Shown here one piece after another: positions 1-64,000 of a stretch of DNA of 64,000 nucleotides. Location of the stretch: contig CAVWIH010000020.1 of NCBI GenBank assembly GCA_963755025.1, positions 32,001 to 96,000 on the forward strand. The letters run 5' to 3'. Position numbers and translations under genes: made by a program. How positions within the stretch are numbered: position 1 is the stretch's first letter; every line of letters starts with the position of its first letter. This DNA comes from an uncultured Actinomycetes bacterium. Lineage in GTDB: Bacteria; Actinomycetota; Thermoleophilia; UBA2241. Below the pieces are notes generated by a model. It made no database searches. It worked only from the letters and a program-made list of their open reading frames with translations, and had not been told where the DNA came from.

Positions 1-2
1 AG

Positions 3-632
3 CGCTGGGGCATCTCGGCGACCGACAACTACGGGCTCACCGAGGTGATCGGCCCGGGCATCGCCGGCGAGTGCGAGCACAAGGACGGCATGCACATCTC
101 CGAAGACCATTTTCTGGTCGAGGTGCTCGACCCGGCAAGCGACGAGCCGGTGCCCGACGGCGAGGTCGGCGAGCTCGTGGTCACCTCGCTCACCAAGGAG
201 TGCTCGCCGGTGCTGCGCTACCGCACCGGCGACCTGTCGCGCGTCACGCACGAGCGCTGTGCCTGCGGCCGCACGACGGCCCGCATGGGCAAGATCATCG
301 GCCGCACCGACGACATGTTCATCGTGAGCGGCGTCAACGTCTTCCCCTCGACCGTCGAGTCGGTGCTCTTCCGCATCGAGGGCCTCGAACCGCACTACGA
401 GATCGTGCTCGACCGCTTGGGCGAGTTGGACACGTTCACGGTGCAGGTCGAGGTCACCGAGGAGCTCTTCAACGGCTGGATGGACGACCTCGTGGCCTTC
501 GAACGTCAGGTCACCGAGACGCTACGCTCGGCGTTGCTCGTGCGCCCCAAGGTCAAGCTCGTCGAGGCGGGCTCGCTCACGCGCTTCGAGGGCAAGGCGC
601 GGCGCGTGATCGACAACCGGCCGCTCGGGTAA
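3..632 (+). CDS. paaK: Phenylacetate-CoA ligase family protein, C-terminal part (5' truncated by window edge)
   Basis: The frame is open from base 3 (RWGISATDNYGLTEVIGPG). Motifs RYRTGD, GRTDDMFIVSGVNVFPS and C-terminal RFEGKARRVID are typical of PaaK. Confidence 0.85.
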   Translation, partial: RWGISATDNYGLTEVIGPGIAGECEHKDGMHISEDHFLVEVLDPASDEPVPDGEVGELVVTSLTKECSPVLRYRTGDLSRVTHERCACGRTTARMGKIIGRTDDMFIVSGVNVFPSTVESVLFRIEGLEPHYEIVLDRLGELDTFTVQVEVTEELFNGWMDDLVAFERQVTETLRSALLVRPKVKLVEAGSLTRFEGKARRVIDNRPLG

Positions 633-761
633 GGGGCGCCGGCCGCTCGGGTAAGAGGCGCCGCTCGGCTGAAGGCGCCGCGCGGCGCGCCTGCGCCGCC
701 CCGCGGTGGCGCTCCGTCGTCGGGCTCAGGCGCCCGCCGACCGGCTCGCCCCTGCACGCAG

Positions 762-803
762 AACCAGACCGGGGCCCTGGTCTCCCCGGGCCCCGGTCTG
801 GTT
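762..803 (+). terminator. Long GC-rich hairpin between convergent genes
   Basis: AACCAGACCGGGGCCC ... GGGCCCCGGTCTGGTT inverted repeat downstream of paaK. Confidence 0.6.
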
Positions 804-920
804 GTTCGGAGGCTTCCTCTCCCCGCGATTTGGTCTCCAAGTGCTGTATCGGTCCCGGGCCGCGGCGATGAGATAGAACGAGTGTCTACGGTGGCCATCG
901 CAGGGCCGCCGCGGCAGTGC

Positions 921-2967
921 TTACGCGGTGACGCGCACCAGTTCGAGGTGGCTGGTCGAGCCGTCTAAGACCTTGCGCACGCCGTCGTCGTGGATGCTCT
1001 CGATGCCGCGGGCACGGGCCGCCGCGCGCATCTCGCCGACGGTGGCGCCCACGGCGATCATCTCGCGCAGTTCGTCGTCGATGGTGAGCACCTCGTAGAG
1101 CCCGAGACGGCCGTAGTAACCGGTGCCGAAGCACTTAGGGCAGCCGACCGGCGTGTAGATGTTCATGCGGGCCCCGGGCGCCTCGCCCAGGCCGAGCTCG
1201 ACCCAGCGCGCGGCGGTGAGCACGTCGGGCTTGCGGCAGTGGCGGCACAGGCGGCGCACAAGGCGCTGCGAGACGATGCAGCGGTAGGCGGCGGCCACCA
1301 GGTAGGCCGGCAGGCCCATCTCGATGAGGCGGTTGATCGACGAGATGGCGTCGCCGGTGTGCAGCGTGGTGAACACGAGGTGGCCGGTGATGGCGGCGTC
1401 GGCGGCCATTTTGGCGGTCTCCAGGTCGCGCACTTCGCCGACCATGATGACGTCGGGGTCGGCGCGCACCAGCGAGCGCAGCGCCTGGGCGAAGGTAAGG
1501 CCGATGATGGGCTTGACCTCGGTCTGCACCACGCCGTGCAGCTTGCGCTCGATGGGGTCTTCGACCGTGTAGATCTTGCGCTCCTTGGACTTGATGAGCT
1601 CGAGCGTGGTGTAGAGCGTGGTCGACTTGCCGCTGCCGGTGGGCCCGCCGATGACGATGCCGCCATCGGGCCGGCGGATGGCTTCTTCGAAGCGCGTCAG
1701 GCTGGTGCCGGCGAAGCCCAGCGAGAGCAGCGTGGGCGGCAGCGGCGATGACTTCGAGCACGCGGATGGTCATGTTCTCGCCGTACAGGCTCGGGATAGA
1801 GGCCAGGCGCATGTCGACGACGTCGCCGTCGGCGGTCTCGAAGCTGGTGCGCCCGTCCTGGGGCAGGCGGCGTTCGGCGATGTCCATGCCGGCCATGATC
1901 TTCATGCGGCTGAGCACGCCGGCCTGGAGATCGCTCGAGTACTCGCGCAGGTCGTGCAGGACGCCATCGACCCGGCAGCGGATCTGCAGCATGTCTTCGC
2001 GCGGCTCGACGTGGATGTCGGAGGCCTTCATGCCGATGGCGTCGGTCAGCACCGAGTCGACGATCTCGATGATCGAGGCGTCGAGGGCGCCGGGCGGCTC
2101 GGGGCGGTTGTCGCCCTCGGCGCTCTCGAGCTCTTTGAGCTTGCCGCGCTTGCTCGTGAAGATGGAGAGGGCTTCGTCGAAGGCGCTCTCGGCGCAGATG
2201 GCGGGCACGACGTTGCGCTTGGTGCGCAGCCGGACTTCGTCGATGACGACGACGTCGAGCGGGTTGGTCATGGCGATGACGAGGCCGCCGTTGTCGTCTA
2301 GGCGAAGCGGCAGCAGACGGTGGCGCACGATGAAGTCGCGCGGCAGCAGGCCGACCGCCGCCGGGTTAGGTGTGACGGCGCGCAGGTCGACGACGGACAG
2401 GTGCATCTGGCCGGCCAGGGCGTGGATGAGGTCGTCTTCGGAGACCAGACCCGCCGCGACCAGGACCTCGCCGAGGCGGCCGCCCGCCTGCTGCTGGCGG
2501 GCCAGCGCGTCGTCGATCTGGGCCTGGCTGACGATGCCGCTCTCGACCAGCATGGCGCCCAGCTTGAGGCGGCCGGCGCTGCGCCGGTGGCGGCGGTCGA
2601 TGGCGACCTGCAGCTTGTCGCGCAGGTCTTCGACCCGGAACGGCTTGGTGACGTACTCGGCGATGCCCAGGCGGTGCGCCTGCTCGAAGGTCTCGAAGTC
2701 GTTGGTCGCCGAGAGCACGATCACCGGCGCGGCGCGCAGGGCCGGCGTGGAGTTCATGAGCTTGAGCACGTCGAAGCCCTCGATGCCCTGCAGGTCGATG
2801 TCGAGCAGCAGGGCGTCGGGCGGCGCGTCGCGCAGCGCACGCAGCGCCGCCTGACCGCCCTCGAAGGTCGCCACGTCGAAGGCGCCCTCGAAGAAGGCGG
2901 CGAGCTGCTCGCGCAGGTCGATGTCGTCGTCGACGACGACGAGGCGCTTTTTGGACGCTTTGCTCAC
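921..2967 (-). CDS. REC + MshEN + PilB/GspE-type secretion ATPase (one frameshift near 1750)
   Basis: N-terminal receiver domain (VVVDDD, LLLDIDL, SA, TKPF) and two MshEN-like motifs (KLGAMLVESGIV..Q; RLGEVLVAAGLV..Q). ATPase motifs are ASDIHVEP, DIAERRLPQDG, Walker A GPTGSGKST, EDPIE, RADPDVIMVGEVRD, TGHLVFTTLH and a tetracysteine motif. GTG start with GGAG RBS. The two halves are in different frames. Confidence 0.85.
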
Positions 2968-3126
2968 GGGGTCACTCCGGCCGCTGGTTCCTCTCCGGCT
3001 AACAGCATCGGCAAGTGGCGGGCGAAGGATTACGTGCCGGCCGTTGCGTCGCGGCGAGGTGAAGGGTGGACGTTGCGGTCGCGGCAACGAAGGGCCGGCA
3101 CCGACGCCGGTCGCGGCCTGGGGGAG

Positions 3127-3230
3127 ACGCCGCGTGCGCGGCGCCGAACGTGGCACGCCGCGTGCGCGGCGCGGAACGCGGGCACGCCGCGTGCGCGGCG
3201 CGGAACGCGGGCGCGCCGCTTGCGCGGCGC
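3127..3230. repeat. Tandem 28-29 bp palindromic repeat, about 4 copies
   Basis: Unit ACGCCGCGTGCGCGGCGCGGAACGCGGGC with internal dyad CGCCGCG-TG-CGCGGCG; no unique spacers. Confidence 0.85.
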
Positions 3231-3602
3231 AGCTGTGGTGAAGGTGACTCTCACGGCGCGGGGGCGGCCGGTATGGGTAAAGGGCCGGGCCGGTTTGGGG
3301 CCTTCGCATGATGCGGGCTGGTGGGTACAGTCGAAGGAGACCGGCCCGGCAGGGAGAGGGAAGCGATATCCGGGCGTGAAGCCCGATCCGGTGTCGTGGT
3401 CAGGTGGTATCGACCTTTCGGTGGTGGGGTCTGCCCTTCGTATCGGCAGCGTGGCTGGGCTCGACAGGGGCCGCGCCGACAAACCGTTGTCAGGCGGCGC
3501 AACGGAGCCCAGGCCTCTGCTCTCCGCCTCTGCTATACTTCCGCCGCTTGCCGGGCAGGGTGCCTTACGGCCCGGTCCCTGAGCCCCCACAGGAGTCGGC
3601 CA

Positions 3603-4986
3603 GTGTTCCAGAAGGTCCTCATCGCCAACCGCGGGGAGATCGCCGTTCGCGTCATCCGCGCCTGCCGCGAACTGGGCGTGGCCACTGTCGCGGTCTACTC
3701 GTCGGCCGACGAGTCGTCGCTCCACGTGCGCCTACGCCGACGAGGCCGTCTGCATAGGCCCGCCGCCCGCCGCGCAGAGCTATCTCGTCATGCAGAACCT
3801 CATCATGGCCGCCGTCACGCACGGCGCCGACGCCATTCACCCCGGCTACGGCTTTCTCGCCGAGAACGCCGCCTTCTCGCGCCTGTGCGCGCGACAACGA
3901 CCTCACCTTCATCGGGCCGGGCCCCGAGTCGATCGAGACTGATGGGCGACAAGGCCATGGCGCGCGCCACCATGACCGCCGCCGGCGTGCCGGTCACGCC
4001 CGGCTCCGACGGGGTGATCGGCCGACGTCGCCGCGGCCGAGGAGGTCGCGCGCGCCATCGGCCTGCCGGTCATGGTCAAGGCGTCGGCGGGGGGCGGCGG
4101 CAAGGGCATCCGCATCGTGCACGATGCCGCTGCCCTTGCCGCCGCCGTGCGCCAGGCCAGCAGCGAGGCCCAGGCCGCCTTCGGCGACGGCGCCGTGTAC
4201 GTCGAGAAGTACATCGCCAAGCCCGCGCCACGTCGAGATCCAGATGCTCGCCGACGGCGAGGGCCACGCCATCCACCTGGGCGAGCGCGACTGCTCCATC
4301 CAGCGCCGCCACCAGAAGCTGATCGAGGAGGCGCCGTCGCCGGCCGTCTCACCCGAGCTGCGCGGCGCGCATGGGCGAGGCCGCCGTCGAGGCGGCGCGC
4401 GCCGCCCGCTACAAGGGCGCCGGCACGGTCGAGTTCCTGCTCGACCCCGCCGGGCGACTTCTATTTCATGGAGATGAACACCCGCGTGCAGGTCGAGCAC
4501 TGCGTGACCGAGATGGTCACCGGCATCGACATCGTCAAGACCGGCATCCGCATCGCCGCCGGCGAAGGCCTGGCGCTGCGCCAGAGCGACGTCACGATCA
4601 CCGGCCACGCCATCGAGTTCCGCATAAACGCCGAAGACCCGGAGCGCGACTTTCTGCCCTCGCCGGGCACGGTCACGGGCTGGTCGCCGCCGGGCGGTCC
4701 CTGGGTGCGCTTCGACTCGCACGTCTACCCGGGCTACACGGTGCCGCCCTTCTACGACAGTCTGCTCGGCAAGCTCGTCGTCTGGGGCCGCGATCGCGAC
4801 GAGGCTCTGGCTCGCGCCCGCTGGGCGCTCGCCCAGTTCCGCGTCGCGGGCGTCGCCACCACGATCGCCTTCCACCTGCGCGTGCTCGAGCACCCGCTGT
4901 TTCGCGCCGGCACGGTGACCACGCACTTCATCGACGAAGACCTCGAGCACGCCGCGGCGCGCGTGGAGCCCTCGCCTGCGGGGTAG
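3603..4986 (+). CDS. accC: Acetyl-CoA carboxylase biotin carboxylase subunit (multiple frameshifts, likely sequence error)
   Basis: [58 protein letters not shown] and YDSLLGKL are spread over all three frames; TATACT -10 at 3534-3539. Confidence 0.85.
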
Positions 4987-5069
4987 GTACGAGCAAGGCC
5001 CGCAGGCGCGCCCACAGGGGCGACGCCCGGGCAGGCGTATCACCCAGAACACGAAAATCGAGGCGCTTC

Positions 5070-5744
5070 ATGCCACTGCTTTCCGACGACGAATCCGCGC
5101 GGCTGGTCGAGCTGCTCGACCGCGAGCTCCAGGCCGACGTGACCCTCATCCACTTCACCAGGCACGCGAGCCGGCTGGTCGTGCCGGGCGTCGTGCCCTG
5201 CGACAGCTGCGCCGACACCGAGGCCCTGCTCGACGAACTTGCCGGCCTGAGCGACCACCTCGTGCTCGAGGTCCACGACATCGCCGCCGAGCCCGAGCTG
5301 GCGCGCGGGTACGGCATCGACAGGGTGCCGGCCACGGTGATCGTCGGGCCCGGCGCGCGCGGCCCGGTACGGCTCTTCGGCCTGCCTTCGGGCTACGAGT
5401 TCGCCACCCTGCTCGAGGACCTGATCGACGTGAGCACCGGCCACGACGACCTGAGCGGCGACACGCTCGCCGCCCTCGTCGCGCTCCCCCGCGACCTTCA
5501 CCTGCAGGTCTTCGTCACGCCCACGTGCCCGCACTGCCCGGGCGCGGCGCGCACCGCCCACCAGCTCGCCATGGCGAGCGACCGCATCACCGCCGACGTC
5601 ATCGTGGTCAACGACTTCCCCGAGCTGGCGGAGCGCTACGACGTGCTGGCCGTGCCGAAAGTGGTGATCGACGACGCCGGAAGTTTTGAGGGCGCGCTGC
5701 CCGAAGACGAGTTCGTGGCGCAGCTCGTCAAGGCGGCGGCGTAG
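5070..5744 (+). CDS. Protein disulfide oxidoreductase (two thioredoxin folds; PDO/AhpF N-terminal-like)
   Basis: CDSC and TPTCPHC motifs, GLPSGYEF, AVPKVVI. Confidence 0.8.
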   Translation: MPLLSDDESARLVELLDRELQADVTLIHFTRHASRLVVPGVVPCDSCADTEALLDELAGLSDHLVLEVHDIAAEPELARGYGIDRVPATVIVGPGARGPVRLFGLPSGYEFATLLEDLIDVSTGHDDLSGDTLAALVALPRDLHLQVFVTPTCPHCPGAARTAHQLAMASDRITADVIVVNDFPELAERYDVLAVPKVVIDDAGSFEGALPEDEFVAQLVKAAA

Positions 5745-6164
5745 CGGGGGCGCCGAGGTCTCGAAGGGGCGCGGCGCGCGGGGGCGCACCTTGGGGGCGC
5801 CGCGAGCCCGAGCCGGCTGCGGCGGGCATGGGAGCTCGGGGGCACGCCTCGCGAATCAGCCCCCACGCCCGCCTCCGCCGGCTCGAGGCGACGAAACCGG
5901 GATGCGAGGGCGGCGCGAGGCTCTTCGAGCTTGCGCAGAACCCCACGAAAGCACGGCGTTTGTTCCGAATCTGCGCGCGAGGTCGCCTCAGGCAGGCTTG
6001 AGGGGGCCGCAGGGCGCGGCGAAAGGGCGACTCGCGGGCGCACCATGCACGGGCACGAGGCTCCTCGAGCTCGTGCGGTTTGGGGGCGGTGGCGGGGCGG
6101 GGTGCGAGCGGTCTAGTATCGGGTGGACAGGTCCATAAGGCCACGCGACCGGGGGGAGCGCGGA

Positions 6165-6797
6165 ATGACGACAGAGAGTGGCCAGCCCAAGCCGGCTCGT
6201 CCGGCGGCCGACGTGGCGCCCGCCTGGCTGCGCTACCCGTCGCAGATCTCCGACGCCGAAGCGCGCGGGCTGCTGTCAGCGCAGGACAAGGCCAGGACGG
6301 CGACGCCGGGGTTGCAGACGGCGCTCACCGTCGCGACGGTGGTGGCGATCCTCGTCACCATCCTTGCGGGGGCCATCTTCAACTTTTCGCACTTCCGGGC
6401 GATGGACATCACCCGCGCGTTCCATCCCGGGGGCGTCCCGGCGGGCGGGGTCGTCGACTACAGCGCGGCCGGTGCCGCGCTCCTCGCCGTCGCCGCGGCC
6501 GGTGTCGCCCTTGCCGGGGTTCGGCTCGACGTGACCGAGCGCACGCGCACCGTGCTGATGACGGTCGGCGCCGCCGGCATGGTCGTCATGGGAGCCGGCG
6601 CCGGGATCATGCTCGACCCCTCGCGCCGGGCGCTCCTGGAGCACTATCACGTGGGTATCTGGGGCAGCCGGGCGTCGTTCGACTTGCTACTGCACGAGCT
6701 TGCCGCCTGCGGCTGGGTGGTCGCGGCCTGCGGCGTCGCCGTGGTCGTGCTCATGCGCACGCAGCGGCGCCGGGTCGCGGCGGCCTATCCGGAGTGA
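6165..6797 (+). CDS. Hypothetical membrane protein
   Basis: ATG with GGAG RBS; about 4 hydrophobic segments; GC3-biased frame. Confidence 0.55.
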   Translation: MTTESGQPKPARPAADVAPAWLRYPSQISDAEARGLLSAQDKARTATPGLQTALTVATVVAILVTILAGAIFNFSHFRAMDITRAFHPGGVPAGGVVDYSAAGAALLAVAAAGVALAGVRLDVTERTRTVLMTVGAAGMVVMGAGAGIMLDPSRRALLEHYHVGIWGSRASFDLLLHELAACGWVVAACGVAVVVLMRTQRRRVAAAYPE

Positions 6798-6842
6798 GGG
6801 GTCGGGCGGACCGACCTTTGTTGCGGAGCGCTCGGGTGCGGC

Positions 6843-7355
6843 CTACTCGGTGACCGACCCCACCTCGGGCGCCGGCTCGGGGTGCAACGCCGCTGCCCAG
6901 AAGACGCGGTCGGCCAGCGCCAGGGCGGTGCCCACCGCGAGGTAGAGCGTGGCCAGGCAGACGCGGCCCCACGAGTAGTCGACGAGCGCCGTGCGGCGCA
7001 GCATCATGCCGCCGCCCATCATCACGACGACGAACGCCCACGACAGGGGCGCGAAGAAGCCGAAGTAGCAAGCGTGCCCGCGACGGCGGATGCGCGCCAC
7101 GGCCTTGCCCGCGTATCTGATGAGGATGAGGCGCGCCTTCACGTTGCCTATGACGACCGCCACCAGCGCGATCGGCACGATCCAGTAGTCGAAGTGAAAG
7201 TCGGGACCGGGCCGCTCGATGAACAGCACGCCGCGAATGAGCAGCACGCTCACCGCCACGAGCCAGAGCACCGCCGCCGAGAACATCTGCACGCGCACGC
7301 CGGCGCGGGGCGTGATGCGGTCCCACCAGGGGCGCGTGGCGTGCGTGATCGTCAT
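6843..7355 (-). CDS. Hypothetical membrane protein
   Basis: 4 hydrophobic helices, CYFGFF and MMGGGMMLRR motifs. Confidence 0.65.
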   Translation of the reverse strand: MTITHATRPWWDRITPRAGVRVQMFSAAVLWLVAVSVLLIRGVLFIERPGPDFHFDYWIVPIALVAVVIGNVKARLILIRYAGKAVARIRRRGHACYFGFFAPLSWAFVVVMMGGGMMLRRTALVDYSWGRVCLATLYLAVGTALALADRVFWAAALHPEPAPEVGSVTE

Positions 7356-7591
7356 GGCCTCAGGATACCAGCTGGCATAACGGTGCGGCCTGACGGCGGC
7401 CGCACCGTGGCGGTGGCCGGGTGCACCTGCCGGACGGAGGAGCGCGGCCCTCGCCCTGGTCGCCGCAAGCACACCACGCCGTCGCGGCAACGGGTTAGCG
7501 AACCAAGTTGTGTGGGTTATGAGGCTCTATTGCTGATAACGGTGCGCTTCGCTTGCTGGTTGGAGGGCGCCCAGACATTCAAGAGGTGACC

Positions 7592-7894
7592 ATGATCTCC
7601 GTCATCGTGCAGCACGAGGTACGCGACTACGACACCTGGAGGCCCGTGTTCGACGAACACGCGACGGTGCGCCAGCAGCACGGCGCCACGGGCCACGAGA
7701 TCTACCGCGGCCTGGACAACCCCAACGAGCTGACGATCGTGAACCACTTCCCTTCGCGGGAGCAGGGCGAGGCCTTCGCCTCCGACCCGTCGCTGCCCGA
7801 CGCGATGCAGCGCGGCGGCGTCATCGGCCAGCCGCGCGTGACCTTCGTTGGCGAGCCTGAGATCGTCTCGTACCGCCAGAGCAAGGCGGCCTGA
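7592..7894 (+). CDS. Small dimeric alpha/beta-barrel (ABM/cyclase-like) protein
   Basis: HEVRDYDTWRPVFDEH...DNPNE...AMQRGGV pattern; GAGG RBS. Confidence 0.7.
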   Translation: MISVIVQHEVRDYDTWRPVFDEHATVRQQHGATGHEIYRGLDNPNELTIVNHFPSREQGEAFASDPSLPDAMQRGGVIGQPRVTFVGEPEIVSYRQSKAA

Positions 7895-8110
7895 GAGGCG
7901 CCTATCGAAGCGGCGCGGCGAGCCCGCGGGCTCGCTCGCGTGTACGACCAGGGAGAAGCCGCCGAGCCCGGCGGCGCTCACGGGCGCATGGCTCCGCGTC
8001 GCCCCCGAGCTGCCATGCCCGCCGCAGCCGGCTGGCCCGCAGCCGCCCCGAACGACGGCACCGCCCCGACAGCGCCAACGACAGGCGGGGGGCCGCCCGC
8101 TCGCGCGGCT

Positions 8111-8953
8111 TCAGTCTTCTTCGGCCCGCACGCCGTACCCCGCCGCCGCGATCTTGGCGAGCAGCTCGGCGGCCGGCGGGCGCAGCAGCCGTTCGACGGC
8201 CGCCGCGTCGTCGCCGCGCGCCGAGAGGGTGATGCGCAGGGTCACCGCCGGTCCCATCTTTTTGGCCCGTGACTTCACGTACACCTCGGGGTGGGCCTGC
8301 TCGACGCCGCCCAGTATGTCGGCGATGGCCGACTCGTCCTGCAGGTCGACGACCAGCGTGCGCTCCTCGTAGTGGGCGACGTGGAAGATGCCGGCGAAGA
8401 CGCCACCGAGCGACTCTTCGACGATCGCCTCGAGCTCCTCGGGCACGCCCGGCAGGCTGACGAACGTCGTGCCGCCGCGCCGCAGCACGACGCCCGGGGC
8501 GCCGCCCACGGGGTTGACCACAGGCGCGGCGCCCTGTGGCAGGCGCGCCATCTTGCGGCGCGGCTCGTTCAACTCGGCGAACGGCACGAGGCCGGCGGCG
8601 GCGAAGCGCGCGTAGGACTCGCGCACGAGGCGCTCGGCCTCGGGGTGCAGTTCGAGCGGCACATCGAGGCCGCGGGCGATGCCGGCGAGGGTCATGTCGT
8701 CGGCCGTGGGCCCCAGGCCGCCGACCGTGAAGACCAGGGCGGGGGCGCGGCCCAGGGCGCCGCGCACCTCGGCGGCGATGGCGTCGAGGTCGTCGCGCAC
8801 GAGCACGGCGCGGGTGACGGCGCCGCCCAGCGCGGTCACGAGGCGGCAGAGCAGGTTGGAGTTGGTGTCGAGCACGTCGCCGAGCAACACCTCGTTGCCG
8901 GCCGCCACGATCTCGACCCTCGGGGTGCTCGAACCGACCGCCGCGGGGCTCAC
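8111..8953 (-). CDS. Molybdopterin-binding/CinA N-terminal-like protein
   Basis: GNEVLLGDVLDTN, GGLGPTADDMT, NPVGGAPG, LPGVPEE; lacks the CinA C-terminal NMN deamidase domain. Confidence 0.8.
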   Translation of the reverse strand: MSPAAVGSSTPRVEIVAAGNEVLLGDVLDTNSNLLCRLVTALGGAVTRAVLVRDDLDAIAAEVRGALGRAPALVFTVGGLGPTADDMTLAGIARGLDVPLELHPEAERLVRESYARFAAAGLVPFAELNEPRRKMARLPQGAAPVVNPVGGAPGVVLRRGGTTFVSLPGVPEELEAIVEESLGGVFAGIFHVAHYEERTLVVDLQDESAIADILGGVEQAHPEVYVKSRAKKMGPAVTLRITLSARGDDAAAVERLLRPPAAELLAKIAAAGYGVRAEED

Positions 8954-9086
8954 CGCGGCCTCGGTGGGCGTTGCGCAAAGCGGGTCATCGGCGCTCCTTC
9001 GGCGGACTGTCGGTCGGCGTCCGGCCACTGCCCGTCGGGCGCCGGGCGAGCCTCCGCCCGCCCCTTTGCGATATCGTACACGAGCC

Positions 9087-9809
9087 ATGCGCACCATCTG
9101 TTTTCTGCAGCACGACGACCACGATCCGCCCGCGCTCATGGGCGAGTACCTGCGCGACGCCCGCTTCGAGCTCGACGTGCGGCGCCTCGACCTGGGCGAC
9201 TTGCTGCCGTATGCCGGCGAGCTCGACGGCCTCGCGGCGCTGATCTCTCTGGGCGGCGCCCTGAACGTCGACGACGACGCCACCCACCCGTTCCTGGCCG
9301 ACGAGCGCGAACTGCTCGCCGAAGCCATCGCCCGCGAGGTGCCCACGCTCGGGGTCTGCCTCGGCGCCCAGCAGCTCGCCCTGGCCGGCGGCGGCGAGGT
9401 CTATCGTCGCGAGAGCCTGTTCCTGGGCTGGAACCCGATCGAGTTCGCGGCGCGCGACGCGCTCGTCTACGACCTGCACCCGCGCCCGCTCGTCTTTTCG
9501 TGGCGCGACTACGCCTGCCGGCTGCCCGACGCGGCGCTGGTGCTGGCAGAGGGCGACGCCGGGGGGAGCGACGAGCCGCAGATCTTTCGCTTTGGCGAGG
9601 TCGCCTGGGGGCTCATGTTCCACCCCGAGGTCGACAAACCGCTGCTGCTCGACTGGTTCGAGCGCGATGCCGCCGTGGTCGAGCGGGCCTACCCGGGCGG
9701 CGTCAAGCCTCTCCTCAAGATGAGCAAGCGCGAACTGTTGCGCTCCGCCATGGTGTGCGGCCAGCTCATGGCGAACTTTCTGGCCGCAGGGCGGGTGCGC
9801 GAGCGCTAG
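9087..9809 (+). CDS. Type 1 glutamine amidotransferase-like protein
   Basis: LGG, GVCLGAQQL nucleophile elbow, FHPE. Confidence 0.8.
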   Translation: MRTICFLQHDDHDPPALMGEYLRDARFELDVRRLDLGDLLPYAGELDGLAALISLGGALNVDDDATHPFLADERELLAEAIAREVPTLGVCLGAQQLALAGGGEVYRRESLFLGWNPIEFAARDALVYDLHPRPLVFSWRDYACRLPDAALVLAEGDAGGSDEPQIFRFGEVAWGLMFHPEVDKPLLLDWFERDAAVVERAYPGGVKPLLKMSKRELLRSAMVCGQLMANFLAAGRVRER

Positions 9810-9822
9810 GTCGCAGTGGGCG

Positions 9823-9928
9823 TGAGGCACTGGCGCGGCGGGGCGTGAGGCTCTGGCGGGGCGGCAATGAGGCTCTGGCGGGGCGGCACTGAGGCTCTGG
9901 CGCAGCGGGACTGAGGCTCTGGCGGGGC
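9823..9928. repeat. Tandem 22-23 bp repeat, 5 copies
   Basis: Unit TGAGGCTCTGGCGGGGCGGCAC starting at 9823, 9846, 9868, 9890 and 9912. Confidence 0.85.
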
Positions 9929-9955
9929 CGGCTTGTCGAAGGCCGGCCCCGCCTG

Positions 9956-10072
9956 AAAAAAGGCAGCCCCAGAGGGGGGTCTGGGGCTTGTGAAAGGAGC
10001 CATGGGTGGTACCTGGGGGGGTACCGAACGACCCGGACGTACCGCGGTTGGGGAGGCCTGGCCCGAAGTCGC
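9956..10072 (-). ncRNA. Candidate C-rich-loop sRNA (6C RNA-like)
   Basis: Minus strand has hairpins GGTACC-CCCCCA-GGTACC and AGCCCCAGA-CCCCCC-TCTGGGGCT followed by a T6 tract; upstream TTTACA-N18-TAGTGT. Confidence 0.55.
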
Positions 10073-10107
10073 AAGGACACTATTACCACGCTGTGTGTAG
10101 TGTAAAC

Positions 10108-11892
10108 ATGCCGCGCTCCACGGATCCCAGCTTCTCGCTGAGCGGCGCGTTGAGCGGCGCGGTCTTCAAGGGCGCCACGCGAGCTGCCGACAACTGGGGG
10201 GTGGCGACGGCGACCGCAAAGAAGACGATGTTCGAGATCGAACGCGAGGCTCGCTGGCGGGTGTGGGCTCTGTTCGGCCTGCTCCTGCTCATGGTCTTCG
10301 CGTGCGTCTGGGTCGTCGCCCTGGTCGCCGAAGCCGTCGTTGACGCCCTTAACGCCTCTGGTGGCGCCCTTCCAGGGCCGCCGTCGTTCGCCCTGAGCCT
10401 GCCCGGCGCGGCGCTGATCCTGCTGGGCTCCGCCACCCTGGCCGTGCTGTACTGGTTCCTGACGCGCGTCGGCGCCCGCGACCACCTCATCCGCGTCATG
10501 CACGCCCGGGCGCTCGATCCCGACGACCGCTTTCACCAGCGCCTCGCCGACATCGTCGAAGAGATGCGCATCGCCACGGGCGGGCCGCCGGTCCGTTGCC
10601 TCACCGTGCCCACGCAGGCCATGAACGCCTTCGCCTTCAGCGACCTGCACGGCGGCGCCTGCATCGGGGTCACCGAGGGCGCCCTGTCGCGCCTCTCACG
10701 GGCCCAGGTCGAAGCGGTCGTCGCCCACGAGTTCGGGCACGTGATGTCGGGCGACTACGTCACGGTCACGAGCGCGTGCCTGCTGTTCGGCGTGTTCACC
10801 TCGCTGGGCGGCGGCCTGCAGGACGCCGGCGAGGATTCGCGCTCGTTTGGGCCCATCGTCGCCGCCGGCGCGCTCTGGCTGGGGGTGTGGCTGTTACAGC
10901 TTTGCGCGACCGTGATCGACGGCGCCATCTCGCGCCAGCGCGAGTGGCTCGCCGACCTCGCCGCGGCGCGCTACACACGCGATCCGTTGAGCCTCGCGCA
11001 GGCCCTTCAGATGATGGTCAGCCACCCGGGCGGCGGCTACGTGCCCGAGGGACTCTCGGCGCTGTGCATCACGCCCACCGATCAGGACAACACGTCGTGG
11101 CTCACGCGGGCCATGGCGACGCACCCGCCGGTCAACGATCGTATCGCCGTGCTGCTCAAGCTCGCGCACGTCGACGCGCAGCAGTTCAGGGCGCAAGCCG
11201 CGGCCGCCGAGACGGCCCTCGAGCAGCGCGAACACATCACGACCGCGCCCGCCGCGACGGCGGACATGCCCGGGGCCGAGCGGCCGACCCGGCTCGTGGC
11301 CGGCCCCCTCATGGCCGCCGCGCCGGCCGCCGCGCCGCTGCTGGGGGCGGCCTCGCTGGCATCGCCCGGCGTGGCGCCGCTCGCTGCGCCGAGCGCTGCG
11401 CCGAGCGCCGCACCGTCGGCCACTGCATCGGCTACGGCATCCTCGACGGCGCAGGCCGGCTCGTCGCTTCATGCCGGCGCGGTCGTGGGGCCGGCGCCCA
11501 CCTGCCCGGGTTGCGGGGCGGGGCTCGAACGGGTCGACTACGAGGGGACCGGCGTGCTCATCTGCCGCGCGTGCGGCGGGCGCCTTGCCACGACGCCGCA
11601 GGTGCAGCGCATCCTCACCCGCCGCGAGATGCGCTTCGACGACCGCCAGCACGCCTTGGCCGATGCGGTCGTCGAGCACGGCGACGAGCTGCGGCGCGAC
11701 TTCGCCCGCCGGCGCGCCGCCCGGTCGCTGGCGCTGGTGAAATGCCCGCGCTGCGGCCGCACGATGATGCGCCGCCACTTCAGCTACGATCAGGCGGTCG
11801 AGGTCGACTACTGCAGCCTGTGCGACCTCTACTGGTTCGCAAAGGACGAGCTCGAGGTGCTCCAGGTCATCGTCGAAAAGGACCAGCAGTAA
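10108..11892 (+). CDS. M48 (HtpX-like) Zn metalloprotease with two C-terminal zinc ribbons (zf-TFIIB-like)
   Basis: NAFA, AVVAHEFGH (HExxH), SRQREWLAD, THPP; CPGC..CRAC and CPRC..CSLC pairs; start uncertain (10006, 10108 or 10228). Confidence 0.8.
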   Translation: MPRSTDPSFSLSGALSGAVFKGATRAADNWGVATATAKKTMFEIEREARWRVWALFGLLLLMVFACVWVVALVAEAVVDALNASGGALPGPPSFALSLPGAALILLGSATLAVLYWFLTRVGARDHLIRVMHARALDPDDRFHQRLADIVEEMRIATGGPPVRCLTVPTQAMNAFAFSDLHGGACIGVTEGALSRLSRAQVEAVVAHEFGHVMSGDYVTVTSACLLFGVFTSLGGGLQDAGEDSRSFGPIVAAGALWLGVWLLQLCATVIDGAISRQREWLADLAAARYTRDPLSLAQALQMMVSHPGGGYVPEGLSALCITPTDQDNTSWLTRAMATHPPVNDRIAVLLKLAHVDAQQFRAQAAAAETALEQREHITTAPAATADMPGAERPTRLVAGPLMAAAPAAAPLLGAASLASPGVAPLAAPSAAPSAAPSATASATASSTAQAGSSLHAGAVVGPAPTCPGCGAGLERVDYEGTGVLICRACGGRLATTPQVQRILTRREMRFDDRQHALADAVVEHGDELRRDFARRRAARSLALVKCPRCGRTMMRRHFSYDQAVEVDYCSLCDLYWFAKDELEVLQVIVEKDQQ

Positions 11893-11938
11893 CCCGATCG
11901 CACTGCGGGCCGTTCACGCTACCGGTAGAATGGCCGCC

Positions 11939-13122
11939 ATGAGCGAAGAACGGCAGGCCGGGGGGCAGTCCCCCGCACTCTCTTTGTCACCAACGACTTT
12001 CCGCCACGGGTCGGCGGCGCCCAGACGTACTACTGGAACATGATCCAGACGCTCGATCCCGGCGAGGTCGTGATCGTCGCCCCCGCGCACGACGACGCCG
12101 CCGCCTTCGACGAGACCCACCCCTACACCGTCTATCGCACCGCGCACCCGACGGTGATGCCCACGGCCTCGCTGGAGCGCCTGTGCGAGCGGCTCACCCG
12201 CGAGCACGGCATCGAGTTGTTGCAGCTCGGTCACCCGCTGCCGGCCGGCCTGCTGGGCCCGTGGCTGCGGCGCACGGCCGGTCTGCCCTACGTCATCTTC
12301 CTCGGCGCCGCCGAGATCACCGTGCCCGGGGCCCTGCCCGGCTTGGCCCGTCTGCTGCGCTGGGTGCTCGCCGAGTCGACGATGCTGTTCGGCGTGAGCC
12401 GCTACACCGCCGACCAGGCGGTACGGCTCTCGGGCGGCCGCGCTCACGCCGAGGTCCTGCGGCCGGCGCTCGACGTGGAGCGCTACCCGCTCACCGAGCA
12501 GGCCGACGCGGCCGCGGCGCGCGCCGCGCTCGGCCTCGGCGACGAGCCGCTCGTGGTCTGCGTGGGGCGACTCGTGCCGCGCAAGGGACAGGACATGCTG
12601 ATCTCGGCCCTCGGCGCCCTCGACGGCCGGTTTGCCGACGCGCGCGTCGCCCTGGTGGGCGGCGGCCGCCTGGCAGACGAGCTGCGCGAGCGGGCGGCCG
12701 CCGCCGGGCTTGCCGATCGCGTCGTGCTGCCCGGCGAGGTGTCAGACGCTCAGCTGCGCCTGTGGCTGCAGGCGGCCGACGTGTTCGCCGGGCCTTCGCG
12801 CACCCGCTTCGGCGGTCTCGAGGTCGAGGGCTTCGGCATCGTCTTCGCCGAGGCCGCGCTGACCGGCTTGCCTGTGATCGCGGGGCGTTCGGGGGGCTCA
12901 CCTGAGGCTGTGGTCGAGGGTGAGACTGGCCTCGTGGTCGACGCTCACAGCTACGAAGAGCTCGCCGGCGCGCTGGCGCGGCTGCTCGCCCTGAGTTCCG
13001 GCGAACGTCGCAGCATGGGCGCTCGTGGCCGCGAGCTCGCCCTCTCACGCCACGCTCCCGAAGTCGCTGCGGCGCGCTATCACGAACTGCTGCGTCAGGC
13101 GGTCGCGAGCTCTCGTGTCTGA
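11939..13122 (+). CDS. GT4 glycosyltransferase, PimB'-like (frameshift near 11965)
   Basis: RTLFVTNDFPPRVGG lies in frame upstream of 12040; GRLVPRKGQD, EVEGFGIVFAEA. Confidence 0.8.
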
Positions 13123-14506
13123 CCGGCCCGCGGAGCCGGGCTCCGCTCCCGCAGACCTCTCAGAGTCCAGCTCCGCCTCGGCAGATCTCTCCGAGCCGCG
13201 CTCCGCCTCAGCAGATCTCTCCGAGCCGCGCTCCGCCTCAGCAGATCTCTCCGAGTCGTCGTCCGACTCTCGCGACGCGGAGCGGCCCGCCGTCGTCGCC
13301 GCGGCGTGGGCGCCCGAAGAGCCGAGGTCGGAGCAGGACGTGATCGAACTGCTCGAAGAGCCGCTCGTCGCGCCGCCCGAGAAGCTGCGCAGGTTCCTCA
13401 CCAAGCCGCGCATACTGCTGGGCTTTGCCCTCAGCGTCATGGTGACCGTGCTCATCAGCCGCCTGTTCAGCATGCATCTGAGCCACAGCTTCGGCGAGGT
13501 GCGCACCCAGACCCACGAGCCCGAGTTCTTCGCCTACGCCGTGCTGTGCGTGCTGCTCTACCTGGCGGCCGACACCGCGACGCTTGTGTTGCTCGCACGG
13601 GTCCACGGGCCCACGATACGGTTGCGGCCCCTGGTGCTCCTGTCGCTGCGCGCCAACTTCGTGGGCGGCACCACGTCGTTCGGGGGCGTCGAGATCCCGT
13701 ACCAGGCGTTCTCGCTGCGCCGCCAGGGGCTGAGCCTGAGCGAGGCGACCTCGGTCATCCTGGTGAAGGGCGTGGTGCACACCTCGGTGCTGCTGCTGGT
13801 CGCCGTGACGGCGCTGATCCCCGCCACCGGCTCGCCGATCACCCCCCTGCAGCGCTGGTTCGTGCTGGTCGCCCTCGCGCTCATGGCGATCGCCTGGCTG
13901 GGCGGCTCGCTGTGGGTGCGCCGGCCCATCGGCATCGAGCAGCTTCCCGAGCGCTTTCACAAGACGATCCACGCCGGCCGCGAGGCCTTCGCCGAGTACC
14001 ACCACGCCGGCTGGCGGGTGTGGCTGGGGGTCGTCGCCACGACCGTGGTGTACTGGGCGGCGATGTTCGCCATCATCCCGCTGATCCTGATCGGCCTGGG
14101 CTGGCACGGCCGGCCGTTCTCGATCATCACGGGTCAGGCCGTGCTGCAGGTCATCATGCCGATCTCGCCGCTGGCCGGCGGCGCCGGCGTCGCCGAGCTC
14201 GGCTACCTCGCACTCATCGGACCGGCGACCGCCGAGACGATCCGCGTGCCCAGCCTCATCCTGTGGCGCGTCGCCACCTGGCTCATACCGGTCGCGGTCG
14301 GCGGCCTGGCGTTCCTGGTGCGCAGCGGCGCGCCCGAGACGCCGGCCGACGATGCCGCCCCGGCGCCGGCACACAGCGTTCCCGCGGCGGCGGGCGGGGC
14401 TGCGACGGCGCCGGCACACAGCGTTCCCGCGGCGGCAGGCGGGGCTGCCCTGGCAGCCCCGCCCGCCGCCGCCCCACCACCAGAGGAGGTCGGCCAGAGT
14501 GAGTAG
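13115..14506 (+). CDS. Lysylphosphatidylglycerol-synthase TM/flippase-like membrane protein
   Basis: Multiple TM helices, GGTTSFGGVE, SPLAGGAGVAE, LWR..TW; overlaps the upstream stop. Confidence 0.7.
   Translation: MSDRPAEPGSAPADLSESSSASADLSEPRSASADLSEPRSASADLSESSSDSRDAERPAVVAAAWAPEEPRSEQDVIELLEEPLVAPPEKLRRFLTKPRILLGFALSVMVTVLISRLFSMHLSHSFGEVRTQTHEPEFFAYAVLCVLLYLAADTATLVLLARVHGPTIRLRPLVLLSLRANFVGGTTSFGGVEIPYQAFSLRRQGLSLSEATSVILVKGVVHTSVLLLVAVTALIPATGSPITPLQRWFVLVALALMAIAWLGGSLWVRRPIGIEQLPERFHKTIHAGREAFAEYHHAGWRVWLGVVATTVVYWAAMFAIIPLILIGLGWHGRPFSIITGQAVLQVIMPISPLAGGAGVAELGYLALIGPATAETIRVPSLILWRVATWLIPVAVGGLAFLVRSGAPETPADDAAPAPAHSVPAAAGGAATAPAHSVPAAAGGAALAAPPAAAPPPEEVGQSE
13141..13260 (+). repeat. 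30-bp coding tandem repeat (SASADLSEPR), about 4 copies
   Basis: CTCCGCCTCAGCAGATCTCTCCGAGCCGCG unit. Confidence 0.85.
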
Positions 14507-15236
14507 GTCCCGGACAGCGAGCATCGCCCTGATCGGGCTGCCGGCGGCGTTTGCGCTCGGCTGCATACCCAGCGGTCGCCTGGTGAGCCGCCTGGTGGGC
14601 GGCGGCGACATCTCGCAGAGCGGCGACCGCAAACCAGGCGCCTCGAACGTGGCCCGCACACTGGGCTGGAAGCCGGGCGCCGCCACGCTCGCCGTCGATC
14701 TGGCCAAGGCGGCGCTCCCGGCCGCCGTCGGGCGCCGCGCCGGCGCCGGCCCCGACCTCACCGGCGCGCTCGCCGTGACGCCGGTGGTGGCCCACATCGC
14801 CGTGGTGCGCGGTCGCGGCGCGGCGGCCGCCCTTGGAGCGGCCCTGGCCTACGACGCGCCCGCCACCGCGCTGGTCCTGCCGGCTATCGTCGGCGGCGCG
14901 CTCACCAAGCGGGCTGCGTCGGGCGTCATGGTGGCCGCGCTGGCCCTGCCGGCCATCAGCCTCGGCTTGGGGCATCGGCGCAAGGCGGCGTGGTGCGCCG
15001 CGCTGCCGGTCGTCCTCGCCTACGCTCGCCTGCGCGGGTCGGACGGCGGTCAGGCGCCGATGAGCGGCCGGGTCTGCTGGGAGCGGTTCTGGTTCGATCG
15101 CGACCCTGCCGCACCCGTCGACCCGGCTGCACCCGTCGACCCGACTGCGTCCGTCGACCCGGCTGCGTCCGTCGACGCGCCCGCGACGGCCGACCCCACC
15201 TCGCCGGCCGACGCGGCCGCCGCCGGCCCCGCCTGA
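14499..15236 (+). CDS. plsY: Glycerol-3-phosphate acyltransferase PlsY-like
   Basis: LGCIPSG, DISQSGDRKPGASNVARTLG, DLAKA, H..RGRGAAAALG; divergent member of the family. Confidence 0.6.
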   Translation: MSRSRTASIALIGLPAAFALGCIPSGRLVSRLVGGGDISQSGDRKPGASNVARTLGWKPGAATLAVDLAKAALPAAVGRRAGAGPDLTGALAVTPVVAHIAVVRGRGAAAALGAALAYDAPATALVLPAIVGGALTKRAASGVMVAALALPAISLGLGHRRKAAWCAALPVVLAYARLRGSDGGQAPMSGRVCWERFWFDRDPAAPVDPAAPVDPTASVDPAASVDAPATADPTSPADAAAAGPA

Positions 15237-15299
15237 GACGCAGCCGCTGGCGGCGGGTACAAGTCAGGACAGGTTCTCAGCACTCTCCCGGAGGTGACC

Positions 15300-15686
15300 A
15301 TGGCAGGCGACGAAGAAACGACCGTCTCGTGGAAATCGATAGAGCCCCACTGGAAGGTCTGGTCGGCCGACGACATCGAGATCGGCGAGGTCTTCCAGCC
15401 GGTCGGCGATGAGAACGCCGACATCTTCGACGGCATCGCGATCACCCATCACGGTGGTCCCGGCGTCATGCACAACTGGCTCGACCGGCCGCGCTACGTG
15501 AATCAGGAGCAGGTGGCCGCCATTCAGGACGGCCAGGTGCGTCTGACGATCAGGGCCGACGAGGCAAGCACGTTGCCCGAACACAACGTGCCCGAGAGCG
15601 CCGAGATCCTGCCCGAGAAGGCCAGCTTCACCGACCGCATGAAGACCGACATCGAAAAGCACCTGCACGAGGACAAGAACTACTAG
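15300..15686 (+). CDS. Hypothetical protein (PRC-barrel/DUF2171-like)
   Basis: VSWKSIEPHWKVWSAD..IGEV..VGD...DIFDG pattern; GGAGG RBS. Confidence 0.6.
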   Translation: MAGDEETTVSWKSIEPHWKVWSADDIEIGEVFQPVGDENADIFDGIAITHHGGPGVMHNWLDRPRYVNQEQVAAIQDGQVRLTIRADEASTLPEHNVPESAEILPEKASFTDRMKTDIEKHLHEDKNY

Positions 15687-15695
15687 GGCTTGGGC

Positions 15696-18600
15696 TCAGC
15701 CGGTGCGCCCCGGCCGCGTGCGCGGCTCGACCTTGGGCAGCCACTCGCCGGAGCGCTTGAGGGCGCGGTTGCGCTCGTCGGGCGGCAGGTCGCGCAGCTT
15801 GCCGAGTGCGGCTTCGAGGTCGACGATGCGCGCGGCGACGATCGCCAGGCCGCGTTCGTCGTTGTTTTGCAGCTCGCCCTCGATCAGCAGGTAGACCGCC
15901 TCTTTGAGCACGCGCCCGTAGCGCAGGTAGATGTCGTTGAAGACGACGACCTCGGCCAGACCGGTCTCGTCTTCGAGCGTGAGGAACAGCGTGCGGTGCC
16001 CGCTGCGGATCCAGGGCATCTGGGCGCGCTCGAGCACGCCCGCCAGACGGATGCGCCGGCCGTCGGGCACCGTGTGCAGCTCGCCGAAGGGCACGACGCC
16101 GAGCGCCGTGAGCTGGTCGCGCACGAAGGTGAGCGGGTGCGCCTGCACGTTGAGCCCGAGCACCTCGAGCTCGACCGCCACCTTCTCGCGCGCGCTCCAC
16201 GACGGCACGAACGGCAGCGCCCCGAACTGCTCGTCGGTAGCGAACTGCAAGGCCTCGCCCTCGCTCGCCGCCAGCACCCCGGCCTCGTGTCCCGCGCCCC
16301 GCCCCGCCCCGCAGGCCGCGTCGTCGTTCTGGCCCGCACCGAGTGCAGCGTCGGCGCTCGTGCCGCGCCGGTCGCCGGACGCGGCCGCCCCGGTCGGGGC
16401 GGCCGCCGACGCGGCTCGAGAACCGCCGCCCGCCGGCGAGCCCGAGGGCGACAGCCGCTCGTCGCGAGACCGCCGATCGCCACGCCACCCCGCCCCGCCG
16501 CGGGCGGAGGGCGGGGTGGGGGTCGATAGCCGCTCTCTGCGGGGCTGCCACTCCGCTGTTTGCGCCGCGAGACCGGCCGCAGAGCCGCGGCTGGAGACCC
16601 CCGCCCCGCCCGCAGTCCGCGGCCCCGCGGGCGCTTCGCCGCCCGCCGACAGCCTCGCAGGCGTGTCGCCTGCGAGCTGTCCGCGCTGCGCGGCAGTCGG
16701 CGCGAGATCCGTGTCCGGACGCCTTCGCCCCGCTCCCGCCGCGCCCGCTCACGACCTGCGCGTGCACGAGCGGCACCTGCACGAGCAACTCTTCGCGGCG
16801 CGCCCCCAGCCCGTCGAACGCCCCGACCCGCACCAGGTTGATGACGATCTCGACGCTCACCCGTGTGCGCCGGCAGAAGTCGGACAGCGAGCGGTAGGGC
16901 CCGCCGCGCTGCGGCGCGCGCTCGGTCACGATGGCCGCGCCGGCCGCGTGGCTCATCTCTTTGACGTAGCGCAGGCCGACCCGCAAGGCGTGGCCGTCGG
17001 CTTCGACGGTAAAGCCGTACAAGCTCTGGTTGACGCTGACCGGCCGCACCTCGAGCCCCCAGCGCCGGGCGTCGTTGAGCACCACCCGCGGCGAGTAGAA
17101 GCCCATGGGCTGGTTGTTCATGAGGCCGCAGAAGAACTCGGCCGGGTAGTGCGCCTTGAGCCAGGCGCTGGCGTTGCAGACCACGGCAAAGCAGGCGGCG
17201 TGCGCCTTGTTGAAGCCGTAGGCGGCAAAGCCGCGCAGCTGGCGAAAGACCTCGTCGGCGGTGGCGCGCTCGACGCCGCGCGCGACCGCCTTGGCGACGA
17301 AGTCGCGCCCGATCAGGTCCATCTCTTCCAGGGAGCGCTCGTGGGTCATGGCGCGGCGCAGCAGGTCGCCGTCGGCGAGCGAGAAGCCGGCGATCGCCGC
17401 GGCCACCTCGATCACCTGCTCCTGGTAGAGGATGACGCCGTAGGTGCGCTTGAGCGCCGGCCACATGTCGGGGTGGGGCACGAGCGCCTTCTCGCGCCCG
17501 TGGCGGCGACGGATGAAGGGCCCGATCATCTCGGCCTGCAGGGGCCCCGGACGGAACAGCGAGATGGCGGCGATCACGTCTTCGAAGTCGCGTTCGCGCA
17601 GCCGCAGGGCGAGGTTGCGCTGGCCCGAGCTTTCGAGCTGGAACACGCCGATGGTGCGCGCCTCGCCGATCAGCCGGTAGACCGCCGGGTCGTCGCGCGG
17701 CACCTCCCAGGCCGAGACGTGCTCGCCGGTGCGCGCCGCGATGAGGCGCACCGCTTCGGCGATGGCGCTGTGCATGCGCAGCCCGAGGATGTCCATTTTG
17801 ACCAGGCCGAGCGTTTCGACGTCGTCTTTGTTGAACTGCGCCACGATCACGCCCTTGGCCGCCCACTGCAGCGGCACGCGGTCGGTGATGGGATCGCGCG
17901 ACAAGATGAATCCACCGAGATGCGTGCCCAGGATGTAGGGGAACCCCGCGAGGCGCTCGGCGTAGTCGACGAGGCGCCTGTAATGCGGGCTGCGGAACTC
18001 GTGGTTGGCCAGCTCGGGGCGCTCGGCGAGCATCTGCGAGAGGCCGGCGGCGCTGCCCCAGGGCACCTTTTTGGACAGGGCGTCGATCTCGTCGGGGCGA
18101 AAGTCGAAGGCGCGCGCCACAATGCGCACCGCCGAGGGTGCGCGCACCGTGTTGACGTTGGCCACCATCGCCACGCGCTCGTGGCCGAAGCGCTCGTAGA
18201 TGTATTCGATGACCTCGTCGCGGCGCGCCGACTCGAAGTCGATGTCGACGTCGGGCATTTCGCGGCGGGCGGGGTTGAGGAAGCGCTCGAAGAGCAGCTC
18301 GTTGGCGATGGGGTCGGCGTCGGTGATGTGGAGCACGTAGCTCACGATGCTGTTGCCGGCCGAGCCGCGCCCCGAGTAGTAGATGCCGCGCTCGCGAGTG
18401 AACTGCACGATGTCGCGCACGGCCAGGAAGTACTCGGCGAAGCCGAGCTCCTCGACGACCTTGAGCTCGCGCTGCAGGCGTGCGAGCACCTCGGGGGTGA
18501 CCGGGCTGTAGCGCTCGGCGGCGCCCGTGAAGCAGTGCTTGACGAGCAGCGAGTAGGCGGTCTCGCCGGGCGGCAGCGGGTAGGCGGGAAAGAGCAGCCG

Positions 18601-19797
18601 GCCCAGGCCCAGGTCGAGGTTGCAGCGCGCGGCGATGCGGGCGGTGTTGCGGTAGGCCTGCGGGTAACGGCCGAACAGGCGCCACATCTGCTCGGGGGTC
18701 TTGAGAAAGAGCTCGCTGTTGCGCCGCCCGAGCGGGTTGGGCAGCGGCTGGTTGGCGGCTTCGGCGGCGAGGATGTCGTGCAGCGGCGCGTCGGCCGCGG
18801 TGGTGTAGTGGACGTCGTTGGTGGCGACCGTGGGCAGACGCAGTTCGCGGGCCAGCAGGTCGAGCTGCTGCACGTAGCGGGCGGAGCCGGGGAGCTGTTC
18901 GTCGATCAGCTCGATGTAGAAGTCGTGGCGGCCGAAGAGCCGCGCCCAGGCGGTCGCGGCCGCCCGGGCGCCCGCCTTGTCGCCGGCCGCGAGGCGGGCG
19001 CCCACCTCGCCGCGCCGGCAGCCCGACAGGGCGATCAGGTGGTCGTGGTTGGCGGCGATGGTGGCGACGCGCGCCTGCGGCGCCTCGCCGCGGTGCTCGA
19101 GGTGGGCGGCGCTCACGATGCGGCAGAGCTGCGACCAGCCCTGGTAGTCGCGGGCCAGCAGGACGAGGTGGTAGCCGGTCGCGGCGAACTGGCCGCGCGG
19201 CGGCGAGGGGGAGAGGTCGGTCGTGGAGACGCGCGGCACGCGGGCGGCGTCGGCTGGCGCGGCGGCCGGCGCCTCGGCTGACGCGGCGGCTGGCGCCACG
19301 GCGCCGGCTGCGGCGGGGTCGGGGCTCGGGCTCGCGCTTCGCGAAAAGAGGAGGGCGCCCGCGGCTCGCGCCGCGGGCGAGACTCACGCTCAGAGTTCGC
19401 CCTCATCCCCGACCCCGCCTTCGCCGGCTCTGTCGCGGGCAGGTCTGCCGCGGCCTCGCCGGCGGCTGCGGCTCTGCGCCGCAGCGCCGGCTGCCGCGCC
19501 CGCCGCCTCGGCCGGCGCTCCACGATCGGAGGTGGGGGAGCTGGGAGGCGGGGCGTCGGCGATGGGGATGCCGGCGTCGAGCACGGAGTCGACGCTGATC
19601 TCGACGCCGACGATGGGCTTGATGCCGGCGGCTTTGCAGGCCTGGTAGAAGCGCACGGCGCCGTAGAGGCCGTCGTGGTCGGTGACGGCCAGGGCCGGCA
19701 TGCCGGACGTGCGGGCGGCGTCGACGAGCTCGTCGATGCGCCCGGCGCCGTCGCCGAGTGAGAAGTTGGTGTGAACGTGCAGGTGGACGAAGCTCAT
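15696..19797 (-). CDS. dnaE2: Error-prone DNA polymerase III alpha (DnaE2-type), interrupted within two low-complexity insertions
   Basis: PHP start MSFVHLHVHTNFSLGDG/TDHDGLYG; GRGSAGNS; catalytic MPDVDIDF; KMDILGL; YGFNKAHA; NNQPMGFYSP; C-terminal OB fold FLTLEDETG. In-frame TGA at 19390-19392 and 19384-19386, and a frame change at about 16300-16750. Confidence 0.85.
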
Positions 19798-19957
19798 GTG
19801 ACCACCAAACGAGCGGCATGGGGAAGAGGCGAGCGGAGACGCCGCGGGGTGCGCCGCCTGCTGCTTGGCGCCGCCGGCAAGGCTGTGTGCGACGACGCGG
19901 ACGCGGGCGAAGCCGGCCGCCTGTACTCCTGCGCTCGACTTTCCCCCGGACGGCGCA

Positions 19958-19985
19958 AGTATAAACGAACGTATGTTCGTGTCAA
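19958..19985 (-). promoter_or_regulatory. Sigma-70 promoter with LexA (SOS) box in the spacer, upstream of dnaE2
   Basis: TTGACA-N16-TATACT overlapping ACGAAC-ATAC-GTTCGT (19965-19980). Confidence 0.85.
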
Positions 19986-20164
19986 GACGTGCGGCACGGC
20001 GCCGGAACGGCCGCGGGGAGACGGCCGGGGCGCCCATGCCCTACACTGCCAACAGGCGCCCTTCCGCGCCGTGCGGCCGTACACGCCGCGCGGCGGCCGG
20101 CGCTCACAAGCGTCAACGACGGCTACCGGCGAGGTGCTTTCGTTTGGTCCCTGACGATCCATAC

Positions 20165-21940
20165 GTGGCCGACGCAGCCGGCGCCTCAGGCGCCGCGGCC
20201 GGCGCCGCCGACCCGGCCGACGGCCGGCTGATCGCCGGGCGCTACCGCGTGGTGCGCCGCCTGGGCGGCGGCGGCATGGCCGAGGTCTTCCTGGCGCGCG
20301 ACACCACTCTGGACCGCCTGGTGGCGGTCAAGGTCCTGCGCGAGCGCTTCGCCGACGACCAGGAGTTCGTGACGCGCTTTCACCGCGAGGCGCGCGCCGC
20401 CGCGGCCCTGAACCACCCCAACGTGGTCGCCATCCACGACCGCGGCGGCGCGGCGGGATCTTCGTACATCGTGATGGAGTACGTGGCGGGCGAGACGCTG
20501 AAGGAGCGCATCCGGCGCGAAGGCCGGCTTTCGCCGGCCGCGGCGCGCGCCGTCGAGTGCGACCTGCTGGCCGCCCTGCAGGCGGCCCACGACCGCGGCA
20601 TCGTGCACCGCGACGTGACCGCCCAGAACGTGCTGCTCGCCGACGACGGCCGCGTGAAGGTGGCCGACTTCGGCATCGCGCACTTCGGCTCGTCGGCGCT
20701 CACCTCGACGGGCGTCGTCATGGGCACCTCGCGCTACCTCTCGCCGGAGCAGGCCCGCGGCGAGCCCACCGACGAACGCTCCGACGTGTATTCGGCGGGC
20801 GTCGTGCTGTTCGAGATGCTGACCGGCCGCCTGCCCTTCGAGGGCGACAACGACCTGGCCATCGCCCTGCGCCACGCCAGCGAACCGGCTCCGGCGCCGA
20901 GCTCCCTCGAGCCCGGGTTGCCGCCGCAGCTCGACGCCGTCGTGGCTCGCACGCTGCGCAAAGACCCCGCTGAGCGTTTTCAGACGGCCCAGGAGCTCGC
21001 CGCCGCGCTGAACGCCCTCGATCTGAGCGGCGCCCTCGATGCACCCCTGCCGCCCGCGACCATGCCCGTGGCCGGCGCTACAGCTGCGACCCGGCCCGTC
21101 GCGGGCGCGGCGGGTGAGACCGCCGCGACGAGGATGGTCGCCTCCCCAGCCGTCACCCGCGTCGCTCCCGCCGCCGCGGGCGCGGCGGCCGAGACGGCGG
21201 TCACTCGCGTGGTCGCGCCCGACGGGCGCGCGCGCCGGGCTTCGCGCAGGCGACGCCGCCTGTGGGCGGCGGTCGGTGTCGTCGTCGTGATCGCGGCCGC
21301 GCTCGCGGGCTTCTTCGTCTACCGCGCCTGGGCCGCCCGCCCCGTCGCGATGCCCTACGTGGTGGGCATGACGCAGGCGCACGCGACCGGCTCCCTGCGT
21401 GCCAAAGGGTTTGCGGTGCACACCGCCGGCGGTTACTCGGACGCCTATGCGCCGGGCGTCGTCATGGCGCAGCGCCCCGTGCCGGGCTCGTCGCTCAAGA
21501 AGGGCCAGCGGATCCGCCTCGTCGTAAGCCGCGGCCTGCTGCACCCGGCGGTGGTGAGCGTCGTCGGCGAGACCTCGGCCGCCGCGGCCGCCGCCTTGAG
21601 CGCCCAGAGCTTCGTGCCCACGCAGCTGTCGCAGCACTCGACCAGCGTGCCCAAGGGCAAGGTCATCCGGCAGAGCCCGGTGGCGGGCACCGCGACCCTG
21701 CGCGGCAGCGCCGTGAGCTACTGGGTGAGCAGCGGCCCGCCCAAGGTCCCCGTGCCCTACGTGGTCGGCGTCTCCGAGGGCAACGCCACCGATGCGCTCA
21801 AGACGGCCGGCTTTGCCGTGCAGGTCAAGAACACCTTCGGCCTGGGCGCGTTCCCGGGCAACGTCACCAAGCAGGCCCCCGCCGCCGGCGCCCTGCTGGC
21901 GCGCGGCGCCAAAGTGACGATCTGGGTGGCCGTCTTTTAG
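20165..21940 (+). CDS. Hanks-type Ser/Thr kinase with TM helix and 3 PASTA domains (PknB/PrkC-like)
   Basis: LGGGGMAEV, VAVK, HRDVTAQN, DFG, GTSRYLSPEQ; TM helix; PASTA repeats (MPYVVG, VVSVVG, VPYVVG). Confidence 0.85.
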   Translation: MADAAGASGAAAGAADPADGRLIAGRYRVVRRLGGGGMAEVFLARDTTLDRLVAVKVLRERFADDQEFVTRFHREARAAAALNHPNVVAIHDRGGAAGSSYIVMEYVAGETLKERIRREGRLSPAAARAVECDLLAALQAAHDRGIVHRDVTAQNVLLADDGRVKVADFGIAHFGSSALTSTGVVMGTSRYLSPEQARGEPTDERSDVYSAGVVLFEMLTGRLPFEGDNDLAIALRHASEPAPAPSSLEPGLPPQLDAVVARTLRKDPAERFQTAQELAAALNALDLSGALDAPLPPATMPVAGATAATRPVAGAAGETAATRMVASPAVTRVAPAAAGAAAETAVTRVVAPDGRARRASRRRRRLWAAVGVVVVIAAALAGFFVYRAWAARPVAMPYVVGMTQAHATGSLRAKGFAVHTAGGYSDAYAPGVVMAQRPVPGSSLKKGQRIRLVVSRGLLHPAVVSVVGETSAAAAAALSAQSFVPTQLSQHSTSVPKGKVIRQSPVAGTATLRGSAVSYWVSSGPPKVPVPYVVGVSEGNATDALKTAGFAVQVKNTFGLGAFPGNVTKQAPAAGALLARGAKVTIWVAVF

Positions 21941-22349
21941 GCGAGTTCGTCCCCGCCCGCCATTCCCGCAGCTTGGAGTGTTGTGAGCGGAGCAGAGTCG
22001 GCAAGCCCCCGAAGCCACGCCCGCCGTGGTCGCGCATCCGGCGCAGTGGGTGCGCGGCGCAGCCGCGCACGACGCCCGCCGCCGTCCGGCGCCGCCCCGT
22101 CCCGCCCCGTCCCGCGCCGCGCGGCCCCAAGCCCGGCTCAGGCGGGAAGGTGAGGCGGGGGTGGCGGCGGAGGGGGCACTTCCGAGCGTGAGCCCTACCC
22201 CGCGGCGAGAGCCGCGGGGTGCCCCGCTTCTGGTTCGCGAGGCGTGTCCCCGAGCCGCCGCCCCCGCCGAGCCGCCCCGCCGCAGCCGGGCCGAAGGCCT
22301 CGGCTGCACGCGGTACGGCGGCTGAAGGAGCGGCGTGGAACGGAGAGCG

Positions 22350-22968
22350 TCAGTCGCTCTCGGCCAACAGCCCGTAGATGCGCTTGCGCGCCTCGGCGAG
22401 GATCTCGAGGGTCTTGTCGATCTGCTCCTGCGAGCCTGCCATGCCGATCTGCTTGACGGCCGCCAGGAGCTGCATCGTGGCGCCGCGCAGCTTGAAGCGC
22501 GAGCCCGCGGGGCCGGTCTCGGAGGTCGCCCAGGGCGAGCCCTGGCTGGTGATGGCCTCGGCTTCGACCTTGCCTTCGTCGGTCAGCGAGAACACACGCC
22601 GGCCGTCGACCTCTTCGCTTCTCACGAGGCCCTGGTCCTCGAGCAGCTGCAACGTGGGGTAGATGGAGCCCGGGCTGGGCTTCCACATACCGCCGCTGCG
22701 CGACTCGAGCTGCTGCATGACCTCGTAGCCGTGCATGGGCTGCTCGGCCAGGACGGCGAGGATGGCCGCCTTGACGTTGCCGCGACGGCGCGCGGCCGTG
22801 CGGGCCAAAGCCGTGCGGTCCGCAGTGACGGCCGTGGGGGCCGTGGCCGCGGTGCGGGCCTTCTCCTTCTCCTTCTTCGTGGAACCGGCGCTCGGACGAG
22901 TGGCCGTAGGACCAGCGCCCGGCGCCTTCGCTCGGGCCGAAGCCCGATCGGGGATCCTGGAATGACAT
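22350..22968 (-). CDS. PadR family transcriptional regulator with His/Gly-rich N-terminus (frameshift near 22790)
   Basis: RRGNVKAAILAVLAEQPMHGYEVM, WKPSPGSIYPTL; ATG with GGAGG RBS at 22968 is in a different frame. Confidence 0.8.
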
Positions 22969-23001
22969 GTGTGCCTCCGTTGTGTGTCGTTACCGCTGTT
23001 A

Positions 23002-23037
23002 CGCGATATATCGTGACACATCTTTTCACGATGTCAA
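23002..23037 (-). promoter_or_regulatory. Promoter with palindromic operator (probable PadR autoregulation)
   Basis: TTGACA at 23037-23032; perfect palindrome CGATATATCG at 23004-23013 over the -10 region. Confidence 0.6.
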
Positions 23038-23156
23038 GCAAAGCAAACCTGAGGGCGCCGCGGAGGGCGTCGGGGCGCGGCTGGACGAAGGTCGGAGGCG
23101 TGCGGCGCGCAGGGGCCGCGGGAGCGGCAGTCGGAAGAGGCGGCGGGCGCGGTGCG

Positions 23157-23921
23157 CTACCGTGCGACGACCGCCACCTCGCCCAGGTCTTTAACGACCA
23201 CGTCGGCGCCATGGTCTTTGAGCGCCTGGGCGTGGTCGGAACGATCGACGCCGATGACGAGCCCAAAGCCGCCGCGCCGGCCGGCTTCGACGCCGGCCTC
23301 GGCGTCTTCGACCACCACGGCCTGGGGCGGCGCGACGCCCAGGCGGCGCGCCGCCTCGACGAACACTGCCGGGTCGGGCTTGCCCGGCAGGCCGAGCTGC
23401 TCGGCCACGGTGCCGTCGACCTGCGCGGCGAAGAGGTCGGCGACCCCGGCCGCCGCGAGTATGGCGCTCGCGTTCTTGCTGGCCGAGATGATAGCCGTGC
23501 CGACTCCCGCCTTCTGCAGGGCGTGGATGAGGTCGACCGTGGTGGGAAACGGCTTGACGCCCTCGCGCTCGACGACGCGCACGAAGTAGTCGTTCTTGCG
23601 GTTGCCCAGCCCGCAGACTGTTTCGGCGTCGGGCGGGTCGGCGGGGCCGCCCCACGGCAGCGTGACGCCGCGCGAGGCCAGAAAGTCGCGCACGCCGTCG
23701 TAGCGCGCCTTGCCGTCGACGTACTGCAGGTAGTCGCTCTCGGGGTCGAAGGGCCGGAACGGCTCGCCGCTCGCCGCCGCGCGCTCCTCGAGGAAGGCGT
23801 CGAACAGCGCCTTCCAGGCGGCGGCGTGCACGGTGGCGGTCTGGGTGACGACGCCGTCCATGTCGAACACGACGGCGTCGTAGCGCGCCGCCTCGATGGT
23901 CACCTGGGACTGAGTGGACAG
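23157..23921 (-). CDS. Beta-phosphoglucomutase-family HAD hydrolase
   Basis: FDMDGVVT, SASKN, GKPDP, VEDAEAGV; start CTG 23921 (after AGGAGG) or GTG 23903. Confidence 0.85.
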   Translation of the reverse strand: MSTQSQVTIEAARYDAVVFDMDGVVTQTATVHAAAWKALFDAFLEERAAASGEPFRPFDPESDYLQYVDGKARYDGVRDFLASRGVTLPWGGPADPPDAETVCGLGNRKNDYFVRVVEREGVKPFPTTVDLIHALQKAGVGTAIISASKNASAILAAAGVADLFAAQVDGTVAEQLGLPGKPDPAVFVEAARRLGVAPPQAVVVEDAEAGVEAGRRGGFGLVIGVDRSDHAQALKDHGADVVVKDLGEVAVVAR

Positions 23922-24055
23922 AGCAGCCTCCTGAAGGGTCGTTGAGCCCGTAGTCTTGCCGGTTCGGGGCTCGGCGAAAACCAACGGCTTAAGCGGGCGT
24001 CACCCCGGTCCATCCTCTGGCAGAAGGTCCCTGACGACAAGGGAAGGGAGGCACC

Positions 24056-24544
24056 ATGGAAGCAGGCAGTCACCTCATGCAGGCGCCGCCACCGCCGCCG
24101 GCCGAGCGCCTGGCCGAACGGCTGGCCGAGAAGATCGGCTCGTCGGCGCGGGCCACGGCCGTGTTCGGCGAGGCCGTGGAGCGCGACGGCATCACCGTGA
24201 TCCCCGTCGCCAAAGCGCGCTGGGGCTTCGGCGGCGGCGACGGCGGGCAGGGCGGCGTCCGTCGCCCGGGTCGCGCCAGGCGCGGCGGCGACGGTCGGGC
24301 GGCCGAAGCCCAGGCGGCTCAGGAGCGCGGTGAGGGCGGTTCGTTCGAGGGCCGCGACGCGGCGGGATGGGGCGGCGGTGGTGGCGGCGGCGTGCAGATC
24401 GCGCCGGTGGGGTTCATCGAGGTGACCTCCGACGGCGCGCGCTTTCGGCGCATCGTCGACCAGAGCGCCGTCATCGCCCTGGGGGCGATGGCGCTGGTCG
24501 CCGCCGGCATGGTGTGGCGCATAGCGGCGCGCCTGGAGCGCTAG
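24056..24544 (+). CDS. GerW/YtfJ family protein
   Basis: VFGEAVERDGITVIPVA..GFGGG...GGGGGG..PVGFIEV; GGAGG RBS. Confidence 0.75.
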   Translation: MEAGSHLMQAPPPPPAERLAERLAEKIGSSARATAVFGEAVERDGITVIPVAKARWGFGGGDGGQGGVRRPGRARRGGDGRAAEAQAAQERGEGGSFEGRDAAGWGGGGGGGVQIAPVGFIEVTSDGARFRRIVDQSAVIALGAMALVAAGMVWRIAARLER

Positions 24545-24855
24545 CCGCCGCAGGCAACGGGCGCCGGGCACACAACTGCGGCGTCGATTGCCTCGTCGGG
24601 CCACAACACACTCGCCGGTGCCTGCATGTCCGTTCCGCTTTCGTCTAGCGTACGACGTACAGCCGCAGCCACAGGTGACCCTGCGAGCGGCGCGCATCGA
24701 TGTCGCGCCGCTCCATGCTAGAACTCGCGGGGGGCACTACGTCGCCCGTGGCGCGGGCGACGCCGCACGAGCGCGACGGGCGGACTGTCGTTGCGCATGG
24801 CGTGGGCGGGCGACGCGCTGCGCGGGGCGGCCCCGCTCGTCTTACAGGGCTCGGT

Positions 24856-25107
24856 CTACAGGGCTCGGTCGAGGAACCAGCGACGCCGGGTGCGGTCGAG
24901 GTAGAGGTCGAAGACCTGGCCGTCGGCGACGACGCGCAGGTAGCGGCGGTCGACGCGTGCGTCGTCGCTCCACCAGCCGGTGTCGATAGACCAGCGCTGC
25001 AGCACGCGCTCGACCCGGTAGCGGTGCTGGCGCCACACGAAGGCCCCGGGTGCGTGGGCCAGCGGGCGCCAGTCGACGGTGATGAGGGCGGGCAGATCTT
25101 GAGCCAT
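24856..25107 (-). CDS. 83-aa DUF6504-like protein resembling the ImuB C-terminal W-x5-WW module
   Basis: MAQDLPA...PGAFVWRQHRYRVERVLQRWSIDTGWW...RRYLRV...FDLYLD...WFL; has its own SOS promoter. Confidence 0.75.
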   Translation of the reverse strand: MAQDLPALITVDWRPLAHAPGAFVWRQHRYRVERVLQRWSIDTGWWSDDARVDRRYLRVVADGQVFDLYLDRTRRRWFLDRAL

Positions 25108-25158
25108 GCGGTGCTTCTCTCGCGACCTAAAGCCCGGCGCGCAGCCGGACGGGCACGC

Positions 25159-25187
25159 AGCGTAGAACGAACATACGTTCGTGTCAA
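25159..25187 (-). promoter_or_regulatory. Sigma-70 promoter with LexA (SOS) box in the spacer
   Basis: TTGACA-N17-TACGCT overlapping ACGAAC-GTAT-GTTCGT (25167-25182). Confidence 0.85.
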
Positions 25188-25192
25188 GAGGT

Positions 25193-25277
25193 CGCGTCGT
25201 TCGCGCATCGGGTCGTTCGCGCATCGCGTCGTTCGCGCACCGCGTCGTTCGCGCACCGCGTCGTGCGCGCACCGCGT
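25193..25277. repeat. Tandem 16-bp repeat, 5 copies
   Basis: CGCGTCGTTCGCGCA(T/C) units abutting the -35 of the SOS promoter. Confidence 0.85.
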
Positions 25278-25310
25278 GCGGAGGCCTCGGAGCAGGCCCG
25301 ACGCGCGGCG

Positions 25311-27248
25311 TCAGTCGACAGGCAGCGCGCTCTGGCCGGCCGGCGCGGGATCGCCGGCCGCGGGGCCGGCTGCGGTGGCCGTGCCCGCGCAGAGCGGCAG
25401 GCGCAGGACCAGCTCGGCGGCGGCGGCCCTGCGCAGCTCGGCGGGTCCTTCGGGGGTCGGCAGCTTGACCACGTTGACCGCTTCGCGGTGGTGGCGCAGC
25501 CAGCTCGACACCAGCAGGATCTCGTCGATGGTGTCGACGGGCAGCGGCGGCGCCGGAGGCGTCGCCGCGTACAAGGCCTCGATGAGCTCGAGGGCGGCCT
25601 CGAGTGAGAGGTCGCCGGGGCGCACCGACCGTTCGTCGATGACGCTGCCGCCGGCGACGCTGTAGATCGTCACGCGGCCGGCCTGGCGCGCCGGGTAGAC
25701 CAGCAGAGCCCAGGTGCGGCAGGCGTTGTGCAGCTTGCCGACTGTGCGCAGCGCCTGGTCGAGCGTCTCGCGCCACGACTGCAGGCGCGCGGCCTGCTCG
25801 AAGGCGAGCTCGGCGATGAGCGCGCTCTGGCGGCCCTCGAGCTCGCGATCGAGCTCGCGGCCGTTGCCGTTCAGCACCTGGCTGACCTTGGCGACGACCT
25901 CGTGGTACTCACCGTTCATGGCGCCCTGGCAGGGCGCCAGGCAGGCGCCGATGTCGAGCCGCAGGCAGGCGTGCTCGCCGTCGGTCTCGGCGCTGCGCAG
26001 GCGCACGCAGGTGCGCAGCGGGTAGACCGCGTTCAGCAGGTCGACCAGGCGGCGCGCAAAGCTCGCCCGGCGGAACGGGCCGGCGTAGAGGGCGCCGTCG
26101 TCGCGCCTGTTGGGCGTGGCGTAGAGGCGTGGGAACTGCTCGGTGGTGAGCTTGATGTAGTGGTAGCTCGCCACGCGCGTGCCGTGCTGGTTGTACGGCG
26201 GGCGGTGCTTGGCGATGAGCCGCGACTCGAGCAGCAGGGCGGCGAACTCAGAACCCGTCTCGAGCACGTCGAAGCGGTCGAGCAGCTCGAGCGCCTGACG
26301 GGCGCCGTAGGCCTGGCGCTGCAGAAAGTGGTCGCGCGCCCGGCGGCGCAGGTTCTCGGCCTTGCCGATGTAGAGCTCGTGGCCGCGGGCGTCGCGCATG
26401 ATGTAGACCCCGGGGCGCGTGGGCAGGCCCTCGGTGAGCACGATCTTGTGGTAGTTGCGCCGCGCTCCCGGCTCGCAGAGGCGCACGACCTCTTCGAGGG
26501 TGGTCACGCCCTGCTCCTGCACGCGGGCCAGCAGCAGCAGCAGGATCTCGGCCGTGGCGAGCGCGTCGTCGAGCGCCCGGTGGCTGGGCTTGACGGCCGT
26601 GTCGAAGCGCTCGGCGAGGGCCGCCAGCGAGCAGCGCTGCGGCGTGAGCAGGCGGCGCGCGAGGCGCAGCGTGTCGAGCGTGGGCCGCGGGAACGTGCGG
26701 CTCATGAGCATGCTCAGCTCGTAGTCGAGAAAGCCCAGGTCGAAGCGCGCGTTGTGGGCCACGAGCACGGAGTCGGCCGAGAACTCGAGGAACCGCGGCA
26801 GGACCTCTTCGATCGGCGGGCAGCCGACCAGCATGGCGGGGCTGATGCCGGTGATCTCGGTGATCTTGGCGGGGATCGGCTGGCGGGGGTCGACGAGCTG
26901 CGAGAAGGTCGCGACCTGCACGCCGCCCTCGACCCGCACGGCGCCGATCTCGGTGATCTTGGTGAAGCCCGGCGTGCCGCCCGTGGTCTCGAGGTCGACG
27001 ACCGTGAAGGCGACGCTCGCCAGATCGCGGCGTTGCGCGCGCCATTGCTCGAGACCCACGTGGAACGGCCCGTCCCACACGACGCGCTCATCGTCGCGCA
27101 CGATGTCGGAGACGAGCGTGCGCATGAGCTCGGGCGGGCAGTTGGCCACCGGGAACAGCCGGGGCCAGACCTCGCGGTAATCAAGCGGTTCGCCGGCCTG
27201 CTCGAGAAGAGCGACCAGCTCGTCGACGGTCGTGAAGGCTAATTGCAC
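25311..27248 (-). CDS. DEDDh (DnaQ-like) exonuclease fused to a UvrC/Cho-like GIY-YIG endonuclease
   Basis: VVDLETTG, HNARFD, HRALDD; PGVYIM..LYIGKAENLRRR; four-Cys cluster C..CLR...CLAPC; UVR-like FEQAARL. Confidence 0.85.
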   Translation of the reverse strand: MQLAFTTVDELVALLEQAGEPLDYREVWPRLFPVANCPPELMRTLVSDIVRDDERVVWDGPFHVGLEQWRAQRRDLASVAFTVVDLETTGGTPGFTKITEIGAVRVEGGVQVATFSQLVDPRQPIPAKITEITGISPAMLVGCPPIEEVLPRFLEFSADSVLVAHNARFDLGFLDYELSMLMSRTFPRPTLDTLRLARRLLTPQRCSLAALAERFDTAVKPSHRALDDALATAEILLLLLARVQEQGVTTLEEVVRLCEPGARRNYHKIVLTEGLPTRPGVYIMRDARGHELYIGKAENLRRRARDHFLQRQAYGARQALELLDRFDVLETGSEFAALLLESRLIAKHRPPYNQHGTRVASYHYIKLTTEQFPRLYATPNRRDDGALYAGPFRRASFARRLVDLLNAVYPLRTCVRLRSAETDGEHACLRLDIGACLAPCQGAMNGEYHEVVAKVSQVLNGNGRELDRELEGRQSALIAELAFEQAARLQSWRETLDQALRTVGKLHNACRTWALLVYPARQAGRVTIYSVAGGSVIDERSVRPGDLSLEAALELIEALYAATPPAPPLPVDTIDEILLVSSWLRHHREAVNVVKLPTPEGPAELRRAAAAELVLRLPLCAGTATAAGPAAGDPAPAGQSALPVD

Positions 27249-27579
27249 CGACCTATCGTAGCGCGTCTCGAGCGCAATACCAGCCGGCAACGTCCACCTC
27301 AGGGGGCCGCCATGGTGAGCCGCGCCGGGCGGGCGGCCCCTGTCCGTCCGTATCCCGGCCGTGCTTGACTTGGCTCGGGCGACGCCGCGCTTGCGGCGTC
27401 GCGCCGGAGTGCTTCGCGGCACATGTCACTAGGTTGGCAGGGGGTGGGCGGAGGGGCCGCGGGGCACGCGCCGCACTCGTTTGTGGCGCCGGCGGGGCGG
27501 GCAAGCAAGCGCTCGTGGCAAACGGCAACGGCAGCGGGTCGCGCGCCCCGGCGGCGCCCGCGCAGAAAGGGGCGTCCGC

Positions 27580-28434
27580 ATGGGCACGCAGCGCACGCTC
27601 GCCGGCCGCACCGTCATGGTCACGGGCGCGACCGACGGCATCGGCAAAGAGACGGCGCGCGAGCTCGCGCGCCGCGGCGCCCGGCTGCTGCTGCACGGCC
27701 GCGACCCGCGCCGCGCCGCCGCCGCCCGGCGCGACATCTGCGCGACCACCGGCAACGACGACGTGCAGGTGGTGCTCGCCGACTTCACCTCGCTCGCCCA
27801 GGTGCGGGCGCTCGCGGCTCAGGTGCGCGCGCTCACCGACAGGCTGCACGTGCTGGTCGACAACGCCGGCGTCTACCAGGAGCGCCGCCATCTCACCGAA
27901 GACGGCCTCGAGACCACCTTCCAGGTCAACTACCTGGCGCCGTTCCTGCTCACCAACCTGCTGCTCGAGCCGCTGCTCGCCGCGGCGCCGGCGCGCGTGG
28001 TCGTGGTGAGCTCGGCCGTGCACCAGCGCGCCCAGATCGACTTGAACGACCTGCAAGGCGCGCGGCGCTACGACGGCTACTCGGCCTACGGCCTCTCCAA
28101 GCTCGCCGACCTGCTGTTCACCTACGAGCTCGCCGAGCGCCTGAGCGGCACCGGCGTCACCGTCAACGCGCTGCACCCCGGCGCGGTGTCCACCAAGCTG
28201 CTGCACGCCGGCTTTCGCGCGTCGGGCGGCGCCACGCCCGCCCAAGGCGCCCGCACCGCCGTCTACCTGGCCGCCTCGCCCGACGTCGAGGGCGTCACGG
28301 GCGGCTACTTCATCGACGAGCGCCGCACCACCTCGTCGCCGGCCAGCTACAGTCGCGAACTGCGGGCCGCGTTCTGGAAGCTCAGCGAGCGCCTCACGCT
28401 CACCCGCGACGAGCCGGTGAGCGCCACTGGCTGA
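27580..28434 (+). CDS. Short-chain dehydrogenase/reductase (retinol dehydrogenase-like)
   Basis: TGATDGIG, DNAG, VSS, YGLSK, HPG. Confidence 0.85.
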   Translation: MGTQRTLAGRTVMVTGATDGIGKETARELARRGARLLLHGRDPRRAAAARRDICATTGNDDVQVVLADFTSLAQVRALAAQVRALTDRLHVLVDNAGVYQERRHLTEDGLETTFQVNYLAPFLLTNLLLEPLLAAAPARVVVVSSAVHQRAQIDLNDLQGARRYDGYSAYGLSKLADLLFTYELAERLSGTGVTVNALHPGAVSTKLLHAGFRASGGATPAQGARTAVYLAASPDVEGVTGGYFIDERRTTSSPASYSRELRAAFWKLSERLTLTRDEPVSATG

Positions 28435-28566
28435 GCCGTCGTTGCCGTCCTATACACTTCGGTAGCCGCCCGGCGCGCCGCCGGCCGTTAGGCTCGCGGC
28501 GGGCGCGGGTAGATGTGAACCGCGCCGGAGTTCCCGGCCGCATCGCCGTGCCGAAGGAGTCGTTTC

Positions 28567-28994
28567 GTGGACCGAGACAAGTTGCACCGTGAAGTGCTGC
28601 GCACGTTCGACAACGCCTGTATCAGTCGCAGCGCGCAGTACTCGAGCAGGGCCGGTTTCGTCCCGCTCTCCGACGTCTATTTCGAAGAGAAGTCCAACGA
28701 GCTCGTGGTGCGCTTCGAGCTGCCGGGACTGACGCGCGAGGACATCCAGCTCGAAGTCGAGCCCCGCAAGGTGGTCGTACACGGCCGCCGTACCTTCCTG
28801 GGCGGCGAGCACCGCGTCTACCAGCAGGTCGAAATGGACTACGGCGACTTCGAGCGCCAGATCCGCCTGGCGGTCGACGTCGACGTCGACACCACGCAGG
28901 CCACCTACGAAGCCGGCGTGCTCGAAGTGCGCCTGCCGCTGGTCGCTCACGATCCCCGCAAGCAGCGCATCGAGATCAAGATAGGCGGTGAGTC

Positions 28995-28998
<4 letters not shown>
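28567..28998 (+). CDS. Hsp20/alpha-crystallin small heat shock protein
   Basis: ELPGL, YGDFERQIRL, ATYEAGVLEVRLP; AAGGAG RBS. Confidence 0.85.
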
Positions 28999-31433
<2,435 letters not shown>

Positions 31434-31448
31434 CGCACGCAGGTGCGG

Positions 31449-31487
31449 CGGGGCGGCCGGCCCGAAAGGGCCGGCCGCCCCGTTTTT
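31449..31487 (+). terminator. Rho-independent terminator after lon
   Basis: CGGGGCGGCCGGCCC-GAAA-GGGCCGGCCGCCCCG followed by TTTTT. Confidence 0.9.
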
Positions 31488-31675
31488 GTCTGCGTCGCGC
31501 CCGCCCGCCTCGCGGCCGTTCTCGCCGCCCCGGGCGCTCGTCCTGCGTCACGCCCCGCGGTCCGGATGAGGCCCTGTTACGAATCGCGCCGAACGGTAAC
31601 CCTTGGGAGTATGGGGTCGCATGTAGGTTCCCCTGCAAAAACCGGCAATCCCCTCAGACATCTGGAGGTGTCTAG

Positions 31676-32362
31676 ATGTACGAGCAACGGGCTGACAGAC
31701 CCGTAGAGCACGACCGCCCGTCGGGCTCGCCGACTCTTATGGACGCGGCCAACCTGCCTCGTTCGGGCATGGTGCCGAGCTGGATCACAAGGATCAGCTG
31801 GGGCAGCGTCTTCGCGGCCACGTTCGTAGTGGTGGCGCTTCAGTTCGCCCTCACCGCCCTGAGCATCTGGGGCAACTTCGGGTTCGGCAAGCTCACGAGC
31901 ATCGGCTCGGTCACCGGTTCGGCGACGACCATCGCCGTCTGGACGGGCATCTGGGCGGCTATCGCGCTGTTCATCGGCGGCCTTGTGGTCGCTGCGCTCT
32001 CCAACTCGAGAAGCGTCTCCGACGGCGTCATGCACGCCCTCGTGACCTGGGGCGTGAGCGTCGCCTCGATGACCATTCTGAGCGCCATCGGCGTCGCCGG
32101 GCTGCTCGGCTTTGGCCTGAACAGCGGTGCGGCGGTAAGGACGGCCATCGGCCTGCCGTCGACGGCTTTGAGCCCGCTCACCAGCGCGAGCGCGGCCACC
32201 GGCACGTACGCCGGCTACTACCTGCTGTTCAGCGGCGTCGGCCTGATCACCGCGGTGATCGGCGGCGTCGGTGTGGCGGGCGCCATGCGCCGGCGGCGCA
32301 TCACGCAGGTGCCCTCGTCGGTGACCACCCGCGAGGAGACCGAGGTGCGCCGGGCCGCCTGA
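31676..32362 (+). CDS. Hypothetical membrane protein (RISWGSVFA family)
   Basis: 4 TM segments, HALVTWG motif; GGAGG RBS. Confidence 0.7.
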   Translation: MYEQRADRPVEHDRPSGSPTLMDAANLPRSGMVPSWITRISWGSVFAATFVVVALQFALTALSIWGNFGFGKLTSIGSVTGSATTIAVWTGIWAAIALFIGGLVVAALSNSRSVSDGVMHALVTWGVSVASMTILSAIGVAGLLGFGLNSGAAVRTAIGLPSTALSPLTSASAATGTYAGYYLLFSGVGLITAVIGGVGVAGAMRRRRITQVPSSVTTREETEVRRAA

Positions 32363-32650
32363 CGGCCTGACGACCGAGGTGCGCCGGGCCGCGTCCGCGG
32401 TCCGCGGGCGGGCGCCGGGGCCGCAAGGCCCCGGCGCCCGCCCTTTCGCACCGCGGTCGCGCGGCGCCCGTACGGCGGCCTGCGGAGCGTGCGGGCGTGT
32501 CGCTCGAGCGGCGGCGGCGGGCCACCCGCGGGTATACTCTCGGCAGCATCCGTACGCAGTTCCTTGGTGGCCGGAGACCCATGAAGACCTCGAGCGTGGC
32601 CGTCGGCGCAGGCCGCCAGGGGCTTCGTCTTTGAAGAACGGGGGGCGTCG

Positions 32651-34234
32651 ATGCCCATAGTCCCGCTGGCCGGTACGGCGCCGGCGGTCGAGCAGACGCT
32701 CGTCCTGCTGCTCATCATCGCCGCCACCGTCGCCGTGCTGGCGCGGCGCGTCGGTGTGCCCTACACCATAGGGCTCGTGCTCGTAGGCCTGGCCGTCGGC
32801 TTGGCCACGCACATCGACACCCTGCGCCTGTCGTCCGACCTGGTCTTCTACGTCTTCCTGCCGATCCTGCTGTTCGAGGCCTCGTTCAACCTCGAGGCGC
32901 AGCACCTGCGCGAGCAGTGGCGCCGCATCCTGGCGCTGGCGGTGCCCGGCGTGCTGGTCGCCTTCGCGCTCACCGCCCTCGGCGCGCACTACGTGGGCGG
33001 CCTCACCTGGTCGCTCGCCCTGCTGTTCGGGGCGCTCATCGCCGCCACCGACCCGGTGAGCGTGACGGCCCTGTTCCATCGCCTGGGCATCTCGGAACGG
33101 CTCACCACGCTGGTCGACGCCGAGAGCCTGTTCAACGACGGCGTGGCGGCCGTGATCTTTGCCGTCGTGCTCGCCGCGGTGGTCGACGGCCACAACGTCA
33201 CCGCCGGCTGGGCGATCGGCAAGTTCGCCTGGATGGCGCTCGGCGGCCTCGTCGTGGGGCTCGCCGTGGGCGCGGCCGCGTCGTTCGTGCACCGCAACCT
33301 CGACGACCACCTCATCGAGATCACCTTGTCGACGATCGTCGCCTACGGTTCGTTCCTGGCGGGTCAGGCGCTGGGCATGTCCGGCGTGGTCGCCTGCGTC
33401 ACCGCCGCCATCGTGCTCGGCAACCTCGGCCGGCGCCGTACCATGAGCCCGGTCACCCGGGTGACCATGGGCACCGTGTGGGAGTATGCGGCGTTCGTCG
33501 CCAACTCGCTGATCTTTCTGTTGATCGGGCTGAGCTTGCACCTCTCGCTGATCGGCGCCCACGTGGGCGTGGTGCTGATCGCCTTCGTCGTGGTCGTGGC
33601 GGCGCGGGCTGTGACGATCTACGGCTACGGGCTGGTCGCCCGGCCGTTCGGCGTCGGCCTGCCGCTGCGCTGGCAGCACGTGCTGGTGTGGGGGGGACTG
33701 CGCGGCACGATCGCCCTGGCCCTCGTGCTGAGCGTGCCGGCGAACGTGGCCGGACGGGCCACGCTGCAGGTGGTCACCTTCGGCGTCGTGCTGCTGTCGC
33801 TGGTCGGTCAGGGCCTGACCATGCCCTGGCTCACGCGCCGCCTTGGCCTGGAGCGCGAAGAGTCGGTACCCGGGCGCCGCCGTGAGGTCCTGCTCGACGG
33901 TTTTGTCAGCGCTCACGAAGAGCTCGACCGCCTGCAGGAGAGCGGCGCCCTGCCGCGCGCCGAGCGGCGCCATCTCGAGCGCACCATCGAAGAGCAGGAA
34001 GGTCTGCTGCTCGACGGCATGGCGCCGCTCGCCGAGGAACCCGGTAACGGCGACGACGAAGGGCTCGCCGAGCGCATCGGCGCCCTGGTGGCGCAGCGCC
34101 GCCGCATAGACGCGCTGCGCCACGCCGGCGCGCTCGCCGCGCCCAGCGCCGAAGAGCTGCTCACCGAGGTCGACCGGCGCATCGCCCTGCTCGGTGAGCG
34201 CCTCGCCTGCCAGCGCGACCCCGACCGCTGCTAG
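32651..34234 (+). CDS. CPA1-family Na+/H+ antiporter (NhaP-like)
   Basis: FLPILLFEAS, ATDPVSV, ESLFNDG, WGGLRGTIALAL, QGLT. Confidence 0.9.
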   Translation: MPIVPLAGTAPAVEQTLVLLLIIAATVAVLARRVGVPYTIGLVLVGLAVGLATHIDTLRLSSDLVFYVFLPILLFEASFNLEAQHLREQWRRILALAVPGVLVAFALTALGAHYVGGLTWSLALLFGALIAATDPVSVTALFHRLGISERLTTLVDAESLFNDGVAAVIFAVVLAAVVDGHNVTAGWAIGKFAWMALGGLVVGLAVGAAASFVHRNLDDHLIEITLSTIVAYGSFLAGQALGMSGVVACVTAAIVLGNLGRRRTMSPVTRVTMGTVWEYAAFVANSLIFLLIGLSLHLSLIGAHVGVVLIAFVVVVAARAVTIYGYGLVARPFGVGLPLRWQHVLVWGGLRGTIALALVLSVPANVAGRATLQVVTFGVVLLSLVGQGLTMPWLTRRLGLEREESVPGRRREVLLDGFVSAHEELDRLQESGALPRAERRHLERTIEEQEGLLLDGMAPLAEEPGNGDDEGLAERIGALVAQRRRIDALRHAGALAAPSAEELLTEVDRRIALLGERLACQRDPDRC

Positions 34235-35586
34235 CCGAGCCCCCGTGCGTCGGGCTCGAGGGCGACCTCGACGAGCACGCGGTGCGACTCGAAACGCTGA
34301 TCGACGGCCTCGCGGAGCAGGGTCTGGTGGCGCATGAGGACGGCGCGTCTGTCGTCGGGCACGATGTCCTTGAGCGCGTCGATCAACGAGGCGAGGCGCC
34401 TGGTGACCTGCGGCGAGCCGGCGCCGAACTCGGTGATCTCGGTGAGGGCGAGGTCGACGAGCTGGTCCCAGCTGCGTACCTGCATCATGAGGCGCACGGT
34501 GCCGTTACGGTCGGCGAACAGGCCGGTGGGCCAGTCGCGCGTCGACATCTGCCGCAGGAAGTCCTGAAGGCGGTCGAGCACCTGCACGGCCGTGGTCGGC
34601 GCGTTCACCGCCGGCGACAGCGCCTGCGCGGCGACGTCGACCAGGGCGCGCACGCCGTAGAAGGGGTCGCGGTAGACGGTGCGTTCCGGGCCTATGTCGA
34701 CCGTGCGCAGAAAGTCGTTGTCGGCGGGCAGGCTTGCGGGCCCGTCGGGCCCCGCAAAGAGCTCGAACAGCGGCTCGCCGCTGCCCACGTACTGGCCCAC
34801 CTGGGGCGTGAGGCGCGCCACGCAGTCGTGCTGGCGGGCGAGCCGCACGCAGGCGGCGATGTCGACGGCCTGCAGCATGCCCTGATCGAGGTGCACGCCC
34901 AGGGCGAGCGGCCCTGCGCGGTAGACGATGGTGCGGTCGGGCGCGCCCAGCACCGGCTCCGGCACCGCCGCGTAGCGCTCGGGTGGCGGGAACATCTGCT
35001 CGAGGGCGCGGCTCGTCTCGACGGCTACCGTGCTGATCGCGTAGGCGATGCGCATGCCGCGGATCGTCAGGGTGACGTAGGCGATGAACACGGCGATGCT
35101 GGCGATGGCGAGGGCCATGGCGACCACGACCGAGACCGTCGAGATGTCGGCGTGGCCGCGGCGCGAGAGCTCTTCGAGGTAGCCCAGGCTGAAGAGCGGA
35201 TAGATGAAGGTCGCGATGAAGGTGCCCAGGGCGACCTTGGTGGTCGTGGTGCGCACGTAGTTGCGCAGCACGCGCGGCGAGAACTGCTGGCTGGCGAGCT
35301 GCAGTGCGACGAGGCCGATCGAGAAGACCACGCCGAGGAAGGTGAGCATCGCGGTTGCCAAGGTCGAGAGCACGACGCCTGCGTCGCCGGCGCTCACGAT
35401 CCAGGGCGCGGTACCGGCCGTGACCGGCGGCAGGCTCTGGTCGATCTGGCGGGTGACGATCGACAGCAGCAGCGCCCCGACCAGGAACGCCGCCGGGATG
35501 AACCAGAAGTTGTTGTAGAAGCGCTCGCGGGGACGCACCAGGCTGAAGCGTCGCCCGTCCGCGACCACCTGCGCTCGACTAGCCAC
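34231..35586 (-). CDS. DUF2254-like predicted membrane protein
   Basis: LQLASQQFSPRVL, LGTFIATF, ALSPAVNAPTTA; GTG with AGGAGG RBS. Confidence 0.8.
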   Translation of the reverse strand: MASRAQVVADGRRFSLVRPRERFYNNFWFIPAAFLVGALLLSIVTRQIDQSLPPVTAGTAPWIVSAGDAGVVLSTLATAMLTFLGVVFSIGLVALQLASQQFSPRVLRNYVRTTTTKVALGTFIATFIYPLFSLGYLEELSRRGHADISTVSVVVAMALAIASIAVFIAYVTLTIRGMRIAYAISTVAVETSRALEQMFPPPERYAAVPEPVLGAPDRTIVYRAGPLALGVHLDQGMLQAVDIAACVRLARQHDCVARLTPQVGQYVGSGEPLFELFAGPDGPASLPADNDFLRTVDIGPERTVYRDPFYGVRALVDVAAQALSPAVNAPTTAVQVLDRLQDFLRQMSTRDWPTGLFADRNGTVRLMMQVRSWDQLVDLALTEITEFGAGSPQVTRRLASLIDALKDIVPDDRRAVLMRHQTLLREAVDQRFESHRVLVEVALEPDARGLG

Positions 35587-35658
35587 CGCCGCCTCCTTTT
35601 GCACCATCCGTTTGTGCGACTTGCGAACGCGCAGCCGGTCGTGTGTGCCCCGACGCAA

Positions 35659-35760
35659 ACGAAGGCGCCGGAACGTCTCTGGCGTTTCCGGCGCCTTCGT
35701 GCATGCGTAGCGCCGGTGCCGACCAGACTTCCCGGCGCTCCACTAGCCGTCGTTAGTCTA
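35659..35760 (-). promoter_or_regulatory. Riboswitch-like leader with terminator/antiterminator
   Basis: TAGACT -10 (35760-35755); AGCGCCGG-GAAGTCTGGTCGGCA-CCGGCGCT; 15-bp hairpin ACGAAGGCGCCGGAA/TTCCGGCGCCTTCGT. Confidence 0.5.
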
Positions 35761-35954
35761 TCCGAATCGCCACGGCTGCGGCCATTCCTGCGCTGCGCCG
35801 GCGACTCCCTCAATGGCCGCGCGCCGACGGCCGGGCGGGGCGCCGCGGCCGACGGGCGCCGCGGCCGCGACGGGCCGATGGATTGCGCCGGCAGCGCGTC
35901 GAGGGCTACGATTGGCGAGCACGACCCGAACGCAAGGCAGGGGAAGGGGGGACG

Positions 35955-36371
35955 ATGAGCCCGGTCGACGCCACCACCAACGTGGGCGCCGGTAACTGGA
36001 AGGGCCTGGGCATGTGGGCCTGGCTGCTCTTCCGCATCGCCGGCCTCGTCCTGGTCCTCTACCTGTTCGCCCACATCGTCGTCATCTCGAGCGCCCGCTG
36101 GGGTGGTCACTCCACCCTGAACAGCGCCTTCACCATGTTCGACCACCCCCTGTTCGTGCTGCTCGACCTACTGCTCGTGTGGGCGGTCCTGTTCCACGCC
36201 GTGAACGGCGTGCGCATCCTGCTCATGGACTTCGGCCTCGGCATCCACCGTCACAAGCTCGTCTTCGTGGCCTGCATGGCGATCGCCGTGATCAGCCTCT
36301 GCTTCTTTGCCTTCAAGGCCTTCTCGTACGTCGCGGCGCACCACGCCGGCGGCCTGGGAGGTCTCGTATGA
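35955..36371 (+). CDS. sdhC: Succinate dehydrogenase cytochrome b subunit
   Basis: GMWAWLLFRIAG, H..., HAVNGVRILLMD. Confidence 0.85.
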   Translation: MSPVDATTNVGAGNWKGLGMWAWLLFRIAGLVLVLYLFAHIVVISSARWGGHSTLNSAFTMFDHPLFVLLDLLLVWAVLFHAVNGVRILLMDFGLGIHRHKLVFVACMAIAVISLCFFAFKAFSYVAAHHAGGLGGLV

Positions 36372-36817
36372 CCGCGCAGGTCACGCAGACCCCGCCGCAG
36401 GCGCCGGCGGCGCCGGCGCCTGCGAGCGGCGCGCCAGCGCCCGCCGGCCGCATGCGCCGCGGCGTGATCGACGGCAGCAGGGGCGGCATGTGGGCCTGGC
36501 TGTTCCAGCGTGTCACCGCCGTGGTGCTCATCGTGGGGCTCATGACCCACCTGATCGCCACCCACATCCTGAACCTGGGCCACCTGAGCTTTCTGAACAT
36601 CAGCGCCCGCCTGGGCTCGAGCTTCTTCGTGGTCATCGACGTCAGCCTGCTGGCGGCGTCGATCTTTCACGGCCTGAACGGGGCGCGCATGGTGGTGCTC
36701 GACTACTGGCTGCAGTCGGTGGCCGCCCGCCGCACGCTGGCGATCGCGCTCTGGGTGTTCGGCTCGGCCACCTTCGTGTACGGCATGTGGGCGCTGTGGC
36801 CCTGGATCTCAAAGTGA
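36368..36817 (+). CDS. sdhD: Succinate dehydrogenase membrane anchor
   Basis: WLFQRVTA, FHGLNGARMVVLDY. Confidence 0.8.
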   Translation: MTAQVTQTPPQAPAAPAPASGAPAPAGRMRRGVIDGSRGGMWAWLFQRVTAVVLIVGLMTHLIATHILNLGHLSFLNISARLGSSFFVVIDVSLLAASIFHGLNGARMVVLDYWLQSVAARRTLAIALWVFGSATFVYGMWALWPWISK

Positions 36818-36827
36818 GGGGCCGGCC

Positions 36828-38534
36828 GTGATCAAACATCAGCTCGTTATCGTGGGCGGCGGTCTGGCCGGCCTGCGCGCCGCCGTCGAAGCCAAGGGCG
36901 CGGGCATCGACGTCGCCATACTCTCGCAGGTCCACCCCGGCCGCAGCCACTCGGGCGCGGCGCAGGGCGGCATCAACGCGGCCCTCGCCAATAACCCCGA
37001 GGGCCACGACGACACCCCGCAAAAGCACGCCTTCGACACCGTCAAGGGCTCCGACTACCTGGCCGACCAGGACGCCGTGCTGCAGATGACGAGCGACGCG
37101 CCCGACACGATCTTCGAGATGGAGCACTGGGGCTGCCCGTTCAGCCGCTACGACGACGGCCGCATCGCCCAGCGCCCGTTCGGCGGCGCCGGCTACCCGC
37201 GCACCTGCTACGGCGCCGACAAGACCGGCCACTACCTGCTGCACACGCTGGTCGAACAGGCCTACCGCCGCCAGGTCGCCATGTACATCGAACAGTTCGT
37301 GACCAGCCTGATCATGGTCGACGGCCAGTGCCGCGGCGTGGTCGCCTACGACATGATCCGAGGCGGCTTCGAAGCCTACGCCGCCGACGCCGTGATCATC
37401 GCTACGGGCGGCGCCGGGCGCACCTACTCGAACACCACCAACGCCATCATCTCGACCGGCTACGGCGCGGCCATGGCCTACCACGCCGGCGTGGCCCTCA
37501 AGGACATGGAGTTCGTGCAGTTCCACCCCACGGGCCTCTACACCACGAACATCCTCATGACCGAGGGCTGCCGCGGCGAGGGCGCCTACCTGGTCAACGA
37601 CCTGGGCGAGCGCTTCATGTCGCGCTACGCGCCCAAGGTCATGGAGCTCGCCCCGCGCGACATCACGGCGCGCTCCATCTGGACCGAGATCCTCGAAGGG
37701 CGCGGCATCGGCGGCAAAGACTTCGTCTACCTCGACCTGCGCCACCTGGGCGAGCAGAAGATCGCCGAGAGGCTGCCCGGCGTGCGCGACCTGTCGATCC
37801 ACTTCGAGGGCGTCGACCCCGTGCACGACCCGGTGCCGATCGTGCCCAGCCAGCACTACACGATGGGCGGCATCGACACCGACATGAACGGCCGCACCGC
37901 CGTACCCGGCCTCTACGCCGCCGGCGAGTGCGCCTGCGTGAGCGTGCATGGCGCCAACCGCCTGGGCGGCAACTCGCTGCTCGAGACGATCGTCTTCGGG
38001 CGGCGCGCCGGCAGGGCGGTGGTCGAGTACCTGGGCGGCGCCGACGGGCGCCCCGCGCCCGACGCCGGCGCCCACGAGGCGCTGGCGGCCGTGCAGGCGC
38101 GCGTCGACCGCCTGGCGCGCGCCGACGCGAGCGAAGACGCCTACGACATCCGCGCCGAGATGGTCGACACCATGAAGCTCAACTTCGGCATCTTCCGCGA
38201 GGCGCGCCAGATGCAGGAGGGCGTCGACAAGCTGCTCGCCCTCAAAGAGCGTCTGCCGCGCACAGGCCTGCGCCACGCCGGCGGCGCCTTCAACCTCGAC
38301 ATGATCCGCACGATCGAGCTCGAAGGCATGCTCGACGTGGCCATCGCCACGGCGGTCGGCGCCTTCAAGCGCACCGAGTCGCGCGGCTCGCACGCGCGCA
38401 CCGACTACCCCAACCGCGACGACGCGCGCTGGCTCGAGCACACCCTGGCGCTCTACCGGCCCGACGGTCCGCCCGAGCTGCAAAGCGCGCCGGTCGCCCT
38501 CGGCATGTTCGAACCACAGGAGCGCAAGTACTGA
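36828..38534 (+). CDS. sdhA: Succinate dehydrogenase/fumarate reductase flavoprotein
   Basis: GGGLAG, RSHSGAAQGG, QFHPTG, HYTMGG, HGANRLGGNSL, ESRGSH. Confidence 0.95.
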   Translation: MIKHQLVIVGGGLAGLRAAVEAKGAGIDVAILSQVHPGRSHSGAAQGGINAALANNPEGHDDTPQKHAFDTVKGSDYLADQDAVLQMTSDAPDTIFEMEHWGCPFSRYDDGRIAQRPFGGAGYPRTCYGADKTGHYLLHTLVEQAYRRQVAMYIEQFVTSLIMVDGQCRGVVAYDMIRGGFEAYAADAVIIATGGAGRTYSNTTNAIISTGYGAAMAYHAGVALKDMEFVQFHPTGLYTTNILMTEGCRGEGAYLVNDLGERFMSRYAPKVMELAPRDITARSIWTEILEGRGIGGKDFVYLDLRHLGEQKIAERLPGVRDLSIHFEGVDPVHDPVPIVPSQHYTMGGIDTDMNGRTAVPGLYAAGECACVSVHGANRLGGNSLLETIVFGRRAGRAVVEYLGGADGRPAPDAGAHEALAAVQARVDRLARADASEDAYDIRAEMVDTMKLNFGIFREARQMQEGVDKLLALKERLPRTGLRHAGGAFNLDMIRTIELEGMLDVAIATAVGAFKRTESRGSHARTDYPNRDDARWLEHTLALYRPDGPPELQSAPVALGMFEPQERKY

Positions 38535-39256
38535 TGAGCGAGGCTCGCTTTCGCATAAAGCGGTTCGACCCGGCCGGCGACGCGGCGCCGCACTTCGAGA
38601 CCTACGTGGTGCCCTACGAGAACAGCCTGACGGTGCTCGAGGGCCTCTTCTCGGTGCAGGAGCGCCAGGACGGCTCGCTGGCCTTTCGCTACTGCTGCCG
38701 CGCCGCGGTCTGCGGCTCGTGCGCCATGTACATCAACGGCCGCTACCGCCTGGCCTGCCAGACCAACGTCGCCCAGCTGCCCGCCGGCGACGTCACGATC
38801 GAGCCCATGCCGCACCTGCCGCTGGTCAAAGACCTCGTCTGCGACATGACCGACTTCTTCGCCAAGTACGAGTACATCAAGCCCTGGCTCATTCGCGACG
38901 AGGCCGACGACCCCGAGCGCGAGATCGCGCAGTCGCCCAAGGCGCGCCGCAAGCTCGACATGCCGATCGACTGCATCCTCTGCGGCTGCTGCTACAGCTC
39001 GTGCCCGTCGGTGTGGGGCGAAGAGAACTACCTGGGGCCGGCGGCCCTGCTCAAGGCCTACCGGTTCGAGGTCGACTCGCGCGACGACGCCCGCCGCGCC
39101 CGCCTGCCCGAGTTCGACAACGAGCGTGGCGTCTACCGCTGCCACACCATCACCAACTGCGTCGAGGCCTGCCCCAAGGAGCTTAACCCGACCGAGGGCA
39201 TCCAGTGGCTCAAGGGCGCGGCCGTGCGGCGGCGCCTGTTCGGGCGACGCAAGTAG
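38534..39256 (+). CDS. sdhB: Succinate dehydrogenase iron-sulfur subunit
   Basis: CRAAVCGSC, CILCGCCYSSCP, CHTITNCVEACP. Confidence 0.95.
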   Translation: MSEARFRIKRFDPAGDAAPHFETYVVPYENSLTVLEGLFSVQERQDGSLAFRYCCRAAVCGSCAMYINGRYRLACQTNVAQLPAGDVTIEPMPHLPLVKDLVCDMTDFFAKYEYIKPWLIRDEADDPEREIAQSPKARRKLDMPIDCILCGCCYSSCPSVWGEENYLGPAALLKAYRFEVDSRDDARRARLPEFDNERGVYRCHTITNCVEACPKELNPTEGIQWLKGAAVRRRLFGRRK

Positions 39257-39273
39257 CGAGCGCGGGGCGGCTG

Positions 39274-39813
39274 GTGAAGACGACCGTGGGCAAGACCGTG
39301 CTCGAAGTGGTCGCCGCGGACATCGCCGCGCTCGACGTCGCGGCCATCGCCAACGCCGCCAACAACGAGCTCTGGATGGGCGCCGGGGTGGCCGGCGCCA
39401 TCAAACGGGCCGGCGGCGTCGAGATCGAGCACGAAGCCATGCGCCAGGGCCCCATCGCGGTCGGCGAGGCCGTGGCCACCGCCGGCGGCACGCTGCGCGC
39501 GACCTGGGTCATCCACGCCGCCGTCATGGGGCACGACCTGCGCACCAGCGCCGACCTGATCGCCGGCGCCACGACGCGCACGCTCGAGGTCGCCGAGCGG
39601 CTGGGCGCGCGCTCGCTCGGGCTGCCGGCCTTCGGCACCGGGGTGGGCGGGTTTCCCATCTACTCCTGCGCCCAGATCATGGTCGAGCGCGTGCGCGCCT
39701 ACCTTGCCGAGCGACCGACCTGCCTGCGGCGCATCGTGTTCTGCGCCTACGACGAGGTCGGCGCCGCCGCCTTCAAACACGCCCTGAGCGGCGCCACGCG
39801 ACCCGACGCCTAG
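39274..39813 (+). CDS. Macro domain protein (ADP-ribose binding/hydrolase)
   Basis: DI, NAANNELWMGAGVAGAI, VIHAA, PAFGTGVGG. Confidence 0.9.
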   Translation: MKTTVGKTVLEVVAADIAALDVAAIANAANNELWMGAGVAGAIKRAGGVEIEHEAMRQGPIAVGEAVATAGGTLRATWVIHAAVMGHDLRTSADLIAGATTRTLEVAERLGARSLGLPAFGTGVGGFPIYSCAQIMVERVRAYLAERPTCLRRIVFCAYDEVGAAAFKHALSGATRPDA

Positions 39814-39920
39814 AGGCGCCGCCGCGCATCGCGGCGGGCGCGAGACCTTAGTCGCCGTAGCGGCGGCGGTGTGCGGCGGAGCTCATCGGGCGTCACGGCG
39901 GCGGTGCGCCGCGCGAGACC

Positions 39921-41012
39921 TCAGCCGCCGTAGCGGCGGCGGTGCGCGGCGATCAGCCCGGCCGGGCCGGTCATCATCATGTCGCCGTAGGGCGCCGGAA
40001 AGCGCACGGGCAGCGAGCTGCCGGCGAGCAGGTGGCGGTTGGGCCCGGTGACGAGCACGGGCAGGCCGGCGGGCACGCCGCCGCGCAGCTCGTCGGCCAG
40101 CGCGGCTCCGTGCCCGCCGGCCTGCCGCACCTCGTCGCCGGGCAGCTCGCCGGCCAGAAAGCGCCGCAGCAGCGTGTCGAGCAGGGGGCCGTCGAGCCGG
40201 TAGGTATGGTCTTCGTAGACGCCGGCCAGGCGGCCTTCGAGGGCGATCGCGCAGATCGTGTGGCCGTTGCCCACGTTGATCAGCACGGCGTCGGCACAGG
40301 CGCCGCCGGGCTCGTCGCCGAGGGCGCCCAGCAGGGCGGCGGGGCCGGTGTCGGCGGCCGTGACTCGCGGCAGAGCCGCGAGCTCGCCGGCCGCCGCCCG
40401 CAGCCGCGTGAACTCGGCCGGCACCTCGTCGGCGCCGCCGCCGGCCGCGTAGAACAGCTCGTCGAGCGGCGTGCGCACCGCCAGGGCGCGCTCCCAGAAG
40501 GCGAAGCGGAAGATGCGGTTGGAACCCTGCGGGTCGAAGCCGTGGTCCTGGGCGGCCACGCAGCCGCCGGCGAAGTCGGTCGGTACGCCGAAGCCGGCCA
40601 GCGCGCGCAGCAGCGCGGGCAGGTCGAGGTCGCCGGCGCGCACCAGGGTAGCACCGCCGCGCACGAGCCCCGCGACCTCGTCGTCCGAGACCAGCGTAAT
40701 GCCGCGGGAGGCCACATCCTTCAGGCTGTCGTCGAAGGTGAGAGCCGCCGTCGCGGTGGCGTAAAAGGCGTGGCCCGCGGCCAGGTGCGCGGTGGCGGCG
40801 CGCAAGGCCGAGCCGCCGCCCATGGTCGATCCGGCGAAGGCCACGGCAAGGCCGCGGCGCGTGGCGTCGCGGATCTGGGCGGAGGCGACCCGGGTGGCCG
40901 AGGGCACGACGAGCTTCACCGAGTTCTCGGGGCGCTCCTCGGGGGCGAAGACGAGGATGTCGGTGGTCCCCGTGCCCACGTCGAGGGCCAGCAGGCGGCC
41001 GGCGGCGGTCAT
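39921..41012 (-). CDS. DUF1786-like ASKHA-fold protein
   Basis: LDVGTGTTD, AQDHG, SNRIFRF, DTGPAA, NVGNGHT, EDHT, GGHG, GDMMMTG. Confidence 0.7.
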   Translation of the reverse strand: MTAAGRLLALDVGTGTTDILVFAPEERPENSVKLVVPSATRVASAQIRDATRRGLAVAFAGSTMGGGSALRAATAHLAAGHAFYATATAALTFDDSLKDVASRGITLVSDDEVAGLVRGGATLVRAGDLDLPALLRALAGFGVPTDFAGGCVAAQDHGFDPQGSNRIFRFAFWERALAVRTPLDELFYAAGGGADEVPAEFTRLRAAAGELAALPRVTAADTGPAALLGALGDEPGGACADAVLINVGNGHTICAIALEGRLAGVYEDHTYRLDGPLLDTLLRRFLAGELPGDEVRQAGGHGAALADELRGGVPAGLPVLVTGPNRHLLAGSSLPVRFPAPYGDMMMTGPAGLIAAHRRRYGG

Positions 41013-41101
41013 GGGCGGGCTGCGGTCATGGGCGGGCTGCGGTCATGATCGAGCGGCGGCGGTCACTTGAGCGGCTGCCGGCGGCGGTCACGGGCGAACC
41101 G

Positions 41102-41827
41102 TCAGGCGTGGCGCGCGCCGCGGTCGAGCCGCAGGCGCCAGACGCCGAGCATGGCCTCGACCACGATGTCGTTGGACATCTTCGACTCGCCGACCTGGCG
41201 GTCGACGAAGGTGATGGGCAGCTCGACGACCTTGAAGCCGAGCTTGTGTGCGCGATAGGTCATCTCGATCTGAAAGCCGTAGCCGCGGGCGTCGACGGCG
41301 TCCAGGTCGATCGCCTCGAGCACGTCGCGGCGGAAGCACTTGAAGCCGCCGGTGAGGTCGCGGTAGGGCAGGCCGAGGATGGTCTGGGCGTAGAGGCAGC
41401 CGCCGCGGCTGATGACGCGCCGCGACAGGGTCCAGTTCTCGACGCCGCCCCCGCGCACGTAACGCGAGCCGAGCACGACGTCGGCGCCCTGCTCGATGAG
41501 GCGCACGAAGTGGGGCAGGTAGCTGGCGTCGTGCGAGAGGTCGGCGTCCATCTCGAACAGCAGGTCGGCGCCGCCCGCCAGGGCGTGGCGAAAGCCGGCG
41601 ATGTAGGCCTTGCCGAGGCCCTCCTTGCCGGAACGGTGCAGCACCTCGACGTCGGGGTACTCGCCGGCGAGGCGGTCGGCGAGCTCGCCGGTGCCGTCGG
41701 GCGAGTTGTCGTCGACGATCAGCGTGTGGAGTGGCAGGTCGTTGCCGTCGGCGACCTCGCGGATGCGCTCGAGGGCGTGGCGCAGGTTGTCGCGCTCGTT
41801 GTAGGTGGGAAGCACGATGGTGTTCAT
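41102..41827 (-). CDS. Polyprenol-phosphate mannose synthase (GT2, Ppm1/DPM1-like)
   Basis: PTYNEREN-like, VDDNSPDGT, EMDADLSH, GSRY, DLTGGFK, GESKM. Confidence 0.9.
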   Translation of the reverse strand: MNTIVLPTYNERDNLRHALERIREVADGNDLPLHTLIVDDNSPDGTGELADRLAGEYPDVEVLHRSGKEGLGKAYIAGFRHALAGGADLLFEMDADLSHDASYLPHFVRLIEQGADVVLGSRYVRGGGVENWTLSRRVISRGGCLYAQTILGLPYRDLTGGFKCFRRDVLEAIDLDAVDARGYGFQIEMTYRAHKLGFKVVELPITFVDRQVGESKMSNDIVVEAMLGVWRLRLDRGARHA

Positions 41828-42117
41828 GGCGCCAAGTATACCTGCTGGGGCGAGCTCGCCGAGGCTCGGGTGCGGGCGCGCCCCGGCGACGCGCCGCGGC
41901 GTCGCGCGGGGCGTTGCGGGTTAGCCCGCCGCGCGCCGCTCCCGCATCGCCGCCGCCCCACGCGCCACCCCGTGAGCCGCGCCGCGAAACGCCGTCCCCA
42001 AGGCGCGCTACACTGGGGGACCAGGGGGTCGATTCTCACCCTCAAGGTGAGAATCACCCTTACCACTACGAAAAGATGTCGTCGGAACGGCAGGGAACCG
42101 TTGCAACCACGGCGAAA

Positions 42118-42165
42118 TCCGCTATATTGTGACGAGCCAACCCTCCAGGCACTACATCTTGTAGT
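42118..42165 (+). promoter_or_regulatory. Tandem NrdR boxes
   Basis: CCGCTATATTGTGA and CACTACATCTTGTAG about 30 bp apart upstream of nrdR-nrdJ, resembling the acaCwAtATaTwGtg consensus. Confidence 0.65.
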
Positions 42166-42190
42166 CCTCGGTAGCAGGAGTCCTAAGTCC

Positions 42191-42841
42191 GTGCATTGCC
42201 CTTTCTGTGGTGACGAAGACAGCCGTGTGGTCGATTCGCGCGATTCCGAGTCGGGCGACACCATCCGCCGGCGCCGCGAATGCGGCCACTGCGGACGGCG
42301 CTACACCACCTACGAGCGCGTCGAAGAAGCGCCGTTGCTGGTCGTCAAGCGCAGCGGCGCCGAAGAGGTCTTCGCGCGCGCCAAGCTGCTGAACGGCTTG
42401 CTGCGCGCCTGCGAGAAGCGCCACATCTCGCTCGAGCGCATCGAGCGCATCTCCGACGAGATCGAAGGCGAACTGCGCCGCGAGTCGGTGCAGCAGGTCA
42501 CCTCGGTCGAGATCGGCGAGCGCGCGCTGCGCTACCTGCGCGACCTCGACCGCGTGGCCTACATACGCTTCGCGTCCGTCTATCGCCAGTTCGACGACAT
42601 CGACGAGTTCCAAAGCGAGCTCGCCCGCCTCGACGAGCCGGCCGCAAACGATGGACCGGGCGAGCGAACGGCCGACGCGACGCGCGAGCACGCGGCCGAC
42701 GCGCCGCGCGACCGGGCGACCGACAAGCCACACGACCGGGCGGTCGACGGGCCGCCCCCCACCGCAACGTCAGACGACGCGCCGGTCGACCAGCCGGCGC
42801 TGACCACATCGAACAGAGCAGGGGGCATGACTCATGACTGA
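42191..42841 (+). CDS. nrdR: Transcriptional repressor NrdR with repetitive C-terminal extension
   Basis: HCPFCG..SRVVDSR..IRRRREC..C.RRYTTYE, ATP-cone, [13 protein letters not shown]. Confidence 0.95.
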
Positions 42842-45083
42842 GACGGGGCGCGACGTGATAGAGCTGTCGGCCAACGCACTCAAGGTGCTGCAACGTCGCT
42901 ACCTCAAGAAGGGCGAGAACGGCGAGCTGCAGGAGACGCCCGAGCAGATGTTCCGTCGCGTCGCCCGGGCGATCGCCCAGGCCGAGCGGCTGCACAACCC
43001 GAGCGCTCCGGTCGAGCAGGTCGAAGAGACCTTCTACGAGCTCATGTCGAGCCTCGAGTTCATGCCCAACAGCCCCACGCTCATGAACGCCGGTCGCGAG
43101 CTCGGTCAGCTCTCGGCCTGTTTCGTGCTGCCCGTCGGCGACTCCATGGACTCCATCTTCGAGGCCATCAAGAACACCGCCCTCATTCACAAGAGCGGCG
43201 GCGGCACCGGCTTTTCGTTCTCGCGCGTGCGCCCCAAGAACGACGTCGTGCTGTCGACCGCCGGGGTCTCGTCGGGCCCGCTGTCGTTCATGAACGTCTT
43301 CGACGCCGCCACCGAGACCATCAAGCAGGGCGGCACGCGGCGCGGCGCCAACATGGGCATCATGCGCGTCGACCACCCCGACATCCTCGAGTTCATCAAC
43401 GCCAAGCACAACGACGACTGCCTCAACAACTTCAACATCTCGGTGGCCGTCACCGACGCCTTCATGCACGCGGTCGAAGCCGACGAAGAGTACGCCCTGC
43501 TCAACCCGCGCTCCGGCGAGACGGTGCAGATGCTCAAGGCGCGCAAGGTCTTCAACCTCATGGTCACGCTAGCCTGGAAGAACGGCGACCCCGGCGTCGT
43601 GTTCATCGACCGCATCAACGAGCACAACCCCACGCCCCAGCTGGGTCCCATCGAGAGCACCAACCCCTGCGGCGAGCAGCCCCTGCTGCCCTACGAGTCG
43701 TGCAACCTGGGTTCGGTCAACCTCGCCCGCGTGTGCGACGACGGCCACCTCGACTACGGTCGCCTGGGGCGCATCGTCAAGACCGCCGTGCGCTTCTTAG
43801 ACAACGTCATCGACGTCAACAACTACCCGCTGCCGCAGATCGCCGAAATGAGCCGCGGCAACCGCAAGATCGGCCTGGGCGTCATGGGCTTCGCCGACAT
43901 GCTCTTCAGGCTCGGCATCCCCTACGACTCCGACGAAGCCGTGCACCTGGCCGGCGAGCTCATGGAGTTCGTGCACGCCCAGGCGCGAGAGGCCTCTATC
44001 GAGCTCGCCGAAGAACGCGGCGTGTTCCCCAACTTCGCGGGCTCCATCTACGACGTCGAAGGCGGCCCCCGGCTGCGCAACGCCACCGTCACCACCATCG
44101 CCCCGACCGGCACCATCTCGATCATCGCCGGCTGCTCGAGCGGCATCGAGCCCCTGTTCGCCCTGGGCTACGTGCGCCGCAAGGTATTAGACGACGACGA
44201 GATGGTCGAGCTCTACCCGTACTTCGAAGAGGTCGCCCGGCGCGAGGGCTTCTACTCCGACGAGCTCATCAAGCGCGTCGCCGACCAGGGTTCGGCGCGC
44301 CACGTCGACGACGTGCCGGCCGTGTGGCGCAAGGTCTTCGCCACCGCCCACGACGTCACGCCCGAGTGGCACATCAAGCTGCAGGCCGCCTTTCAGGACG
44401 CCACCGACAACGCCGTCTCAAAGACGGTCAACTTTCCCAACGACGCCACCGCCGACGACGTCGACAAGGTCTACCGCCTCGCCTTTCGCTCGGGCTGCAA
44501 AGGCGTCACCATCTACCGCGACGGCAGCCGCGACGAGCAGGTGCTGAACGTGGGGGCCGCCTACAAGCAGGGCGCTCCGCGCGACCCGGCCGCCGGCGGC
44601 ATCGCCACCACGCGGCCCTCGCGGCCGCGCCTGCTGTCGGGCGAGACCGAGCGCATGGACACCGGCTGCGGCAAGCTGTTCGTCATCATGAACGACGACG
44701 AGCACGGCCCGCGCGAGGTCTTCGCCAACATGGGCAAGGCCGGTGGCTGCGCCTCGTCGAACACCGAAGCGCTCGGCCGGCTGATCTCGCTGGCCTTAAA
44801 GAAGGGCGCGTCGCCGAGCGAGGTCGTCGACCAGCTCAAGGGCATCCGCTGTCACGTGCCCTACGGCATGGGGCCCAACGCCACGCTGTCGTGCGCCGAC
44901 GCCATCGGCAAGGCCATCGAACGGCGCTACATCACGGGCGCCGCCGCGCCGGCCGCCACCATCGAGCCGCAGCTCGCGCTCGTCGAGGTCGCCCAGGGCG
45001 CCTGCCCCGACTGCGGCGGCTCCATCGAACACGAAGGCGGCTGCGTGGTGTGCCGCACCTGCGGCTACTCCAAGTGCGGCTGA
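42834..45083 (+). CDS. nrdJ: Class II (adenosylcobalamin-dependent) ribonucleotide reductase
   Basis: [31 protein letters not shown]; C-terminal TSCPD-like domain and zinc ribbon; no nrdB nearby. Confidence 0.9.
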
Positions 45084-45183
45084 GACCCCGCCGGGGCGGC
45101 GCCGGCCGTCGCGGCCGGCGCCGCGGCGGGGTAGAGTAGGGCAAGCACGCTAGGCACGCCCTTTCCGACCGGGGAGCCCGCAC

Positions 45184-45636
45184 ATGGCCGACCAGCAACC
45201 GCCCGAAACGCCGCCCACCACGCCGCCCGGCGAACCGCCGGCCACGCCCGACGAACCGGGTGCGCCGGGTGCGCACGTGGCCGCCGGCGAGTTCGAGATC
45301 GGCGACACCGTCATCGCCAAGATCGCCCACATGGCCTGCCGCGAAGTCGAGGGCGTGCACGCCCTGGGCGGCGCCACCTCGCGCGCGCTCTCGAGCCTGC
45401 GCGTGGCCGACAACCGCACCCAGGGGGTCACTGTCGACCTGCGCGGCGACAGCGTCGACGTCGACCTCACGCTGGTCGTCACCTACGGGCGCAGCATCCC
45501 CGAGGTAGCCCAGGCTTGCCGCGAGCGCGTGCGCGACCGCATCGAAGCCACCACCGGCCTGGCCGTCAAGGCGGTCAACGTCGTGGTCAGCGACATCTAC
45601 TTTCCCGAAGGCGCTTCTGGCGGCGAAAACGAATAG
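45184..45636 (+). CDS. Asp23/Gls24 family envelope stress protein
   Basis: VIAKIA..A..EVEGV, VTYGRSIPEVA, TTGLAVKAVNVVV. Confidence 0.85.
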   Translation: MADQQPPETPPTTPPGEPPATPDEPGAPGAHVAAGEFEIGDTVIAKIAHMACREVEGVHALGGATSRALSSLRVADNRTQGVTVDLRGDSVDVDLTLVVTYGRSIPEVAQACRERVRDRIEATTGLAVKAVNVVVSDIYFPEGASGGENE

Positions 45637-46201
45637 GCCCGTCCGGTCGCCTCGCGGCCTCGCCCTCGACGCCCTCGAGGCGACGCTCGGCTTCGTGGCG
45701 CTGCTCGCCGCCGGCGTGGTGCTCGTGTCGGCGGCGATCGAGTTGCTGGCGGCCGCCGTGGGCCGCCACCTCACCATCTGGCGCGCCGTGCCCCTGCCGC
45801 ACTCCCACGAGGGGCGCATCGCCCTTCTGCTCGTACTGCTGGCCGGCTCGGTCGCGCTGGCCGCCCTGGCCTTGCGCTCGCGGCCCGCGGCGCTCGTGCT
45901 GAACGTCGAGGGCGGCAGCCTGCGGCTGCCGCCCGACACCCTCGAGCGCTACCTGGCCGCCGAGCTCGCCCGCGACCCCGACGTGGTGTCGTCCAGAGCC
46001 GCCTTTGCGCTGCGCGACGAGCAGCTCACCGCCCAGGTCCGGGTGGCCGTGCGGCCGCTGGCGCCGCCCGCCGTGCTGCGCGAGCGCCTGGCCGGCGCGG
46101 CCCAGGCGGCGCTGCGCGACAAGCTCGAGCTGGCCGTCGAGGTGCGCGAACCGGTCGTCAAGGTGCTGCGCGTCCACGACCTGCCGCGCTACCTCAAATG
46201 A
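45617..46201 (+). CDS. AmaP-like membrane anchor protein
   Basis: Two TM helices followed by an alpha/beta domain; within the asp23 operon; start CTG 45617 or GTG 45695. Confidence 0.55.
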   Translation: MAAKTNRPVRSPRGLALDALEATLGFVALLAAGVVLVSAAIELLAAAVGRHLTIWRAVPLPHSHEGRIALLLVLLAGSVALAALALRSRPAALVLNVEGGSLRLPPDTLERYLAAELARDPDVVSSRAAFALRDEQLTAQVRVAVRPLAPPAVLRERLAGAAQAALRDKLELAVEVREPVVKVLRVHDLPRYLK

Positions 46202-46752
46202 GGCGCGCGGCGACCCTCACCGCGGCGCTCATCGGCACGGTGCTCTGCGCCGCCCTGCTGGTGCGCGAGGGCGCCCTCGCCGCCGACCGCACCGTGACCT
46301 GGTCGGGGGCGCGCTGGTGGCACGACCTGCTGCACGCCCAGGGCGTGCTGGTCGCGCTGGCCGGAGCGGCGGCGCTCGCGCTGGGCGCCGCGTGTCTGTG
46401 GCTCGCCCTGCGCATGCTCGCCGGCAACCACGCCGACGACGGCGCCGGGGTCGAGCTCGGCGACCTGCAGGCGAGCGTCGTCGTCAAGGCCGAGGCGCTC
46501 GAGCACCTGGTCGCCAACTGTCTCGTCGCCGAACTTGCCGAAGTCAGGAATGCGCGTGTGCGGGTCACAAGGCGCGACGAGCGCCTCGTGACCCGCACGT
46601 CTCTTACGCTTGCCGCGACCGACGTGCGTCGCACGCACGCCCGCGCCCGGGCCGTCATCGACCGGGAACTGCGGGCCGCGACGGGCCTCGAAGCGGGCGA
46701 GCTGACAGTCGAGGTCGACGAGCTGCTCGTCGGCCGAGGAGGTGCCACGTGA
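46198..46752 (+). CDS. AmaP-like membrane anchor protein
   Basis: Two TM helices and C-terminal ATGLE..ELTVEV; ATGA overlap with the upstream gene. Confidence 0.6.
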   Translation: MRRAATLTAALIGTVLCAALLVREGALAADRTVTWSGARWWHDLLHAQGVLVALAGAAALALGAACLWLALRMLAGNHADDGAGVELGDLQASVVVKAEALEHLVANCLVAELAEVRNARVRVTRRDERLVTRTSLTLAATDVRRTHARARAVIDRELRAATGLEAGELTVEVDELLVGRGGAT

Positions 46753-46928
46753 GTCTCAGGTTCATCGGATTGGGCGTCGGCCTGGTGGTCGGCGTCGTGT
46801 GGATGGCGCTCGGCCTCGAGAAGCTGGTCGTGGTGTGCGCGATCGGCGCCCTGGGGTACCTGATCGGGGGTGTGCTGGCCGGCGAGATCGACGTGCAGCG
46901 CTCCATCGACAACCTGCGGCGCAAATGA
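46749..46928 (+). CDS. Small membrane protein (DUF2273-like)
   Basis: VSLRFIGLGVGLVVG...LGYLIG; GAGGAGG RBS; typical last gene of asp23 operons. Confidence 0.7.
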   Translation: MSLRFIGLGVGLVVGVVWMALGLEKLVVVCAIGALGYLIGGVLAGEIDVQRSIDNLRRK

Positions 46929-46985
46929 GGCGGAGGGGCGCCGAGGGACCATCGCGGCGCAGCCGCCGCCGGCCCGCCTTAGCGC

Positions 46986-47060
46986 AAAAAAGAGACCTGA
47001 TGGGGATTCAGGCCTCTTTGAGAAGCGCTCCCGCGACAGTCGGGGTGCGTCCTTCTCCTG
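46986..47060 (-). ncRNA. Candidate sRNA of about 75 nt
   Basis: TTGACG-N16-TAAACT promoter (47094-47067), 5' hairpin, terminator hairpin with ATCCCCA loop and T6 tract. Confidence 0.55.
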
Positions 47061-47106
47061 TCTCTCAGTTTACCCCCGCGGCGGCGGTCGTCAACAGCGT
47101 TCGGAC

Positions 47107-47952
47107 ATGATGTCGGAGTCGCACCCGGCCACCGCGCCGCAGCGCCTCCTGCACCGCCCCGACCTGGTCGCCTCAGACCTCGACGGCACGCTGCTGCCGC
47201 CCAGCCTGCAGTTCCTGCCGCTGACCGCGAGCGGCGTCAACGAGCTGCGCGGCGCCGGCGTGCCCTTTGTCGTGTCCACCGGGCGCATGTTCAAAAGCGC
47301 GCGCCACATGGTGGCGCGCCTGGGGCTCACGAGCGGGCCCATCGTCTGCTACCAGGGGGCCCTGGTGGCCGACCTGGGCAGCGGCGAGTGGCAGCGCCAC
47401 CTGCCGATCGCGCCCGAGAGCGCCGCCGAGGTGGTGCTCGCCATGCGCGAGCTCGGCCGCCACGTCAACGTCTACGTCGACGACGAGCTCTACGTCGAGC
47501 AGGACGACAAGTGGGCGCGGCAGTACGCCGAGTACGCCGAGGTCGGCATGAACGTGGTGCCCGACCTGCTGGCGGTCGTCGCCAGGCCGCCGACCAAGAT
47601 CGTGATCTCGAGCGAGCCCAGCGACGTGGCCGCCCTGCTGCCCACGCTGCAGGAGCGCTGGCGCGACAGCCTCTACGTCACGCGGTCGCTGCCGCACTTC
47701 ATCGAGGTCAGCGACCCCCTGGCCAGCAAGAGCTCGGCGCTGGCCTACCTGTGCGACGCGCTGGGCCTGGCCCGCGAGCGCACCGTGGCCTGCGGCGACG
47801 GCTGGAACGACATCGACATGATGGAGTGGGCCGGCCTCGGGGTGGCGGTCGCCGAGGCCGCCGACGACGTGCGCGCAAGCGCCGACCTGGTCGTGCCGCG
47901 CGACGAGCTCGGCGCGCTCTTTGCGAAACTCGCGGCGGCCCCCCGGGGCTAG
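47107..47952 (+). CDS. Cof-type HAD-IIB hydrolase
   Basis: SDLDGTL, STGR, SKSSAL, GDGWNDIDM. Confidence 0.9.
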   Translation: MMSESHPATAPQRLLHRPDLVASDLDGTLLPPSLQFLPLTASGVNELRGAGVPFVVSTGRMFKSARHMVARLGLTSGPIVCYQGALVADLGSGEWQRHLPIAPESAAEVVLAMRELGRHVNVYVDDELYVEQDDKWARQYAEYAEVGMNVVPDLLAVVARPPTKIVISSEPSDVAALLPTLQERWRDSLYVTRSLPHFIEVSDPLASKSSALAYLCDALGLARERTVACGDGWNDIDMMEWAGLGVAVAEAADDVRASADLVVPRDELGALFAKLAAAPRG

Positions 47953-47971
47953 CGAGCGCCGGCGCCAAAGC

Positions 47972-48007
47972 GAAGGCGGCGCCCGGAGGGTAAGGCGCCG
48001 CCTTCTT
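47972..48007 (+). terminator. Hairpin terminator after the Cof hydrolase
   Basis: GAAGGCGGCGCC...GGCGCCGCCTTC then TT. Confidence 0.6.
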
Positions 48008-48174
48008 GGGGTGCTGGTGGCGCCGGCGCTTGCACGCCGGCTTCCCCGTGCAGGGGACCTGGACACTCTGTCACCCCGTTCTGTCCAGCATGCTCGGTGC
48101 GGGGGACGCGCTACACGCGACCCGCCGTCCGCTGTTTAGTGTACCCGAGCGCTCTAATCTCACACGAGCGGCGC

Positions 48175-48218
48175 AAATAAAAGAGGCGGGCGGGGTCGCT
48201 TGCGACCCCGCCCGCCTC
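48175..48218 (-). terminator. Rho-independent terminator of the S55 peptidase gene
   Basis: GAGGCGGGCGGGGTCG-CAAG-CGACCCCGCCCGCCTC followed by TTTTATTT on the minus strand. Confidence 0.85.
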
Positions 48219-48275
48219 GCTCGCCTCGCCGCCCCCGGCCGTTGCCGATCGGGGCGTGCTCGGCCGTCGTGCCTC

Positions 48276-50576
48276 TTAGCGCACGTAGACCTTGCAGGTC
48301 GCGGTGGCGCCGATGTACTCGTCGGAACCGCCCCAGACCGCCTTGTAGGTCTGCGCGGTGGCGCCGAGCTTGACGGTGGTGCTGAAGATACCCTCGCCGT
48401 ATGAGTCGACGTGGACCGGTACGGTGGCGAACGGCTTGGTGGCCTTGCCGGCGTACAGCGAGACCCGGGTGAGGTTCGAGTCTTCTGCCTCGATCAGGCC
48501 GACCAGCCTGACCGTGTGGTGCTTGGCCACGAGGGGAGCCGCGGGGCGCAGGCGCATGTAGGCCGTCGACTTGGAGACGTTGCCCTGCACGTACCAGGTG
48601 GTGCCGTTGTTGATCATGGGCAGGGTGGCCGTGACGATGTTGATCGGCTGGCCGTCGGAGCCCACCGGCACGACGAAGTCGTTGGGCACGTCGGCGATCA
48701 GCGTGGCGTTCAGCACGTCGTTGACCTGCCACGAGGCGACGTCGGCCGACAGGTCGGCCAGCGTGGGCGAGTCGGGAACGGCGGTCGGGTCGACCGACGG
48801 CGTGTTCAGGCGCGTGGCCATGCCCGAGTCGTCCGACGGATCGGACGAGTCGTCGCTCGTGTCGTAGCCCGACGAGTCGTAGACCACGACCTCGCCGGTG
48901 GTGGCCACATTGGAGGGCACCGTGAGGGTGATGTCCTGCTCGTGGGTGCCCGTTTCGCCGTAGGCCCGCACCAGGGCTTTGACCGTGTTGGCGCCGTGCT
49001 TCAGGCCGCCGGGCACGGAGAAGTCCATGATCTGCAGGCTCTTGTTGGCCGGCGTCAGGGTGGCCGTGAAGGTGACCGCGTCGGGCGTGGTCGCCAGCAG
49101 GGCCGGCGCCGTGCCGTTGGGGTTCGACTGCAGCTCGCCGAGCATGTCGTAGACGTCTTCGCCCGCGTAGTTGCTGACGTCGTAGGAGTCGTCGTAGACG
49201 TTGTCCATGGTGTTGGTGTAGGTGGTGGTCGGCGCCGTGGCGTCGGCGACCGTCACGCTCGAGTCCATGAGCGCGTGGCCGGGGTAGAGGCCGGCGTCGA
49301 TGACCTTGGCGACCGCGAAGTAGCAGGCGCTGGCGATCATGTCGGAGCCGTAGTCGATGTTGTCGGCGACCCAGAGCGGCACGTTGGAGTTCGTGACGAC
49401 GGGCGTGCCGGTACCGATCGCGGCCGAGGCCGTGACGGGCACTTCGGGGGTAGCGGCGCCGAGCTCGCCGGCGATGCCGTAGGTGCGGTCCTGGGTGATC
49501 AGGCCGCGCGTGGCGCCCAGCGAGACGAGCTTGTACGAGGCATACGAGTCAGACCAGATGCCGTAGACGTTGGCGTTGGTCATGTCGAGGCCGGAGGCGC
49601 CGTCGAGGTCGGCCGGGTGGCCGAAGGCGACGACGACGTTGTCGTGCGCGTAGGTGACGGTGCCCACGTAGGCGGCCCAGAAGTCGCCGGTCGAAAAGGC
49701 GGCGCCCACCGCCGCGCCGGGCACGAGGTCGGTGGTGAAGCCGGAGTCGCTGGGCCCCGCGCCGACCGGCCTGACGTCGACGCCGCGCTTGGCGAAGGCG
49801 GCGGCGAGGCGCTTGTACGCGGCGCTGGTGCTGGGCAGGCCGCCGACCTCGAGGGCGCTGAGCGGCACGAAGACGGCCGTGCCGGCCGCCGGGTGCAGGG
49901 TGCGGGCGATCGAGCGGCTGCGGGCCACGACGAACGTGCCGAACGTGCCGGCCGACGTCTTGATGGGCTTGGCCGCGAGAGCCGTGCGGGTCTTGGGCAT
50001 GATGGGACCGGCGGTCTCGAGCGACGGCGCCGCCGGGGCGCCGGTGCCGGCCACGGCCTTGTCGAGCGGGGCCACGCTGTAGTCGGTCTCGATCGAGGTC
50101 ATGTACTCGATGGGCGTGGCCAGGCCGAGGCCGTTGGTGGTGAAGGAGTCGCCATACGAGGCGGCGCCGATCATGGGATCGTCGTCGCTGGGACTGCTGG
50201 CATCACCGAGGTAGACGGGGCTGCCGCTCATGCCCTCGGCCAGGCCGCCCTCGCTCACGATGGTCGGGTCGGTGATCTGGAAGAAGATGAGCGCGGAGCC
50301 GTCGACCGGGTTCTGGCCGTCGGCCACCGCGAGCACCTGCACGGGGACGTTGCTGATGGTCGAGCCCGAGAGGACGGTCTTGAAGTAGCCCTGCTGGGGG
50401 CCGCTGTTCGCGAGAAGCGCGCGCAGGTCGCTGAGACCCATCGTGGGCCCCGTCGGCCCGGTGGTCGCGGCCGCGGCCGGTCCAGCGGCCATCAGCGCGC
50501 AGGCGGCCATCGCCGCCAACGCCAAGAGCAAGAGTAGCGGCACGCGAGAGCCGCCCGATCGGACCGACCTGTTCAT
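48276..50576 (-). CDS. Secreted SpoIVB-type (S55) peptidase domain protein
   Basis: Signal peptide; GYFKTV, GGLAEGMSGSPVY, ATPIEYM, GTVTY, AFGHP, ITQDR; GGAGG RBS. Confidence 0.8.
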   Translation of the reverse strand: MNRSVRSGGSRVPLLLLLALAAMAACALMAAGPAAAATTGPTGPTMGLSDLRALLANSGPQQGYFKTVLSGSTISNVPVQVLAVADGQNPVDGSALIFFQITDPTIVSEGGLAEGMSGSPVYLGDASSPSDDDPMIGAASYGDSFTTNGLGLATPIEYMTSIETDYSVAPLDKAVAGTGAPAAPSLETAGPIMPKTRTALAAKPIKTSAGTFGTFVVARSRSIARTLHPAAGTAVFVPLSALEVGGLPSTSAAYKRLAAAFAKRGVDVRPVGAGPSDSGFTTDLVPGAAVGAAFSTGDFWAAYVGTVTYAHDNVVVAFGHPADLDGASGLDMTNANVYGIWSDSYASYKLVSLGATRGLITQDRTYGIAGELGAATPEVPVTASAAIGTGTPVVTNSNVPLWVADNIDYGSDMIASACYFAVAKVIDAGLYPGHALMDSSVTVADATAPTTTYTNTMDNVYDDSYDVSNYAGEDVYDMLGELQSNPNGTAPALLATTPDAVTFTATLTPANKSLQIMDFSVPGGLKHGANTVKALVRAYGETGTHEQDITLTVPSNVATTGEVVVYDSSGYDTSDDSSDPSDDSGMATRLNTPSVDPTAVPDSPTLADLSADVASWQVNDVLNATLIADVPNDFVVPVGSDGQPINIVTATLPMINNGTTWYVQGNVSKSTAYMRLRPAAPLVAKHHTVRLVGLIEAEDSNLTRVSLYAGKATKPFATVPVHVDSYGEGIFSTTVKLGATAQTYKAVWGGSDEYIGATATCKVYVR

Positions 50577-50781
50577 GTTCCCTCCAAAAGTGGACCCCTG
50601 CCCCTGTCGCGATTCGTCGGGGCGCGACGAGCGTGCGTGTTTTGCATGCCGCTTGAGCCGTGCACGCGGCTCCCTGGAGACGGGCACTGAGCATAGAAGG
50701 TTCGGTAGCGAAGGTAAGCCACCTGTATTGGCGAGGAGAAGCTCACCTCTAGTATCGGCCCCAGGGGCCGGTTTGGACAGT

Positions 50782-51705
50782 TTAGAGGGCGCTTACAGTC
50801 GCTCGCGCGCGCAGCGAGAAGGCGAGCGGGAACTCGTCGCGCAGGCGGCGCAGGGCGAGCGAGCCGTCGGGGCGCTGCCCCAGGCAGGGCCAGTCGAGGC
50901 GCCGGTGTTCTTCGAGGCCGCGGAACTCGTGGAGGTACTCGATCGTCAACCCGGCGGCGGTCAGGGCCGAGACGATCTCGCCGAGCGGGTGGTTCCACTG
51001 GTACTCGACCGCCGCCGCCACGTGGGCCTCGGGGTCGGCGTAGCTGCCGCGACCGTCGTTTGCCCAGGCGCTGGCCGCCGCCCTGTGAAAATAGGAGTCG
51101 CGCGCGAGGAGCGGCTCTTCGTGGTCGTCGGCCAGGGCAAAGAGGAACGGGTGGAACTCGGCGATGTAGAAGATGCCGCCGGGGGAGAGGTGGTCGGCTA
51201 TGAGCTGCGCCCAGCGCTGCAGGTCGGGCAGCCAGCAGATCGCGCCCCACGAGGTGAAGACGATGTCGAAGCGCTCGTCGAGCTTGGCGGACAGCGCGTA
51301 GAGGTCGGACTCGATGAAGGTGGCCGGCAGGCCGGTCTGCGCCGCCAGGCGGCGCGCCAGGGCGATCGCCCTGCCCGAGAAGTCGACGCCGGTGACGGTC
51401 GCGCCGAGGCGCGCCCACGACAGCGTGTCGAGCCCGAAGTGGCACTGCAGGTGCAGCAGGCGCTTGCCGGGCACGCTGGGCCCGAGCTCGTCGAGCTCGG
51501 GCGCCGTGAGGCTCGAGGCGCCGGCCAGAAAGCCCTCGACGTCGTAAAAGGCGGAGCGCTCGTGGATGGCGGTGAGCTCGTCCCAGAGCTCGCGGTTGGC
51601 GGCGCGCTGGTCGGGCGACGGGCCGGGTTCGGCGGCGCGTCGGGCGCCGGCTGCGCCGGGTTGGGCGGAGCGCTGCTCGGGCGAGGGGCCGGGCGCGCCG
51701 TTCAT
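50782..51705 (-). CDS. Class I SAM-dependent methyltransferase
   Basis: LLHLQCHFGLDTL, GVDFS, FDIVFTSWG, EFHP. Confidence 0.85.
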   Translation of the reverse strand: MNGAPGPSPEQRSAQPGAAGARRAAEPGPSPDQRAANRELWDELTAIHERSAFYDVEGFLAGASSLTAPELDELGPSVPGKRLLHLQCHFGLDTLSWARLGATVTGVDFSGRAIALARRLAAQTGLPATFIESDLYALSAKLDERFDIVFTSWGAICWLPDLQRWAQLIADHLSPGGIFYIAEFHPFLFALADDHEEPLLARDSYFHRAAASAWANDGRGSYADPEAHVAAAVEYQWNHPLGEIVSALTAAGLTIEYLHEFRGLEEHRRLDWPCLGQRPDGSLALRRLRDEFPLAFSLRARATVSAL

Positions 51706-52538
51706 GGCCGCGGCGCGGCGTCGTCGGCGGCGCGGCTCGCCCTGAGCGAGAACAGGAAGGGCACGTCGCGGCGGCCGCCGGGCAGGTAGTACCAGCCGTC
51801 GGGCGCGCGCTTCATGGAGCGGCTGAACGGCACCACCGAGCAGGGGAACTCGTGCAGGTACTCAAGGCGCAGGCCGGCGCCGAGCAGCGCGTTTATGATC
51901 TCGGCGAAGCTGTGGGTCCAGCCGTAGGCGACGTTGTGCTCGATGGGCGCGTCGGGCTCGGCATACGAGCCGTGAATGCGCAGGCGCTGCGGCTTGTGCG
52001 CCGGAAAGTAGGGCCCCACGACGCGCAGCTCGGGGTGGGCGTCCAGGTCGTCGAGGGTGCGCGCCAGCGGGTGCAGCTCGACCATGTAGAAGGTGCCTCC
52101 CGGCGCCAGAAAGTGGACGATGGTGCGCGCCCAGGCGCTCAGGTCGGCGAGCCACTCGATGGCGCCGTACGATGTGAAGACGATGTCAAAGGCGCCGCTC
52201 AGATTGGCCGGCAGGTCGTCGACGGTCGACTGTACGAAGGTGGCCGGCAGGGCGAGCTCGCTCGCCAGCGACCGGGCGAGCGTGACGGCGCGCTCCGAGA
52301 AGTCGACGCCGGTGACGGTCGCCCCGAGGCGCGCCCACGACAGGGTGTCGAGGCCAAAGTGGCACTGCAGGTGCAGCAGGCGCTTGCCGGCCACGTCGCC
52401 GAGCTCGTCGACCTCGATCGAGTGCAGCGACGACTTGCCCGCGCGAAAACCTTTGAGGTCGTAGAAGGCCGAGGTCTCGTGGATCTCGGTCCACTCGTTC
52501 CACAGACCGAGGTTCGCCTTGAGGAACTCGTCGAGCAC
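51702..52538 (-). CDS. Class I SAM-dependent methyltransferase (paralogue)
   Basis: LLHLQCHFGLDTL, FDIVFTSYG, ELHP. Confidence 0.85.
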   Translation of the reverse strand: MLDEFLKANLGLWNEWTEIHETSAFYDLKGFRAGKSSLHSIEVDELGDVAGKRLLHLQCHFGLDTLSWARLGATVTGVDFSERAVTLARSLASELALPATFVQSTVDDLPANLSGAFDIVFTSYGAIEWLADLSAWARTIVHFLAPGGTFYMVELHPLARTLDDLDAHPELRVVGPYFPAHKPQRLRIHGSYAEPDAPIEHNVAYGWTHSFAEIINALLGAGLRLEYLHEFPCSVVPFSRSMKRAPDGWYYLPGGRRDVPFLFSLRASRAADDAAPRP

Positions 52539-52544
52539 GACGCC

Positions 52545-53265
52545 TCAGACCCGCTCGAGCGCGAAGTCGCCGTCGCGGGCGCCGAGCGCGAAGCTCACGG
52601 CGCACACGGGGCAGCGCACCGCGGCGCCGTCGGCAGGTTCGGCGCCGAAGTCGAGCTCCCAGCCGCAGATGGGGCAGTAGAGGACGACCGCTTCGTGGCC
52701 CAGGTTCAGGCGCTCGATGGCGCGCTCCAAGCCGCGGCGGTGCCCGGTCTCGGCGCGCACGAGGCCGCGCATGAACTCCTTGAGGCGCGGGTCGGTGAGT
52801 TGCTTGACGTTCGCCGCGTAGGTCGCGACGGCGTGGCGCTCGAACTCGAGGTCGGACGCGAGGGTGGCGAGCGTGCGGACGTAGCCGCGCTCGCGCAGCG
52901 GCGCGGTGGGGGAGGGTTGGGCGAACGGCGTCGAGAGGTCGGCGGTCGCGGCGGGGTCGGCGAGGTCGGCGGTGGCGCGGCGGGCGCGGCGCTCGCAGGA
53001 CCGGCGGGAGCGCCTCGGCGGCGGTGGCGCCGGGCGCGGCGGAGCCCATGACGCCGGGCGAATCGGTGTCGGCAGCGCCGAGCGCCACGAGCTCGGCGAC
53101 GATGCGCTCGTGGTGGTCGGCCTCGTTGCGGCGCAGCCCCTCCCAATACGCGCACATCCGCGGGTCGCACGCCGAGAGCTGGTGTTCGGCGTAACGACGC
53201 GTTGCGGCGCGCTCCAGCTCGAGCGTCTCGCGCAGTATGCGGATCGTGTCGGAAGCGTCAGTCAT
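52545..53265 (-). CDS. Ferritin-like di-iron protein with C-terminal zinc ribbon (frameshift near 52990)
   Basis: Two E..(Y)..ExxH halves (ELERAA..Y..NEADH; EFERHA..Y..AETGH) and CPIC..CPVC. Confidence 0.65.
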
Positions 53266-53605
53266 GGTAGAGGAGGGCGGCGAGCGGGCCGCCATCTGCG
53301 GGAAATTGTACGAACGTGGGCGGCGGGGCGTCAACGAGGGCGAGGGATAAGAGACAGGCGAGGGCGAAACGTCGCAAAGTGTGACATCCGGTCCCCGCTC
53401 GCCCCCGCGGTACGCGGCGGCTCGCCTACCCACCGAGGGTCGTCGTCAGGGTGGCAGATACGGAAGGGTCGCCGCTCGGCTCCTCCGGAATGGTGTCACG
53501 ACCACGTCGGTCAGCTTCCCCCCTCGGACGACCTGTTCTGCGTCGCATCCGATTGCGATAGCATCTAGCATCGGGCCGCATGGCTCACGATGGGGGGCGG
53601 CGCAG

Positions 53606-54181
53606 GTGACTAAGAGGTCAACCCTCGCGACGATTCTTGCAGTCATAGCTCTGCAGGCGAGCGCTTTTGCTGTGGGACGCGTCGATGCGTACCTCGCTCT
53701 CTCTGCCCTTGCGGTGCTTGTGTTGTGGGTGCGGTTGCTTGCCGCCGCATGGGCCGCTCGCACGATTCCGATCACTGGGGGCGAGGCTCTCGCAACGACA
53801 AGGTCGCGCTTCTTCGGCAAGCTTATCGACTGCGTCGCTTGGTACCCGGCACTGCTCCTGATCGCGGCACTTCCGCAGCACCTGGCCTGGCCCGCCTTCT
53901 GGGTCTACACGGTTGCGTATTTCTGGCTCGCTCTGGGTCTCATGGAAGGTCTGACGGGAACCTGCCCTGGCAAGCTCGTGCTCGGCATGGAAGTACATCG
54001 GACAGACGGCTCTCCCCGTACTCTCGGAAGCGCGCTCCTGCGCAATGTGATACCGCTCTGGCTCTTCTGGCCGGCCGTCGTTGAAAGCGTGATCATGCAC
54101 CACACCGCACGGCGGCAGCGGGGCGCAGACCTGATGGCCCATACAGTGGTGGCGGCGATAGGTCCACACCGCCCCAGGTAG
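53606..54181 (+). CDS. RDD family membrane protein
   Basis: RFFGKLID, GTCPGKLVLGMEV, ALLRN, RQRGADLMAHTVV; lower GC than the flanks. Confidence 0.7.
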   Translation: MTKRSTLATILAVIALQASAFAVGRVDAYLALSALAVLVLWVRLLAAAWAARTIPITGGEALATTRSRFFGKLIDCVAWYPALLLIAALPQHLAWPAFWVYTVAYFWLALGLMEGLTGTCPGKLVLGMEVHRTDGSPRTLGSALLRNVIPLWLFWPAVVESVIMHHTARRQRGADLMAHTVVAAIGPHRPR

Positions 54182-54333
54182 TCAGATGGCTGCTGGCGGG
54201 TCAGCCGATGTGGTCGTCCCCCCGATTTGAGTACAGCCTGATCTGGTGGGGTCTCCTGGGAACAAGGTGACCGGTGGGCCTGCGGCCGGGGCGGCCGGCG
54301 GGGCGAGGACGCTCGAAGGCTTTCGGCGACCCC

Positions 54334-54843
54334 CTAAGGACTCGCCGGCGAGTGGCTGAACACGACGCCGTCGTGAGTGCCGGGGTCACTCTGAACGAGC
54401 GGGCTGCCGAAGAATCGCTGCGCCACCGCCAGCACATCGTCGCGCGACCTCACGACGATCTCGAAGGACGTCGGCAGGGGATCGCTCCGTACCCAGACGA
54501 GGTCACCGCGTCGCTCCAGCCACCGCATCGTCGTGAGATGCTTGGAGACGAAGGCGAACTCCTGGACGCCGGGTGTCCGGGCTATCTGGTCGGCCAGCTG
54601 AGCGCGTTGCTCGGGTTTCACGGTGCCCTTCAAGAAGACCGAGACGATGCGCGCCTGGAGGGCCGAACCGATCGCCGGATCGGGAAGTGAAGTGGCGGCG
54701 ACGGAGGGCGCGATTTGCGGGGTCGGCGACGACTTCGCCGCGGTCTGCCCGCCGCAGCCGGCGACAAGAGCAAACGACAACCACGTCGAGAGCAGCGCGA
54801 CCAGCAGCACGTGCCCGTGAGCAGACTCGGCCCGGTTCGACAT
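54334..54843 (-). CDS. Lipoprotein with FtsX extracellular-domain-like fold
   Basis: Lipobox LVAGC; IVSVFLK..PGVQEFAFVSK..DPLPTSFEI. Confidence 0.55.
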   Translation of the reverse strand: MSNRAESAHGHVLLVALLSTWLSFALVAGCGGQTAAKSSPTPQIAPSVAATSLPDPAIGSALQARIVSVFLKGTVKPEQRAQLADQIARTPGVQEFAFVSKHLTTMRWLERRGDLVWVRSDPLPTSFEIVVRSRDDVLAVAQRFFGSPLVQSDPGTHDGVVFSHSPASP

Positions 54844-54908
54844 GACCACACCCTACCAGACGCGCTCCGACTCGCTCCAGTTCAGCGGTCGAGCCCGGAC
54901 TTGCGACC

Positions 54909-55979
54909 TCAGGACGGCCCCTTGGTCGATGTGGCCGGCCCGGCTTCGTCGCCTTGCGCCAGCCAGGGCGGGTAGAGGTCGCGCGTCGTCTGGCGGCGCG
55001 CGCCGGCCAGCGCTGCCTGGCGCGCGGCGTGTCCCTTGCGGATCGTCAGGCGCGCGTGTACGTACTCCCACACGGCGTGGGCGGCCGCCAGGGCGCAGAC
55101 CGCCGCCGGCAGCAGGGCGGCCGCGCCGAGCACCGCGGCAAGAACGACGAACGGGACCAGGTGGGCTGGACGACCCCGGCCGTCCAGGGCAAAGCTCATG
55201 AACAGCCAGACTCCGGCCATGCCGGCGATCAAGAGGAGGGGGTACAGCCAGAACAACAGGACCGAGTGGCTGACACGCACCTGGCTCGCCGGCAGGATCG
55301 AGATGAGGGACGACACCAGCAAGGCTGCCGCCCAGAAGAAGCCGTCGACCACGGCGACGACGCGCAGGTAGGCGAGAAGCCGCCTGAAGTCGGGCTGAGC
55401 GCCGTCGAGCAGCCGCCAGCAGGCGGCGAGCGCCAGGCCGGCGACGGTCAACAGGCGCACGTCGACGCCCCGCAAGAAGCCCATCAACACACCGAGCGTG
55501 CCGGCCGGCACGACGATCAGCAGCCAGCCGCGCGCCCCACGCACCGCGGGCGCCGGCTCCTCGCTGCCGGCGATCTCGACGTAGCGATCGCCGATGACGC
55601 GCCCGGGAGCGTAGAGCGCGGCCGCGAGACCGCCCTCGACGTCGTCCCTCCCCAACGCCGGCGGCTGGTGCCCGGCCTTGCGCACGCAGACACGGACGGG
55701 GCGCCGCCACGCACCGCGTGCACCCCTGCGGGCGAAGATCGAGTAGTAGACGTCGTGGTCGCGCGCGGCGTGCCCGTCGAGGATCTGGCCGCCGCTGCCT
55801 TCGTAGATCAGGTCCTGGGACCACTCGCCGGTGAGGTGCGACTCGGGCGAGTCGCAGAAGCACTCGGTCGAACGCAGCACCCGCACCTGCGCGGCCCGGC
55901 CCGCCCAACGCCACCCCAGGTGGACGGAGGCGTCGTAGCAGCTCACCTTCAGTTCGCGCAGCACCGGAACCCGCGACAC
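54909..55979 (-). CDS. Hypothetical membrane protein
   Basis: GGAGG RBS; N-terminal soluble domain followed by about 6 TM helices. Confidence 0.55.
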   Translation of the reverse strand: MSRVPVLRELKVSCYDASVHLGWRWAGRAAQVRVLRSTECFCDSPESHLTGEWSQDLIYEGSGGQILDGHAARDHDVYYSIFARRGARGAWRRPVRVCVRKAGHQPPALGRDDVEGGLAAALYAPGRVIGDRYVEIAGSEEPAPAVRGARGWLLIVVPAGTLGVLMGFLRGVDVRLLTVAGLALAACWRLLDGAQPDFRRLLAYLRVVAVVDGFFWAAALLVSSLISILPASQVRVSHSVLLFWLYPLLLIAGMAGVWLFMSFALDGRGRPAHLVPFVVLAAVLGAAALLPAAVCALAAAHAVWEYVHARLTIRKGHAARQAALAGARRQTTRDLYPPWLAQGDEAGPATSTKGPS

Positions 55980-56093
55980 CTCGACCTCCCCCAGCGGGCG
56001 ACGTTACTGGATTCTACGTCTCCTGGGCGCCTTTTGCTCGGAGGGGCAGACCCCCCGCGGGGATGGGCTGTCAACGACCGCTAGCCCTCCCGA

Positions 56094-57473
56094 CTAGCCC
56101 ACTCGCTGCGTCGGCGAGAACGTCTGCACGATCTGCTCGAGCATCGGTTCTATGGCGTTCCAGTCGCGGACGAGCGACCCGGCGAAGATCGCGAAGTCGC
56201 GGCCCCCGTTTTCGAGCGCACTCATGGCGAAGCGGTCGATCCCCGAGACGTAGGTCGTGCGCCGTGCCGGGAGTCCGTTGACCGTGACCCGTTCGCTTTC
56301 GTGCTCCAGCTCGCAGTCTATCCACGCCGCATGCATCACGCCGGGCACGATGGCGGCCAGGCTGGTCAGCCGCCCCGATTCGTCGGTGGTCGTGGAAGAC
56401 CGCAGCTTCGCGACGTACACGGCGACCATGGGGGCCGTGGCGTCGGCGACGCTGCCGATGGCCGCAGCGTCCCTGTCGCCGAACAGGACCGACCAAACGC
56501 CGTGTCCATGCCCCTCGCCGAGGACCACGGAGTCGGCGGGCAGCGTCAGGCTGAAGCTGTGGCGCGGGTCGCGATACGTGACGAACCCGGGGTCCGCCGC
56601 CGGCGCGATGACCCGGTACGTTCCCGACTTCTGCTCGAGGCCGGGATGCCGCAAGGACTGGTGCGCCCGCCGGTCGGCAAGCCAGGCCACCTTCGCGTCG
56701 ATCAGCGCGTGCCAGACGCGCTCGTCGGCCGAGTGGCGCAGGGCGCCCATGACGAACGAGCGAGAGCGCGGCTGGTCGAGGAGGGCAAGGAGAGCGTCGA
56801 CCCCCGGCTGGCCGCACGCGGACAGGAGCTTCGCGAGCCAGCGACACAGGTCGGGCGATCGCGACTTCCGGAGCATCTCGCCGACCTGCTGTGCGTGGCC
56901 GGGGGTGGGATCGCGTGCGAGCAGCTCGGCCTGGGCCCTTACCGCCAGCTCGTTCTTATCGCGCTCCGTGCGGAGGCCCCGGCCGGCCTGGCGTCGTCGC
57001 GAGCCTTGCCGTTCGTCGTCAAACGTCTCCCTGCGGGCCTCGCCTGGCCGCCGCTCGGTCGGCGGCGGCTCGCCCCGCGCCGCCAGCCGCGCCTTGCGCC
57101 GCGCGATGAGCTGGGCATGGTGAACCTCGCGCCACAGCGGCTGCTGTTGCTCGAACGCCTGCACGGCTTGGGTAGCGCGCGGTTCGTCGAGCGAGGCCAG
57201 CGCCTGTTTGGCAAAGGGTCGCGTGTTGATGTCCTCAAGGAGCTGGACGAGGGCCTCGAACCCCGGGTCGCCGCACCGGGCGAGCGCCGCGGCTGCGGCC
57301 TCGTTGACGGCGCCGGAGTAGCGGTCGTGAAAGTAGGCGACGAGCGCGCTCGCCGCCTCGGTGTCGCCGAGGTCGCCGAGAGCCTGCGCCGCCGCGATCC
57401 TGTCGCTCTCGTGTTTACTGCACAGCAGCGTCGTGCGGAGCGTCGGGAACTCTCTGGCCATCTCCCTGCCCAT
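56094..57473 (-). CDS. HEAT/PBS-lyase repeat protein with PsbP-like C-terminal region
   Basis: RIAAAQALGDLGD..., AAAALARCGDPGFEAL repeats; start uncertain. Confidence 0.55.
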   Translation of the reverse strand: MGREMAREFPTLRTTLLCSKHESDRIAAAQALGDLGDTEAASALVAYFHDRYSGAVNEAAAAALARCGDPGFEALVQLLEDINTRPFAKQALASLDEPRATQAVQAFEQQQPLWREVHHAQLIARRKARLAARGEPPPTERRPGEARRETFDDERQGSRRRQAGRGLRTERDKNELAVRAQAELLARDPTPGHAQQVGEMLRKSRSPDLCRWLAKLLSACGQPGVDALLALLDQPRSRSFVMGALRHSADERVWHALIDAKVAWLADRRAHQSLRHPGLEQKSGTYRVIAPAADPGFVTYRDPRHSFSLTLPADSVVLGEGHGHGVWSVLFGDRDAAAIGSVADATAPMVAVYVAKLRSSTTTDESGRLTSLAAIVPGVMHAAWIDCELEHESERVTVNGLPARRTTYVSGIDRFAMSALENGGRDFAIFAGSLVRDWNAIEPMLEQIVQTFSPTQRVG

Positions 57474-58152
57474 GACGTTCGTACGGTTCCCGGTGGAGTC
57501 TACATCGGCCCCCGTCCTGCCGCGCCGGCTCGTCGTGCTGTGCCGACTCCTCTTGCTCAGCCGTCTCGATGAGCGCGCGCACCAGACAGCCGATCATGAA
57601 GGCGAGGCACTCGAACTCGAGGAACTCGATGGCCGTCCTGTCCAGCATGATCTGCACGCCGACCGGAAAGTCGTCGTCGGCCTCTTCGAAGGCAAGCTTG
57701 ACCGGGATCTTCGGAAGCACCGCGAATTTCCACAGATGAGAGCCCGCGCGCGACGCCTCTTCGACGCCGCCCAGCCTCGTCGCTGCCGCGCTGAACGCGC
57801 CGTAGCCATCGGCGAAGTATCGCTCGAGCGGATCGCTCATCAGCCGGCTCTGCGCCCCGAGCATGCCGACCATCCGGGGCAGGGCCTCGACTAAGACGTA
57901 GGAACCTTCTGGGTCGCCGCGTCCTGTGGAGAACAGGTAGTAGAGCAGGACGCTCAACGTGTTGACGTTGGTCGGTCGGCCGTCGTCGCACTGCACGCCG
58001 TCGCGAGTGATGCGATACGGCCTGCCCAGAAAGGTCAGGCGAACGCTGCCCTCGACGTGATCAAGGCCCAGGCGGCCGGCGGCCTCGCGAAAGTCGCACT
58101 CGGGCAGCCGGGCGACCAGCCCGCGGTAGATCGAGTCGTAGCCTCCGTGCAC
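57415..58152 (-). CDS. DUF3786-like protein
   Basis: AAGRLG, FLGRPYRI, VLPKIPVKL.F..ADDDFP, LEFECL. Confidence 0.7.
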   Translation of the reverse strand: MHGGYDSIYRGLVARLPECDFREAAGRLGLDHVEGSVRLTFLGRPYRITRDGVQCDDGRPTNVNTLSVLLYYLFSTGRGDPEGSYVLVEALPRMVGMLGAQSRLMSDPLERYFADGYGAFSAAATRLGGVEEASRAGSHLWKFAVLPKIPVKLAFEEADDDFPVGVQIMLDRTAIEFLEFECLAFMIGCLVRALIETAEQEESAQHDEPARQDGGRCRLHREPYERHGQGDGQRVPDAPHDAAVQ

Positions 58153-58361
58153 AGCGCGTCCCTCCCGGTCCGGCGCTCCTGTGCTCGAGGAGTGGAGCGC
58201 CGCCCAACGTCCGGGCGTCGAACCGCGCCCGCTGGCTGTTGAGCATAGCGCAGAGGGCGGCGCGGGCGCTGCTGCGCAGTGCGCTGCGAGGCGGCGGCGC
58301 GGTCAAGGGCCGCCGCCGGGCTGCCGGTGAGCGAGGCGACCACCCCGATCGGAGCCCTTGC

Positions 58362-59533
58362 GTGAAACGCCTGCTCAAAAGCCGGCTCAGCGCCCTTGCC
58401 CTGCCGTGCGCGGCCTTGCTCTGCGCGGTCCTGCTCTGCGCGGTCCTGGTGGTCGGCTGCGGGTCGAGCGGTCGCCGGGTCGATCCCTACGGCGCGCTGC
58501 AGACTCCGGGGCCGCCGCCGGCGGCGCGCAGCGGCGCCCAGGTGTGGGCGGTCGGCATGCCGGTGCTCGTGGTCGCGAGCGCCGACGGCGGCGCGACGTG
58601 GCGCACCGCTGGGGCGTCGACGCACGGCGATCCCTTCACGCAGATCCTCTACGCTGTGGCCTTCGCCGACTCGCGACATGGCTGGGCGGTGGGCAAGGCC
58701 GGACTCGTCGTGGCGAGCTCCGACGGCGGCGCGCACTGGGCCGTGCGCCACCGCGACGCGGCCGACGTCTGCCTGCTGGGCGTGGTAGCGATCAGCGGGC
58801 GCAGCGCTCAGGCGGTGGGCTACGCGCGCGACGGGGCGCTGGGCATCGTCGAGTCCACGAGCGATGCCGGCAAGACGTGGCAGACGCGCTACGCCGGTCG
58901 CGACGCGCTGCGCGCCGTCGCCTTTGCCGACGCTCGTCACGGCTGGGCGGTGGGCAGCACCGGCATCCTGGCGACGACCGACGGCGGCGCCCACTGGCGC
59001 CTGCAGCGCGCGGTCTCGGGCATGTACCGCTTCAGCGCCGTGACCTTCGCCGACGCCCGCCACGGCTGGGCTGTGGGCGGCGCCGGCGCCGGGCCCTTGA
59101 AGCCGGGGTTCATCATGACGACGACCGACGGCGGCGCCCACTGGTCGACGTTCATGCCGGGCACGCCCGATCGCCTGAACGGCGTGTCGTTCGTCGGCGC
59201 GCGGCGCGGCTGGGTGGTCGGGCAACCGCGGCGTGGTCTACCACACGACCGATGGCGGCCGTTCGTGGGTGCTCGGGCACGTCGACGTCGACTGGGAAGC
59301 TCGGCGCCGTCACGTTCAGCGACGCGCGGCACGGCTGGGCGATCGTGCACCCTCACTGGGACCTGGAGGCGGCCTCGTCGGGCGACTCCGCACGAGGCTG
59401 GGGGCTGCAGCGTCAGCTCGACCTGCTCGCCACGAGCGACGGCGGCGCCACCTGGACGGCGGTCAAGACGGTCGACGGCCTGGCGTCTCCGGTGATCCTG
59501 ACCGCGGTCACGTGCCGCGACCTCTCCAGGTAG
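58362..59533 (+). CDS. YCF48/BNR-repeat beta-propeller lipoprotein (frameshifts near 59222 and 59295)
   Basis: Lipobox VVGC; repeated (S/T)xDGGxxW and FADARHGWAVG. Confidence 0.75.
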
Positions 59534-59565
59534 GACGCTCGCGCAGACAGGCGGCGCCCCCGAAA

Positions 59566-59655
59566 GCCGCGGGAGGCCCTTCGCGCAGGCCGGGAGCGGC
59601 GCTCACGAGAGCCGCGGGAGGCGCTTCGCGCAGGCCGGGAGCGGCGCTCACGAGA
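59566..59655. repeat. 45-bp direct duplication
   Basis: GCCGCGGGAGGC(C/G)CTTCGCGCAGGCCGGGAGCGGCGCTCACGAGA, two copies. Confidence 0.8.
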
Positions 59656-59669
59656 GCGAGGGCCCGCGC

Positions 59670-60218
59670 TCACGAAAGCCGCAGACGGCCCTCCGGACAC
59701 CAGCGCCGCGCCAGGCAATGGGGACAGACCGCCTTGCTGACGAGCACTCGTCGCACCAGGATCAGCACGGCGACCAGCGCCGTGAGCAGCGCGGCCGTTG
59801 CCGAGAAAGACAACACGAGGCCGGGCACGACCAGCGGCAGCGGCGCCAGCCACGACACCAGTTCGAGCCGCTTCGAGCAGAGCGTTCCCCGCGTGCGCTG
59901 CTGGAACTCGCCGGCGGCCGGCGACTGTTCGCACAGCAGGGCTGAGACCAGGTTGAGGCCGTGAGGGCAGCGGCCGTCGCGCACCGTCCGGTAGACGCAC
60001 CCCGGACACACGACGAGCGGCATGAGCACGTAGTGCTGCGTCATGGCGTAGACCAGATAGGCGAGGCCGACGGGCAGGCCGACGATGGGGAAGCGGCGGT
60101 AGGCGAGCACGATGGCGGCGCAACCGACGAGGTACTGCGCAACGGTCAGGCCGTTGAGCGCGCCGGTCTGCCACAGCGGCATGCGGCGGCGCGGGCGGGT
60201 GGCCTGAGGCTGGGGCAT
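59670..60218 (-). CDS. Cys-rich hypothetical membrane protein
   Basis: 4 TM helices with CPGC..CPHG and CPHC....CP motifs. Confidence 0.6.
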   Translation of the reverse strand: MPQPQATRPRRRMPLWQTGALNGLTVAQYLVGCAAIVLAYRRFPIVGLPVGLAYLVYAMTQHYVLMPLVVCPGCVYRTVRDGRCPHGLNLVSALLCEQSPAAGEFQQRTRGTLCSKRLELVSWLAPLPLVVPGLVLSFSATAALLTALVAVLILVRRVLVSKAVCPHCLARRWCPEGRLRLS

Positions 60219-60661
60219 CGCGGAGGCGCTGGGCGCATGCTGTAGGTCGGGCGCGCCGGGCGGAGGTTGCGAGGCGGGCGCGCCGGAACTGTCGGCGCCG
60301 GTCGGGCTCGGCCTGTCGGCGTTGGGCACAAGGCGCAGCGGGGCGCCGCTTCGTGCTCGCGCCGAACGACGGGCGTCCACCGACCCTCCTTTGCACCGGC
60401 GCGCCAAAGTCGCGCCTGCTCGCAGTGTGCGCCCTGAAGAGCCGCACGGCAACCCGGGCGGGCGATGAACGCGACGGGAGCGGGTGGGGAACGCTCGAAA
60501 GGAGCGGCTCGGGCACGCGTCGGGGCCGGGCGGCGCACACCACCAGGGAGTGGGTGGCACACGCGAGAGGGGCGGGCGGCGCTTCAGCGCCGCCCGCCCC
60601 TCTTTACTTGTCAGCCGATGGCCCCGAGCCGCTTGCGGCTCGGGACATGCAGCGACCCGGG

Positions 60662-61246
60662 TCAGGCTGCCTTGGTCACGTCCTGCTCGGCGGTCGCCGT
60701 CACGCTGCCCGTCGCCCTGTTGACCCGCCGGGCGTGGACGAAGCCCAGCACGGAGAGGACCAGGAGGATGGCTCCGCCGACGAGGCTCACGATCGCGGCG
60801 ATGCCGACGATCATGCCGACGGTGCCGAACGCGTAGGCGTTCAGCAGCAGGCCACGCAGGGTGGTGCCCTGGAACAACGTGGCTTCCTGGGTCTTAAGGG
60901 TGACGTTGGTGGGATCGGCGAGCGCCGCGGAGCTCACCTGTGCGTAGGTCTTGCCGCCGGCGACCTCGCTCAGGTGCACGGCGATGAAATGGTTGGCGTA
61001 GGTCTGCGCCTGAGCGCCGGTGGTGAGTTGCTGGCCGGCGTACTTCTGCATCGCCACGAACTGCGGACCGGCGATCGCCGGGCTACCCTTGGGCGGGAAG
61101 AAGATCTTCTGCGAAGCGAGCTGCGTGTGGACCTGGTTGTCGATGTAGGTATGACCCCAGACCAGGAGGCCACCGGCCGCCAGGAGTACGACGGCGACGA
61201 TCAGACCGGTCCAGCTTATGAAGTAGTCGACGAATCTGCGATCCAT
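60662..61246 (-). CDS. Conserved hypothetical membrane protein
   Basis: QLASQKIFFP, YANHFIAVHL, GGKTYAQ, TLFQGTTLRGLLLNAYAF; AGGAGG RBS. Confidence 0.75.
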   Translation of the reverse strand: MDRRFVDYFISWTGLIVAVVLLAAGGLLVWGHTYIDNQVHTQLASQKIFFPPKGSPAIAGPQFVAMQKYAGQQLTTGAQAQTYANHFIAVHLSEVAGGKTYAQVSSAALADPTNVTLKTQEATLFQGTTLRGLLLNAYAFGTVGMIVGIAAIVSLVGGAILLVLSVLGFVHARRVNRATGSVTATAEQDVTKAA

Positions 61247-61303
61247 GGTGACCCCTCCTGAGTGACGCCGCGGGGCCGTTGCGGCCCCGCGTTGCGGATA
61301 CTT

Positions 61304-61319
61304 TGTGAGGGTTATCACC
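61304..61319. promoter_or_regulatory. CRP/FNR-type operator candidate
   Basis: TGTGA-GGGTTA-TCACC, 1 mismatch to TGTGA-N6-TCACA. Confidence 0.35.
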
Positions 61320-61448
61320 GTGACCGCAGTGTTTTAACCACGTGAACGCGCGATCGCGGCGGGCCGAGAGGGTCGGCACCCCAAGGGAGGGGCCGCGCGG
61401 CTCGACAGTGCCGCGCGGCCCCACATGCGTCGGTGGTGTCCGGGCCGC

Positions 61449-63053
61449 TCAGTCGGGCGGCAGCAGCCTCACCGTCATGGTGAGGCTCGTGCCGCGGCGC
61501 TCGCGCACGACGGCCACCATGCGGTAGATCGCCAGGCAGCCCGCGAGGATGGCGACCCAGAGCAGGATCGCCTTGGGCTGGTGGGCGATGCTCGTGCCCG
61601 AGTTGGCGTCGGTCAGGTTGAGGTACGCGGCCACGAGCACGGGCGGTATGGTCACGATGCCGAGCCACGTGAGCGAGCTCAGGCCGGCAAAGCGGCGCGC
61701 CGGCGGCAGGGTGAAGTTGCGCCGGCCGGCCACCCGCGGCAGCACGATCGCCACCAGAGCGACGCAGAGCCATTCCGTGAACATGACGATCATGCCCGAG
61801 AGCAGCGAGAGGTGGGCGTAGATCATGAGCGCCGTGAACACGGTGGCCACGGCGAAGGTCAGCAGCAGGGCGCGGTAGGGGGTGTGCCAGCGGGGGTGCA
61901 CCTCGGCGCACCAGCGCGGCAGGAGACCGTCGAGCGACCAGGCGAACAGGCAGCGCGAGACGCACATGGCGGTCGGTCCCACCCAGGCGAAGCCCCACAC
62001 CGTGAAGGCGGCCATGAGGGCGATGGCCAGCACGCCGTGGTGCAGCGCGAGGGCGACCAGCTCGGCGAAGGCCGGCGTAGAACCCAAGCCGAGCTTGGCG
62101 GCCGGCGTGAAGGCCAGGTTGGCGAAGAACGTCATGCCGAACAGGTGGCTCAGGGCGAAGGTCACGCCCAGCAGCCAGGCGAGGGTCCAGGTCGTGGCGC
62201 CGAGCACGCCGATCGACTGCGTGCGGGCCGGACGGCGCACCTCGCCGGCGATGAACACCGAGAAATAGCAGCCCAAAAAGACGATCCACGGCCAGATCGC
62301 GGCGTGCAGCGTGGCCGACCAGGAAAAGCCGGGCGCCTTGCCGGCGGCGAGCGCCGCGACCGGCCCGGCGTGGATACGCGCCAGCTGGCCGTCGACGTGG
62401 GCCAGGGCGCCGGCCCGCGAGAACAGCAGGGCGGCGATCACGACGGCGGCCAGGGCGGCCGTGCCCAGCACGAAGGCCGCGCCCTGGGCGCGAAAGTAGA
62501 GCTTGCCGCCGCGGATCATGAGCGCCGCGTAGGCGGCGAGCACGGCCAGCGAGACGAGGAAGGTGCCGGTCGGGGTGCTCAGCCAGTTGGCCAGATGGTT
62601 CGCCCCGGTGCTGCCGGTGTAGGCGGCCGCGACGCGCGCCAGCGGGGTGAGGCCGTACTCCACCGTGTAAAGGCCGCCGAGCCCCACGAACAGGCAGAAG
62701 TAGGCCATCGCCGCGGCGTTCACGGCGAAGCCCAGGGCGGGGCTCAGCGTGCGCGAGATCGAGACGTAGTCGCCGCCCGAGCGCGGAAACGCGACGGCGA
62801 GGCGCACGTAGAGCAGGTTGAGCGGCAGGATGCCGACGAAGGCCAGCAGCACGGCCAGGTAGAGGTTGGCGCCGGGGTAGAGGCCGGGGCCGAGCAGCGT
62901 GAGCCACACCAGGCCTATGCCGATGTTGGCGTTCATCACGTTGAAGCCAAACACCTGCCACGAGGTGATCTCGCGCACCAGGCCGCTGGCCTGCCGCGCG
63001 AACGGGCTCACCGCCGAGCGCTGCGCCGCGGATTGCTGTGAGAGAGCTTGCAT
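61449..63053 (-). CDS. APC-superfamily permease
   Basis: FARQASGLVREI, FPRSGGDYV.ISR, IAGEVR, SRCLFAWSLDGLLP, HPRWHTP; about 12 TM helices; GGAGG RBS. Confidence 0.85.
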   Translation of the reverse strand: MQALSQQSAAQRSAVSPFARQASGLVREITSWQVFGFNVMNANIGIGLVWLTLLGPGLYPGANLYLAVLLAFVGILPLNLLYVRLAVAFPRSGGDYVSISRTLSPALGFAVNAAAMAYFCLFVGLGGLYTVEYGLTPLARVAAAYTGSTGANHLANWLSTPTGTFLVSLAVLAAYAALMIRGGKLYFRAQGAAFVLGTAALAAVVIAALLFSRAGALAHVDGQLARIHAGPVAALAAGKAPGFSWSATLHAAIWPWIVFLGCYFSVFIAGEVRRPARTQSIGVLGATTWTLAWLLGVTFALSHLFGMTFFANLAFTPAAKLGLGSTPAFAELVALALHHGVLAIALMAAFTVWGFAWVGPTAMCVSRCLFAWSLDGLLPRWCAEVHPRWHTPYRALLLTFAVATVFTALMIYAHLSLLSGMIVMFTEWLCVALVAIVLPRVAGRRNFTLPPARRFAGLSSLTWLGIVTIPPVLVAAYLNLTDANSGTSIAHQPKAILLWVAILAGCLAIYRMVAVVRERRGTSLTMTVRLLPPD

Positions 63054-63192
63054 GTGCCGACCTCCGGATCCTCGCCAGAAAACAACAAATCCCGGGCCGC
63101 CTCTCTGCGAGACTGCCCGGGACCCTGACGCTGCTGGATCCGTGCACGAGCAGTGCCCGCCCCGTACCACGGGGGCGGCGACGGCACCGCTT

Positions 63193-63352
63193 GGAGACAG
63201 GTCTTCTGGCTTGCCGGATCGTCCTTGCGCCGCACCTTCCCACCGGCGTAAAGCCGGCAGTGGCGTGTTCAGCGGCGGTCGTCCCCGGTCACAGCGGCGG
63301 GTCCGCGACGGCTTTGCACCGTCTTCCCTCGAGGCCCCTTACGGGCATCTCC
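63193..63352 (-). ncRNA. Cobalamin riboswitch
   Basis: AGGGAA-GACGGTGCAAAGCCGTC, CCCGCCGCTGT, GCCACTG, GGGAAGG, B12 box AGCCAGAAGACCTG, closing GGAGA/TCTCC stem. Confidence 0.9.
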
Positions 63353-63580
63353 GTCGTTAAGGGTAACGGGGTGCGCGGGGGAGCGTCAACCCAGGGCGGG
63401 CCGGCGTCGGTCCCATCAAACGCATAGGACAGCGCCGGCCGCAGTGCTCGACGAAGTCCTGGCGCTGCTCGACGCGTGTCTCTACTGAGCGCCGCCGGAC
63501 GCGTCACCTGACCCGCTCCAGCGCGGAAGAATGCCGGCACGGGAACGGCGCGGAGCGGCGCCCGCTCCGCTCAGGCCCCG

Positions 63581-63778
63581 TCAGGCGTCGTAGGCGACCA
63601 CCCTGATGAGGCCGATGGTCTCGCCGGTGTCGCCCGCGGTGGTGGAGTCGCTCACCGAGTAGACGGTCGTCGCCTTCTCGTCGGCGAGGAACTTGCCTAC
63701 CGTCTCGTCGAGCTCGGTGAGCTCGCGGATGGTCGCGAAGATCTTGATGGGGGTGGCGAAGGTCTTCACTTTGATCAT
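63581..63778 (-). CDS. Small conserved hypothetical protein (65 aa)
   Basis: MIKVKTF...ELTELDETV..F...SVSD...GETIGLIRVVAY; AAAGGA RBS; strong GC3 bias. Confidence 0.75.
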   Translation of the reverse strand: MIKVKTFATPIKIFATIRELTELDETVGKFLADEKATTVYSVSDSTTAGDTGETIGLIRVVAYDA

Positions 63779-64000
63779 GGCTGTCCTTTCGACCGGTGGG
63801 TGGGCCGGCGCCCCTTGGGCGTCACCCCGAGATACCCACCCGACGTACGTCGCAAGCAGGCCACGAGTTCCCGGGTCGGCAAGGTGGGTGCGCGCCCGTC
63901 GTCAGGGCCCCCGCGGGCTACCCAACGACCCACGTTTTGCCGCCCGTTCGCGGGGGCGTATAGTTAGGCAACGATGGCAATCGTGCGACAATGGGACCTC

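Follow-up and report, generated by a model that had tools for sequence, protein, structure and literature searches.

A cobalamin riboswitch paired with an APC-superfamily permease in uncultured Thermoleophilia: a possible importer of cobamide building blocks

What does an APC-superfamily permease carry when its gene stands behind a cobalamin riboswitch? The locus that raises this question lies in a 64,000-nt stretch of DNA (the window) from an uncultured member of the Thermoleophilia, for which the initial annotation had claimed a full-length cobalamin riboswitch upstream of, and on the same strand as, a 534-residue APC permease. Both features are upheld. Infernal, the check that the annotation had called for, returned RF00174 as the sole Rfam match in the whole window (cmscan), untruncated, at 97.8 bits (gathering score 31.5, E 3.6e-23) and spanning model positions 1–189 of 189; the permease scores above the cut-offs of two Pfam families. 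The aptamer lies 126 nt from the permease ATG, counted from the end of the Rfam match, close enough to the approximately 140 nt first estimated. The interval originally given (61449–63352) slightly clips the 5′ end of the aptamer (Table 1). Based on its sequence, the leader aptamer is predicted to be a class-I cobalamin riboswitch (AdoCbl-type, full-length) and to bind corrinoids. The B12-dependent ribonucleotide reductase NrdJ, also claimed for the window, is present and scores 1200 bits against NF006417 (‘vitamin B12-dependent ribonucleotide reductase’, cut-off 961).

Table 1 Coordinates of the permease, its leader elements and NrdJ in the window.
Feature	Position	Strand	Basis
534-residue APC-superfamily permease (P0002)	61449..63053	-	ATG 63053, stop ends 61449
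Cobalamin riboswitch aptamer, full length with P6 extension	63179..63366	-	RF00174
B12 box GCCAGAAGACCTG	63210..63198	-	sequence
Putative promoter: TTGACG (63389..63384), 18-nt spacer, TACCCT (63365..63360)	63360..63389	-	sequence, aligned leaders
P13-like hairpin GCCGCCCCC-GUGGUA-CGGGGCGGGC, directly 3′ of aptamer	63155..63179	-	paired in 24 leaders
E1 element CGGAUCC, 5′ strand of candidate antiterminator	63136..63142	-	pairs with terminator 5′ arm
Intrinsic-terminator-like hairpin (63125..63087), then U-rich tract UUUGUUGUUUUCU	63077..63125	-	folding, covariation
Shine-Dalgarno GGAGG and ATG (63053..63051)	63051..63065	-	GGAGG 8 nt upstream of ATG
NrdJ	42834..45083	+	NF006417

The permease matches the Pfam families AA_permease_2 (PF13520; 52.6 bits, E 4.5e-14, cut-off 27) and AA_permease (PF00324; 43 bits, cut-off 24.6) over residues 33–500, and its reading frame has a GC3 of 0.91. 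The best Foldseek matches to its AlphaFold2 model (pLDDT 90.0, pTM 0.88) are LAT1 (7dsk), BasC (9h76), AdiC (3ob6, 5j4i), the GkApcT/CAT homologue (5oqt) and ApcT (3gi8), all with a probability of 1.00 and with query-normalised TM-scores of 0.55–0.66 against these solved APC transporters. The fold is shared with them, as are the motifs PRSGGDY after TM2 and GGE in TM6, whereas the sequence differs, with only 13–19% identity; searched with phmmer, the PDB sequences gave no match to the permease at E 0.01. As modelled, the permease is a divergent 12-helix secondary transporter of the LeuT-type APC fold. Assignment to an APC subfamily by Foldseek was dropped, all APC subfamilies being matched about equally, and the characterised APC subfamilies of NCBIfam all score far below their cut-offs (BcaP, 34.3 against 690; TIGR00909, 29.5 against 556.8; LAT TIGR00911, 21.4 against 701.8). 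Only seven residue positions discriminate the riboswitch-linked clade from its relatives, including E427 in a transmembrane helix, and no substrate could be deduced from them.

The initial annotation had made the pairing depend on orthologues of the permease, and these carry the riboswitch. Orthologues are found in all 11 same-genus genomes (79–97% identity) and in one other genus (59%), and an RF00174 aptamer is located upstream at 11 of these 12 loci, the twelfth (L009) being cut inside the gene by a contig end. The same arrangement is present at 13/14 evaluable metagenome loci with a permease identity of at least 56%; the exception, L134 (56% identity), shows none in the upstream 2.5 kb. 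None of the 27 scanned homologues of 40% identity or less has the riboswitch. The pairing is therefore conserved in a narrow clade that comprises two uncultured genera of the Thermoleophilia. The permease is a monocistronic unit: no other gene follows the switch consistently, since the gene content beyond the permease varies from one orthologous locus to the next, often with convergent genes. Operon partners were dropped as a clue to the substrate because of this variation.

The leader was analysed in an alignment of 24 permease leaders. The putative promoter is proposed solely from conservation, the orthologous leaders carrying TTGACG or TTGCGC, a spacer and then TAGGAT or TACCAT; a scan for the strict sigma-70 consensus lists no promoter here. 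The P13-like hairpin is paired in 98.8% of cells and has a single pair in which both partners change; it is weak when taken alone (−17.2 kcal/mol, z −1.6). The terminator-like hairpin occurs in 24/24 leaders, is paired in 97.5% of cells and has three pairs in which both partners change. None of 200 shuffles matched its folding energy of −28.4 kcal/mol (z −4.5), and the covariation observed in the two hairpins together was reached by 0/500 shuffles. A stable GC-rich hairpin, a U-tract and compensatory changes, the marks of an intrinsic terminator, are all found here; a simple consensus terminator scan omits the hairpin because of an internal loop in its stem. The 6-bp core of E1 is 99.3% paired yet nearly invariant and the antiterminator hairpin is thermodynamically ordinary (z +0.6). 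A paralogous riboswitch (locus L099, genome G015) has a three-way compensatory change in the E1 platform (GGAUUC/GAAUCC/GGGAUU). In thermodynamic folds the terminator forms with the aptamer either locked or free, and in folds of the nascent transcript the partner of E2 is either E1 or the aptamer.

To our knowledge, the cis-acting cobalamin riboswitches characterised so far are all OFF switches, and by this precedent the permease riboswitch would probably repress as well. The opposite polarity, in which B12 permits read-through or translation and the permease imports a methylated amine or similar compound for corrinoid-dependent methyltransferases, is improbable. It draws on the complementarity between the 3′ strand of P1 (UCUCC) and the Shine-Dalgarno sequence GGAGG, which RNAalifold pairs (alignment columns 14–18 with 166–171) and which is changed on both sides in 3/24 leaders. 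This helix is short and weak, with only 5 bp, and pyrimidine runs complementary to a Shine-Dalgarno sequence are common. When the full leader is folded to minimum energy, E1 is trapped by the aptamer strand GAUCCG, which would be hidden once the aptamer has folded, again as read-through in the presence of B12 would predict. Against this stand the cobU riboswitches of the same genomes, which share the GUGG loop motif (L13) of the P13-like hairpin and carry the Shine-Dalgarno sequence in the 3′ strand of P13, the classical OFF design. The metabolism of the hosts would suit such a switch, with 10–23 genes for B12-binding domains (PF02310) in each genome of the genus, at least 17 MttB-like tblastn matches in the source genome and PylS in 5/5 genus genomes. 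The permease has no corrinoid protein gene beside it, however, and its contig (C20) has no PF02310 match.

The hosts are uncultured soil Thermoleophilia with heavy corrinoid use, mainly by salvage. Their salvage gene set consists of the riboswitch-cobUTSC-btuFC operon, CbiZ and CbiB, of which CbiB is present in all five genus genomes and is adjoined by CbiZ in the source genome. The other riboswitch units of the genus are cobU-cobT-cobS-cobC-(unknown)-fur-btuF-btuC and cobO, and CobT was found in 10/11 other genus genomes. In genus g5, riboswitches precede cobUTS and a second transporter, an ABC system resembling NMT1/SsuA; the expression platform of the latter riboswitch is the one found in the permease leader. 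BluB does not score above its cut-off in any of the five genus genomes or 24 family genomes, and ThiC/BzaF-type PF01964 proteins were found in none of the five genus genomes. MetE was found in 0/24 family genomes at E 1e-20 or better, the genus having weak partial matches only. Apart from NrdJ, no ribonucleotide reductase of class I or II was found in the source genome, which is 84% complete.

Initially, cobamide, cobalt, a lower ligand, a precursor or methionine had been proposed as the substrate. Two groups are retained, one of lower ligands and linker precursors, the other of methionine and methyl donors; corrinoids and cobalt are not likely. Import of cobalamin or cobinamide would fit the source assembly, in which the permease leader is the only RF00174 match, and riboswitch-run transporters most often carry the ligand itself. 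The single match is an assembly effect, however, since contig C5 is broken at its start, where BtuF and BtuC are located, and a riboswitch-cobUTSC operon precedes them in complete relatives. The permease contains neither a Peripla_BP_2 nor a FecCD domain (Pfam) and is thus not a corrinoid transporter of the BtuFCD type; its LeuT/APC fold is compact and the relatives with solved structures transport amino acids and amines. We know of no precedent for a 1.3-kDa substrate in a transporter of this fold. Because riboswitch-linked BtuF/BtuC are present in the genus (L111), and in part in the source genome, corrinoid import is considered very unlikely. Cobalt import for corrin synthesis is more remote still and barely credible. 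Cobalt transporters are standard targets of B12 riboswitches in the main text of Sun et al. 2013 (PMC3766115) and the source genome has a cbi cluster, but four of the five genus genomes have the permease and no CbiC match, and the one cbi cluster has its own NicO-type transporter, without a riboswitch. The permease matches amino acid permease families and no metal transporter family.

Our preferred reading, held tentatively, is that the permease is repressed by B12 and imports a small nitrogen-containing building block of cobamides. It would be the third arm of the cobamide-salvage regulon, beside the riboswitch-cobU-cobT-cobS-cobC-...-btuF-btuC unit and cobO. When B12 is sufficient, the ligand-bound aptamer would let the terminator form and the permease would not be made; when B12 is short, the permease would be made and would bring in a building block for finishing or remodelling corrinoids. 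This block would be one that the cell cannot make, either a lower-ligand base of the benzimidazole type or a linker precursor of the aminopropanol type. We infer both the direction of transport and the class of substrate from the regulatory and genomic context. The riboswitch is real and linked to the permease, and the other riboswitch units of the genus are salvage genes. Outside parts appear to be needed, as the genomes lack BluB and ThiC/BzaF-type proteins, possess CobT and CbiB and rarely have CbiC. The strong covarying terminator hairpin is also in keeping with repression. The published B12 regulons contain biosynthesis genes, transporters for B12 and its precursors, cobalt transporters and isozymes, according to the main text of Sun et al. 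2013 (PMC3766115), and these classes suggest that a transporter in a B12 regulon most often serves the cofactor or a precursor.

Several observations count against import of a building block. No member of the APC family is known to us to carry benzimidazoles or aminopropanol. CobD-like genes in several genus genomes (185–237 bits, below the 290-bit cut-off) imply that the supply of linker may be endogenous, and other genera of the family are also without BluB and MetE and have CobT, yet lack the permease, so that the phyletic pattern is not specific to a need for building blocks. The terminator folds whether or not the aptamer is locked, and complementarity between the P1 3′ strand and the Shine-Dalgarno sequence is typical of ON switches, both of which weaken the case for the OFF step. 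Locus L134, which has no riboswitch, also weighs against this reading.

The wider family of the permease adds a further argument. In the tree, the riboswitch clade is nested inside an uncharacterised APC family that is otherwise tied to a divergent metallophosphoesterase: a gene for this protein of approximately 320 residues adjoins the permease at 56/71 non-riboswitch loci among L022–L098 and at none of the riboswitch-clade loci. The wider family is also linked to hydrolases of nitrogen compounds. Comparison of gene neighbourhoods by tblastn, with genes from five loci, revealed that the operons of the nearest relatives contain arginase-family, M24 (creatinase/ectoine-hydrolase-like), cyclase and carbamoyltransferase genes. 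These neighbours point to amino acid-like or guanidino substrates, chemically nearer to methionine and betaines than to benzimidazole, and argue against a cobamide building block. The closest (sister) paralogue, in genome G011, lies within a corrinoid-protein cluster, between MttB and MtmB methyltransferase genes and beside a BetI-type regulator, which is in line with uptake of either methylated amines or a methyl donor. Corrinoid-protein, MttB and MtmB neighbours are confined to G011 and contig C36 of the source genome, and a corrinoid-methyltransferase context was therefore dropped as a trait of the family.

A close rival, only slightly less likely than the building-block reading, is that the permease bypasses B12 by importing methionine, or else a methyl donor such as S-methylmethionine or glycine betaine that a stand-alone homocysteine S-methyltransferase could use. 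Its expression would be limited to conditions in which B12 no longer suffices for corrinoid-dependent methylation of homocysteine, making it a transporter counterpart of metE control. Amino acids and betaine-like compounds are natural substrates of APC transporters, and Pfam places the permease in amino acid permease families. The lack of MetE across the family is consistent with a bypass, as is the only PF02574 domain in each genome, which belongs to a stand-alone homocysteine S-methyltransferase of about 309 residues; its best NCBIfam matches are the YitJ N-terminal half and betaine-homocysteine S-methyltransferase (238.7 bits, cut-off 338). PMC3228920 describes stand-alone homologues paired with APC transporters, in the manner of mmuPM, in gammaproteobacteria. 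Like the mmuP-mmuM and MHT2-APC pairs described there, the hosts combine an APC permease with a sole, stand-alone homocysteine methyltransferase domain of about 300 residues; unlike in those pairs, the likeness is one of genome content, the genes not being adjacent (the methyltransferase is on contig C2, the permease on C20) and regulation being by B12 rather than MetJ or SAM. Methionine is useful at any level of B12, which would make B12 an odd sole signal, and cmscan detected no SAM-type element in the window. With NrdJ as the only class I/II reductase found in the 84%-complete source genome, methionine alone would leave a need for B12. The four categories of cobalamin-regulated genes in the main text of Sun et al. 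2013 (PMC3766115) do not include amino-acid uptake, nor does that text name a class of amino-acid or methyl-donor substitute transporters. Finally, the whole family (f1) has the stand-alone methyltransferase and lacks MetE, whereas the riboswitch-controlled permease occurs in two genera only. When 41 relatives were tabulated, the genera of this family were alike for MetE, BluB, CobT and PF02574, with or without the permease; phyletic complementarity was set aside as an arbiter, as neither import of a building block nor a bypass gains from it.

Like btuB/btuFCD, cbiMNQO and other cobalt transporters, the permease has an RF00174 aptamer in its leader and belongs to a host that salvages corrinoids. 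It differs from known uptake genes under B12 riboswitches (ABC, ECF, TonB-dependent, NiCoT) in being a single-component secondary carrier of the APC fold. The alpha-ribazole transporter gene cblT is also controlled by a cobalamin riboswitch. Control of metE and of class I/III nrd genes offers a possible parallel in its logic, a substitute being made only when B12 is short, in hosts here without MetE and dependent on NrdJ; in those cases the regulated gene encodes an enzyme and not a transporter. Transporters under B12 riboswitches are as such already known, and the pairing of this riboswitch with an APC permease was not found in print. The literature covered included the main text of Sun et al. 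2013 (PMC3766115); the 26 families of B12 and precursor transporters listed in its supplementary tables lay outside this coverage, and an APC family may already figure among them.

No amino-acid or methyl-donor importer within a B12 regulon is described in the literature searched. For neither the benzimidazole lower ligands nor the aminopropanol linker are we aware of an established dedicated importer. Either main reading, import of a building block or of methionine or a methyl donor, would if true extend the B12 regulon to a further class of transporter. Should the switch instead be an ON switch, a class of riboswitch known solely for repression would here act in a feed-forward manner, with uptake of methylated amines licensed by the cofactor in bacteria that demethylate them by corrinoid- and pyrrolysine-dependent routes. 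With one gene, one well-scoring switch and clade-wide conservation, the permease is a clean candidate for tests. These soil Thermoleophilia have a pyrrolysine system and dozens of corrinoid enzymes, and MetE, BluB and ThiC were not found in them; the function of the permease would help to explain how they cope with a shortage of the cofactor.

The cobalamin riboswitch model RF00174 was the sole Rfam match in a scan of the entire window, covering the full model without truncation (97.8 bits, gathering score 31.5 bits; E 3.6e-23). The initial annotation, which had placed such a riboswitch upstream of an APC permease on the same strand, is confirmed on this point, as is its B12-dependent ribonucleotide reductase NrdJ, which scores 1200 bits on NF006417 and is the only PF02867 match in G000, the genome containing the window (3.37 Mb, 39 contigs, 84% complete). 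The G000 assembly contains one RF00174 match, which is an assembly effect, since contig C5 is broken at its start, where BtuF and BtuC are located, and complete relatives carry two to three. The named relatives are uncultured Thermoleophilia and 'Actinomycetes' MAGs.

The assignment of the 534-residue protein to the APC permeases also holds, with Pfam matches to AA_permease_2 (52.6 bits) and AA_permease (43 bits) that are weak though above the cut-offs. All NCBIfam equivalogs score far under their cut-offs. An AlphaFold2 model built with 84 homologues (pLDDT 90.0, pTM 0.88) was matched by Foldseek to LAT1, BasC, AdiC, a CAT homologue and ApcT with a probability of 1.00 and 13–19% identity, and phmmer found no match among PDB sequences at E 0.01. 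These comparisons identify the permease as an APC-fold carrier outside all characterised subfamilies.

Orthologues of the permease are present in all 11 other genomes of the genus (79–97% identity) and one more, at 59% identity, was found in another genus of the same family; 28 other relatives contain only homologues of at most 36% identity. The riboswitch is conserved upstream in 11 of the 12 orthologue genome loci, the twelfth (L009) starting within the gene at a contig end, and in 13 of 15 metagenome loci with at least 56% identity, although the two counts are not independent because several of the metagenome loci nearly duplicate genome loci. Of the two exceptions, L131 has no upstream DNA on its contig, and L134 (56% identity) has neither riboswitch nor B12 box in 2.5 kb upstream. 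In L134, positions 1..2500 are unrelated lower-GC DNA containing an N and reaching the start codon, which may reflect a rearrangement or a chimeric assembly. None of the 27 loci scanned around more distant homologues (at most 40% identity; L014-L020, L028-L042, L135-L139) has RF00174, and in the maximum-likelihood tree the 13 riboswitch-linked proteins form one clade (SH-aLRT 100). The riboswitch-permease unit is a single gene; the genes downstream vary among the orthologous loci, are often convergent and include an amidase-like gene and a small membrane protein at variable distance. Just upstream of the riboswitch promoter, and in the same place in many orthologous loci, is a 65-residue ORF (start MIKVK.F.TPIKIFAT) with no family match.

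Features of the window and of related loci (.. and - denote coordinate ranges)
Feature	Location	Strand	Remarks
Permease	ATG 63053 to stop 61449	-	534 residues; next gene on riboswitch strand; GGAGG 8 nt upstream
RF00174 riboswitch	63366..63179	-	
Putative promoter motif	upstream of aptamer		common to orthologues: TTGACG/TTGCGC, spacer, then TAGGAT/TACCAT/TACCCT
P13-like hairpin	63179..63155	-	3' of aptamer; loop GUGGUA
E1 element CGGAUCC	63142..63136	-	candidate antiterminator strand
Terminator hairpin	63125..63087	-	strong; then UUUGUUGUUUUCU, then Shine-Dalgarno (SD)
65-aa ORF	63581..63778	-	from ATG
NrdJ	42834..45083	+	
DUF3786 protein	57415..58152	-	E 5.9e-35; within window region 57415..59533
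BNR/Ycf48-like gene	58239..59495	+	
Putative pyrrolysine-use locus	L116 16348..17766 (G011:C3)	+	
Putative pyrrolysine-use locus	G000:C10:75537-76259		
APC-metallophosphoesterase module	L117 11157..14737 (G000:C36)		
APC-metallophosphoesterase module	L116 11103..13865		
De novo cobalamin cluster	G000:C13:12001-31000 (L119)		CbiG-type; without riboswitch
ABC transporter riboswitch, second genus	L114 155..3389; L099 (G015:C122)		
cobO riboswitch, another family genus	L208 (G024:C1:737338-740528)		

A strict consensus scan called no promoter upstream of the aptamer. The terminator (-28.4 kcal/mol, z -4.5) recurs in every one of the 24 distinct leaders; 97.5% of its cells are paired, three of its pairs show changes on both sides, and the covariation of P13 and terminator was attained in none of 500 shuffles. 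E1 is able to base-pair with the terminator's 5' arm, a pairing that is invariant within the permease leaders. A paralogous riboswitch of G015, ahead of an NMT1/SsuA-like ABC transporter in the second genus with the riboswitch-permease unit, shares this platform and shows a three-way compensatory change (GGAUUC/GAAUCC/GGGAUU), which supports the antiterminator/terminator pair as real. The cobU riboswitches share the GUGG loop with the permease riboswitch but, unlike its leader, carry the SD within the 3' strand of the hairpin, the classical OFF design. In folds both with and without the aptamer the terminator is the minimum-energy structure. By precedent, we infer that the permease riboswitch would be an OFF switch. 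The P1 3' strand contains UCUCC, the complement of the SD, which is an ON-like trait. That the riboswitch is an ON switch and the permease feeds a corrinoid-dependent pathway is quite improbable.

A second riboswitch in the genus heads cobU-cobT-cobS-cobC-(unknown)-fur-btuF-btuC, and G010 has a third before cobO. A corrinoid transporter, as in the cobamide import originally proposed for the permease, is unlikely because this Btu system is already present and the fold is compact. CbiB was found in five of five genus genomes, adjoining CbiZ in G000, and CbiC in G000 alone, the other four being 92–100% complete. The likewise proposed cobalt transport is unlikely, as the permease is kept where CbiC was not detected. 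The G000 cbi cluster carries its own NicO transporter, together with CobD-like, CobQ, CbiC, methylase, CbiG, CbiA and CysG-like genes; a CobD-like match in G004 equals that of G000 in strength.

The precursor and methionine proposals of the initial annotation fare better. Among 41 relatives BluB exceeded its cut-off in only one, outside the family, and no ThiC/BzaF-type, ThiC-family radical SAM protein (PF01964) was found in G000, G010, G011, G006 or G015 (81–100% complete). Regulation by B12 agrees best with an importer of a building block required solely for synthesis or repair of the cofactor, and the lack of BluB and ThiC-type genes beside CobT, CbiZ and CbiB would create such a requirement; we tentatively regard the permease as such an importer. 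That ThiC is missing also suggests reliance on thiamine pyrimidine from outside. Family chemistry and the missing MetE (none in 24 family genomes) fit about equally well with import of methionine or a methyl donor as a B12 bypass, which is a somewhat doubtful reading. Throughout the family, the sole homocysteine-methyltransferase domain forms a stand-alone protein (about 309 residues); its nearest models, YitJ N-terminal and betaine-homocysteine methyltransferase, both score it below their cut-offs. The phyletic patterns of MetE, BluB, CobT and PF02574, the CobD search and clade-specific residues did not discriminate among the substrate readings. Each genome encodes 10–23 B12-binding domains, and MttB-like matches in G000 number at least 17.

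The genus appears to use pyrrolysine. A gene for the monomethylamine methyltransferase MtmB is split by an in-frame TAG (Pfam MtmB positions 3–195 and 216–449) and followed by a corrinoid protein gene, and the PylS C-terminal domain (TIGR02367) scores 278–300 bits (cut-off 178) in five of five genus genomes, including G000. A literature search on pyrrolysine and Thermoleophilia yielded a single paper, whose title points to serpentine-soil geochemistry and microbiology.

Other riboswitch targets were observed in relatives. In the second genus, the paralogous riboswitch with its P13/antiterminator/terminator platform of the permease type controls an ABC transporter with an NMT1/THI5- or SsuA/TauA-like binding protein, a further B12-regulated transporter. 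At L208 a riboswitch heads cobO and, after it, a gene resembling stand-alone homocysteine S-methyltransferases, which B12 repression would not usually target. In other family genera, riboswitches precede secreted proteins of about 380–390 residues (L202 in G019, L211 in G023), which match no NCBIfam family and are possible surface corrinoid-binding proteins. Elsewhere in the window, beside a DUF3786 protein gene, the GC3 phase of the BNR/Ycf48-like gene shifts near 59100-59500, which suggests a frameshift or overlapping gene.

In the wider APC family a divergent metallophosphoesterase of about 320 residues (motifs DxHG, GD, GNDD and GHxHE; weak Pfam matches) adjoins the APC gene in 56 of 71 non-riboswitch loci among L022-L098; with metagenome loci included, the figure is 81 of 136. 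A protein of about 270 residues without a Pfam or NCBIfam family occurs at 53 of the 136, and some loci also have neighbouring arginase-family, M24, cyclase, SDR or carbamoyltransferase genes. Hosts of this widespread, uncharacterised module include Thermoleophilia, Chloroflexota and Thermomicrobia. In the clade nearest the riboswitch clade, the operon reads Lrp - APC - M24 hydrolase - 162-residue protein - metallophosphoesterase, and the G011 sister paralogue is flanked by MttB and MtmB clusters.

In the parts of the full-text literature on B12 regulation that were covered, including PMC4342826, PMC10878165, PMC3766115, PMC9600381 and PMC3228920, no cobalamin riboswitch is linked to an APC or amino-acid permease; an earlier regulon table may list one. 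The permease is an addition to the known class of transporters controlled by B12 riboswitches. The neighbours of the wider family, and the loss of these module partners from the riboswitch clade, point to recruitment into the B12 regulon of a carrier for small, amino-acid-like nitrogenous compounds.
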